Shown in pieces: positions 1-64,000 of a stretch of 64,000 nucleotides of DNA; positions within the stretch are counted from its first letter, which is position 1; each line of letters opens with the position of its first letter. The stretch is from Gammaproteobacteria bacterium (GTDB lineage: Bacteria > Pseudomonadota > Gammaproteobacteria > UBA6186 > Azoamicaceae). The stretch is taken from contig JBGAIP010000004.1 of NCBI GenBank assembly GCA_044225395.1, positions 15,098-79,097 of the forward strand. The letters run 5' to 3'. The position numbers were made by a program, and so were the translations under genes. The notes beneath the pieces were generated by a model that was given only the letters and a program-made list of their open reading frames with translations, was not told the DNA's origin and made no database searches.

Positions 1-664
1 TCAAAACGAATGTTTGTTTATTTTTATCGCATCTTTGACACCTACGATAAAATGATAGCAAGTCTTGCAATATTGGCAGACACTAATAAGACATGGCGCC
101 CGAATCGCTTTCATCAGAAGATTTGGCAATCTGAAATCAGCAGAACCTATGAAGTAGTGAAGCTGATAGATTATAAGCCTAGGGTAGCAGAGCTGCAAAA
201 CCATCCTAACCCATTTGCGATGGTGGTGTTGGTACAATTGGCAGCTATGGAGACGCGACCCAATGATGAACAGAGATTACTAACTAAGTTAGAATTCTTT
301 AGATCGCTTTGTAAACGGGGGTGGCCACTCGAAAAATGTATGAGTGTTTATAAATTTTTAGATGCTGTATTAGGCCTGAATAAGAATTTTGAGGTAGAAT
401 ATATTCAACAAGTTAAACGAATCGAGAAGGAATATAATATGACATACGTCCTAACCGCAGAGCGTCACGGCATTGAGCAAGGAATACAAAAAGGCATATA
501 CCTAGGCGAGGCCGGCCTATTAATGAGACTGCTACCAAGCTAAGTTCAACACATTGCCCGAAACATACGTTGAAAAAATCAAAAATGCGGACTCTAACAC
601 TTTGGGCCGATGGGGCATCAATTTCGTTAAAGCAGAATCTTTAGACGACATTTTTGTAGCATAG
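1..664 (+). pseudogene. Rpn/YhgA-like recombination-promoting nuclease / putative transposase with DUF4351-type tail; 5' end outside window, frameshifted near 3' end
   Basis: Frame is open from nt 1 (..RMFVYFYRIFDTYDKMIASLAILAD..NPFA..TAERHGI..EAGLLMRLL) and stops at 543. The family-typical tail QAKFNTLPETYVEKIKNADSNTLGRWGINFVKAESLDDIFVA continues in another frame to TAG 662-664. Relative to the paralogous copy at 2563-2901 there is an extra C near 533 plus two short insertions. Confidence 0.55.
301..664 (+). repeat. Direct repeat copy A (3' part of the Rpn/DUF4351 gene)
   Basis: agatcgctttgtaaacggggg...gacgacatttttgtagc recurs at 2563-2901 at roughly 90% identity by eye, with small indels. 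Confidence 0.85.
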
Positions 665-753
665 GCCGCCGATATATTTTTATGTTATATGGCCTGCTCC
701 TCTGCGCTTATTCGTACGAGCGGGTTTTCTTTTCATATTCAAAACTGCAAAAG

Positions 754-1667
754 CTAACCCTGCAAATTTTTCTCAAGTAACACTAAGGCCTGGTGCCTTT
801 TTGTTTGTATCATGTTTTGAATATTATGAAGCTTCCATTTTACTGAGGGAAAATGCTGTATATTTTCTATAGAAATGAGATCCCATCGTGGCTCACCTTT
901 CTTGAAAGAAATAAGAAATTCTTTCTCTTGGTCAGTAAAAGCCGAAGAAATAAGCTTAAATATTTCTGCCCGTGTTTCCATCAAAATCTCACAGCTAATT
1001 TCTACCGAAGTCATACCATCAAATTGATTAGCATAAAGATTTTCAAATCCAAAAGGTTTGGTTTAATCAATTCTGATATTGGCCGTTTACTGCTTAGCAA
1101 ATAAACAATAAAAGCGTTATGTAATTCTCGGGTATACGAAAATTTCTTGAAATACATATGAGATCAAAGAAATCACGTGGTGCTGCCGATCAAGAGCGGC
1201 ACAAATTTTACCAGCAAATAAATCATTAATATCTAAACACAAGATATCGACATCGCGTTTAAAACGTTTTCTAGCCTCGGGAGCCAACCCTCGTATTATC
1301 GGTTTATAAACGGATCCGCGGACTACTAAGTTAATTTCTAACTTGACTTCTATAGTTTTTGATTGAATAAAAAGAGTACTTTCATAACCAACCGCGCTTT
1401 GCTTTTCTCGTGTTTTAAATCTAGTACATTAACCTTCTGAGATAAGCTCTTAATAAATTGACTAATGTCACCTAAGGCCGTCTCTCTTGTAGTAAGTGGT
1501 AAATAACAGAGATCTATATCAACTGACAAGCGCGGCAGATCAAACAAGAATAAATTAATGGCTGTGCCGCCTTTAATGGCAAATCGATTATCGCTTGAAA
1601 TCAATGGAATAATATCTATTAAAGTACTTACTTGTTCGAGATACTTAGAACTTAACGTCATTGTCAT
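754..1667 (-). pseudogene. AbiEii/AbiGii-family nucleotidyltransferase toxin (type IV TA), multiply frameshifted
   Basis: N-terminal piece 1350..1667 has KGGTAINLFLFDLPRLSVDIDLCYLP. The middle (1015-1349) reads EVKLEINLVVRGS...DINDLFAGKICAALDRQH in shifted frames with stops. The C-terminal piece is 754..1014. Confidence 0.7.
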
Positions 1668-1680
1668 CTTCCATCATATT

Positions 1681-2472
1681 CTATTGGTAAAAACAAATTA
1701 TATTTGCATGATATTTTCCATTTTTGGAAGCTATTTTAAGTAAAGAATTACCTATTTTACATTTTTTTTCATTTATTTTTAAGCGCCAAGCATGATTTTG
1801 CAAATCGCCAAGTAAAGCAGTAACCGTTTTGCTTTTTCTGAAGAGCATTTTGTTAATAACTTGCTTAAAACGTCTGGCCTTAAGGTCCCAAGCGATTCCA
1901 TAGAATTCGTGTTTCTTCAAAACTATAAGGCCATTGGGGTCAACTTAACAGCTCTAAGACTGCTCTTTCTCTAGAAGAAACCTGTACGTTGAGATTACCC
2001 ATAGCGATTTCATGTATTTCTACTTTTGAAGGTAACGCACTATTTTCGGTTATTCTTACGCGCTCCATCCATCGGTGATGAGCAAACCATTGGGGTATTA
2101 ATGTTCTTGGTGCAACCAAGAGATCAATTGTTTGATGTCCCATCGGTATATTATGCAGAACCCCTTGAAGCTCTAGCGCAGTTTTTCCACCAACATGGAT
2201 ATCCAGACCTAATTGAAATTGGGAAGTGCATGTAGGCCGCCATACCATTCTATTTTATCTTGGGGTTTAAAAACTGCACCCTGTCCAAATGGCTTAAACC
2301 AACCACCTGCTTTGTAGATGCTAACTAGTTGCCTTGAGAACCCCAGATTAGCCAAGCGTTTTGTAGTACACACCGTGCCTGTGGGCCAAGAATGTAGTAA
2401 ATTTTGTAATTTTACATGTTTTTGTCTATTCATACTTGACATTATAGAGGAAAAATACAAAAAAAAGAACAA
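1681..2472 (-). pseudogene. AbiEi-family antitoxin/transcriptional regulator, multiply frameshifted
   Basis: Pieces 2209..2472 (LHSWPTGTVCTTKRLANLGFSRQLVSIYKAGGWF), 1940..2248 and 1681..1920. An alternative frame in 1681-1920 reads PDVLSKLLTKCSSEKAKRLLLYLA, typical of the AbiEi_4 C-terminus. Confidence 0.65.
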
Positions 2473-2493
2473 AATTTGTAAATTTCCCTTAAA

Positions 2494-2901
2494 ATGTCTA
2501 GTATTGCTTTACATTTACAAGGAAATTTACAAACTTCAGTGCATGTTCGGTACAAACACGTAAGATCGCTTTGTAAACGGGGGTGGCCATTAGAAAAATG
2601 TATGAGTGTTTATAAATTTTTAGATGCTGCATTAGGCCTGAATAAGAATTTTGAGGTAGAATATATTCAACAAGTTAAACGAATCGAGAAGGAATATAAT
2701 ATGACATACGTCCTAACCGCAGAACGTCACGGAATACAAAAAGGTGAGGCCGGCTTATTAATGAGACTGCTACAAGCTAAGTTCGATACATTGCCAGAAA
2801 CATACGTTGAAAAAATCAAAAATGCTGACTCTAATACTTTAAGCCAATGGGGCATCAATTTCGTTAAGGCAGAATCTTTAGACGACATTTTTGTAGCGTA
2901 G
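2494..2901 (+). pseudogene. Stand-alone DUF4351-type C-terminal fragment of an Rpn-like gene (intact reading frame, no nuclease domain)
   Basis: Homology to the gene at 1-664 begins abruptly at 2563 (RSLCKRGWPLEKCMSVYKFLD...). The tail QAKFDTLPETYVEKIKNADSNTLSQWGINFVKAESLDDIFVA is in frame. Confidence 0.5.
2563..2901 (+). repeat. Direct repeat copy B (3' part of the Rpn/DUF4351 gene)
   Basis: Matches 301-664. Together the two copies bracket the AbiE module. Confidence 0.85.
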
Positions 2902-2939
2902 TGTTAATTCTTCTATATTATTTTAAAAATCACAACCCT

Positions 2940-3020
2940 AGGTTTACCTTTTTTGCCGAGTAAACGACCTTGCTGATATCGAAGATCAGCCAGCTTGGGG
3001 GCTAACCTTTGAATCCACAT
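2940..3020 (-). pseudogene. Possible remnant of a Fic-family (DUF4172 N-terminus) gene
   Basis: The minus strand reads MWIQRLAPKLADLRYQQGRLLGKKG, resembling the WIWQ..WP...L..L...R..QG.LLGK start of DUF4172-Fic proteins. There is no downstream ORF. Confidence 0.25.
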
Positions 3021-3764
3021 AGAAGCAGTAAAACAATTTTGCTGTTTGTATATCATATTAATCGCCACAGGTGATGCCAGCTCTATTCACCGCGAGCCTT
3101 TAGCCCTGGTATATAGCATGACGTATTCCATTACACATGTTGTCTATCAACCAATTGTTGTGAAGCAGTCTTACTATGCAGCGAAGCAAAACCATTAAGG
3201 ATAGATTACCATGATTATTGCTTATCTAAATAGGAAAAAACTTGGAAGATACGAGATTTCTGCCGAAAACCAAAATTTGCTTAAAGAAGCTATTTGGATC
3301 GATCTTATTTCGCCTTCAAGGAAGAGGAAGCATTAGTTGAGGCCTGTCTCAATTTAGACATTCCAACCCGAGAAGAGATGGTCGAAATTGAATTATCCAG
3401 CAGACTCTACAAAGAAGATGATACGCTCTTTATGACGGCAACCATGATTGCGCATTCTGATTCTCCCGAACCTAAACTTGATGCTATTGCTTTTGTTCTA
3501 ACAAAAAAACAGTTAATCACCGTTCGTTATATAGAACCTAAATCTTTTATTTTATTCATTTCACAATTGCAAAAACGTCATACAACACATCTTCATGCCA
3601 CAACCTTGCTAGTAGACTTGTTAGATATAAACGTTGATCGACTAGCCGATATATTAGAACTGATCGGGCATAGACTAGATGAGTCTTCAAAAGCAATTTT
3701 TAGACCTCAAGATGACAATGAAGTTAAACCGGATTATAAAGAATTCATGCAACAAATTGGTATC

Positions 3765-5060
3765 TGTAGTGCTCCCCAAATAAACCGGACCACCTAGGAC
3801 TGCTCTAACGAGATAGGAATAGGAGTAGGAATATGACTATTAACAACGGTGTAGAGGTTACTGAAATTATTTGTTCAACCAACAAGAGGAAACGATGGAC
3901 TGGCGTTGAAAAGCGACAGATCGTCAATGAAACATATCAGGCAGGAGTATCAGTCTCGTATATTGCCAGAAAAAACATGGTATACCTCTAGCCAATTATT
4001 CTTGGCGTAAACATTGGGGAGGGGGAGCATTGGCAGGCGTTGATTCAAGAAGAAAAGGTCGTACCGTTAAGTCGGGTTAAGGAACTTGAGAAACAGATCA
4101 AGAAGTTAGAGCGTATTCTGGGGAAAAAGACCCTGGAAGTCGAGATTTTAAAAGAGGCTATCACCATTGGTAGGGAAAAAACTGATCTCGCGGCAACCCT
4201 TATACGGAGTGGAAGATTTCGAATAAGAGGCATTGCAAGGCTTTAGGAATATCACGTTCTAATTTGTATGACAGAGAAACGAAGGATAAAGGTATGATTT
4301 CAACTGAAATTGAAAAAGACGAATCCTCTTAGAAGCGATAAAAAGAGCTGATAAAAATAAGGTAACTTATGGTTATCGCCGAGTAACAGCATTATTAAAT
4401 CATTGTTCTAATCAGTCAAAAATTGAATCACAAACGAGTATATCGTCTGATGAAATTGTCTGGATTATTATTGCCAAAACACGGTATCTCAAGACCTTCG
4501 CGAACTCATACTGGTCAAATTCAAACCTTAAGAAGCAATACGCGTTGGTGCAGTGATTATTTTACGATCCCTTGTTGGAATGGAGAAAGGGTTTATGTCG
4601 CTTTCAGCCTAGACACTTGCGACCGAGAGGCTATGCGATACGTAGCATCAACGAAGGGGATTAATGGCGAAGCTATCCGTGATTTGATGGTGGAAACGCT
4701 CGACTATCGCCTTAAAGGTATTATGCCGAATCGCAAAATCCAATGGTTATCCGATAATGGTCCAGCTTACGTTGCTCACGAAACAATAGAATTTGGACGA
4801 AGGATAGGTTTAGAGATTTGTACTACGCCACCTTATAGTCAGAGAGTAACGGTATGGCTGAGGCATTGGTTAAAACTTTGAAAAGGGATTACGTCTGGGT
4901 TTCTGATTTATCGGATGCTCAAATGGTAATGAGGCAATTGCCGGGATGGTTTGAGGATTACAATGAGAAGCTCCTCATAAAGCATTGCAAATGCGTTCCC
5001 CAGGCAGTATATTAAGCATAAATCGGCAAGCTAAGTGGTCCGGTTTATAGGGGCAACTCA
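3765..5060 (+). mobile_element. IS3-family (IS2-group-like) insertion sequence, decayed
   Basis: TG...CA termini. Imperfect terminal inverted repeats: tgtagtgctccccaaataaaccggaccac versus the reverse complement of gtggtccggtttataggggcaactca. 5-bp target duplication GTATC at 3760-3764 and 5061-5065. Excising the element restores the corA frame. Confidence 0.8.
3834..5035 (+). pseudogene. IS3-family transposase orfA/orfB with stops and frameshifts
   Basis: orfA begins MTINNGVEVTEII..KRKRWTGVEKRQIVNETYQAGVSVSYIARK, then hits a stop. The leucine-zipper part is KELEKQIKKLERILGKKTLEVEILKEA. orfB (4423..4881) has the DDE-region motifs SDNGPAY and PYS, then a frameshift before the expected PESNGMAEAFVKTLKRDY. 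Confidence 0.75.
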
Positions 5061-5614
5061 GTATCAATGGAGATCTTGATAAAAAACAGGAAAGCTTATT
5101 AACTTTTCAACGATTAGTCGCATTCTTTTTGCAGTCCATTGGCTCAAATGCCGATCAGGATACACAATCACGCTTAACAAGCATCAGTAAAGATATTGCT
5201 GCTTTAAGCGATCATGCCAATTTTGTTGCAAATAAAGTAACCTTCTTATTAAGTGCTACCTTAGGTATGGTTAACATTGAGCAAAATAATATTATTAAAA
5301 TAGTTTCTGTAGCGGCAGTGATCTTTCTACCACCAACGCTTATTGCGAGCATATATGGTATGAATTTTCATGTTATACCAGAACTGTCTTGGAAATATGG
5401 ATATGTGTTTTCTGTTGTATTGATGTTGCTCGCTGCTTGGTTACCTTACAAATATTTCAAACTCCGCAAATGGTTATAAAGGTAATATAAAATATTAATT
5501 ATTACCCTTTCTCTTAAACGTGTAACAAATCTGTTGACACCTTCAATTTAACAGTGTTAGGCTGTCGCCGTAATCAAATCTAACTATTTGCCCATAACTA
5601 AGGAGGACATAAAA

Positions 5615-6244
5615 ATGTTTGCTCGGTATGATGAAAACCTTGGTAATCCTGATATAAAAAGAGCAAAAGATGAGATTACAGAACTTCATCAGGTTCTCAC
5701 TACAATGCCAACCAGACCGGAAAATATTGAGCTCAAACAGATTGGAATAGGAACTTTGGAAGCACAGCTAGTAGTATTGGTAAACACGCTCGCAGCTGAC
5801 GAAGCGCATGAATATAACCAAAGATGGCTCGCAGCAAATAGGCAAGAAATATATCAGTTCATAGACGGGTTGAATGGTCTGCGGGCAGAGCTCAATTTCC
5901 CTAGATCTGTGGCATTAGAACATGACATTGAAAATTTACAGGGTGCGTTTAACAATCTACAAGAGACATTTGGTGCTGAGGCTGTAGAACATTTAAGAAA
6001 ACTCACCTTGGAAATTGGTTTGGCAAGTACCGCGGGTGCGACAGCCGCTGCCGCTGCAGTAGCCGGAGGTTGTGGCTTGCCTTTAGGACCTGTAGGTGCC
6101 GGAGTAGGAGCAGCTACAGGAGCAGTCGTAGCTGGTGGGGCTGGATTGGCTCTCACTCTCTATAAAAGGCACTCAGCTAGAGATAGGGCATTGCGTAATG
6201 TAGAAAATGGCTTGAGAGCCGAGTTTGATTTTGCACCCCAATAA
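5615..6244 (+). CDS. Hypothetical protein with C-terminal Gly/Ala-rich glycine-zipper membrane segment
   Basis: AAGGAG RBS 7 nt upstream of ATG 5615. C-terminus is GLASTAGATAAAAAVAGGCGLPLGPVGAGVGAATGAVVAGGAGLALTLY. No family recognised. Confidence 0.6.
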   Translation: MFARYDENLGNPDIKRAKDEITELHQVLTTMPTRPENIELKQIGIGTLEAQLVVLVNTLAADEAHEYNQRWLAANRQEIYQFIDGLNGLRAELNFPRSVALEHDIENLQGAFNNLQETFGAEAVEHLRKLTLEIGLASTAGATAAAAAVAGGCGLPLGPVGAGVGAATGAVVAGGAGLALTLYKRHSARDRALRNVENGLRAEFDFAPQ

Positions 6245-6254
6245 GGAGAAATGA

Positions 6255-6845
6255 ATGTTTAATTCTGACAAAGATGAATCCCCTAAACAGCCAGATCCTA
6301 ACCCAAAATTGCCCCTGATACGTCCAATATCGGATCCAGAATCTCCGGTGGGAGCTCATTACAAATTCTCAAAAAATATTCTAAAATCTGTAGTTTCTGA
6401 ACTTGAGCTACCGCTTATGGGTAAAAAATTTTCTAACGAAAAAGCTCATGGCTTTGTTGACAGCGAAAAAGGCCGCAAGATAATGAGTGCTTTGGATAAA
6501 GCAATTCAACAAAATATCGCTCGTTGGACAAAAAAAATGCATGATACTATCCTGCGTACCGCGATGAGCCATTACAGTGTCACGATAAATGAACTGCATA
6601 ACAGGGTTATCGAAGAAAAAAATTTAACTGAAGATGAGTTGAAATTGCATCGTCTCATTAAGAAGTTTGATGCTAAAGCTTTAATCCCTCCCCCCAATCA
6701 ATACGCCAATTTATCGGAAGCAGAGAAAAAACTTTTATTTCTCGTGCAGAAAGGTGAAAGAGACTTACTACAAACCCCTGCAGCACGAAAAAACCAAGAG
6801 TTAAAGGCTAAACCTCGAAACAAATCAAAAAAGTTTAAGGCTTAA
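6255..6845 (+). CDS. Hypothetical basic protein (Pro-rich N-terminus, Lys-rich C-terminus)
   Basis: AAGGAG RBS. 10 nt after the previous stop. No family recognised. Confidence 0.55.
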   Translation: MFNSDKDESPKQPDPNPKLPLIRPISDPESPVGAHYKFSKNILKSVVSELELPLMGKKFSNEKAHGFVDSEKGRKIMSALDKAIQQNIARWTKKMHDTILRTAMSHYSVTINELHNRVIEEKNLTEDELKLHRLIKKFDAKALIPPPNQYANLSEAEKKLLFLVQKGERDLLQTPAARKNQELKAKPRNKSKKFKA

Positions 6846-6881
6846 TAATATTAGTTAGTAAGTATTTTTAAAGGTAAAGCT

Positions 6882-9128
6882 ATGCCAATAACAGTTGTTA
6901 TAACATCAAAGTTTGTCAAGGAAAACAACGATACCAAGAAAGTTTTAGATCTTTATCGCGATGCATTAGAGCATAACGAAATTAATCCTCAAAGCGATGG
7001 TGGTGTTACATCTGTTGGGGATGCCGCATTGGGAGAAAGTAGAGTTGGGCCCGGTCTTTTGGACCCAATTACAGCCATAGTAGAAGATCGGCTTAATAGA
7101 CCTTTGGGAGCACACAGACAAATATTACCGGAAGTGAGAATTGAAGTAGAAACACCAGCAGAACTATTACTAAGGCATTATTTAAATTTCTTAAATGAAA
7201 AACTACTTGATGAGAAAATAGACATAGCCCAAACAAAAAGTGGTGCTACAATTACATCGGTACATGTTTTGATTCAACAACTATTATATAAATTAGCGGC
7301 TGCTGCATTAAGTAACAAATCTGATGATCAAAATGATGGTATAAAATTAAAAAGTGCAATGGATGCTTTTGTTGACAGGATCCATAATGAAGAAATTTTA
7401 ATAAAAAATGATAAACTAGGAAAGTTCGCGCTTGAGCTGTCAAACGAACATAATAATTGGGTTCGAGCAATTACAAACATGGTTAATATTGCTCATGTTG
7501 TTAATAGCAATAGAGCCAATATCTCTAATACTTTAAATCAGTTAAGGGATGCTGAAAAAATCATCCAACGACAAATAATTTTTTATATCAATGAAGAAAA
7601 AGCACCTTCTTCTCGACCACCTGAATGGTTAGATATTACTTTAGAAGCATGTGAAAAAAGCGTTCTTGATAATGGCCAACCAAAAAATCCATTGGCATTA
7701 AGTGTCTTAACGCAAAATTTAACGGTTAACAACGAAAGACTGAGGTTAAGTTTAACAATAAATGAAAGACAGAAAGCAATTGTCTCTCGTTTAAAAAGAG
7801 ACAAAAACTTAGAAGCTGCACTACCCATAGTGACACAATTATATGGACTGTTAAATCAAGTGCGCTATTTATGTGATCTGATGTCACGTTTAGATTCGTT
7901 AATGAATATTACTGGGTGGCTGCCGGTATTATCAGGCGTTATTGATTTTACAAAACTCAGTATTTTAATAAGTGATTTTGGCAAAAGTTGCAATGCAATA
8001 TTGTCGATTCCAGAACCCTTTAAAACAACAGAGCTGCAAAAGAAAGGGAGGGGTCGTGGCTTACATAAATACAAGGCGCTATCAGGAAATGCTATAGCTT
8101 ATCAATTAACTGAAAATAATTTACAAAGCCTAGATGACCACTTTTTAAAAGGGCAAATCCGGGATATGATCATTGGCGCAGTAACATCCTTAGTAGAATT
8201 ACAAGATCAATTACCCGTTGAACAGCGATTTGTTAATCTACAAAAATTAGGGCTAGAAAATAATAATATTCCTTTTTTTCCAGTACAACAACCTCTGCTT
8301 CCTAGAGCAAAAACTGTACCACAACCCAAACAACCACAACTTCCTTCTGCATCTCCTAAAAGAGAAAAACGATCGGAAGGAGCTGAAACCTTCACAACAA
8401 CAGAACTTTTACATATGTTCTTATTTGAAGGTTCTCAAGATCTTGGTGCTTTGGAAATATTTAAAAAATTGGGCGCTAATTTTCAAGCAGAATCTTCCGA
8501 CGCTGTTTGTTTGCGTTTACGTTCTAAAATTCTTGATTCAAATGAATATATTGCCCCTAACCCAGAAGATGCGCAAAAGGTATCTGGAGAAGATGAAAAC
8601 GAGCTCAAACTACTACAATTAATAACAAAAGCTAAAGCATCTTATACAGGATGTTCAGCATTACATTATGCTGCCATGGCGGGAAGCGATGAAGTATGTG
8701 GATGGTTAATAAAAGAAGGGATTCCCATTAATATAGCTGATAAAAGTGGAAAAACACCCCTTGATTGGGCAAGTGAAAAAAGAAAACGAACTGTCATTGA
8801 ATATTTAAAGTCTAAAGGTGCTAGAAGTGAAAAAGTACAAGATGCTTGTAATCGTTTAGTTGCATTTTTACTGAGACCTATTCCAGCAAATCCAGACATT
8901 GAAATGGTAAAAAACTGGATTCATGCAGGCGCTTATGCAACAGCTGATCAGCTTAATAATTTGTCAGACCAAAACCCGAATTTTAAAATGTGGTATGAAA
9001 TAAATTACCCTGGCGGATTGACTGAATATAGACCAGCGGGTAACCCACCAGCTGTAATATTCAGCGCTACACTTCCTCGGCCGTCTGTGACAGAACCCTC
9101 TTCAAAGACGTTGAAACCGAAAAAATAG
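6882..9128 (+). CDS. Large hypothetical protein with C-terminal ankyrin repeats (effector-like)
   Basis: 748-aa ORF. ANK consensus at ~8650-8822: CSALHYAAMAGSDEVCGWLIKEGIPINIADKSGKTPLDWASEKRKRTVIEYLKSKGA. Pro/Gln-rich linker PRAKTVPQPKQPQLPSASP. Confidence 0.75.
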   Translation: MPITVVITSKFVKENNDTKKVLDLYRDALEHNEINPQSDGGVTSVGDAALGESRVGPGLLDPITAIVEDRLNRPLGAHRQILPEVRIEVETPAELLLRHYLNFLNEKLLDEKIDIAQTKSGATITSVHVLIQQLLYKLAAAALSNKSDDQNDGIKLKSAMDAFVDRIHNEEILIKNDKLGKFALELSNEHNNWVRAITNMVNIAHVVNSNRANISNTLNQLRDAEKIIQRQIIFYINEEKAPSSRPPEWLDITLEACEKSVLDNGQPKNPLALSVLTQNLTVNNERLRLSLTINERQKAIVSRLKRDKNLEAALPIVTQLYGLLNQVRYLCDLMSRLDSLMNITGWLPVLSGVIDFTKLSILISDFGKSCNAILSIPEPFKTTELQKKGRGRGLHKYKALSGNAIAYQLTENNLQSLDDHFLKGQIRDMIIGAVTSLVELQDQLPVEQRFVNLQKLGLENNNIPFFPVQQPLLPRAKTVPQPKQPQLPSASPKREKRSEGAETFTTTELLHMFLFEGSQDLGALEIFKKLGANFQAESSDAVCLRLRSKILDSNEYIAPNPEDAQKVSGEDENELKLLQLITKAKASYTGCSALHYAAMAGSDEVCGWLIKEGIPINIADKSGKTPLDWASEKRKRTVIEYLKSKGARSEKVQDACNRLVAFLLRPIPANPDIEMVKNWIHAGAYATADQLNNLSDQNPNFKMWYEINYPGGLTEYRPAGNPPAVIFSATLPRPSVTEPSSKTLKPKK

Positions 9129-9153
9129 TGTCGTTATTACATTCTCAATCCAC

Positions 9154-9180
9154 GGGCTCAAATCTGGACACAGACAAAAT
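9154..9180 (+). repeat. Solo copy of a short intergenic repeat (gggctcaaatctggacacagacaaaat)
   Basis: Close variant of ggggtcagatctggacacaga[c/t]aaa, which occurs at 60483-60507, 60531-60554 (inverted) and 61314-61338 (inverted). Confidence 0.7.
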
Positions 9181-9184
9181 TTTC

Positions 9185-9973
9185 CTATAGTAACCCCACT
9201 ATAAGACCTGTGCCTACCAGTAATAGCATTACTGCAACAATTATCTGTACAAAATGCAACGTGACTTTATGTATAAAATACATACCGATCAACGACCCAA
9301 TAAATGCTCCAACTACACCTGCACTAATCGAAGGCAAAAGTTGTTTCTCAGATGTTCTAAAACCATTCATTAAAAATCCCGATCCATAAACAAATAAACG
9401 TGCTGCATCAACGATGACGGATGAAACAACACTAGTAGCTATAAATGCATTTTTTGATAAGCCAGTTCTAATTAAAAATGCTGCTCTTAATGCGCCCTGA
9501 TTTCCGGATAAACCACCTATAAATCCCGATAACAAACCACCAAAAGGTAACCATTTAATAGGTAGAGAAAGAGTTTGTTGAAAACGCTGAGATAATTCTA
9601 ACAATGAAAAAGCTACAATTAAAATTCCAATAACTATTTTGATTGTAGTAATCTCATGCATAGAACTGCCAATATTATAATTTATTAGCGAGGGAAACTG
9701 ATCTATACGATTAAGTATTGCTGCCCCCATCATTGCTGCTATCGCAGCTGGAATACTAAAACGTACTACAACATGCCAATCAGCTTGCTTTGCCATTATA
9801 AAAAACTTGAAAATATTATTAGCAAAATGCACCACTGCTGTAGAAGCAATAGCTAGAGGTAACGGAAAAAAAAGCGCAAATACTGGCATCAAAATTGTGC
9901 CTAACCCAAACCCAGAAAAGAATGTCAATCCTGAAGCAACTAGTGCAATAGAGCCTATTAGTATGGGTTCCAT
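9185..9973 (-). CDS. TauE/SafE (TSUP) family anion exporter membrane protein
   Basis: 262-aa polytopic membrane protein with two-fold internal symmetry and the Gly-rich helices typical of TSUP. Confidence 0.75.
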   Translation of the reverse strand: MEPILIGSIALVASGLTFFSGFGLGTILMPVFALFFPLPLAIASTAVVHFANNIFKFFIMAKQADWHVVVRFSIPAAIAAMMGAAILNRIDQFPSLINYNIGSSMHEITTIKIVIGILIVAFSLLELSQRFQQTLSLPIKWLPFGGLLSGFIGGLSGNQGALRAAFLIRTGLSKNAFIATSVVSSVIVDAARLFVYGSGFLMNGFRTSEKQLLPSISAGVVGAFIGSLIGMYFIHKVTLHFVQIIVAVMLLLVGTGLIVGLL

Positions 9974-10162
9974 ACTTTTCCTTCAATATAAAAGATTGCA
10001 TTGTCGTCTAAATCTAAAATAAAATATCAGATATAGATTTCAGTTTTTTTCCAAATAAAGGTTCTTTTAGTATAGAAGAAAAATAAAGCCCCAAAGAGCA
10101 ATATAGGTCAACATTTATTGCTATACTTAAACTCAATACAACGCCATTGAGGATGCCTTCGA

Positions 10163-11053
10163 ATGACCCCGTTGATTTTCAATCTATTTGGCAATCATCT
10201 GTTGGTGGAAAACATTTCGAAGCAATTAGATTGTAAAATTGGAAATATAACCATACGAAATTTTCCCGATCAAGAAACCTACTTAAAAATTAATGATATC
10301 GTTCAAAATAGAGATATTATCATTATTGATAGCTTAGACCGACCAAATGAAAAAATCTTACCCTTATTATTTTTAGGTGAAATAATAAGAGAATTAGGTG
10401 CAAAACGCATTGGTTTGGTTGCACCCTATTTGGCCTATATGCGACAAGATAAGCGTTTTAATACGGGAGAGGCCGTCACTTCTCAATATTTTTCCAAACT
10501 CATATCTCAATATTTCGATTGGCTACTCACTGTTGATCCGCATTTGCATCGTTATCATGAGCTGGGTGAAATTTATAAAATTAAAACCTCAGTTATTCAA
10601 GCTGCACCACAAATTTCAAATTGGATTATTCAAAATGTAAAAGTGCCATTGCTTATTGGACCAGATATGGAAAGTGAGCAATGGGTATCTGAAATCGCAA
10701 AAGCATCGAATGCACCATATGTCATATTAAAAAAAACCAGAAGAGGGGATCAGGACGTAGAGGTACTACTTCCAAAAATTAAAAAATATGACAATTATGA
10801 ACCCGTTCTCATTGATGACATTATATCTACAGGTTACACGATGCTTGAAACCATTAAACAGTTAAATAATGCAAAAATGCCTCCGCCAATTTGCATAGGC
10901 GTACATGCAGTCTTTGCAGAAAATGCTTATGAACAATTACAACGTGCTGACGTTAAAAAAATTGTAACCTGCAACACGATTAACCATGTTAGCAATGGCA
11001 TTGATCTCTCTGTTATGATAAGCAAAACAATTCAAGAAAAAATGCTTCCTTGA
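10163..11053 (+). CDS. Ribose-phosphate pyrophosphokinase-family protein (divergent Prs-like)
   Basis: PRPP-binding loop VLIDDIISTGYTM. TVDPHLH replaces the canonical DLHA.QIQGFF. 296 aa. Confidence 0.7.
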   Translation: MTPLIFNLFGNHLLVENISKQLDCKIGNITIRNFPDQETYLKINDIVQNRDIIIIDSLDRPNEKILPLLFLGEIIRELGAKRIGLVAPYLAYMRQDKRFNTGEAVTSQYFSKLISQYFDWLLTVDPHLHRYHELGEIYKIKTSVIQAAPQISNWIIQNVKVPLLIGPDMESEQWVSEIAKASNAPYVILKKTRRGDQDVEVLLPKIKKYDNYEPVLIDDIISTGYTMLETIKQLNNAKMPPPICIGVHAVFAENAYEQLQRADVKKIVTCNTINHVSNGIDLSVMISKTIQEKMLP

Positions 11054-11054
11054 A

Positions 11055-11675
11055 CTATAGGTGATAAACAGTCGCCTCTAAATTCTCTACAAAAGTCATA
11101 TCATGACTCGACAATAGCACGATATACCCTTCTTGTTTTAACTGATGCAGATGTTCTAACAACTCTACTCGTAAACCAGTATCTAAAGCAGAAGTCGGTT
11201 CGTCCATACAAATAATTTTAGGTTGAATAGCTGTTGCACGCGCAATGGCGAGTCGCTGCTTTTGACCGCCTGATAATTGGCCGGGATATAACTTAGCTTG
11301 TTCTTTTAAGTGATATTTTTCTAATAATTTCCAAGAAAGTGTTTCTGCAACCTCTTTGGGAAGATGCTTGCTGTATTTTAACCCAATAGAAACGTTTTCT
11401 AATACAGTCAGATTATTAAACGATTCAAACCCTTGAAACACCAATGTCATTAAATGTTTTTTATGTAGATCATCTGGGTGTATAGCCTGATTATCGAAAA
11501 ATATTTCGCCAGAATCTAATGATTCTAGATTGTTTAACACCCTAAATAAAGTTGATTTTCCACAACCCGAGGGTCCTAGAAATACACCAATAGAACCATA
11601 AGGCTGCTCAAAACTAATATCTTTTAATATGACTTTATTTTGAAACGATTTACAAAGCTTTTTAACGACTAGCAT
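11055..11675 (-). CDS. Amino-acid ABC transporter ATP-binding protein
   Basis: Walker A GPSGCGKST, signature LSGGQKQR, Walker B ICMDEPTSALD. Confidence 0.9.
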   Translation of the reverse strand: MLVVKKLCKSFQNKVILKDISFEQPYGSIGVFLGPSGCGKSTLFRVLNNLESLDSGEIFFDNQAIHPDDLHKKHLMTLVFQGFESFNNLTVLENVSIGLKYSKHLPKEVAETLSWKLLEKYHLKEQAKLYPGQLSGGQKQRLAIARATAIQPKIICMDEPTSALDTGLRVELLEHLHQLKQEGYIVLLSSHDMTFVENLEATVYHL

Positions 11676-12333
11676 GTGTATTTATCCTTTTTTCTAGATA
11701 TAAAAATAAAGCAGATAAACTTAAAGTCATTATTAAATATAATATAACAACCATGGTATAACTACTGATAGCATCGTAGGTTTTATGCATGATAAGTTCA
11801 CCCTGCTTAGACAATTCAAACACACCAATGACGGAAGCCAAACTGGAATCTTTCACCAATGTAATAAATTCGTTACTCAGTGTTGGCAAACTGATTCTAA
11901 ATGCTTGTGGCAATATAATGAGACGCAGGGTTTGCAAATTCGACAACCCAATGACTTTAGCCGCCTCGTATTGATTTTTACTGATCGCCGCAATACCAGA
12001 ACGTATTATATTTGTAATATATGCCCCACTGTTTAAGCCAATGGCTAAAACTGCCGTCCAAAATGCGGGGATATGAATATTGATACTGGGCAACACAAAA
12101 AATAAAAATAGGATTTGAACTAACATGGGTGTGCCACGAATTAAATTGACATAAAGATAGACAATAGTCTTAACGACAGGGTGACTTTTGAATAATAAAA
12201 CAGCTGAGACCAGTCCTACTATTAAACCAATGAGGCAACCTAAGCTAGCAATGGATATGCTAATGCAAGCGCCTTTTAAGAGTTGTGGACCATATTCGGT
12301 TATAAACTGACTATTTATCATGTCAAACCCCAT
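11662..12333 (-). CDS. Amino-acid ABC transporter permease (His/Glu/Gln/Arg/opine family)
   Basis: 223-aa membrane protein with the EAA-type loop AAKVIGLSNLQTLRLIILPQA. Overlaps both neighbouring genes. Confidence 0.88.
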   Translation of the reverse strand: MGFDMINSQFITEYGPQLLKGACISISIASLGCLIGLIVGLVSAVLLFKSHPVVKTIVYLYVNLIRGTPMLVQILFLFFVLPSINIHIPAFWTAVLAIGLNSGAYITNIIRSGIAAISKNQYEAAKVIGLSNLQTLRLIILPQAFRISLPTLSNEFITLVKDSSLASVIGVFELSKQGELIMHKTYDAISSYTMVVILYLIMTLSLSALFLYLEKRINTHASR

Positions 12334-13055
12334 TTGGCTTTTAATTTACCAAGTGTGCCATCTTTGATTAATTCTAATAATGCGTTTTTTAGTTTTTCAT
12401 ATAGTTCTGGCTTGTCTTTGGCAACTGCCAAACACGATGTATCACCCGTATTTTCAATTGTAAATAAATTGTAATCCTTGGCTTTAGGACTATTATCTAA
12501 AAACGATTTTAACGGGTTTTTAGCACTCACAAATGCAAATGCGCGTTTTGAATCTAAGGCCACCAATGCATCTGAAGGGGATTTTAAATACATTAAATGA
12601 ACCTCTGGAAATTTTTCCATATAAACCGCTGCTGTATAGCCATCATTCACAACAACATCTTTACCAACAAGATCGGGGATCCCTTTGGTTAATACAACAT
12701 TCTTCGTTAAAATCACAAAAGGATCTGCGTTTGCATCTAAATGTGGTGGCAAAAACAAAACTTGTTTCTTTCGTTCTTCGGATTCTGTTAAACCAGCTGC
12801 AATCACATCAATACGCCCCAGCTGAATAGCCGATAAAATGGTTTTGAAAGGCATATCAATAATTTCAATAGGGTAGTTTAAACGCTTTGCGATTTCTTGT
12901 ATAAGCTCAATATCAAAACCTGTATGTTTCCCATTTTCCATAAATGAAAAAGGCGGAAAATCGGAACTGGTTCCTACACGAATAACTGGGTTTTGTTCAG
13001 CAATGGCCATTGTAGAAAAAAATACTGTACTGATAAATAAGATTAATTTTATCAT
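12318..13055 (-). CDS. Amino-acid ABC transporter periplasmic substrate-binding protein
   Basis: Signal peptide MIKLILFISTVFFSTMAIA. Family-3 SBP pattern (GFDIELIQEIAKRL, KWGL C-terminus). Confidence 0.85.
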   Translation of the reverse strand: MIKLILFISTVFFSTMAIAEQNPVIRVGTSSDFPPFSFMENGKHTGFDIELIQEIAKRLNYPIEIIDMPFKTILSAIQLGRIDVIAAGLTESEERKKQVLFLPPHLDANADPFVILTKNVVLTKGIPDLVGKDVVVNDGYTAAVYMEKFPEVHLMYLKSPSDALVALDSKRAFAFVSAKNPLKSFLDNSPKAKDYNLFTIENTGDTSCLAVAKDKPELYEKLKNALLELIKDGTLGKLKAKWGLT

Positions 13056-13057
13056 GA

Positions 13058-13528
13058 TTAGGCTACCCCTGTTTTACTTAATTTAAAGTGCGTTATGCGA
13101 CAAATTGTCTTATGAAATTCTTTAATGGGTATCTTTGCTTCTGGCGTAACAAACACTATGTTTTCGCCAGCCAATGTACCTAAAATGCCATGCTCTTCAA
13201 AAGCATCTAAATAATCGCCCACAAAAGCTGCTAACGCCGGTGAAGTCTTAATAACGACCATATAATCGTTATGACTAATATCACGTATCGCTAATGCCAA
13301 TATTTCTAATTGGACATCACGATTGGGTACCTCGTATACACTTTTGCCTTGTATTAAAGTTTTGGTTATCCCTAAGTGACGCAAGTCTCTAGAGATAATC
13401 GCTTGGTTTGTTTTAATCGCGTAATGCTTATCTAATCGGCTTGATAAGGTTTGTTGATCTTCGATCACATACTGCTGTATCAGCGCTTTAATAGCAGCAT
13501 ATCTTTTCTGGATCCCACTGGACTTCAT
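13058..13528 (-). CDS. argR: Arginine repressor ArgR
   Basis: N-terminal winged helix ..NQAIISRDLRHLGITK. C-terminal oligomerisation domain GTLAGENIVFV. Lies upstream of the amino-acid ABC genes. Confidence 0.85.
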   Translation of the reverse strand: MKSSGIQKRYAAIKALIQQYVIEDQQTLSSRLDKHYAIKTNQAIISRDLRHLGITKTLIQGKSVYEVPNRDVQLEILALAIRDISHNDYMVVIKTSPALAAFVGDYLDAFEEHGILGTLAGENIVFVTPEAKIPIKEFHKTICRITHFKLSKTGVA

Positions 13529-13542
13529 TACCTTACCCCCTG

Positions 13543-13582
13543 AAAGAATAAATATTCACACTGAATTGAATAATAATTCAAG
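13543..13582. promoter_or_regulatory. Tandem ARG boxes (putative ArgR autoregulatory operator)
   Basis: AGAAT-AAAT-ATTCA (13545-13558) and TGAAT-AATA-ATTCA (13567-13580) fit the TGAAT-N4-ATTCA core. They sit 17-52 nt upstream of the argR start with 22-bp spacing. Confidence 0.6.
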
Positions 13583-13731
13583 CCCGGGATTTATTCAACT
13601 GGTTATATATATAGCTAATCATTTTTAACAAAAATGCATATACACTCCGCTAAATACCCGATTTACAACATTGAAAAAGGGGAATAATATGCAGATATTC
13701 TAATTTAATTCAGATATAAGGGACTAAAAAT

Positions 13732-14421
13732 ATGAGAATCATGCTTACGGATATTACGAATCAATTTGTACTGCCCCTCTGGAATGAACAAGCGCTAGAG
13801 GTTGTTGATTGCTTTGTCTCCCCTGCTGCGGATATTCAAACCACTTTTTTGGTTGGACAGGGCCCGGAGGTACTCAAAAATTATGTTAAACAAATTTTTA
13901 ATGCTTTTTCGAGTTTTGAGTTTAACATTCAAGAAACGCTAGAACTGGATAGTCAATTAATTTATAAATGGCGCGGGAAAGCCATTCATAGTGGTCCTGT
14001 TTTAAATGTGACACCCAATGGTGAAAAAATCGTTTTTTCCGGGATTATTTCAGTCGAAATGGCTGAAGGTGTAATTACAAGTTACCATAGCTTTTCAGAT
14101 ATCCCCAGGGTTATTGCTACGGCTACTTCAGTACCGATCACAGAACAATTTCCCGATCTTTTTTCGTTTGATAAAGAAGAGGTAATTGTAACGCTTAAAA
14201 ATATTACCGGAAGACGATTAACCAATCGAGAAGTAGAATGTTTAAGTTTGTGGATGAAAGGATTTGCGATTAAAGATACGGCCAAGTTGCTAGGAGATTT
14301 ATCCTGTAGAACCGTCCAGACGTTTAGAGAAAATATTAAACGAAAATTGAACGTCGATACCTATCAACAATTGTTTAGCTTAGTTCAAGAGAGTGGGAAA
14401 ATGAGCGTTCTGGTCGATTAA
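13732..14421 (+). CDS. LuxR-family transcriptional regulator with N-terminal SnoaL/ester-cyclase-like domain
   Basis: C-terminal HTH is LTNREVECLSLWMKGFAIKDTAKLLGDLSCRTVQTFRENIKRKL. The N-terminal ~140 aa resemble predicted ester cyclases. Confidence 0.75.
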   Translation: MRIMLTDITNQFVLPLWNEQALEVVDCFVSPAADIQTTFLVGQGPEVLKNYVKQIFNAFSSFEFNIQETLELDSQLIYKWRGKAIHSGPVLNVTPNGEKIVFSGIISVEMAEGVITSYHSFSDIPRVIATATSVPITEQFPDLFSFDKEEVIVTLKNITGRRLTNREVECLSLWMKGFAIKDTAKLLGDLSCRTVQTFRENIKRKLNVDTYQQLFSLVQESGKMSVLVD

Positions 14422-14464
14422 ATAACCCTTAAGAAATTGTATATATACACTTAAATGAAAATAA

Positions 14465-14494
14465 TTGACAAGTTAGACGGCATTATGATTAAAT
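14465..14494 (+). promoter_or_regulatory. Candidate sigma70 promoter for the UIM-protein gene
   Basis: TTGACA (14465-14470), 18-nt spacer, TG-n-TTAAAT (14489-14494). GAGGAG RBS precedes ATG 14552. Confidence 0.3.
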
Positions 14495-14551
14495 GCCGAG
14501 CAATAACGATTACTAATTGAATGTTTAAATATAAAGATTGAGGAGATTGCC

Positions 14552-15511
14552 ATGAATTACAAACAATTAGCGCTGGGCTTAGAAGAATTAAATGACGTCT
14601 TGTTGTCCAATGCTGTCGTCGTAGACCCTGTCTATTTTCCGGAATATGCTAATGATCAAGTCATCGACCAAGCATATGATGTTTTTCCTGGCAGTTTTGT
14701 TCGGGAAGCCATAGCAAGGAATAACAGAGAAATTGATCAATATGGAACAAATGCAGTTCATTATGATTATGATGAGAGAGGAGAAATTTGTGTTCTAAAA
14801 ACATTGTCCAAAAAAAATCAATTTAAAAATTCATTTAGACAAGATGTAATCTTAGCTCAGGAAAACATGAGAAACTATACACAATACACCTTATTTAGAA
14901 ATGTATTTCTTCTTTCTGCGCTATTTGAAATTCAAAATGGTGACCTTGAAGAATTTTTTGAAAATGGTGAACCAAAAGAACACACACAAACACTCTTGAG
15001 CCTATTTGACACTAGCAATAGGGATACTTATCTGCCGATGGGCGACGGAGAATATAGTGAAGCTGAAAAGACGTTATATAAAATACAAAACAATGAGCAA
15101 ACGGGATTATCTAAAAAAATGCTTGAAGATTTAGAACGTTTCGGTGTTTTAGAAAAACAGAAAGTAACCCCAGCAGAACTTCAAGCAATAAAAGAACGCG
15201 ATGTAGCCGAACAAATCGATTTCGCTATCGGTTTATCTTTAGCTGATGAAGCTGAAATCGAACATAAATTAACACAAGAAGAGCGTGAAGCAGCTGAAGA
15301 ACTTGATCTCGCTATCAGTTTATCTTTGGCTGAAACAGATGACAGAGATAAAAATTTACTGGAAGAAGACGATGATCTCGAATTGTTGGCAACGGCACAA
15401 ATGTTACCTGAAGAAGAGCTTATTGCACAACAAACTTTGTTACTGGCTTTTAGACAACAACGTGGAGACAGAGCACCTTCACCAAATCCATATCCAAGAC
15501 CTGGATTTTAA
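14552..15511 (+). CDS. Hypothetical acidic protein with two tandem ubiquitin-interacting motifs (effector-like)
   Basis: UIM pattern (acidic)-hydrophobic-x-x-A-x-x-x-S-x-x-(acidic) occurs twice: EQIDFAIGLSLADEAE (15209-15256) and EAAEELDLAISLSLAETDD (15287-15343). Confidence 0.7.
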   Translation: MNYKQLALGLEELNDVLLSNAVVVDPVYFPEYANDQVIDQAYDVFPGSFVREAIARNNREIDQYGTNAVHYDYDERGEICVLKTLSKKNQFKNSFRQDVILAQENMRNYTQYTLFRNVFLLSALFEIQNGDLEEFFENGEPKEHTQTLLSLFDTSNRDTYLPMGDGEYSEAEKTLYKIQNNEQTGLSKKMLEDLERFGVLEKQKVTPAELQAIKERDVAEQIDFAIGLSLADEAEIEHKLTQEEREAAEELDLAISLSLAETDDRDKNLLEEDDDLELLATAQMLPEEELIAQQTLLLAFRQQRGDRAPSPNPYPRPGF

Positions 15512-15640
15512 GAGGATTGATTAACAACTGTTTTTAAATATTGTTTAAATTCAGTTTACTTGCATGTTGCAGGCCATGCGCGACGATGGCCTGCAAATAA
15601 CCTAGTTTTGTACCACATCGTAACGTAAAACCCGAAAATG

Positions 15641-16402
15641 CTAATGCATAGACAGATTGTTGTGCAATAGTGCTTGAATGGCATCTGTTAATTGAATTTC
15701 GCCATTTGCACCTAACGTCTTTTTCTCAAGCGCTTCAAATATTTCGGGCATTAAGATATATCTTCCCACAACACCTAAACGACTGGGTGCATCTGCCATT
15801 TTGGGTTTTTCGACAATGGCATTGATTTTGCCAAAGTTATTAAAAGACTTATCGATACCCACCACACCATACTTTGAGCTATCCTCTGGCTTGATAGTTT
15901 CTACGGCAACAATAGAGGTTGAAACTTCTTCAAATTTCGTTACCATTTGTTTTAAACAGGGCAGGTTATTTTCGTTACTCATTAAATCATCTGCCAACAA
16001 AACAGCAAAAGGCTCGTTGCCCACCACTTGTTTAGCGCATAAAATGGCATGCCCTAATCCCAAAGCTTCTGGTTGACGAATATAAACACAAGAAATGCCC
16101 TCGGGCAATACACCTCTAACAATGTCCAACAATGCATTTTTTCCATCTGCTTTCAAGCGCGCTTCTAGTTCGAAGTTACTATCGAAATGATCTTCAATGG
16201 CACGCTTGCTACTGCTGGTTACAAAAATTAATTCTCGGACGCCCGCCTTAATGGCCTCTTCTACTGCATACTGAATTAAAGGTTTATCAACCACTGGCAT
16301 CATTTCTTTAGGATTTGCCTTTGTCGCAGGCAAGAACCGCGTTCCCATGCCCGCAACGGGAAATACTGCTTTTCGAATAATAGATTTCTTTAGATTATTC
16401 AT
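15641..16402 (-). CDS. galU: UTP--glucose-1-phosphate uridylyltransferase GalU; apparent frameshift truncates the last ~40 codons
   Basis: N-terminus VFPVAGMGTRFLPATKANPKEM. The ORF stops at ..LLHNNLSMH. The conserved tail QSVYALAFSGFTLRCGTKLGYLQAIVAHGLQH continues in another frame down to the stop at 15534-15536. Confidence 0.85.
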   Translation of the reverse strand: MNNLKKSIIRKAVFPVAGMGTRFLPATKANPKEMMPVVDKPLIQYAVEEAIKAGVRELIFVTSSSKRAIEDHFDSNFELEARLKADGKNALLDIVRGVLPEGISCVYIRQPEALGLGHAILCAKQVVGNEPFAVLLADDLMSNENNLPCLKQMVTKFEEVSTSIVAVETIKPEDSSKYGVVGIDKSFNNFGKINAIVEKPKMADAPSRLGVVGRYILMPEIFEALEKKTLGANGEIQLTDAIQALLHNNLSMH

Positions 16403-17528
16403 GAATTGGTTTTATGACATCCCATCGTTTGCAACTTGGACATTGCCATTGTAATGTCCTACCGGAAAAACCGCAAGATTGGCAACGATATAAAGGTTTA
16501 TTGGTCAACATTTGCTCAATCAGTTCTTGAAACAACATTAAGTCTTGTTGCACCGAACCATCGGCACGCACAAGGCTAAATTGTACGAGTCGACTGAGCC
16601 CACGTAATGAAGGATTTTTTCGTAAATGTTGAATAACAAATCGCATCGCTTCAGACTCACCTTTACTTTTATGCAACCATTCTGCAAAAGCTAAAACAGC
16701 AGAAGTGGTGAGATGTTTTTGTAGATTTTCATCAAAATATTTGATCATGCTTTCTGAGTCGTTAAGACTTTCGTAACAACGCGCTAATGGCAATACCATT
16801 TCAGATAAAAAAGCTTCATCTTGTTTTTGTATTTGCTTATAGGCTTTAATGGCCTGCTTATAACGGCCCGCTTGTGCTTCAATATTGCCTAATAACAAAC
16901 TGGCTCGCACACAACGCTTATTGGTCTCTAATGCCTTTTTTAGATGTTGACAAGCATCCGATTGCTCACCTTTGATCCACTGCTGCTCTGCAAGCTCGCA
17001 ATAGAAATGTGCAATATGATAACTCATATTGCGACCGGTTTTGGTATGCCATTGTTGTGCGGTTAAAATGGCTCTTTGCCAATCTTTGCTCTGCTGGTAA
17101 ATATCTAAGAGGCCCTGAAACCCAGCATCGAGTTCGAACCCTTGTTCAATCAGATCCAATAAAACACTTTCTGCCCGATCTAATACACCTGCTCGCATAT
17201 AATCGCGACTTAATTCTAACAGCGACAAGGCTCGCTGTTCTTCTGTTAATGATGGTTTTGCGATTAATTGTTCGTGAATACCGATAGCCTTATCGACTTC
17301 ACCTCTCCGTCTAAATAGCCCTCCCAGTGCTAAATGGGTTTCTACCGCTTCTTGATTAGAATCCATGAGCTGAACTAATACATCAACGGCTTTTTTATTT
17401 GAAGAATTATCGAGCAGTTTATTGAAACCAGCGAGCCTTTGGATAGCACGCCGCATATTCGCACGCCGGCCAATCAGCCAACCGGAAAATGCTGCCAAAG
17501 GTAACAATAAAAATAACAGTTCCCACAT
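16395..17528 (-). CDS. lapB: Lipopolysaccharide assembly protein LapB (YciM)
   Basis: MWELLFLLLPLAAFSGWLIGRR membrane anchor, TPR repeats, C-terminal rubredoxin-like CQSCGF..WQCPSCKRW. Confidence 0.9.
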   Translation of the reverse strand: MWELLFLLLPLAAFSGWLIGRRANMRRAIQRLAGFNKLLDNSSNKKAVDVLVQLMDSNQEAVETHLALGGLFRRRGEVDKAIGIHEQLIAKPSLTEEQRALSLLELSRDYMRAGVLDRAESVLLDLIEQGFELDAGFQGLLDIYQQSKDWQRAILTAQQWHTKTGRNMSYHIAHFYCELAEQQWIKGEQSDACQHLKKALETNKRCVRASLLLGNIEAQAGRYKQAIKAYKQIQKQDEAFLSEMVLPLARCYESLNDSESMIKYFDENLQKHLTTSAVLAFAEWLHKSKGESEAMRFVIQHLRKNPSLRGLSRLVQFSLVRADGSVQQDLMLFQELIEQMLTNKPLYRCQSCGFSGRTLQWQCPSCKRWDVIKPIHE

Positions 17529-17533
17529 GTGAA

Positions 17534-17770
17534 TCAACCATGGGCGCGATGTTGACGCCGCAATTCCATTTTCAAGCCTATGATTTTAAAAGCAGATACC
17601 AATAGTCCGATAATAACACCGAAAATCCATGCGCCTAAAATTAAAACCGACAAAGGAACGCTTTTTGTGCCTACATAATAATGCACAGTCACAGGTTCGG
17701 CGTTCAATATGGCAAAACTAACCCCAAGCAAAACCGCAAACGTTAATGTGATAATGCTTAGTAGGCGCAT
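17534..17770 (-). CDS. lapA: Lipopolysaccharide assembly protein LapA (YciS, DUF1049)
   Basis: 78-aa two-TM protein immediately upstream of lapB. Confidence 0.8.
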   Translation of the reverse strand: MRLLSIITLTFAVLLGVSFAILNAEPVTVHYYVGTKSVPLSVLILGAWIFGVIIGLLVSAFKIIGLKMELRRQHRAHG

Positions 17771-17785
17771 GTTGATTCTTACTCC

Positions 17786-37874: not shown

Positions 37875-38942
37875 TTACACGTGATTTATTTTTGCTGATG
37901 GCTTTGGCCAAGCATTAAGAACAGCTTTTACGAGTGTCGCTAAAGGAATTGCAAAGAAAACACCCCAAAAACCCCAAATGCCCCCAAAAAATAAAGTGGC
38001 AACCACAATGGCAACGGGATGTAAATTAACTGCTTCTGCAAATAATAAGGGAACCAAAATATTAGCGTCTAACCCCTGGACAATAAGGTAGGCGAGCGTA
38101 AAATAACCAATTTGCGAACCCAATCCCCATTGTAAATATGCAACCAATAGAACGGGTATTGTAATAACAATAGCGCCTACATAAGGAATTAAAACAGATA
38201 TACCGACTAAAGCGGCCAATAACACTGCATATTGCAAATTGAAATACCAAAAAACACCATAGGTTGCAACAGCTACTACTAAAATTTCAACGACTTTTCC
38301 ACGAATATAATTACCAATCTGACTGTTTACCTCGGTAGACACTTGGCTTAAAACGCCTCTTTTGTGCGGTAAAAAACCAAGCAACCATTGAATTAATTGA
38401 TCGCGATCTTTTAAGAAGAAGAATACCAATAAGGGAACTAATACTAAGTAGACTATGCCCGTAATAATAGACGCAATAGAAGACCAAGAAATAGACAAAA
38501 CTGTCTTTGCCCACGTATGTACATCGGTTAACAGCTCATTTGAAAAAGTATTAACTTGTTCTTGCGTTATAAATTGCGGAAAACGATCAACCAATTCCAG
38601 CGTTAATTGTTGTCCTCTGGTTAACATATTGGGCAAGTCATTAAACAATGTAATCACTTGCTTCCACAACAAAGGCAACAAAACCAAAAAAGACATTAAC
38701 AGCAATCCTAAAAATCCGGCAAATACTAAAATAACAGCAGGGAGTCTCGGAACCTTCAGTTTTTGCATGCGGGCAATTACCCAATCTAAAAGATAGGCGA
38801 TCACAATACTCGCTAATACGGGCGCCAATATCTCATTCATAAAGATAACCAGACTAAAGCCCAGTATTAATACAATAAATAACAAAACCGCTTCTGGGTC
38901 TGAAAAATACCGATTAAACCATGCGCGTATAATATTGATCAC
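37875..38942 (-). CDS. AI-2E family transporter (PerM/YdiK-like permease)
   Basis: Polytopic membrane protein with the family pattern ..ILAPVLASIVIAYLLDW..GISVLIPYVGA.. Start is uncertain; GTG 38942 was chosen to avoid overlap with the divergent SDR gene. Confidence 0.8.
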   Translation of the reverse strand: MINIIRAWFNRYFSDPEAVLLFIVLILGFSLVIFMNEILAPVLASIVIAYLLDWVIARMQKLKVPRLPAVILVFAGFLGLLLMSFLVLLPLLWKQVITLFNDLPNMLTRGQQLTLELVDRFPQFITQEQVNTFSNELLTDVHTWAKTVLSISWSSIASIITGIVYLVLVPLLVFFFLKDRDQLIQWLLGFLPHKRGVLSQVSTEVNSQIGNYIRGKVVEILVVAVATYGVFWYFNLQYAVLLAALVGISVLIPYVGAIVITIPVLLVAYLQWGLGSQIGYFTLAYLIVQGLDANILVPLLFAEAVNLHPVAIVVATLFFGGIWGFWGVFFAIPLATLVKAVLNAWPKPSAKINHV

Positions 38943-39006
38943 AAACGCCCCTTCATTTTTCCCAAATCTGGTAACCGCTATATATAATAGCGTACAATCC
39001 CCGATC

Positions 39007-39753
39007 ATGATAGACAACCTAATCAAAACGTATACCCCATCAAGCGATTTGCTTAAAAATCGCGTTATTCTTGTTACAGGTGCCTCTCGGGGTATAGGTC
39101 GCTCTGCTGCTAAAACCTTTGCGACTTATGGCGCTACGGTAATTTTACTGGCTCGTACCGTCAAAAAATTAGAAACGCTCTATGATGAGATTGTAGAGGC
39201 AGGACACCCACTGCCCGCAATTTACCCCTTTAATTTGGCAAATGCGACTCCAAAGGACTATGAGGACTTAAGACAAAACATTGAATCGCATTTTGGCAAA
39301 CTGGATGGTCTTTTGCACAATGCAGCAGAACTCGGTACTTTAACACCCATAGAACACTATCCTATTGAACAATGGGCCCATGTGTTGCAGGTAAATTTAA
39401 ACAGCGCATTTTTATTAACCCAAGCTACTTTACCGCTCCTAAAGCGCTCAGAAAATGCCAGTATTGTATTTACAACCGCCGATGAAGGATTAAAAGGTAA
39501 AGCGTATTGGGGTGCGTATGGGGTCAGTAAATTTGCCTTAAATGGTCTGATGCAAACGTTGGCACAAGAATTAGAAACGAACACTAATATACGAGTGAAT
39601 AGCATTAATCCTAACAAAGTTCGTACGACACTCCGAGCGAGTGTCTATCCGGCTGAAAATATAAAAGACTTGCCTTTGCCTGAAGCCATCATGACGCACT
39701 ATCTTTATTTAATGGGGCCCGATAGTGGTGACATTCGAGGACAAATTTTTTAG
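39007..39753 (+). CDS. SDR-family oxidoreductase (YciK-like)
   Basis: VTGASRGIGRSAA is the Rossmann TGxxxGIG motif. The active site is YGVSK. Confidence 0.85.
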   Translation: MIDNLIKTYTPSSDLLKNRVILVTGASRGIGRSAAKTFATYGATVILLARTVKKLETLYDEIVEAGHPLPAIYPFNLANATPKDYEDLRQNIESHFGKLDGLLHNAAELGTLTPIEHYPIEQWAHVLQVNLNSAFLLTQATLPLLKRSENASIVFTTADEGLKGKAYWGAYGVSKFALNGLMQTLAQELETNTNIRVNSINPNKVRTTLRASVYPAENIKDLPLPEAIMTHYLYLMGPDSGDIRGQIF

Positions 39754-42023
39754 TTATCTCTTTGCTTTTTTAATAATGCACCTGCTTCAGTACCAGAAAC
39801 CGGTTTACTTAGAAAAAAGCCTTGAACTTCACTAATAGATAATGCGTTTAAAATATCCAATTGTTCTTGTGTTTCCACGCCTTCTGCTACCACTCTTATA
39901 TTTAACGATTTGGCAATCATTAAAATAGCTTCAACTATTGCCCTGCTATCTTTATTCACACAGAGATCTCGAATAAAAGATTGATCTATTTTAATTTTGT
40001 CGACAGGAAATTGCTTGATATAACTTAAACTGGAATACCCCGTGCCAAAATCATCTATATTAACGTTAATATTCATTGCGTTTAATTTTTGAATTTTCAT
40101 AAATACGCCATTTATGTCTGATAAAATGCTTGATTCTGTTATTTCTAAATCCAAATATTTAGAATCAAGCCCGGTCTCTTCTAACACTTTCTTAACAATT
40201 TCTACCATATCATTTTGGTTAAATTGAAAACCCGACATATTAACTGACATACGAATAGGGGGAAAACCCATATCTTGCCAAGCCTTGGCTTGCGCACAAG
40301 CCGTTTTTAATACCCAATATCCAATGGGTATAATAAGACCTGTGCTCTCGGCTATTGGAATAAAAGTGCTCGGGCCAATTAACCCTAATTTTGGGTGTTT
40401 CCAACGGACCAATGCTTCCATAGAAACAATTGTATTTTTACTGATATTAAATAATGGCTGATAGTCAATGTAGAGTTCATTTTTTTCAATTGCATAACGT
40501 AAATCGTGTTCAAACTCTAAACGTGGCAACCCCAACTGTTCTAATTTTTCTGTATAAAATTCAATGCTACCTTTTCCTCTATTCTTTGCATGGTACATAG
40601 CCATGTCTGCATGCCTCATTAAAATGGATGCATTATCACCATCTTTGGGATACAAGCTAATACCCGTACTTAAGCCAATCGTAAAATGATGGTCTTCAAT
40701 TTGGTAGGGTTCTAGAAAAATTTTGTAAAGACGTTCAATAATAATATTTAACTCTGATGCATTTTTTGTGTTTAGGCTTAATACAATAACAAATTCATCG
40801 CCCCCCAATCGTGCAACTGAGCTTCCATCCACAATTCTCGCAATGGTGTCTGTTTCTCGTAGGCATCTCGTTAAACGTTGCCCAAAAAGCTTCAACAAGA
40901 CATCCCCTGTTTCATGGCCAAAGCTATCGTTCACCAATTTAAATGAGTCTAAATCAAGCAATAACACAGCAACGCTTGTGTTGTTTCGTTTTGCATTGGC
41001 AATAGCACGCTGAATACGATCAACCAATAATGTTCTATTTGGCAACCCTGTTAGAAAATCAAAACTCGCTTGTTTGGCTAATTCAAGTTCTAACCTTTTT
41101 TTCTGGCTAATGTCGCGAAAGCTATATACGATACCGACTTTTTCACTTTTATTGTAATGTGGTTTAAGATACATTTCAACATATTCATTTGTTTTCAATC
41201 TTAACTCACGAAAAGTTTCCCATAACTTTTCATCCTCTATTTGTTCAATACTAAAGGGTATTTTTTCATTTTTCTCAATTTTATCTTCAATAAACTTGAT
41301 AACCTCGCTTACCTTGTGCTGATTTATTAAAAACTCGGGAACCCCCCACATTTTTAAGAAATTTTGATTACAAATTGATATTCCCTGATTTTTATCTATC
41401 ACAACAACCCCATCTGCCGTTGATTCAAGTGTTGCTTTAGTTAAAGAAAATGCATTTTCTAATTCTTCTGTTTTTTTATCAACCATATCATGAAGCTCAT
41501 TCATCTTTAAATTTGCTTGTTTATTTAATACCCATTTTTTTGTGAGTGCTAACGCCATTAATCGCACTTCTACGATATCAAAGGGTTTTTTAAGAATTAA
41601 TAAGCGATCACTATGCCCCAAGCGTTTGAATATATCTTCCCAGGAATAATCTGAATAGGCCGTACAAATAACGGTTTGAATATCGGGATCAATTTTCCAA
41701 ATTTGTTCTATAGTCTCTAACCCATCTAAACCGGGAGGCATCCGCATATCTATAAACGCCAAGGCATAAGGCAACCCTTTTGCAAGAGCGGCGTCCACAT
41801 ATTCTATTCCCTTTTGACCCTGGTTAGCACATTCCACTACAAAAACAGGTCGTTCCGCTTGTTTACTATCTCCTTCAACCGATTTTCCTAAAAATAGATT
41901 TTCTAATTTTTCCATTTCATTTTTGGACTGATCAGCATCTAGTATTAGTGACTTTTTAAAATCTTCATGTATCGCTTCATTATCATCAATAATGAGGATG
42001 CGATTGTTAAACAGTGTATTCAT
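39750..42023 (-). CDS. Response regulator with REC-PAS-GGDEF-EAL domains (bifunctional c-di-GMP enzyme)
   Basis: ILIIDDNEAIHEDF..DMRMPPGLDG (REC), RLGGDEFVIV (GGDEF), EALVRW/DDFGTGYSS/EGVETQEQ/QGFFLSKP (EAL). ATGA overlap with the kinase stop (42020-42023). Confidence 0.9.
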   Translation of the reverse strand: MNTLFNNRILIIDDNEAIHEDFKKSLILDADQSKNEMEKLENLFLGKSVEGDSKQAERPVFVVECANQGQKGIEYVDAALAKGLPYALAFIDMRMPPGLDGLETIEQIWKIDPDIQTVICTAYSDYSWEDIFKRLGHSDRLLILKKPFDIVEVRLMALALTKKWVLNKQANLKMNELHDMVDKKTEELENAFSLTKATLESTADGVVVIDKNQGISICNQNFLKMWGVPEFLINQHKVSEVIKFIEDKIEKNEKIPFSIEQIEDEKLWETFRELRLKTNEYVEMYLKPHYNKSEKVGIVYSFRDISQKKRLELELAKQASFDFLTGLPNRTLLVDRIQRAIANAKRNNTSVAVLLLDLDSFKLVNDSFGHETGDVLLKLFGQRLTRCLRETDTIARIVDGSSVARLGGDEFVIVLSLNTKNASELNIIIERLYKIFLEPYQIEDHHFTIGLSTGISLYPKDGDNASILMRHADMAMYHAKNRGKGSIEFYTEKLEQLGLPRLEFEHDLRYAIEKNELYIDYQPLFNISKNTIVSMEALVRWKHPKLGLIGPSTFIPIAESTGLIIPIGYWVLKTACAQAKAWQDMGFPPIRMSVNMSGFQFNQNDMVEIVKKVLEETGLDSKYLDLEITESSILSDINGVFMKIQKLNAMNINVNIDDFGTGYSSLSYIKQFPVDKIKIDQSFIRDLCVNKDSRAIVEAILMIAKSLNIRVVAEGVETQEQLDILNALSISEVQGFFLSKPVSGTEAGALLKKQRDN

Positions 42024-43456
42024 ACCATATCTTCCTTTCTTCGCTTTGGTTTTTTTGGTAATAACAAGGTAAAAGTACAACCTTTGCCTTCTCCTTCACT
42101 TTCGACTGTTAATAACCCCCCGAGCTCATACGCACAAATTGCACTTGAATGAAGTCCAAACCCATGTCCACTTTTTTTGGTTGTAAACCCATGAGAAAAT
42201 ATCTTCTCTAAATTTTCTTTTCTAACCCCAACGCCATTGTCAATTACTTTAATACAAACAGAGGCCGTATCTTTTTCATCAACCGTAACTTTTATACGCT
42301 TATTTTTATTTTCCACCGTATCTTCCATAACAGCCTCGTAAGCATTTTTTACAAGATTAACTAAAATTTGCAAAAATTTAACCCTATCCGTTATAAAACG
42401 AAGTTGGTCGCTGCATTCAAAAACAAAATTAATATTTCCATTGGCAAAGTTGTCCTTATGCAACTTAATAGATTCTTGTATTATTTCACACGCATGCGTT
42501 TCTTCATAAGTACCGACTGTCCCACTTAATACTTGTTGAGCGCTAATAATATCTTTAATGTTTTTTATGTTGCCATTGATTTCGTTTAACTCCTGAAGAA
42601 ACATAGCTTTCCTTGTTTCCCAAAAATCAGGCAATTTTTCAAGATAGATAACAAGATTTTTACCTATAGAATCTTCTGTAACAAACCTTTCGAAATCTCG
42701 TTGATGTTCTTTTATTAACTTTGAAATTCTCCCTAACCCAGATAATTTTGTTTCATTTAATTTATCCATTAATGCATTGGAGGATACATTAACACTGTTC
42801 ATAATATTGCCAATATTATGCAAAACACTTGTCGCAACTTCAGCCATTCCTGCGCGTCTGGCTGCTATAACCAATTGTTTATTTAAATTTTGTAGATTCT
42901 CATCAGCTTTTTTCTTTGCATCAATACTCACTATCGTGCCACTAAGCCCCACGCACTTTCCTGAGGCATTATCAAATTTAGGTTTTCCTATGCTATGTAC
43001 CCAATGTGGCTGGTTGTCTATTATTATTCTAAAATCATGCTCAAACTCTTTTTCTTGCTCCAACCCCAATTTAATAAAACTTTCATATTGCTTCTTATCT
43101 TCGGGATAGACGTATGAAAATGCCTCATCAAAACTGGGATACCCTAAACTCAAATCTCTGTTAAATATTTTAAATGTCTCTTCTGACCAATATAATAGTT
43201 TTTTATCCTTAGAAAAATACCAACTACCTAATTGAGCAATTTTTTGTGATTCTTGTAGTCGATCAAACAAAGATTTCATTTCTTTAGAGGCAATGTCTTG
43301 GGAACGCTCACCTAAAATACGTTCTCTGTCCGCTTCTTTATAAGATTTATCAACACGCTCCAAAAAACTATGCCAAAAAACAATGTTTTCTGGACAATTC
43401 TCTTCTGATAAAGACAACTTTTTTAATTGTCGCACCAAAAGAGAATGAAGTTCCAT
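42020..43456 (-). CDS. Cytoplasmic PAS-domain sensor histidine kinase with atypical H-box
   Basis: PAS_3-like region (GSWYFSKDKKLLYWSEETFKIF). The H-box reads ATSVLHNIGNIMNSVNVSS rather than classical HE.RTPL. HATPase motifs are NLVKNAYEA, DNGVG and GHGFGL. Confidence 0.88.
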   Translation of the reverse strand: MELHSLLVRQLKKLSLSEENCPENIVFWHSFLERVDKSYKEADRERILGERSQDIASKEMKSLFDRLQESQKIAQLGSWYFSKDKKLLYWSEETFKIFNRDLSLGYPSFDEAFSYVYPEDKKQYESFIKLGLEQEKEFEHDFRIIIDNQPHWVHSIGKPKFDNASGKCVGLSGTIVSIDAKKKADENLQNLNKQLVIAARRAGMAEVATSVLHNIGNIMNSVNVSSNALMDKLNETKLSGLGRISKLIKEHQRDFERFVTEDSIGKNLVIYLEKLPDFWETRKAMFLQELNEINGNIKNIKDIISAQQVLSGTVGTYEETHACEIIQESIKLHKDNFANGNINFVFECSDQLRFITDRVKFLQILVNLVKNAYEAVMEDTVENKNKRIKVTVDEKDTASVCIKVIDNGVGVRKENLEKIFSHGFTTKKSGHGFGLHSSAICAYELGGLLTVESEGEGKGCTFTLLLPKKPKRRKEDMV

Positions 43457-43461
43457 CCGTA

Positions 43462-44592
43462 TTACTCTTCAGAAAAAGTTGTTAAAGTCATCGTCTGATT
43501 ATGCAATTCACAATTGCCGGAAGAAAATGGCGAAATTTCGCCATAGGAATAGAATCCTACTTGTTGGGTACCTTGAGGAAGCGATTCTAAAACGGTTTGT
43601 GTTTCTTCTTCTGTACGCTCACCCATTAACAGTCTTCGCCCAACACAACTAATAGCAACCGACAAAACCGGTGCTGTTGCATTCTTTGCGGCAGAAAGCG
43701 CTGCTTCACCTGCACCAGTCACTAATCTATCAAAATTAGCACGCATTAACTGCGCACGATACCCCTCTGGTACATCTCCAGCAAAAGTTAATGATTGATT
43801 TTTCTCGTCTATCGCCAAAATAGTGCGAACAACTTCACTCGCATTTTTTTTGTCTTCATGAATCATTAATGGAAATAATAATCCACTGGCAGGTAATTCA
43901 GAAGCCCGATCGCCTAAATATTCTTTATACAACTCTAAAGCAGGCCTGCCATCCAGTTCATATAATATGTTTGCCTTTGAGCGTGTAATACGTCGTTCTG
44001 GCCCAAAAGAATCCCAACCCCCTTTGGAACCATGGCCAATCTTAAAGTTTTTACCGTAAAATCCAACCGCCACAATTTTATTTGTATAAAATTTACCACC
44101 TACAATTACCCAGGTTTTTTTAAATCGTTCACCATCCCCCGCTAAACCGCCTGTTATGACAACATCTTTGGGTAGATCTGAATTCATTCCTTTTACCAGT
44201 TCGCTCCCATTAACTTTTAAACCATCCGATAATACAAAAATGCTTTTTAATCCATCCTGCATTAACGTTTTTAATAGGGTTTCACCCGCTTTATGCGATT
44301 CATTGACATCAGAGATTTCAGCCGAAGTAACTTTTATTTTACCAGCATCAAATTTCATGATTGCAACTGATAAACTTTTATCATTAATAGCTGTATCGAA
44401 AATTTCACCTGCACTGGAACAACCTATAATCTTGGATGTAGGAAAAGCCGCAACTAGCTCGTTGATTGGCTCTGGGTGATCGATAAATTCAGGTGCACCA
44501 AATATCAAAACAAGTGTTTGCTCAGAATCTAATTGTGGGAAAGGGTTTGACCACCCTTTGTTTTTTTGAAACATCATGGTTTGTAATTTCAT
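43462..44592 (-). CDS. FIST-domain sensory protein (FIST_N + FIST_C)
   Basis: IIGCSSAGEI.., GFYSYGEISPF...CELHNQTMTLTTFSE are typical of FIST_C. 5 nt upstream of the kinase start. Confidence 0.85.
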   Translation of the reverse strand: MKLQTMMFQKNKGWSNPFPQLDSEQTLVLIFGAPEFIDHPEPINELVAAFPTSKIIGCSSAGEIFDTAINDKSLSVAIMKFDAGKIKVTSAEISDVNESHKAGETLLKTLMQDGLKSIFVLSDGLKVNGSELVKGMNSDLPKDVVITGGLAGDGERFKKTWVIVGGKFYTNKIVAVGFYGKNFKIGHGSKGGWDSFGPERRITRSKANILYELDGRPALELYKEYLGDRASELPASGLLFPLMIHEDKKNASEVVRTILAIDEKNQSLTFAGDVPEGYRAQLMRANFDRLVTGAGEAALSAAKNATAPVLSVAISCVGRRLLMGERTEEETQTVLESLPQGTQQVGFYSYGEISPFSSGNCELHNQTMTLTTFSEE

Positions 44593-44703
44593 AGTCTACC
44601 CCCTAAATTGCCTAAAAAATAATTAGTCGACTAGCTATTCAAGTAGTATAGTCTATATTAAGGCTACATTTTGGGTAGACCAATAATCAAACATAAGTTA
44701 TTT

Positions 44704-45474
44704 TTAGGAGTGTAGGGGCCGGCCCAGTTTCAATCCAACAGAGGTGAGCAATTCGGACACTGCCTTTTTATCCATTTCTTTGCATTGTCCAATTCTGAGA
44801 TATCGTGGCAATGTGACGGCACCAAAACGAACACGAATTAAACGGCTCACTTTTAAATTTTGCGATTCGAATAATCGGCGAACTTCACGATTACGGCCTT
44901 CTCGCAAAATAACATGGTACCAATGATTAACGCCTTCTCCACCTGCGTCTCGAATATCATCGAAACGCGCAGGGCCGTCATCGAGCTTTACACCGCGTTT
45001 TAAACGCTCTTCAGTATTTTGATCCATTCTACCGACAACACGCACGGCGTATTCTCGCTCAATTTCTGAAGAGGGATGCATTAATCTATTGGCTAATTCT
45101 CCATCCGTCGTCGCCAATAAAAGACCTGATGTATTAAAGTCTAAACGACCAATTAAAATCCAGCGCTTTCCGCGAAGTTTTGGAAAAGCATCAAAAACAT
45201 TCGGTCGTGCTTCAGGATCATGTCGACTACACACTTCGCCAGCAGGCTTATGATAAATAATCACTTTTTGCTGGATTTCATCTATACCTTGTAGTCGAAC
45301 AAAGCGACCATCTAATTCAACTTTATCTTCAAGACCCACGCGATCGCCTAAGGTTGCAAGCGCGTGGTTAATTTTAAGACGCCCAGCGACAATCCACTGT
45401 TCAATTTCTCGTCTAGATCCTAAGCCAATACGTGCTAATACTTTTTGTAACTTTTCCTTTTTAGGTTTCAACAT
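44704..45474 (-). CDS. rluB: 23S rRNA pseudouridine(2605) synthase RluB
   Basis: S4 domain LQKVLARIGLGSRREIE. Catalytic GRLDFNTSGLLL. Confidence 0.92.
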   Translation of the reverse strand: MLKPKKEKLQKVLARIGLGSRREIEQWIVAGRLKINHALATLGDRVGLEDKVELDGRFVRLQGIDEIQQKVIIYHKPAGEVCSRHDPEARPNVFDAFPKLRGKRWILIGRLDFNTSGLLLATTDGELANRLMHPSSEIEREYAVRVVGRMDQNTEERLKRGVKLDDGPARFDDIRDAGGEGVNHWYHVILREGRNREVRRLFESQNLKVSRLIRVRFGAVTLPRYLRIGQCKEMDKKAVSELLTSVGLKLGRPLHS

Positions 45475-46096
45475 CTGCCATTTCTACCGTTTCTGCCATT
45501 GCAAGTTGTATTTCTTCTACGCTAGGCTGAAGTGCTTGTTCTAGCAACTCTACATTAGTTGTTTCTAAACTCATAATATCCGGCAACGAAGGCAATGCTT
45601 GCAAATTCTCTAATCCAAAATAATCTAGAAACGCTTTAGTCGTTGCAAACAAGGCAGGTCTACCAGGGACTTCTTTATGCCCGACCATGCGGATCCACTC
45701 GCGATCTTCTAATAATGTTTTAAAGATTGATGTGCTAACAGCAACACCGCGAATATCTTCAATTTCACCACGTGTAATAGGTTGCCGATACGCAATTAAA
45801 GCCAATGTTTCTAATAATGCACGGGAATATTTTTGCGGTTTTTCATCCCATAATTTACTTACCCAAGGCACCCACTTTTGCTTGACTTGCAAACGATACC
45901 CACTGGCCACTTGAATTAATTCTACCCCCCGTGTTTCGCATTCGCTTTGTAGTTCATTTAAGGCTTCTCGTAACACACCAACGGGTGGTCTTTCTTCTTC
46001 CTCAAATAAATTTAATAACTGCTCTTCTGTTAAAGGCTTTGCGGCTGCTAACAAAATAGCCTCTAATAACGCTTTTAAGTTCATTTCTATTGACAT
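45461..46096 (-). CDS. scpB: Segregation and condensation protein B
   Basis: EAILLAA.KPL; TLALIAYRQPITRGEIEDIRGV. Confidence 0.92.
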   Translation of the reverse strand: MSIEMNLKALLEAILLAAAKPLTEEQLLNLFEEEERPPVGVLREALNELQSECETRGVELIQVASGYRLQVKQKWVPWVSKLWDEKPQKYSRALLETLALIAYRQPITRGEIEDIRGVAVSTSIFKTLLEDREWIRMVGHKEVPGRPALFATTKAFLDYFGLENLQALPSLPDIMSLETTNVELLEQALQPSVEEIQLAMAETVEMADVET

Positions 46097-46920
46097 CCGG
46101 CTGCCCTTATATAAATTGGCCCAAACGGTTCACTTTGCACTAATTCAATCATGGATTCTCTCACTAATTCTAGCATCGCGAGAAAAGTGACCACGATTCC
46201 TAAGCGCCCTTCTGATACATCAAAAAAAGCAAAAAAATCAACAAATGCTTCGCCCGTTAAATGCCCTAGTATACGCGACATTCTTTCGCGTACGGTTAAT
46301 ACTTCGCGTTGGATCATATGCATGGTTTGCAAATCCGCACGTCTTAAGACTTCTTTAAAAGACAACAACACTTCTTTTAATTCGACGGATGGATGTGCTT
46401 TGACTAATTCTAATTTGGTAACGTCTGCACTGGCGATGACCCAATCACGTTCCATTCTAGGGATCTGATCTAAATTCTCCGCCGCTGTTTTAAAACGTTC
46501 GTATTCTTGCAGGCGACGGACTAATTCTGCTCGAGGATCAAGATCTTCTCCCGACTCTTCTTGAGGTCGTGGTAATAACATGCGAGATTTAATCTCTGCC
46601 AACAAAGCAGCCATTTCTAAATAATCTGCGGCTAATTCCAATCGAAGGATAGACATGACTTCGACATATTCCATATATTGTCGCGTAATAGACGCAACTG
46701 GGATATTTAATATATCGAGATTATGTTTTTTAATAAGATACAAAAGCAGATCTAAAGGCCCTTCAAATATTTCTAAAACCACCTCCATGGCATCTGGTGG
46801 AATATAGAGATCCATCGGTAAACTTGTAACCGCTTCGCCACGTACAAACCCATAGCAGGTTGCTACATCAGGTGCTAATTCTGGTATTAAAGAAGATTCG
46901 TTCAGAATTTCTTGCATCAT
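46087..46920 (-). CDS. scpA: Segregation and condensation protein A
   Basis: FEGPLDLLLYLIKKHNLDILNIP. Confidence 0.92.
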   Translation of the reverse strand: MMQEILNESSLIPELAPDVATCYGFVRGEAVTSLPMDLYIPPDAMEVVLEIFEGPLDLLLYLIKKHNLDILNIPVASITRQYMEYVEVMSILRLELAADYLEMAALLAEIKSRMLLPRPQEESGEDLDPRAELVRRLQEYERFKTAAENLDQIPRMERDWVIASADVTKLELVKAHPSVELKEVLLSFKEVLRRADLQTMHMIQREVLTVRERMSRILGHLTGEAFVDFFAFFDVSEGRLGIVVTFLAMLELVRESMIELVQSEPFGPIYIRAAGCQ

Positions 46921-47945
46921 ACTTTTAATAATCCCATCACTTCTCGAACTTCAGATAAGGTTTTGCTGGCTGCTTGCCGCGCAACTTTGCTGCCTTCTTT
47001 TACAATATCTTTCACTAAGTCTGGATTTTTTGCGTAAGGTTCTGCGCGCTTAATAATCACGGCCTGTTCTGCTAAGACTGTGTCAATAACAGGCTTTTTG
47101 CACTCTAAACAACCAATGCCCGCACTTCTACAACCTTGCTGTACCCATTCTTGTGTCTCGCGTGTAGAGTAGACTTGATGAAAACGCCAAACAGGACATT
47201 TTTCAGGTTCTCCGGGATCAGAACGCCTAACGCGTGCGGGATCAGTTGGCATTGTTTTAATCTTATGCTCTACCGATTTTGGATCTTCTCTCAACCCAAT
47301 CGTATTATGATAAGACTTAGACATTTTTTGGCCGTCTAAACCCGGCATTTTACTGGCCTCGGTTAATAATGCTTTAGGTTCTGGAAAAAAAGATTGTTGC
47401 AATCTATCTTGATATAAATGATTAAAATGTCTTGCGATTTCTCGGGTTAATTCTATGTGTGAAACCTGATCTTCACCCACAGGCACAAATTCTGGTTTAT
47501 ACATTAAGATATCTGCGCTTTGTAAAACGGGATACCCTAAAAAGCCGTATGTGGCTAAATGCTTTTCTTTGAGTTTACTGCGTAATTCTTTATAACTGGG
47601 CACACGTTCTAACCAGCTTAATGGCGTTAGCATGCCCAACAAGACTTGTAACTCTGCATGTTCTGGTATATGCGATTGCACAAAAAAAGTACAAAGATTG
47701 GGATCAAGGCCTGCCCCTAGCCAATCTACAATCATTTCGGATGTATATTGCGCGATGCGCTCAGGATGTTCGTATTCCGTCGTTAAAGCATGCCAATCAG
47801 CGGCAAAAAAGAAACACTCATATTTTGACTGTATATTTACCCAGTTTTTTAGACAACCCTGATAATTACCTAGATGTAGCTCACCCGTGGTACGGATACC
47901 CGAAACAACCCTCGTACCTTTATCAACTCGGTTACGTGTATTCAT
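46917..47945 (-). CDS. trpS: Tryptophan--tRNA ligase
   Basis: HLGNY (HIGH-type) and KMSKS motifs. 342 aa. Confidence 0.95.
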   Translation of the reverse strand: MNTRNRVDKGTRVVSGIRTTGELHLGNYQGCLKNWVNIQSKYECFFFAADWHALTTEYEHPERIAQYTSEMIVDWLGAGLDPNLCTFFVQSHIPEHAELQVLLGMLTPLSWLERVPSYKELRSKLKEKHLATYGFLGYPVLQSADILMYKPEFVPVGEDQVSHIELTREIARHFNHLYQDRLQQSFFPEPKALLTEASKMPGLDGQKMSKSYHNTIGLREDPKSVEHKIKTMPTDPARVRRSDPGEPEKCPVWRFHQVYSTRETQEWVQQGCRSAGIGCLECKKPVIDTVLAEQAVIIKRAEPYAKNPDLVKDIVKEGSKVARQAASKTLSEVREVMGLLKV

Positions 47946-48136
47946 GTGCCTATTACAAAATAAGAGAAGAATAGTGACACTTTACGAAGATATTGCGTAT
48001 CAAGCAAGTTTAGCTAAAAAAATGTATATGCGGCTGTTTTTATAAACAGCCAATATGGAAGCCGCTTACTATTCAAATACCTCTAAACTTGGTAAACTTA
48101 AACTTATTGATTTTAGCTTAAATTTAGGGACAAACC

Positions 48137-48673
48137 ATGAAATTCTTATTTGATTTTTTCCCCATAGCACTTTTCTTTATTGCTTTTAAAATGGGGGATA
48201 TCTACCTCGCAACCATAACTGCCATTGTTGCAAGTGTTATACAAGTATTGTGGTCTCGATACAAAACAGGGCGATTTGAAAAATTACCGCTTATTACACT
48301 CGTCACAATTGTTATCTTAGGTGGCGCAACATTATTTTTTAAAAATGAATTATTTATTAAATGGAAACCCACTGCACTTTATTGGGTACTTGCGCTTGCT
48401 TTGTTTATAAGCCAATTCATCGGAAGAAAGCCGTTAATGCAACGTTTATTGGAACAAAACATCGAGTTGCCTATTAAAATTTGGCATCAACTGAATTTAA
48501 GTTGGGCCCTCTTTTTTGCAGCAATGGGTATTGCAAACCTTTATGTAGTGTACCATTTTGATACTGACACTTGGGTTAATTTTAAATTATTTGGTACATT
48601 GGGCTTAACGTTGGTTTTTATTGTGCTGCAAGGGTTCTATATGGCAAAGCATTTTAATCAAAGTAAGGAATAA
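48137..48673 (+). CDS. yciB: Intracellular septation protein YciB/IspZ
   Basis: MKFLFDFFPIALFFIAFK.. and five TM helices. Confidence 0.9.
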   Translation: MKFLFDFFPIALFFIAFKMGDIYLATITAIVASVIQVLWSRYKTGRFEKLPLITLVTIVILGGATLFFKNELFIKWKPTALYWVLALALFISQFIGRKPLMQRLLEQNIELPIKIWHQLNLSWALFFAAMGIANLYVVYHFDTDTWVNFKLFGTLGLTLVFIVLQGFYMAKHFNQSKE

Positions 48674-48676
48674 CAC

Positions 48677-48949
48677 ATGGCACAATCCACAGATAGAATC
48701 AGTCTGATTAAAGCCGCTCTGCAAAGCTTACAACCCACACTGCTAACCATAGACGATCAAAGTAATTTTCATGCAAACCATCCAGGCGCACAAAGTGGCG
48801 GCGGACATTTTACACTCACCATTGTGAGCAATGTATTTGAAGGTAAATCATCAGTGCGACGCCATCAAATGATCTATGAAGCACTAGGGGATTTGATGAA
48901 GCACGATATTCACGCGATTAGTATTAATGCAAAAACGCCGAATGAGTGA
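48677..48949 (+). CDS. BolA-family protein
   Basis: ..HFTLTIVSNVFEGKSSVRRHQMIYEAL...IHAISINAKTPNE. Confidence 0.88.
   Translation: MAQSTDRISLIKAALQSLQPTLLTIDDQSNFHANHPGAQSGGGHFTLTIVSNVFEGKSSVRRHQMIYEALGDLMKHDIHAISINAKTPNE
48922..48949 (+). repeat. 28-bp direct repeat, copy 1 (3' end of the bolA-family gene; putative att site)
   Basis: tattaatgcaaaaacgccgaatgagtga is identical to 50771-50798. Confidence 0.9.
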
Positions 48950-48953
48950 CTCT

Positions 48954-50138
48954 TCAAACTATTTCTTTATTCCACAACTTCTTTAGAAATATCTCCCAAG
49001 GTAAAATTAAGATTTCTCTGCCCAATTCCGTTGTTATTTTTCGTGGATGCGTATCTCTTGAAACCACATAGGCTTGTTCGGGTTGATGTTCATCACAAAA
49101 TGCAATAAGACCCCTCAAATCTTGCTTGTTTACGTTATCATCAATTTTAACTTCTATTGCAACCTTGCCACCACCTAAAATAAAATCCACTTCTAACTTT
49201 GTTTTGGTCCTCCAAAAGTTAATGTCAAAATCTAAATCATTTAACCCTCTATAACCCATCAGTTCCATTAAAATAAAATGCTCAAAGGCATTACCAGCCT
49301 CGCTGCCATTCAATATTGAGATAGTTTGCTTTGAAAGAAAATTAGCAACGCCCACATCAAATAAATAAAATTTAGGCGTAGCACTAATAACATCGCGGCC
49401 CTTCTTTTTTATATACGGCTCTACAAAGTAACCCACCAGAGTATCGATTAAGATTTGATAATATTCTTTGATCGTTTTTGAATCAATAGCACACTCTCTA
49501 GCAATATTTGAATAATTAACCAGCATGCCATTGCTAAACACTAAAGAATCTAAAAAACGTGCAAAAGCAGGAAGATTCCGTGTTAACCCTTCGGCTTTAA
49601 TTTCGTGTGTTAGATAATCTTGCACATAAGCTTTTAAAGAACGTCTCGGATTTTCTGATAAATAATGCGAGGGTATAAGCCCTGTATTTAAAGCACGTAA
49701 TAGATTAAAATTCGTAATTTCAGGGTAAACCAGTGGATAAAAAGTATAACCCCAAGCACGGCCTCCCAATAAATTCACGCCTGCTCTTTTGAGCTTTCGA
49801 GCGCTAGACCCACACAATATAAACTGAGCATTTGCATTTTCAATGAGCCAATGGATCTCATCTAACAATGAAGGCACTTTTTGAACTCCGTCAATAATAA
49901 TGGGATATTTTAAAGCTTCATTATCCAGTGCCAAAATTTCTTCACGCAATAAATGTGGCGCTTTTGTGAACTTTAAAAAAACATCCGATTTTAATAAATC
50001 ATAATAAATAGAGCGTGGGTAATGACCATGAAGATAGGTCGATTTTCCAGTTTTCCTAGCCCCCCATAAAAAAGCAGACTGCCCCTTGGGCAGGTCTACT
50101 TTAAGAAGACGTTTATAAGTAACTAATTCGGAATTCAT
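48954..50138 (-). CDS. AAA-family ATPase with DUF4143 domain
   Basis: Walker A WGARKTGKST. AAA_14-like N-terminus. The C-terminal half is typical of DUF4143 proteins. Confidence 0.8.
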   Translation of the reverse strand: MNSELVTYKRLLKVDLPKGQSAFLWGARKTGKSTYLHGHYPRSIYYDLLKSDVFLKFTKAPHLLREEILALDNEALKYPIIIDGVQKVPSLLDEIHWLIENANAQFILCGSSARKLKRAGVNLLGGRAWGYTFYPLVYPEITNFNLLRALNTGLIPSHYLSENPRRSLKAYVQDYLTHEIKAEGLTRNLPAFARFLDSLVFSNGMLVNYSNIARECAIDSKTIKEYYQILIDTLVGYFVEPYIKKKGRDVISATPKFYLFDVGVANFLSKQTISILNGSEAGNAFEHFILMELMGYRGLNDLDFDINFWRTKTKLEVDFILGGGKVAIEVKIDDNVNKQDLRGLIAFCDEHQPEQAYVVSRDTHPRKITTELGREILILPWEIFLKKLWNKEIV

Positions 50139-50263
50139 TCCTAAATAGTATCACTAATTCGGAATATATTCCATATTAGTTATGACAAATTTTGGATCCC
50201 TTCAAGACAATCTGGCTAACCCACCACGAAATACTTGTATATCAACATAATATGTCGCTGCTT

Positions 50264-50365
50264 AATGTGGTGCTGACGCACGCTTATAGCTGCCGATTCT
50301 CTCGAAGTTACGTTTGGCTAAGCCCGGCTGTCTTCCTCGCGAATGCGGGGATCCAGTCAAAAATA
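50264..50365 (+). repeat. 102-bp inverted repeat, left arm
   Basis: By manual comparison, a perfect reverse complement of 50618-50719. Contains the small hairpin tcctcgcgaatgcgggga. Confidence 0.9.
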
Positions 50366-50474
50366 AATCAAACACAATAAAAAAATCGCTTTTTCGTGCA
50401 AGAATAGGAATACAAGCGAAGCGCAAAAAAAGCGGTTGGAATAATCAATATTTACTTAAGATGTTATCTGCAAC

Positions 50475-50606
50475 ATGAAAGAAGGGTATGTTTATATTCT
50501 AGCGAGTCAGCGAAACGGTACGCTGCATGTTGGCGTAACTGCGTATTTACGAAAACGAATACATGAACATAAAATTGGGGTTGTGCCAGGATTTACATCA
50601 AAATAA
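50475..50606 (+). pseudogene. GIY-YIG nuclease-family (UPF0213) gene remnant, truncated after 43 codons
   Basis: MKEGYVYILASQRNGTLHVGVTAYLRKRIHEHKIGVVPGFTSK then a stop. Full-length family members are ~90-100 aa. Confidence 0.7.
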
Positions 50607-50617
50607 GGAGTATGAAT

Positions 50618-50719
50618 TATTTTTGACTGGATCCCCGCATTCGCGAGGAAGACAGCCGGGCTTAGCCAAACGTAACTTCGAGAGAATCGGCAGCTATAAG
50701 CGTGCGTCAGCACCACATT
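50618..50719 (-). repeat. 102-bp inverted repeat, right arm
   Basis: Reverse complement of 50264-50365. Confidence 0.9.
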
Positions 50720-50770
50720 TTGATAAAAGGCATTGGCGTTGGGTTGGTGCAAGGATAAAAAATAACTCAA

Positions 50771-50798
50771 TATTAATGCAAAAACGCCGAATGAGTGA
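50771..50798 (+). repeat. 28-bp direct repeat, copy 2
   Basis: Identical to 48922-48949. Retains coding potential for ..INAKTPNE plus the stop. Confidence 0.9.
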
Positions 50799-50810
50799 TT
50801 TTCCTCAAAT

Positions 50811-51806
50811 TTAATTTAAGAATTCGCCCCAAAAATCTATACTACCTTTAAGTGCTACAGGCGATTGTTGATTAATTAAAATAATAATACCAATGTCTTC
50901 ATCGGGTATCAATCCAATAAATGTACTGACGCCTGAGATAAATCCACTATGAAATATTAAATCTTTACCAGGATATTCTTTAGGCTTTAAAATACGCCAC
51001 CCCAGGCCGTAATAAGAATTAAACTTATCTCTATCGGATTGCCATCCTATCTGCCATTTATCAACATCGTGATTCGTCATACTCGTTTTATATAGAGAAT
51101 CTAATGTTTTCTGAGAAATAAGATCGGATCTATAACCAAAACTTAATTTAAATAATTCAATCATGCCATCAATCGATGCGAAAACACCTGCTGCTGCAGG
51201 TGCTGCTTTTGGATAATAAGGCGGGAATGGCAATGGTTTGAGGAAATTTTCCGTTGTTTTATCTCTGCCGTGAGGATAAGCAACTTCTAAATGAGAATCG
51301 ACTGGAACAAGTTGAAACCCTTCTGTTTTAAGCGTCCGTTTGAGATTTTGAATAGCAGACTTCAAGCTCGATTGTTTGGTATTTAGCGCCTCTTCAACCA
51401 GTCCAAAAATCATGTTGCTGTAAAAATAACTTTCACCTGGTTTAGATTTGGGCGTTTGCGTTTTAAGTACCTCTAAAATTTTTTGACGACTCATTCCCTG
51501 CTCAATCTGAGCATTGCCTGTAAATGGGTATCCTGTTGTGTGGCCCAAAAGATTCCTTAAAGTAACAGGATACTTGAGATAAGGTAATTTGAATGTTTCA
51601 TCAAAGCTCAACGCACCCTGATCAACCATCAGTGCAATGGCTGTAGCTGCAACTGGCTTCGATACAGATGCTAAGGGAAACAATGTTGTTGATGTAATAA
51701 GTCCAGTATGGCCTTTTTGATAACCAAATGTTGTTTTATAAACTACTTGCCCTTTATACAAAACAGCGAAAGCCCCACCTTGCAGCTCACCCTTTTGAGA
51801 TTCCAA
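50811..51806 (-). CDS. Serine hydrolase / class C beta-lactamase-family protein; signal peptide appears to be in a different frame
   Basis: SxxK motif in LASVSKP. A candidate signal peptide MRFLTVVMMLFCITSAVAES starts at 51906 but runs into TGA. The mature domain continues in a frame offset by one nt, with the junction near 51812-51825. Confidence 0.75.
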   Translation of the reverse strand: MESQKGELQGGAFAVLYKGQVVYKTTFGYQKGHTGLITSTTLFPLASVSKPVAATAIALMVDQGALSFDETFKLPYLKYPVTLRNLLGHTTGYPFTGNAQIEQGMSRQKILEVLKTQTPKSKPGESYFYSNMIFGLVEEALNTKQSSLKSAIQNLKRTLKTEGFQLVPVDSHLEVAYPHGRDKTTENFLKPLPFPPYYPKAAPAAAGVFASIDGMIELFKLSFGYRSDLISQKTLDSLYKTSMTNHDVDKWQIGWQSDRDKFNSYYGLGWRILKPKEYPGKDLIFHSGFISGVSTFIGLIPDEDIGIIILINQQSPVALKGSIDFWGEFLN

Positions 51807-51913
51807 TTTTTCAAATAAAACGCTTCAACTTTGCTGGAATTTCTAGCGATTCTGCTACAGCAGATGTTATGCAGAATAACATCATGACGACTGTCAAAAA
51901 TCTCATCAAACTT

Positions 51914-52546
51914 CTATTCATTTTTTTCTGATACCTGCGAACTTGTCATTAAAAATGTTCTGAATTTTTCCATTAGCCCCTGCATCGCTTGAGCACGATG
52001 ACTCATTTTATTTTTGACTTCTAATCCCAATTCGGCAAACGTTTTGTCGTACCCTTCTGGTACAAAAATGGGATCATAAGCAAACCCATCCTCGCCTCGC
52101 GGCGGAAAAGTAAGTAAGCCTTTATCTTGAGCTTCGTGCGTGATTAAGAAATCATGAGACGGTATATATAAGACAGTCGCACTATTAAAAGAAGCGGAAT
52201 AATTACCAACGTCTCTTAACATTTCTTCTAATTTTATAAACGTCTTTGCCATACCACCACATTCTACTGAAAATTCTTTTGTTCTGACGCCTGGAAAACC
52301 ATTTAATGCCTCAAGACTTAAACCCGAATCTTCCGACAATGTCGGTAAGTTTGTATGTTGCGCATAGTATTTTGCTTTATGAATAGCATTTTCCATAAAA
52401 CTATGATGCGGTTCATCTGGTTCAGGAATATTAAAATCTTTTAAAGATCGCACATCAATTTTTAGGCCGTCTAACGCATGCAAAATTTTATGGATTTCTC
52501 TTATTTTACCTTCATTTGTTGAAGCAACAACTATTGTATAATGCAC
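51914..52546 (-). CDS. rdgB: Non-canonical purine NTP pyrophosphatase RdgB/HAM1
   Basis: [26 protein letters not shown]. Confidence 0.9.
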
Positions 52547-54759
52547 GAAGTGACCTTTTCAAAACCTTTTGGCAATTTAACGCCACGACCACCCACGTCA
52601 ACCATGTAAGGCTTCAATTCTTTGGCTTTTAACTCAAGTTTTTTTCGACCTGCAACAATAACCAAGGTTTGATGCGACATTAACATAACCGTGTGAATAA
52701 TACTACTTTCTTTTTTAATACCTGCCAATTTATTGCCTTTACCTTTTGTCATTTCAGGCGCTTCTGATAACGGAAATAATGATAAACGTCCGTCTTGGGT
52801 AACAACCGCAACCATTGATTTATTATCGACAACTTTAAGCGCTGGCAATAACATTTGGCCTTCTTTTATTTTAACTATTGCTTTACCATTCTTATTTTTA
52901 GCCAGCAATTCAGAAAAGGGAATCGTAAAACCATATCCAGCATTGGACATTAATAAATAACGATCGGTATTTTCGCCCATTAAAACGCTTTCGAAAGTAG
53001 CACCGGGCGGTGGGTTTATACGACCCGTTAGTGGTTCGCCCTGACCACGCGCAGAGGGTAAATTTTGAACAGATAATGTATAGGCACGACCGGTAGAATC
53101 TAGAAATACGACCGGTTGATCACTTCTACCCGCAATTGCAAATTTAAATTCGTCGCCGGTTTTATAACTTAAGATTGTCGCATCGATGTCATGTCCTTTT
53201 GCAGAACGCACCCAACCTTTACTAGACAATATAACAGTAACAAGTTCTGCAGTAGGTTTATCGATTTCTTCTAATACTTTGGCATCGAATCTAACCACAA
53301 TGGGAGAACGTCGTTCATCGCCATAGGTTTTATAATCTTGTTCCAATTCACGTTTAACTAACGTTTTTAAGCGCTGATCTGAACCCAGTATTTTTTCGAG
53401 ATTAACACGTTCTTCCGACAACTCTTTTTGTTCAGCACGAATTTTTGTTTCTTCTAGTTTAGCCAAGTGTCGCAATTTTAAATCCAAGATAGCTTCTGCT
53501 TGCGTATCGCTTAACCCAAATTTTTTCATTAATGCACGTTTAGGTTCGTCTTCATGTCTAATAATAAGAATAACTTCATCCAAATTTAAAAAGGCAATTA
53601 AAAACCCATCTAATACATCCAGACGAGTCGTGACTTTTTCTAATCGATAGGTTAAACGTCGACGAACTGTTTCTTGTCTAAAACTTAACCATTCAAACAA
53701 TATTTCTTTTAAATTTTTAACACGGGGTCTGCCGTCTAGCCCTATCATATTTAAATTAACACGATAGGTTCGCTCTAAATCGGTTGTCGCAAATAAATGT
53801 GCCATCAGAGAATCGACATCCACCCGATTAGAACGCGGTGTAATCACCAAGCGTGTAGGTTCTTCGTGATCAGACTCATCCCGCAAATCAGACACCATGG
53901 GTAATTTTTTGGCTTGCATTAACGCAGCAATTTGTTCTAACACTTTGCTACCAGACACCAAATGTGGCAATGCAGTAATAACAATATCGCCATCCTCTTC
54001 TGTATAAACAGCACGCATCCTTAAAGATCCGCCACCGGTTTGATAGATTTTAATAATATCGCTTTTCGGTGTAATAATTTCGGCTTCTGTTGGAAAATCG
54101 GGTCCTTGGATAATTTCACACAGTTTATCAATGGTTGCATTTGGATTTTCAAGGCAATAAATTAACGCTTGTACAATTTCACCCAAATTATGGGGTGGAA
54201 TATCCGTTGCCATACCAACCGCAATACCTGTCGTGCCATTCAGTAACACATTCGGTAGACGTGCGGGCAGTAATTTGGGTTCTTCTAAAGTACCATCAAA
54301 GTTTGAAGCCCAATCTACTGTACCATGCTCTAATTCGCTTAATAACGCATTTGCATAAGGCGATAATCGCGCTTCAGTGTAACGCATAGCTGCAAAAGAT
54401 TTGGGATCATCAGGAGAACCCCAATTGCCTTGGCCATCGACAAATGGATATCGATAAGAAAAAGATTGGGCCATTAAAACCATGGCTTCGTAACACGCCG
54501 CTTCCCCGTGTGGATGAAACTTACCTAATACATCACCGATTGTACGCGCAGATTTTTTATACTTGGCCGCTGCAATTAAGCCTAGCTCCGACATCGCATA
54601 AATAATGCGTCTTTGGACTGGCTTTAAGCCATCGGCAATATTGGGCAACGCCCGATCTAGAATAACGTACATGGAATAATCCAAATACGCATGTTCTGTA
54701 AAAACCCTTAAGGATTGTTGTTCTTCATTTGAAATTTTAATCGCTTTTGATTTAGACAT
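52531..54759 (-). CDS. parC: DNA topoisomerase IV subunit A
   Basis: [21 protein letters not shown] catalytic Tyr. Lies downstream of parE. Confidence 0.95.
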
Positions 54760-56644
54760 CTGCTAAGTTACCTTTACTTTCTAGCCAATTTTTTCTATCT
54801 GCTGCACGTTTTTTAGCCAACAGCATATCCATAAAATTCACTGTGTCTTCCTCTGGCAGTAATTTTAATTGTACTAATCGACGTGTATCAGGTGCCATCG
54901 TTGTTTCTCGAAGCTGAATGGGATTCATCTCACCCAAGCCTTTAAAACGTTGCACTACAATTTTTGCTTTCGCTTTTTCAGCAACAATTCTATCTGTAAT
55001 ACCCTGTTTTTCCGCATCATCTAGCGCATAGTAAACTTCTTTACCGGCATCGATACGATACAAAGGTGGCATCGCGACATATAAATGACCTGCTTCCACC
55101 AACGGTCTAAAATGTTTTACAAATAAAGCGCAGAGCAATGTTGCAATGTGTTGTCCATCTGAATCGGCATCTGCCAAAATACAAATTTTACCGTAACGTA
55201 ATTTTTCTAGGGTAGCAACACCAGGGTCAACACCGATCGCCACAGAAATATCGTGGACTTCTTGAGAACCCAATACTTCTAAAGACGCGACTTCCCACGT
55301 ATTTAAAATTTTACCGCGAAGTGGCATAACCGCTTGGAAGGTACGATCGCGCGCTTGTTTAGCTGATCCACCTGCTGAATCGCCTTCCACTAAAAATAAT
55401 TCGCAACGATTTAAATCTTGTAGCGTACAATCTGCTAATTTGCCCGGTAGTGCTGGGCCCTGTGTAATTTTTTTACGGGCAATCATTTTTCCTTGACGCA
55501 ACCGTTTTTCAGCAGTTTCGATGATAAATTCGGCAAGCTCGGTTGCAATTTGTACATGTTGATTCAACCATAAACTAAATGAATCTTTGACAACACCTGA
55601 CACAAAAGCTGCAATCTCTCTGGAAGATAAGCGTTCCTTAGTTTGTCCTGAAAATTGAGGATCTAATAACTTAACCGATAAAACAAAATTAATTTTATCC
55701 CAAACATCTTCTGGTGCTAATTTAACCCCCCTAGGCAATAAACTCCGAAGTTCACAAAAATCACGCATAGCTTCTAACAAACCCGTCCGTAATCCATTAA
55801 CATGTGTACCACCTTGCGCAGTCGGTACCAAATTCACATAGCTATCTTGCAGTGACTCACTTTCTTCCGGTGTCCAAACAACTGCAAAATTCGCAACTTC
55901 ATCGTTGCCTTCGAATAATCCCTCAAACGGATCTTCCGGTAAAAGTAATCGATTACCCATCTGTTCCAATAGATAAGCTTTGAGTCCACCTGCGTAACAC
56001 CATTCATAAGGACCCTCGTTGTTTTGATGATCTTCCAAAATAACCGTTAATCCGGGACATAAAACGGCTTTGGCTTGACATAAATGTTTAAGCGGTTTGT
56101 TTAAAATTTTAGGAGAATCAAAATATTTTGGCTCAGGCCAAAATTTAACCGTCGTACCTTGTTCGTTTTTATCGCACTTTCCAATCACTTTAAGCTTAGA
56201 AACGGGCTCACCTTGCTCAAAAGCCATATAGTACACTTGACCTTGTCGTTTTACCCAAACCTCTAACTTCTTAGATAATGCATTAACAACAGACACACCA
56301 ACGCCATGTAAACCACCCGAAAAACGATAGTCCTTACCAGAAAATTTTGCACCTGCATGTAAGCGCGTTAAAATTAATTCTATGCCAGATACTTTGTGTT
56401 GTGGATGAATATCGACAGGCATACCACGACCATTATCAGACACTTCTAAACCTCCATCCGCATGTAATACAATTTTTATGGTGCTGGCATATCCACTAAT
56501 CCCTTCATCTACACTGTTGTCTATCACTTCTTGCAAAAGATGATTGGGGCGAGATGTGTCGGTATACATACCGGGACGCTTACGTACCGGATCAAGCCCG
56601 CTCAGCACTTCAATGGATTCAGCGTTATAACTCTTTTTTGCCAT
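54752..56644 (-). CDS. parE: DNA topoisomerase IV subunit B
   Basis: [38 protein letters not shown]. 630 aa with no GyrB insertion. Confidence 0.95.
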
Positions 56645-56656
56645 AAAATATCCTAA

Positions 56657-57283
56657 TCACAATAATTTTTTTGCAAGACGTTCTGCCTCATTTATCAATC
56701 CCTCTAGCATATCATTACTGATAGCCAAATCGACGCCTTTTTCAATATAGAACGGTTTTCCTAAATAAAAAACAACTTTAGCAAAAGGTTTTGGGATTTC
56801 GTATTTATCCCAAGCTTTTTTAAACACCCATCGATGACTAAAAGCACTGCCCACGGGAATAATGGGGATCCCAAATTTCTGTGCCATGTGTGTCATGCCG
56901 GGTTTTACTTTATATATCGGACCAATCGGTCCGTCAATGCCAAAGCCTAAGGAATAGCCTTCCTTCAACTTTCGGATCATACCTGCCAATGCACTGATAT
57001 TCTGTTTGCGTGAAGAGCCTCGAATGACTTCATACCCTAAATTTTCTAACCATACCGTTAGCAAATCGCCATCGCGAGATGGACTCACGAGTACAGCGCG
57101 ACGTGTACCATGTTGTTGTAATTCAAACACAGGCAATAGCTGTTTTCCATGCCAAAATGCAAATAAATATTGTGTTGTAGGATTATATTCCGGATGTTTA
57201 AAGACAACGACCCGCAGTGTCTTACCTAACAAACATGTTATATAATAGGCAAGTTGCCCTAAAATTTTGCTTTTTAATGTCAT
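56657..57283 (-). CDS. DUF374-domain protein (lysophospholipid acyltransferase-like)
   Basis: FWHGKQLL..VSPSRDGDLL..GYEVIRGSS. Confidence 0.75.
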   Translation of the reverse strand: MTLKSKILGQLAYYITCLLGKTLRVVVFKHPEYNPTTQYLFAFWHGKQLLPVFELQQHGTRRAVLVSPSRDGDLLTVWLENLGYEVIRGSSRKQNISALAGMIRKLKEGYSLGFGIDGPIGPIYKVKPGMTHMAQKFGIPIIPVGSAFSHRWVFKKAWDKYEIPKPFAKVVFYLGKPFYIEKGVDLAISNDMLEGLINEAERLAKKLL

Positions 57284-57753
57284 GTGATTCTATCAAATAT
57301 TTTTAATGTAAACTTATCGTGTTTTTCTTCGGAAATCATTTCCCATTCCGTCCAATCAATCTTTGGAAAATAAGTATCTCCCGCATAATGCTGGTTCACA
57401 AGAGTTAAGTAAAATCGCGAAGCTACAGGCAAAAAAGCTTCATAGACTTTTGCGCCACCAATAATCATTATCTCATCAGAATCCCCTGCGGCTTTTAATG
57501 CTTCTTCTGTTGAATGAACAACCTTGCAATGCGCCGCTGTAAAATCCAAGGCATGGGTTAAAATAATATTGAGTCTATTCGCTAAAGGTTTATTGCCCAT
57601 AGATTCAAATGTTTTACGACCCATAATAACGGGTTTACCAAGCGTTCTTTCTTTAAAATATTTCAATTCTTCCGGCAAATGCCAAGGAAGCGCATTATGA
57701 TTTCCAATCACGCCGTTTTCGCTCATGGCTGCAATTAAAGCAATATGCTGCAT
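57280..57753 (-). CDS. folA: Dihydrofolate reductase
   Basis: IAAMSENGVIGNHNALPWHLPEELKYFKERTLGKPVIMGRKTFES. Confidence 0.95.
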   Translation of the reverse strand: MQHIALIAAMSENGVIGNHNALPWHLPEELKYFKERTLGKPVIMGRKTFESMGNKPLANRLNIILTHALDFTAAHCKVVHSTEEALKAAGDSDEIMIIGGAKVYEAFLPVASRFYLTLVNQHYAGDTYFPKIDWTEWEMISEEKHDKFTLKIFDRIT

Positions 57754-57759
57754 CTCTAG

Positions 57760-58554
57760 TTACACCGCTATTGGGGCCACAATGCGTGGATGACACTCAT
57801 AATTAACCACATTAAAATCCGCATACTGAAAATCAAATATAGACTTAACGTTTAGGTTCAGTTCCAATGTTGGTAACGCGTAAGGCGCTCTTTCTAATTG
57901 TTCAGTTGCTTGTTCTAAATGATTCAAATACAAATGGGCATCTCCTAACGTGTGCACAAAATCACCGGGCTTTAAGCCAACTACTTGCGCTATCATATGC
58001 GTTAATAATGCATAAGAAGCAATATTAAAAGGGACACCTAAAAATATATCGGCACTTCGTTGATACAACTGACAAGACAATCGACCCTCTGCAACATAAA
58101 ACTGAAAAAGACAATGACACGGTGGAAGCGCCATGTTTTCGACCTCTGCAACATTCCAACCGCTGACAATTAATCGTCGTGAATCGGGCGTTTGTTTTAA
58201 CATATTGATTAAACCCGAAATTTGATCAATAGACCCACCCTTTCCATCTGGCCACGAACGCCATTGTTTACCGTAAACAGGACCGAGATCGCCATTTTCA
58301 TCAGCCCACTCATCCCATATTGTAACACCCACTTCATTTAAAGATTTAATATTGGTATCGCCACGTAAAAACCACAATAACTCGTGAATAATAGAACGCA
58401 AATGGACTTTTTTAGTTGTGACTAACGGAAATCCTTGACTCAAATCAAAACGCATTTGATGCCCAAAAATACTTAACGTACCCGTTCCCGTACGATCAGT
58501 TTTTTTAACACCTTGTTCAAGTACATGTCGCATTAATGCTAAATATTGCTGCAT
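57760..58554 (-). CDS. thyA: Thymidylate synthase
   Basis: [43 protein letters not shown]. Confidence 0.97.
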
Positions 58555-58563
58555 ACGCTCTCC

Positions 58564-59349
58564 TTATTTTTGATCTGATTTAGAATAGTATTTTGCATAA
58601 AATAATAGTCCTAACCCTATTAAGATCATGGGGAACGATAAAAGTTGTCCTTTTGTCATCCACCCCAATGCAACAAAACCCTGATTGACATCAGGTTCGC
58701 GAAAAAATTCAATCACAAATCTAAAAATGCCGTAATAAATTAAAAACAAGCCTGAAACCGACCCTACTTCACGTGTTTTTTTAATGTATATATTTAATAT
58801 AAAAAATAAACCTAATCCTTCTAATGCAAATTCATACAACTGTGAAGGATGCCGTGGCAAAGCACCTGCATGCGGAAATACAATACCCCAAGGCATATGG
58901 GTGACACGTCCCCACAATTCGCCATTAATAAAATTACCTAAACGGCCCGCCATAATGCCAATGGGAATGGCAGGCGCAATAAAATCAGTTATGGCTAAAA
59001 AAGAACGCTTGTGCACTTTTCCAAATATAAAAACAGCCAAAAGAACGCCTAATAATCCACCATGAAAAGAACGTCCCGGTTCCCAAAATCTAAAGAATTT
59101 TAATGGGTCCTCAAACAGAATATGGGGTTCATAAAATAACAAATAACCCCATGTTCCGCCAAAAATAACACCCATGGCACCATAAAATAATAAATCAATA
59201 ATGGCGTCTCTATTCCAATCGGGCAGACGCCTTGCATAACAAGACCAAAAAACACCCGCAAAACCGAGTACATACATAATGCCATACCAATGGATAGCCA
59301 TGGGCCCGATTTGTAGTGCAATGGGATTAATATCAGGATAAGTGAGCAT
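58564..59349 (-). CDS. lgt: Prolipoprotein diacylglyceryl transferase
   Basis: MLTYPDINPIALQIGPMAIHWYGIMY; GRLGNFINGELWG. Confidence 0.93.
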   Translation of the reverse strand: MLTYPDINPIALQIGPMAIHWYGIMYVLGFAGVFWSCYARRLPDWNRDAIIDLLFYGAMGVIFGGTWGYLLFYEPHILFEDPLKFFRFWEPGRSFHGGLLGVLLAVFIFGKVHKRSFLAITDFIAPAIPIGIMAGRLGNFINGELWGRVTHMPWGIVFPHAGALPRHPSQLYEFALEGLGLFFILNIYIKKTREVGSVSGLFLIYYGIFRFVIEFFREPDVNQGFVALGWMTKGQLLSFPMILIGLGLLFYAKYYSKSDQK

Positions 59350-59374
59350 CAAAGAAGTATATCGCAAATTGGCT

Positions 59375-64000: not shown

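What the first reader, a model, noticed from the sequence alone, without database searches (positions are those of the whole stretch)
39750..44592. FIST sensor / atypical-H-box histidine kinase / REC-PAS-GGDEF-EAL three-gene operon
Three genes are tightly linked: a 5-nt gap, then an ATGA overlap at 42020-42023.
- a soluble FIST_N/FIST_C protein
- a cytoplasmic PAS kinase whose phospho-acceptor region reads SVLHNIGNIMNSV instead of the classical H-box
- a response regulator with intact GGDEF (RLGGDEF) and EAL domains

From memory, L. pneumophila has an atypical kinase/bifunctional DGC-PDE pair of this type (Lpl0330/Lpl0329). If that is correct, the kinase-regulator pair has precedent.

The input is the open question. 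FIST domains have essentially no experimentally defined ligands. Here a stand-alone FIST protein is positioned as the first gene, implying that it is the signal receptor for the kinase.
Basis: partly seen in the sequence, partly recalled or inferred. Interest (0 to 1): 0.65.

Follow-up and report, generated by a model that had tools for sequence, protein, structure and literature searches.

The report
NosP-type nitric-oxide sensor, kinase, c-di-GMP enzyme
The three genes are real and intact, but they are a diverged copy of the already characterised Legionella nosP-nahK-narR operon (a haem/nitric-oxide sensor protein, its kinase, and a c-di-GMP-making and -degrading enzyme), here in an uncultured gammaproteobacterium, so the "unknown FIST input" is largely answered.

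Summary
On the minus strand lie a FIST_N/FIST_C protein (44592-43462), a soluble PAS kinase with no HisKA match (43456-42020) and a REC-PAS-GGDEF-EAL regulator (42023-39750). They are separated by a 5-nt gap and an ATGA overlap.

All three align full-length and in the same order with L. pneumophila lpg0279-0278-0277 (NosP-NahK-NarR), at 58%, 37% and 43% identity. Kinase His213 aligns with the mapped phospho-histidine His210 of Lpl0330. Regulator Asp92 aligns with Asp87.

In Legionella, papers report that this operon is co-transcribed. They also report that the FIST protein binds NO and controls the kinase, and that phosphorylation shifts NarR from making to degrading c-di-GMP.

The host is not a Legionella. 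Its ParC is 65% identical to the nearest named genus, Endozoicomonas.

One addition from this work: the first ~75 residues of the kinase (helix-loop-long helix) begin the gene directly after FIST in 70 of 79 metagenomic FIST loci, whatever the output domain. This is a candidate FIST-docking module.

Verdict: new member of a known kind, low-to-moderate interest.

The parts
44645..44651 (-). Possible -10 element CTATACT (sigma-S-like) in the 111-nt region upstream of the FIST gene
   Evidence: Read from the sequence. The block ATATAGACTATACTA is conserved in the sister locus L087. The Legionella operon is reported to be RpoS-dependent (10.1101/604611). Weak evidence: the consensus promoter scan found no more sites than shuffles.
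44599..44604 (-). Shine-Dalgarno-like AGGGGG, 6 nt before the FIST ATG
   Evidence: Read from the sequence.
43462..44592 (-). Stand-alone FIST_N + FIST_C protein, 376 aa; NosP homologue and presumed haem/NO sensor
   Evidence: Pfam FIST 2e-52 and FIST_C 2e-36. 58% identical over full length to L. pneumophila NosP. Residues invariant in 62 relatives include C58, C316, C361, H364 and M283. AF2 model has mean pLDDT 77, and its best PDB fold matches are the FIST protein FBXO22.
43232..43456 (-). Kinase residues 1-75: short helix, loop, long helix; candidate FIST-docking module
   Evidence: AF2 helices 5-13 and 25-74, pLDDT 81-91. An HMM of this module finds it at the start of the gene directly after FIST in 70 of 79 metagenomic loci, and only next to FIST in the control DNA.
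42932..43195 (-). Kinase PAS_3 domain (residues 88-175)
   Evidence: Pfam PAS_3 1.9e-6, above the cutoff. AF2 gives a PAS-like sheet at 76-177.
42782..42850 (-). Atypical H-box GMAEVATSVLHNIGNIMNSVNVS; His213 codon at 42818-42820
   Evidence: No HisKA hit. His213 aligns with His210 of Lpl0330/NahK, the mapped phospho-acceptor (10.64898/2026.02.27.708494). G203, A208, L212, H213, N214, G216, N217, N220 and S221 are invariant in alignment A2. LHN[IV]GN is present in 118 of 120 homologues.
42050..42388 (-). Kinase HATPase_c catalytic domain (residues 357-469) with N, G1 and G2 boxes
   Evidence: Pfam HATPase_c 1.2e-19. Invariant N367, N371, D406, G408, G410, G430, G432 and G434.
42020..43456 (-). 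Whole kinase gene, 478 aa; NahK/Lpl0330-type soluble histidine kinase
41565..42002 (-). Regulator receiver (REC) domain; Asp92 codon at 41748-41750
   Evidence: Pfam Response_reg above cutoff. D13, D14, D92 and K146 are invariant in A1. D92 aligns with D87 of the Legionella protein.
41088..41438 (-). Regulator PAS_7 domain
   Evidence: Pfam PAS_7 2.1e-8.
40572..41069 (-). Regulator GGDEF domain: RETD (40848-40859), 8-aa insertion ARIVDGSS (40818-40841), GGDEF (40791-40805)
   Evidence: Pfam GGDEF 1.8e-45. The motifs were verified by translation. Only the sister L087 shares the insertion.
39801..40505 (-). Regulator EAL domain with EALVR, N595, ExTE, DDFGTGYSS, K678, EGVE and QG
   Evidence: Pfam EAL 1.9e-72. 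The catalytic residues are invariant in A1.
39750..42023 (-). Whole regulator gene, 757 aa; NarR/Lpl0329-type bifunctional c-di-GMP enzyme. Its TAA overlaps the TAG of the convergent SDR gene.

Best explanation
This is a NosP-NahK-NarR-type signalling operon. The soluble FIST protein is proposed to bind haem and report NO (or haem or redox state) to the kinase by direct contact, most likely with the kinase's N-terminal helix-loop-helix module and adjoining PAS domain. The kinase autophosphorylates on His213 and passes the phosphate to Asp92 of the regulator. Phosphorylation then shifts the regulator from c-di-GMP synthesis (GGDEF) towards hydrolysis (EAL), which lowers c-di-GMP.

Shown here: the gene anatomy, homology to the Legionella system, intact catalytic motifs, and conserved FIST-partner linkage.

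Taken from published work on Legionella: haem/NO binding, control of the kinase, phosphotransfer, and the effect on the enzyme.

Inferred: that the same holds in this organism, the sign of the response, and the docking site.
For: - Full-length, collinear matches to L. pneumophila lpg0279, lpg0278 and lpg0277 at 58%, 37% and 43% identity.
- The source names the Legionella kinase cluster 'NosP-associated histidine kinase NahK'.
- His213 aligns with the mapped His210, and Asp92 with Asp87.
- All kinase, REC, GGDEF and EAL catalytic residues are intact.
- The FIST-kinase-regulator order recurs in L002, L082/L083, L085, L086 and L087; L005 shows FIST-kinase before its contig ends.
- The same kinase core and regulator family are also wired to other proposed gas sensors: an H-NOX gene in L003 and an MHYT domain fused in P0185/L088, whose downstream gene is 53% identical to this regulator.
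- The sister genome carries H-NOX and MHYT c-di-GMP genes right next to the operon.
- Published biochemistry and genetics, as summarised in PMC11237717, PMC8846402, PMC8738867, PMC12570481 and 10.1101/604611.
- Docking-module statistics: 70 of 79 loci, with the module confined to FIST loci in the controls.
Against: - Nothing biochemical is known for this organism.
- The kinase is only 37% identical to the Legionella one.
- The FIST protein scores 82 bits against NCBIfam's NosP equivalog, whose cutoff is 450. However, the characterised Legionella NosP scores only 72, so the model is narrow rather than the protein aberrant.
- The haem ligands of NosP are not defined, and no bacterial FIST structure exists.
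- The sign of regulation differs between species. NO-NosP is said to activate the kinase in Legionella but to inhibit it in Pseudomonas and V. cholerae. B. pseudomallei NosP also inhibits its kinase, in an NO-dependent manner.
- Legionella genetics show Lpg0279 acting as a negative regulator.
- An 8-residue insertion between RxxD and GGDEF might alter cyclase regulation.
- The primary paper (Fischer et al. 2019) could not be read.
Confidence: 0.72

Rival explanations
1. The FIST protein reports haem availability or redox state rather than NO. Haem loading itself switches the kinase.
For: B. thailandensis NosP is described as haem-responsive (Fu et al. 2023, cited in PMC13259868 and PMC12570481). 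Haem binding to the FIST domains of V. cholerae CdpA inhibits its phosphodiesterase (PMC8846402 and PMC13654575). The review PMC8846402 calls NO binding by FIST-FIST_C only suggested.
Against: NO-dependent kinase control is reported for the Legionella orthologue, and NO-receptor mutants respond less to NO donors. The same kinase/regulator family sits next to H-NOX and MHYT modules.
Confidence: 0.13
2. The FIST protein is a ligand-independent inhibitor of the kinase, and its abundance (starvation or stationary-phase induction) sets kinase activity. The kinase PAS_3 domain is the real sensor.
For: In Legionella, constitutive lpg0279 expression phenocopies loss of the two-component system. The operon is RpoS- and starvation-induced, and Lpg0279 is abundant in mature infectious forms. 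A CTATACT -10-like element is conserved upstream here. The kinase keeps its own PAS domain.
Against: FIST is far more conserved (58-67% identity across classes) than its kinase (31-41%), with many invariant Cys, His and Met residues. This suggests a cofactor site rather than a mere plug. NO binding is reported in vitro.
Confidence: 0.1
3. The FIST protein binds a small organic metabolite such as an amino acid, as proposed when the FIST domain was first described, and the reported haem binding arises only from reconstitution in vitro.
For: After FBXO22, the next fold matches are chorismatase and cyanuric acid hydrolase, which are small-molecule enzymes of the 'Toblerone' fold. CdpA shows only weak NO effects in vitro, and a missing cofactor was suspected (PMC8851539).
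Against: Several groups report haem-bound NosP from different species. The fold matches are weak (TM 0.3-0.35) and the model is poor in FIST_C.
Confidence: 0.05

Closest known systems
L. pneumophila NosP-NahK-NarR (lpg0279-lpg0278-lpg0277; in strain Lens the kinase and regulator are Lpl0330/Lpl0329)
   Same: Same three genes in the same order and on one strand. Same domain architectures, same atypical H-box with the phospho-histidine aligned, same REC aspartate, and intact GGDEF and EAL motifs. Identities are 58%, 37% and 43% over full length.
   Different: - The organism differs: an uncultured gammaproteobacterium.
- The flanks differ: rluB/scpAB/trpS upstream here, against a LysR gene in Legionella.
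- The FIST-kinase gap is 5 nt instead of 22 bp.
- The second conserved histidine of the DHp domain (His296 in Lpl0330) is Asn here.
- There is an 8-residue insertion before GGDEF.
P. aeruginosa NosP-NahK (PA1975-PA1976) to HptB; P. putida PP_2663-PedS1
   Same: A stand-alone FIST protein is co-cistronic with, and controls, a soluble kinase. Partner kinases of this classical hybrid type in metagenomes carry the same N-terminal module.
   Different: There the kinase is a hybrid with classical HisKA, REC and a phosphorelay to HptB/RsmA, not an atypical H-box kinase with a dedicated c-di-GMP regulator. NO-NosP inhibits that kinase.
B. pseudomallei NosR-NosP-NosK
   Same: A FIST protein binds the adjacent kinase (two-hybrid) and controls its autophosphorylation in an NO-dependent way. 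The regulator has a c-di-GMP-type output.
   Different: The output is a degenerate HD-GYP domain, the gene order differs, and the kinase is a different type.
H-NOX systems (S. oneidensis/V. cholerae HnoX-HnoK-HnoB; L. pneumophila Hnox1-Lpg1057)
   Same: The logic is the same: a stand-alone haem NO sensor controls a kinase or cyclase that sets c-di-GMP. In locus L003 an H-NOX gene sits where FIST sits here, upstream of the same kinase core and regulator family.
   Different: The sensor fold is unrelated (HNOB, not FIST). No H-NOX gene lies in this window.
V. cholerae CdpA (FIST/NosP domain fused to GGDEF-EAL)
   Same: FIST domains are coupled to c-di-GMP turnover, and haem and NO effects are reported.
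   Different: It is a single polypeptide with no kinase or phosphotransfer step.
Human FBXO22 (FIST-domain F-box protein; PDB 8ua3, 8s7e)
   Same: It is the best structural match to the model of the FIST protein (E 8e-10, TM about 0.5).
   Different: It is a eukaryotic ubiquitin-ligase substrate receptor with 11% identity. No signalling homology is implied.

Membership tests
NosP (NO-sensing FIST proteins) | Stand-alone protein of about 370-400 aa made of FIST_N plus FIST_C | tested here: met
   Pfam FIST residues 26-216 and FIST_C residues 218-355 in a 376-aa protein.
NosP (NO-sensing FIST proteins) | Close sequence relationship to an experimentally characterised NosP | tested here: met
   58% identity and 74% positives over 385 columns with L. 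pneumophila Lpg0279-type NosP.
NosP (NO-sensing FIST proteins) | Passes NCBIfam equivalog NF041558 'NosP' (cutoff 450 bits) | tested here: not met
   The score is 82 bits. The characterised Legionella NosP scores 72, and other clade members 64-98. The model therefore covers a different, narrow NosP clade, and this failure does not separate the window protein from Legionella NosP.
NosP (NO-sensing FIST proteins) | Encoded directly next to a signalling partner (kinase or c-di-GMP enzyme) | tested here: met
   A 5-nt gap to the kinase. The same holds in relatives.
NosP (NO-sensing FIST proteins) | Binds haem b and forms a ferrous-NO complex | not testable with these tools
   Only candidate ligands can be named: invariant C58, C316, C361, H364 and M283, and near-invariant H187.
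NosP (NO-sensing FIST proteins) | Changes partner-kinase autophosphorylation in an NO-dependent way | not testable with these tools
   Reported for the Legionella, Pseudomonas, Vibrio and Burkholderia proteins.
Lpl0330/NahK-type atypical histidine kinases | No match to HisKA-type profiles; conserved H-box ...E(V/I)A..(V/I)LHN(I/V)GN..NS | tested here: met
   No HisKA hit. The motif is invariant in A2 and A6. LHN[IV]GN is present in 118 of 120 homologues.
Lpl0330/NahK-type atypical histidine kinases | Histidine aligned with the mapped phospho-acceptor His210 of Lpl0330 | tested here: met
   His213 aligns with His210. The His210 mapping is quoted in 10.64898/2026.02.27.708494.
Lpl0330/NahK-type atypical histidine kinases | Intact HATPase_c with N, G1 and G2 boxes; soluble protein | tested here: met
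Lpl0330/NahK-type atypical histidine kinases | Autophosphorylation and phosphotransfer to the adjacent regulator | not testable with these tools
   Needs a radiolabelled-ATP assay.
Lpl0329/NarR-type bifunctional c-di-GMP regulators | REC-PAS-GGDEF-EAL architecture with the receiver Asp aligned to Asp87 | tested here: met
   Pfam. 43% identity over 751 columns, with D92 aligned to D87.
Lpl0329/NarR-type bifunctional c-di-GMP regulators | Intact GGDEF active site and EAL catalytic residues | tested here: met
   G407-F411, E536-L538, N595, E627/E630, D657/D658, K678, E714 and Q734 are invariant in A1. One lineage-specific 8-aa insertion lies between RxxD and GGDEF.
Lpl0329/NarR-type bifunctional c-di-GMP regulators | Both cyclase and phosphodiesterase activity, shifted by phosphorylation | not testable with these tools
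   Reported for Lpl0329/Lpg0277.

The most novel reading that the evidence does not exclude
The first ~75 residues of the kinase (short helix, loop, long helix running into the PAS domain) may be a portable, family-wide docking module for NosP-type FIST proteins. It heads whatever gene follows FIST: classical HisKA hybrid kinases, atypical H-box kinases, GGDEF-EAL enzymes, and even a SpoIIE phosphatase. It is missing from the same kinase core when that core is wired to H-NOX, MHYT or REC inputs. If this holds, it defines the so far undescribed NosP-partner interface and gives a sequence rule for finding NosP targets. I found no description of it in the papers searched, but that search was limited.
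Probability: 0.45. Interest if true: 0.45.

Novelty: new member of a known kind. Interest (0 to 1): 0.25.

Why it matters
The operon itself adds little. It shows that the Legionella-type NosP-NahK-NarR circuit, with its atypical H-box kinase, exists outside Legionella in an uncultured, probably host-associated gammaproteobacterium. It also shows that public annotation misses it: the NCBIfam NosP model rejects even the characterised Legionella protein.

The comparative by-product is more useful.
- FIST proteins of this clade are much better conserved than their partners.
- They almost always sit directly before a gene that opens with one specific ~75-residue helical module.

This offers a concrete, testable hypothesis for how NosP talks to its very different partners. 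No structure or mapped interface turned up in the PDB searches or the papers read here.

Tried and rejected
- **Primary papers.** Fischer et al. 2019 (PMC6812680) and Fu et al. 2023 (PMC10478957) are not held. The biochemical statements rest on later papers that cite them.
- **Genome-collection scan with the kinase.** Only about eight loci were true relatives; the rest matched only the ATPase domain. L. pneumophila was not recovered this way. It was reached through the protein search and the contig look-up.
- **PDB sequence search with the FIST protein.** No hit.
- **Rfam and tRNA scans of the window.** Nothing found.
- **Promoter scan.** 15 sites against 18.6 expected, so no support for any sigma-70 promoter.
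- **Terminator scan.** 8 sites against 4.1 +/- 2.1 expected, with none at the operon end.
- **Natural FIST-kinase fusions.** I checked whether the long FIST hits (P0003, P0004, P0006, P0052) were such fusions. They are tandem FIST-FIST proteins.
- **First regular expressions for the N-terminal module.** They were too strict and undercounted. I replaced them with an HMM.
- **Is the window from Legionella?** Rejected. ParC's best named match is Endozoicomonas at 65%, and no Legionella appears in the top 120 hits.

Full report
**1. What is in the sequence**

Three minus-strand genes occupy 44592-39750.
- Gene 1 (44592-43462, 376 aa) is FIST_N plus FIST_C (Pfam 2e-52 and 2e-36).
- Gene 2 (43456-42020, 478 aa) has PAS_3 and HATPase_c but matches no HisKA-type profile.
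- Gene 3 (757 aa from the ATG at 42023, ending at 39750) is Response_reg, PAS_7, GGDEF and EAL.

TAA is followed by 5 nt and then ATG, and there is an ATGA overlap at 42023-42020. A Shine-Dalgarno-like AGGGGG lies 6 nt before the first ATG. None of the three proteins has a membrane-like segment.

Downstream, the regulator's stop codon overlaps the stop codon of a convergent short-chain dehydrogenase gene. Upstream on the same strand are rluB-like, scpB, scpA and trpS genes.

**2. Identity with a known system**

A protein search with the kinase recovered a cluster of 502 L. pneumophila sequences that NCBI and UniRef name "NosP-associated histidine kinase NahK". It aligns over the full length at 37% identity. 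The contig that carries it shows FIST (388 aa), kinase (471 aa) and REC-PAS-GGDEF-EAL (740 aa) in the same order, preceded by a LysR gene. This is the lpg0280-lpg0277 arrangement (10.1101/604611).
- The window FIST protein is 58% identical to that FIST protein.
- The regulator is 43% identical to the Legionella regulator.
- Kinase His213 aligns with His210, the histidine experimentally mapped as phospho-acceptor in Lpl0330.
- Regulator Asp92 aligns with Asp87.
- The H-box core (G-M-x-[ED]-x-A-x-x-[VIM]-L-H-N-x-G-N-x-x-N-S) is invariant at nine positions across eleven diverse relatives. LHN[IV]GN occurs in 118 of 120 homologues.
- A second histidine that is conserved in many members (His296 of Lpl0330) is Asn here. 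This fits His213 as the acceptor.
- The N, G1 and G2 boxes of the kinase are intact, as are DD/D/K of the receiver, GGDEF, and the EAL catalytic set.

**3. What is published about that system**

- lpg0279, lpg0278 and lpg0277 are co-transcribed. They are RpoS-dependent and induced by nutrient limitation. Constitutive lpg0279 counteracts the two-component system (10.1101/604611).
- Three later papers summarise the in-vitro work of Fischer et al. 2019. Purified NosP binds NO. NO-NosP stimulates NahK autophosphorylation. Phospho-NarR has lower cyclase and higher phosphodiesterase activity (PMC11237717, PMC8846402, PMC8738867).
- Marker-less nosP mutants are impaired in phagocytes and have altered biofilms.
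- Related NosP systems are described in P. aeruginosa, V. cholerae, S. oneidensis, B. thailandensis and B. pseudomallei.

I could not read the primary Legionella paper itself.

**4. Which organism**

The window is not Legionella.
- ParC has 86-91% matches only to unnamed metagenome bins ("Gammaproteobacteria bacterium").
- Its best named matches are Endozoicomonas at about 65%.
- No Legionella is among the top 120 hits.

G+C content is about 38%.

A sister contig (kinase 85% identical) has the same parC...trpS-scpA-scpB-rluB-FIST-kinase-regulator order.

**5.

FIST-kinase-regulator recurs in several places:
- a Legionella sp. MAG (L002);
- L. pneumophila (L082, L083);
- two other genomes (L085, L086);
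- the sister (L087);
- a Coxiellaceae contig (L005) that shows FIST-kinase before it ends.

In a Noviherbaspirillum genome, FIST is followed directly by a PAS-GAF-PAS-GGDEF-EAL protein with no kinase.

The same kinase core and regulator family also occur with other proposed gas sensors.
- In L003 an H-NOX gene precedes a hybrid kinase fused to the atypical core, followed by the regulator.
- In P0185/L088 an MHYT membrane domain is fused to the core (53% identical). The next gene there is 53% identical to this regulator.
- In the sister genome, three extra genes lie between the regulator and the dehydrogenase gene: GGDEF-EAL, H-NOX and MHYT-GGDEF-EAL. The window has no H-NOX homologue and no remnant of these genes.

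These contexts independently point to gas or NO sensing.

**6. A conserved partner module**

The N-terminus of the kinase (MELHSLLVRQLKKLSLSEENCPENIVFWHSFLERVDKSYKEADRERILGERSQDIASKEM...) is shared by every FIST-adjacent partner I saw, including the Noviherbaspirillum GGDEF-EAL protein. It is absent when the same kinase core is fused to REC, hybrid-kinase or MHYT modules.

I scanned metagenome contigs with the FIST alignment, which gave 80 loci with FIST at 47-64% identity. I then built an HMM of the ~75-residue module and searched all six frames.
- The module starts between -60 and +500 nt after the FIST stop, on the same strand, in 70 of 79 evaluable loci.
- Two more loci have it nearby.
- Only 73 hits occur in 522,607 bp in total.
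- In 801,736 bp of control loci chosen by kinase-core similarity, it occurs only in L002 and L005, the only two with FIST.
- In the 64-kb window it occurs once, at the kinase start.

Caveat: 49 of the 50 seed sequences come from the tested loci, so sensitivity is inflated. Specificity is not affected.

I ran Pfam on 42 complete partners plus the window kinase.

| Pfam domain | Proteins with it (of 43) |
|---|---|
| HATPase_c | 31 |
| classical HisKA | 27 |
| REC | 23 |
| Hpt | 15 |
| GGDEF | 10 |
| EAL | 9 |
| SpoIIE | 1 |

The atypical-H-box partner seen here is a minority. By tblastn it appears at clear identity (36-41%) only in L089, L092 and L098; weaker core matches (25-31%) occur in several other loci.

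The AlphaFold2 model of the kinase has mean pLDDT 81. It shows:
- the module as helix 5-13, a loop, and a long helix 25-74 that runs into the PAS domain (76-177);
- then a long helix 179-235 that carries His213;
- an inserted helical pair;
- a second long helix 263-310;
- the ATPase domain.

I propose the module as the FIST-docking element. This is inference from co-occurrence only.

**7. The FIST protein itself**

It belongs to a very conserved clade: 59-67% identity to hundreds of proteins from beta- and gammaproteobacteria. Its kinase is only 31-41% identical to relatives outside the sister lineage. In 62 relatives the invariant residues include C58, C316, C361, H364 and M283, and H187 is near-invariant. 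These are candidate haem ligands, but none is established.

NCBIfam's NosP equivalog scores it at 82 bits against a cutoff of 450. It scores the characterised Legionella NosP at only 72 bits, so that model describes another NosP clade.

No PDB entry matches by sequence. The AlphaFold2 model (mean pLDDT 77) is confident for FIST_N. It is poor for residues 193-283 of FIST_C, even though many invariant residues lie there. By fold, the best PDB matches are human FBXO22 (E about 1e-9), followed by weak matches to chorismatase and cyanuric acid hydrolase.

**8. Mechanism and rivals**

The best-supported reading is the NosP-NahK-NarR mechanism given above. The direction of the NO effect cannot be predicted, because it differs between species. 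The rivals are:
- haem or redox sensing rather than NO;
- a ligand-independent, abundance-controlled inhibitor, with the PAS domain as the sensor;
- a small-metabolite ligand.

**9. Verdict**

The claimed novelty is out of date. This is a new, diverged member of a known system in an uncultured gammaproteobacterium. The conserved N-terminal partner module is the one point that might be new.

Noticed in passing
L087:11722-16344, compared with window 39750-39753: The sister genome (kinase 85% identical) carries three extra genes between the regulator and the dehydrogenase gene: GGDEF-EAL, an H-NOX (HNOB) protein and MHYT-GGDEF-EAL. This forms a small NO/gas-sensing c-di-GMP island next to nosP. 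The window lacks them entirely. Here the two flanking genes overlap at their stop codons, and no H-NOX homologue exists anywhere in the 64 kb.
   Followed up: partly
window 40818-40841 (-): An 8-residue insertion (ARIVDGSS) lies between the RxxD motif (RETD) and GGDEF of the regulator. Only the sister locus shares it; six other relatives lack it. It moves the putative inhibitory site from 5 to 13 residues before GGDEF. The effect is unknown.
   Followed up: partly
window 43232-43456 (-), and loci L089-L168: The ~75-residue N-terminal helical module of the kinase heads the gene directly after FIST in 70 of 79 metagenomic loci, irrespective of output domain (HisKA kinases, GGDEF-EAL, SpoIIE). 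In control DNA it is confined to the two loci that carry FIST.
   Followed up: yes
NCBIfam NF041558, against window 43462-44592 and L082:4812-5978: NCBI's 'NosP' equivalog model (cutoff 450 bits) gives only 72 bits to the experimentally characterised L. pneumophila NosP and 82 bits to the window protein. The whole Legionella-type clade is therefore left unnamed by that model.
   Followed up: yes
window 43462-44592 (-), residues 193-283: The FIST_C stretch with many invariant residues (G191, G192, W193, F196, G197, R200, L238, L239, P241, F270-D273, M283) is where AlphaFold2 is least confident (pLDDT below 50). It may be a cofactor-dependent or mobile region.
   Followed up: partly
window 43527-43544 (-): A perfect 7-bp hairpin (ATGGCGAAATTTCGCCAT) followed by TTTCTTCC lies inside the 3' end of the FIST gene, about 65 nt before its stop. 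It could lower read-through into the kinase gene, or it could be chance (8 terminator-like sites against 4.1 +/- 2.1 expected).
   Followed up: no
window 30007-31950 (+) and 36874-37788 (-): Two more c-di-GMP genes lie close by: a GGDEF-EAL protein with an unassigned 200-residue N-terminus, and an EAL-only protein next to an AI-2E family transporter.
   Followed up: no
window 23642-33105 (+): A possible small biosynthetic cluster: fatty acyl-AMP ligase, aromatic amino acid lyase, thiamine-diphosphate enzyme, KAS III-like condensing enzyme and an O-methyltransferase. A FadL-type outer-membrane protein and an aminotransferase follow.
   Followed up: no
window 6882-9128 (+) and 35790-36896 (+): There are eukaryote-like repeat proteins: an ankyrin-repeat protein (with a weak match to the Dot/Icm effector family AnkY/LegA9) and a leucine-rich-repeat protein. 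They hint at a host-associated lifestyle.
   Followed up: no
window 550-5500: This stretch has only short ORFs. One is a 167-aa CorA fragment that covers profile positions 18-149 of 292, which suggests decayed genes.
   Followed up: no
proteins P0003, P0004, P0006, P0052: Myxococcota contigs encode tandem FIST-FIST polyproteins joined by Pro/Ala-rich linkers, 52-56% identical to the window FIST protein.
   Followed up: no
window 44593-44703 (-) and L087:6755-6864: The region upstream of the FIST gene is about 80% identical between the window and its sister, including ATATAGACTATACTA with a sigma-S-like CTATACT. This fits the RpoS dependence reported in Legionella, but only two sequences were compared.
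   Followed up: partly

Follow-up and report, generated by a model that had tools for sequence, protein, structure and literature searches.

A duplicated bolA 3′ end bounds a small DUF4143 ATPase islet at a hypervariable chromosomal spot of a gammaproteobacterium

The last 28 nt of a bolA-family gene occur twice in the window (the whole 64-kb stretch of DNA that was analysed), and the two copies bound an islet of ~1.85 kb that holds a DUF4143/AAA_14 ATPase gene and a truncated GIY-YIG gene, the latter within an inverted repeat. The explanation that we favour, and hold tentatively, is one-sided homologous plus illegitimate recombination between an ATPase-bearing and a hydrolase-bearing haplotype, which would have left an orphaned bolA 3′ end in the recombinant.

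The 28-mer, TATTAATGCAAAAACGCCGAATGAGTGA, has two exact copies in the window, at 48922-48949 (DR1) and 50771-50798 (DR2), both on the forward strand and identical at 28/28 positions. DR1 is the gene end of bolA: it starts at the third base of the ninth-last codon, runs through the final 8 codons (INAKTPNE) and ends with the TGA stop; the original prediction, of perfect repeats at the bolA 3′ end that duplicate these 8 codons and the stop, is borne out on both counts. DR1 is followed by CTCT and the ATPase stop codon, whereas the orphan copy DR2 is followed by TTTTCCTCAAAT and the hydrolase stop codon. No further copy exists elsewhere in the window even with up to 8 mismatches allowed, and a shuffle control (100 shuffles, ≤3 mismatches) gives 0 expected copies. 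An independent Logan assembly (L081, run SRR28480388) has 100% identity to window 47006-50293 and so spans the DR1/ATPase junction; it stops 30 nt inside the left inverted-repeat arm, as expected for a true repeat at k = 31. Exact ORF look-ups in Logan gave no record for the DR2 junction. Scans with the exact 28-mer or a 24-mer found no match in genome contigs or metagenome contigs, and Rfam and tRNA scans of the islet returned only noise-level matches, with no tRNA or tmRNA target.

The left anchor of the locus is the bolA-family gene itself (48677-48949, forward strand, 90 aa; Pfam BolA, E = 3.7e-27), and of 80 related loci that were retrieved, 56 keep the ispZ-bolA synteny. To the right of DR2 lies a convergent serine hydrolase gene of the beta-lactamase fold (50811-51906, reverse strand; PF00144, 1.8e-43), which begins 7 nt after the stop of rdgB. 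It carries a +1 frameshift (an extra T near 51813-51816) relative to the intact orthologues in L225 and L226. Assignment as a class C beta-lactamase was rejected (best score 57 bits against an NCBIfam cut-off of 415), and by sequence the product is a generic serine hydrolase, frameshifted here. Its relatives in GTDB are ≤70% identical and none adjoins bolA; close relatives came only via cluster members. The conserved right anchor is the rdgB/Ham1 gene (51914-52546, reverse strand), assigned by NCBIfam and by synteny with L210, L213 and L226, and parC and then parE come after it.

The ATPase gene (48954-50138, reverse strand) encodes 394 aa with AAA_14 (3.9e-15) and DUF4143 (2.9e-29) Pfam domains. 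The product has full-length HMM matches to PDC-S01, a candidate defence family of PADLOC (PDLC04790, 3.5e-43; PDLC04789, 3.5e-38), and like the PDC-S01/COG1373 DUF4143 ATPases it has the AAA_14 plus DUF4143 architecture. DUF4143 has been placed in the PD-(D/E)XK nuclease superfamily (PMC3424549), and no PDB relative of the ATPase was found by sequence. The earlier statement that DUF4143 ATPases have no established role still holds experimentally, as PDC-S01 is a candidate family only, whose members have no known phenotype, structure or mechanism; to be set beside it are the PDC-S01 match (3.5e-43) and the PD-(D/E)XK superfamily class (PMC3424549). Judged from its sequence the ATPase is a candidate single-gene defence protein, and family membership points to a self-regulated ATP-dependent nuclease acting against invading DNA as its most likely function. 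Two 28-nt imperfect palindromes (50122-50180), made of four ACTAATNNGGAAT half-sites, overlap the ATPase start codon and look like an operator. These palindromes are kept in L210, L223, L224, L001 and L218, and homology with all relatives stops at their right edge or no more than ~15 nt from it (window 50173-50195). The 83-nt segment that follows (50181-50263) has no homologue in any relative examined, its position being held by three iterons in L210 and L223. A 72% identical ATPase homologue sits at an unrelated locus (L211), with AbiE genes ~4-5 kb away.

Beyond this segment lies an inverted repeat with arms of 110 nt at 50264-50373 (forward) and 50610-50719 (reverse), which show 98% complementarity with 103 nt perfect, so the 102-bp inverted repeat first reported was essentially right. 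The left arm contains a REP-like hairpin at 50328-50357 and the right arm has its counterpart at 50626-50655. Between the arms is the GIY-YIG fragment (50475-50606, forward strand; PF01541, 4.1e-6), the N-terminal 43 codons of a COG2827-type small nuclease. The fragment is cut off where the right arm begins, with no C-terminal part after it, and full-length relatives used as tblastn queries align over residues 2-43 alone. A search for an intact parent of the 43-aa fragment gave only the fragment itself and a 66-aa protein with 64% identity. A transposon or MITE was considered for the unit 50264-50719 and rejected: inverted repeats are present, but there is no flanking target duplication and no other copy in the 64-kb window, and the outer 20-mer of the arm has only 2 chance-level matches in 596 Gb of genome contigs. 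The right arm is separated from DR2 by a unique 51-nt segment (50720-50770), which has no match in metagenome contigs and whose right end, 50770|50771, is a junction without a homology explanation.

The same locus was compared in relatives. Two independent contigs, L225 (Logan SRR22387816) and L228 (ENA ERZ27253171), carry a single 28-mer and run from the bolA tail through 10-12 nt to the convergent hydrolase stop; in both, the order of bolA tail, T-rich spacer, CAAAT and TTA is the one found at DR2, the right flank of which thus matches the hydrolase-only version. An empty site, with bolA leading straight into the hydrolase gene and one 28-mer, had been set as a check on the original prediction, and both contigs supply it. 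As close relatives carry the site empty, the islet is a real insertion/deletion variant, for which ordinary recombination is a likelier source than a novel type of mobile element. The hydrolase gene of L225 and L228 is 95-97% identical to that of the window. Lineages whose bolA genes are ~90% identical have hydrolase genes that are 96-97% identical, and this disparity shows recent exchange of the hydrolase segment.

Other relatives carry the ATPase. In L210 and L223/L224 (83-86% nucleotide identity) the gene and its palindromes lie 4-5 nt past the bolA stop in a colinear junction, L210 being colinear with window 48665-50195 at 85% identity. ATPase orthologues (87-91% identical) adjoin the bolA locus in L210, L223/L224 and L001/L002, and in the last pair only a small GIY-YIG gene separates bolA from the ATPase. 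The L001 locus also encodes a 483-aa protein that appears Schlafen/AlbA_2-like by eye. No second bolA tail is present in L210, L223, L224, L001, L002 or L213 with ≤7 mismatches allowed, and no bolA-tail duplication was found in 56 other ispZ-bolA loci, bar one unrelated local repeat. Across the clade the bolA-parC interval has at least six gene arrangements: bolA-ATPase, bolA-hydrolase, bolA-rdgB, bolA-GIY-YIG-ATPase, bolA-hypothetical-parC and bolA-ATPase-ATPase2. Two of them are found together within single samples, in which contigs L215 and L216 stop at the branch point. The bolA-rdgB/parC interval is a hypervariable spot that gains, loses and rearranges small accessory genes, mostly of nuclease or defence type. 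A 130-nt palindrome-plus-iteron segment in L218/L219 was considered as a scar of ATPase deletion, a reading that was rejected: only the start-overlapping palindrome lies inside it, and the adjacent AGGTAT motif is part of the native rdgB tail.

The two junctions of the islet appear to differ in age. The dS of the ATPase gene versus L210 is 0.74, against 1.0-1.4 for flanking genes, and the species that share the bolA/ATPase junction are ~15-20% diverged. Given these values and the colinearity with L210, the bolA/ATPase adjacency looks long-standing rather than recently integrated, although the pattern does not prove that there was one old event, since site-specific integration, if repeated, would yield this junction each time. 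Over the 28 positions, the bolA tails of relatives show 1-7 differences, with 3/28 in L225 and L228. DR2 shares with DR1 a lineage-specific A at position 13, which L213, L225 and L228 do not have. Since DR2 is identical to the tail of its own lineage, A13 included, it is much younger than the bolA/ATPase junction: by its sequence, DR2 was recently copied from the bolA tail of this very lineage, whereas the bolA/ATPase junction looks old. An ancient att pair kept since the arrival of the ATPase was rejected, as DR2 follows the lineage-specific substitutions. A diverged donor of the L225/L228 type is likewise disfavoured, and with DR2 matching DR1 at 28/28 positions and differing from the L225/L228 tails at 3/28, the donor must have been conspecific.

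In the recombination model that we favour, the lineage would hold two versions of the spot, with either the DUF4143 ATPase (the old state of the clade) or the serine hydrolase gene behind bolA, both coexisting in one species, and the window would be a recombinant that holds the two. A donor fragment would have been anchored by homologous recombination in the left flank (bolA/ispZ) or the right flank (rdgB/parC), both of which the two versions share, and its other end joined illegitimately at 50770|50771. Such an event would be homology-facilitated illegitimate recombination as defined in PMC3240628. Because both versions hold bolA and the join would have fallen 28 nt before its stop, the last 28 nt of bolA would appear twice, and DR2 would be an orphaned gene end rather than a recombinase site. 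The 28-nt repeats could subsequently allow the islet to be lost by deletion. In the relatives the one anchor gene, bolA, is followed by alternative modules, and in the window the displaced bolA fragment DR2 stands between the ATPase and hydrolase modules. The 28/28 identity stops at the bolA stop, which is where the two versions lose homology. Past the stop the two flanks are 7/10 alike if a 2-nt TT indel is allowed (CTCTTCAAAC versus TTCCTCAAAT), a likeness to be expected of two descendants of one ancestral junction. There are counter-points. Integrase-mediated insertion classically leaves the same trace, a perfect repeat that ends at a stop codon and restores the gene end, and homology-facilitated illegitimate recombination is rare relative to plain homologous replacement (PMC5361080). 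The scans with the 28-mer and with the 51-nt flank did not find the conspecific donor version. The model leaves the 103-nt perfect inverted repeat beside the junction unexplained, and a more complex single rearrangement is possible.

A possible but more doubtful account is that of a decayed or trans-mobilised integrative islet resembling a CIME, in which a tyrosine- or serine-recombinase system targets the bolA 3′ end and the 28-mers serve as its attL and attR; the integrase would be lost or encoded elsewhere, and excision or integration of the islet would occur in trans, or else in cis alongside an incoming element. The perfect 28-bp repeats, the regenerated bolA end and the one-copy empty sites in two close relatives (L225, L228) all agree with it, as does the partial similarity for ~10 nt past the identity block, which is often seen between attP and attB. 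The anatomy fits the CIME definition (PMC5704250), and a site-specific mechanism would remake the same bolA/ATPase junction across lineages. Against this stands the search for a recombinase. Among 62 window ORFs of ≥90 aa, 59 were scanned for domains (the other three are parE, DHFR and thymidylate synthase by synteny) and none has a tyrosine or serine recombinase domain, the only match being a fragment of rve (DDE transposase) at 4423-4881; nor is there a recombinase between bolA and parC in L001, L002, L003, L210, L213 or L223. The prediction that the islet lacks an integrase was therefore correct. Recurrent use of an att site was not seen in six relatives, including those that bear the ATPase and were searched for a second bolA tail, in the 56 other loci, or in viral contigs, where a degenerate bolA-tail pattern had no match; blastn of window 50181-51950 against plasmid and phage collections likewise gave none. 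ATPase divergence follows the core genome, and the 28-mer has no obvious dyad symmetry on inspection. A dif site is 28 bp long, with a XerC arm, a 6-bp spacer and a XerD arm; a Xer/dif site (IMEX) was rejected by inspection for the 28-mer, which is without dyad symmetry and unlike the gammaproteobacterial dif consensus. Of the proposed site-specific integration with attL and attR, one part stands, in that the repeats bound a real presence/absence variant; the other does not, with no tyrosine or serine recombinase in the islet, the window or the bolA-parC interval of six relatives. Nor does the islet look like an incoming element with its own dedicated att pair: the ATPase-bearing relatives share the junction and lack another copy of the bolA tail. 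Support for a site-specific integrative element is weak. If excision were site-specific, the circle or tandem junction would read ...ATAACTCAA-28mer-CTCTTCAAAC.

It is unlikely that the state seen in the window is the older one and that the 'empty' relatives arose by deletion between the 28-bp repeats, DR2 having formed locally, without a foreign donor, by a replication template switch or by partial tandem duplication followed by deletion. Direct repeats of 28 bp that lie 1.85 kb apart can allow deletion by homologous recombination or slippage, and the 103-nt inverted repeat with the truncated GIY-YIG gene shows recent rearrangements of template-switch or fold-back type here; in L001/L002 a similar small duplication (TCAAAT ... 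TTAAAT) flanks another insert. This account nevertheless requires two precise breakpoints, one at each end of the 28-mer, and A13, which is present in both copies and absent from L225, L228 and L213, would demand a reversal or a duplication after the split. It also leaves the origin of the hydrolase gene unexplained.

An assembly chimera, in which bolA-ATPase and bolA-hydrolase strain versions were threaded through the shared 28-mer, is improbable. The locus is polymorphic within single samples of the sister species, the source is probably a metagenome-assembled contig (116,994 bp), look-ups for the DR2 junctions in a second assembly gave no record and the hydrolase frameshift might be an assembly error. 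Any path through the graph, however, needs ...CTCAA plus the 28-mer in reads, final contigs are normally built with k-mers and reads longer than a 28-nt repeat, and the Logan assembly again shows the DR1 side and an inverted-repeat arm that is repeated. Very little credence is given to the idea that the DUF4143 PD-(D/E)XK ATPase module, alone or with neighbouring small GIY-YIG nucleases, mobilises itself without an integrase, that its insertion is specific to the position behind the bolA stop, and that it duplicates or carries the 28-nt gene end, even though the same bolA/ATPase junction in otherwise differing lineages would follow from it; if true, such mobility would be the first function-linked handle on a very large uncharacterized family.

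Among known systems, the orphan arrays of Vibrio cholerae T6SS effector-immunity and of Rhs/CDI loci share with the bolA spot a conserved upstream anchor gene with alternative downstream modules, the addition rather than swapping of a module, displacement of the anchor 3′ end downstream and the lack of a recombinase (PMC5361080). Orphaned 3′ ends of a conserved upstream gene, displaced by incoming modules, are the precedent there (PMC5361080). Unlike those arrays, the islet carries a single ATPase gene beside the housekeeping bolA, with no toxin-immunity pairs, and has one displaced 28-nt fragment and no array; the mechanism here is inferred. In ICESt1/ICESt3-related CIMEs in the fda 3′ end, the repeats are of similar length. 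CIMEs (decayed ICEs or IMEs that keep attL and attR) resemble the bolA case in being small islets with direct repeats that include a gene 3′ end, without recombination or transfer genes inside and with empty sites in relatives (PMC5704250). They differ in that no cognate integrase or ICE is found at the bolA site in the window or relatives, the ATPase is resident here in diverged species without repeats, and no remnants of conjugation or integration genes are present. Defence islands and hotspots share the changing small genes of nuclease or defence type between fixed core genes, and their turnover by recombination in the flanks, whereas the bolA spot is very small (0-6 kb) and its genes are candidate defence genes only.

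Site-specific integration is not proved by a perfect direct repeat at a regenerated gene end alone, because one-sided homologous recombination leaves an orphaned gene end of identical appearance. For the bolA spot, public data yielded the site both occupied and empty, along with several alternative states. The locus offers a clean small case of how a fixed position in the chromosome retains, loses and regains a candidate defence gene, in an uncultured and probably amoeba-associated gammaproteobacterium.

Two exact copies of the 28-mer TATTAATGCAAAAACGCCGAATGAGTGA are present in the 64-kb window, at 48922-48949 (DR1) and 50771-50798 (DR2); searches that tolerated up to 3 mismatches (none in 100 shuffles), and even 8, revealed no third copy. 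The original prediction described two perfect copies, one of them the end of a bolA-family gene, enclosing a DUF4143 AAA ATPase gene and a GIY-YIG remnant within an inverted repeat, and all of these elements were found. DR1 is the 3' end of the bolA-family gene (48677-48949, plus strand, 90 aa, Pfam match 3.7e-27). The ATPase gene (48954-50138, minus strand, 394 aa, AAA_14 and DUF4143 by domain search) has its stop codon just 4 nt from that of bolA, and over its start codon lie two operator-like palindromes with four ACTAATNNGGAAT half-sites (50122-50180). A unique stretch of 83 nt leads to the left arm of the inverted repeat (arms 50264-50373 and 50610-50719, 110 nt, 103 perfect), inside which are the first 43 codons of a COG2827-type small GIY-YIG nuclease gene (50475-50606); a further unique 51 nt separates the right arm from DR2. 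The G+C content of the islet is that of its surroundings. An independent Logan contig (run SRR28480388) agrees with window 47006-50293 at 100% identity and breaks off after the first 30 nt of the left arm, as a genuine repeat would lead one to expect.

The predicted empty site, with bolA followed directly by a convergent hydrolase gene and a single 28-mer, exists in two contigs from independent samples and assemblies. L225 (Logan SRR22387816) reads ...ATCAG CATTAATGCAAAGACGCCAAATGAGTGA TTTTCTCCAAAT TTA... and L228 (ENA ERZ27253171), which holds a complete bolA gene, reads ...ATTAG CATTAATGCAAAGACGCCGAATGAGTAA TTCTTCAAAT TTA.... The 28-bp repeats thus bound a true presence/absence polymorphism. 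Both contigs are 95-97% identical to the window in the hydrolase gene; rdgB behind it was observed in L225 only (the L228 contig stops within the hydrolase gene). In the window this gene for a beta-lactamase-fold serine hydrolase (50811-51906, minus strand, convergent to bolA) has its stop codon 12 nt from DR2. It encodes a signal peptide, MRFLTVVMMLFCITSAVA, and has a +1 frameshift (extra T near 51813-51816) relative to the intact orthologues in L225 and another related locus, L226; either the gene has become a pseudogene or the assembly is in error. It scores far under every class C beta-lactamase cut-off and is no recognisable resistance beta-lactamase; relatives of the gene occur in amoeba- and arthropod-associated bacteria. 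When L225, L228 and L213 were compared with the window, the gene proved 96-97% identical among three lineages, against only ~90% for their bolA, which indicates that the hydrolase segment was exchanged between lineages recently.

The flanks of the islet (scpA, trpS/ispZ, bolA ... rdgB, parC, parE) follow the conserved gammaproteobacterial order, and the closest named relatives are uncultured Gammaproteobacteria. The content of the bolA–parC interval varies in nearly every relative recovered, at several sampled distances. At ~79% nucleotide identity to the window, L003 has a hypothetical gene and parC after bolA; L001 and L002 (~80%) have a YhbQ-like GIY-YIG gene (98 aa), the ATPase and further genes; L223 and L224 (~81-83%) have the ATPase, a 42-aa ORF, a second DUF4143 ATPase and parC. 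In L210 (~80-82% in the flanks, 85% across bolA–ATPase) the ATPase is followed by three iterons, a frameshifted YhbQ-like GIY-YIG gene and rdgB. At ~90% (L213, L217, L220 and L222) rdgB lies 2 nt behind the bolA stop codon; L218 and L219, of the same species as L213, have this order plus a 130-nt segment with the ATPase palindromes and one iteron. The contigs L215 and L216 stop exactly where these two versions part, so both versions coexist within single samples.

The 130-nt segment (L218 782-926, L219 803-947) lies between bolA and rdgB in some samples of the sister species, lacks the ATPase gene and is either a remnant or a small insertion. The second ATPase (DUF4143/AAA_14; L223 6442-7818, L224 2854-4185; 458 and 443 aa) is larger, adjoins the first and replaces rdgB. 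The YhbQ-like gene (L001 5545-5841, L002 8638-8934, L004 5281-5577) sits between bolA and the ATPase in L001 and L002; it is also behind bolA in L004, whose contig stops before any ATPase, and in L210 it is on the opposite side of the ATPase (minus strand, ~9520-9800). Upstream of the ATPase palindromes, L210 (~9830-9920) and L223/L224 (L223 ~7830-7930) each have three copies of an iteron-like repeat, AAACAGGGTGGATTTTTAACC, and L218/L219 have one each (L218 ~880-905). The window has no copy; its 83-nt segment and inverted-repeat unit occupy this position instead. Another indel of the neighbourhood is an EamA-family transporter gene between ispZ and bolA (L002 ~7640-8334, L004 4037-4984, L210 11467-12381), which the window lacks.

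A full-length match (3.5e-43) links the ATPase to the PADLOC candidate family PDC-S01, and DUF4143 (COG1373) has been placed in the PD-(D/E)XK nuclease superfamily (PMC3424549); no related solved structure is detectable by sequence search. Judged by family membership, the protein is most likely an ATP-dependent nuclease against invading DNA. All orthologous loci keep the palindrome of four half-sites that covers the ATPase start codon; this suggests tight repression, possibly autoregulation. Other genes of the variable spot are also of nuclease or defence type (two kinds of GIY-YIG, the second DUF4143 ATPase), and a 483-aa protein in L001 is Schlafen/AlbA_2-like as judged by eye only. In an unrelated locus, L211, AbiE genes lie ~4-5 kb from a 72%-identical ATPase homologue. 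Further small defence or toxin–antitoxin remnants lie elsewhere in the window (1350-2248 and 62984-63331): partial AbiEii toxin and AbiEi antitoxin sequences (105 and 102 aa), and a HicB antitoxin-like ORF. A decayed insertion sequence, a 152-aa rve (DDE transposase) fragment (4423-4881), splits corA (3294-5479) into N-terminal (3294-3797) and C-terminal (5129-5479) parts.

Each arm of the inverted repeat contains a hairpin (50328-50357 and 50626-50655) that belongs to a palindromic repeat of 27 nt, GTCATCCTCGCGAATGCGGGGATCCAG. At least 119 loci (L083-L201) match the 21-nt core exactly, with ~0.3 expected by chance, and these span very distant phyla (Patescibacteria/Saccharibacteria, Alpha-, Gamma- and Deltaproteobacteria, Bacteroidota, Chlorobi). 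The hairpin often stands beside related ones, such as CTGGATTCCCGCCTTCGCGGGAATGAC. A COG2827-type GIY-YIG gene is present in only 2 of the 119 listed loci, in both within 50-85 nt of the hairpin. No published account of the repeat was found in the literature; the cross-phylum identity of so short a hairpin may merit separate study.

The two borders of the islet appear to differ in age. Window 48665-50195 (bolA, the 4-nt spacer, the ATPase and the palindromes) aligns unbroken to L210 at 85% identity, and the block is likewise unbroken against L223/L224. Against L210, dS is 0.74 for the ATPase and 0.77 for bolA, with 1.0-1.4 for flanking core genes; against L001/L002 the ATPase equals the flanks. 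From these comparisons the simplest reading is that the ATPase has stood beside bolA for a very long time. DR2 matches the bolA tail of its own lineage at 28/28 positions, including a lineage-specific A at position 13 that is missing from L213, L225 and L228; it differs from the tail of L213 at 1 of 28 positions, from those of L225, L228 and L001 at 3 each and from that of L210 at 7. DR2 is therefore young, since any neutral 28-mer dating from the origin of the bolA/ATPase junction would fail to follow these substitutions.

A short motif, T(C/T)AAA(T/C), is kept a few bases behind the bolA stop codon in every lineage. It forms the stop and last codon of the ATPase in ATPase loci, and lies within the spacer in hydrolase loci and behind DR2. 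In L001/L002 the GIY-YIG insert is bracketed by two forms of it, TCAAAT behind bolA and, 668 nt on, TTAAAT at the end of the ATPase. This suggests bolA–ATPase as the ancestral arrangement, from which the hydrolase version would derive by replacement of the ATPase body. The window joins the ATPase version (left) to the hydrolase version (right) at 50770|50771. The simplest single event giving this structure, which we put forward tentatively, is homology-facilitated illegitimate recombination (defined in PMC3240628): a cell carrying one version would take up the other, a homologous crossover would occur in the shared flank and an illegitimate join at the opposite end, the hydrolase version bringing its own bolA tail and spacer to the right side. 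Because DR1 equals DR2, donor and recipient would have had to be conspecific, which fits the within-sample polymorphism of the sister species. The displaced 3' end of the anchor gene resembles the orphan 3' ends of T6SS and Rhs loci, for which the same mechanism has been proposed (PMC5361080). Such recombination does not account for the truncated GIY-YIG gene and perfect inverted repeat beside the junction, which suggest that a further, or more complex, rearrangement took place recently.

A less probable, rather doubtful origin is a CIME-like islet, a cis-mobilizable element mobilised by an integrase in trans. The anatomy agrees with how such elements are defined (PMC5704250), and the same junction would be recreated in different lineages if the mechanism were site-specific. 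However, a second bolA tail is absent from the ATPase-bearing relative loci, with up to 7 mismatches allowed, and from all 56 further ispZ–bolA loci. The islet had been noted to lack an integrase, and indeed none of the 59 window ORFs scanned, out of 62 with at least 90 aa, shows a tyrosine or serine recombinase domain (the other three are parE, DHFR and thymidylate synthase by synteny), nor was any such recombinase found in the bolA–parC intervals of six related loci; the sole transposase-like match in the window is the rve fragment in corA, 44 kb away. The bolA tail has no match in viral contigs, and window 50181-51950 (the right half of the interval, ATPase excluded) has none among plasmids and phages. 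It is improbable that the duplication arose locally, by template switch or duplication, and that the 'empty' relatives then lost the islet by deletion between the repeats. An assembly chimera of two co-existing versions is very unlikely, because the base before DR2 differs from that before DR1 and the junction must therefore exist in reads.

Of the predicted site-specific integration into the bolA 3' end, the repeat-bounded presence/absence variant stands; given the ATPase colinearity and the young DR2, the islet is probably not a dedicated site-specific element. As an accessory islet between repeats in a recombination hot spot it is an object of an ordinary kind, and it most likely arose as a by-product when alternative locus versions recombined, rather than being a new mobile element.
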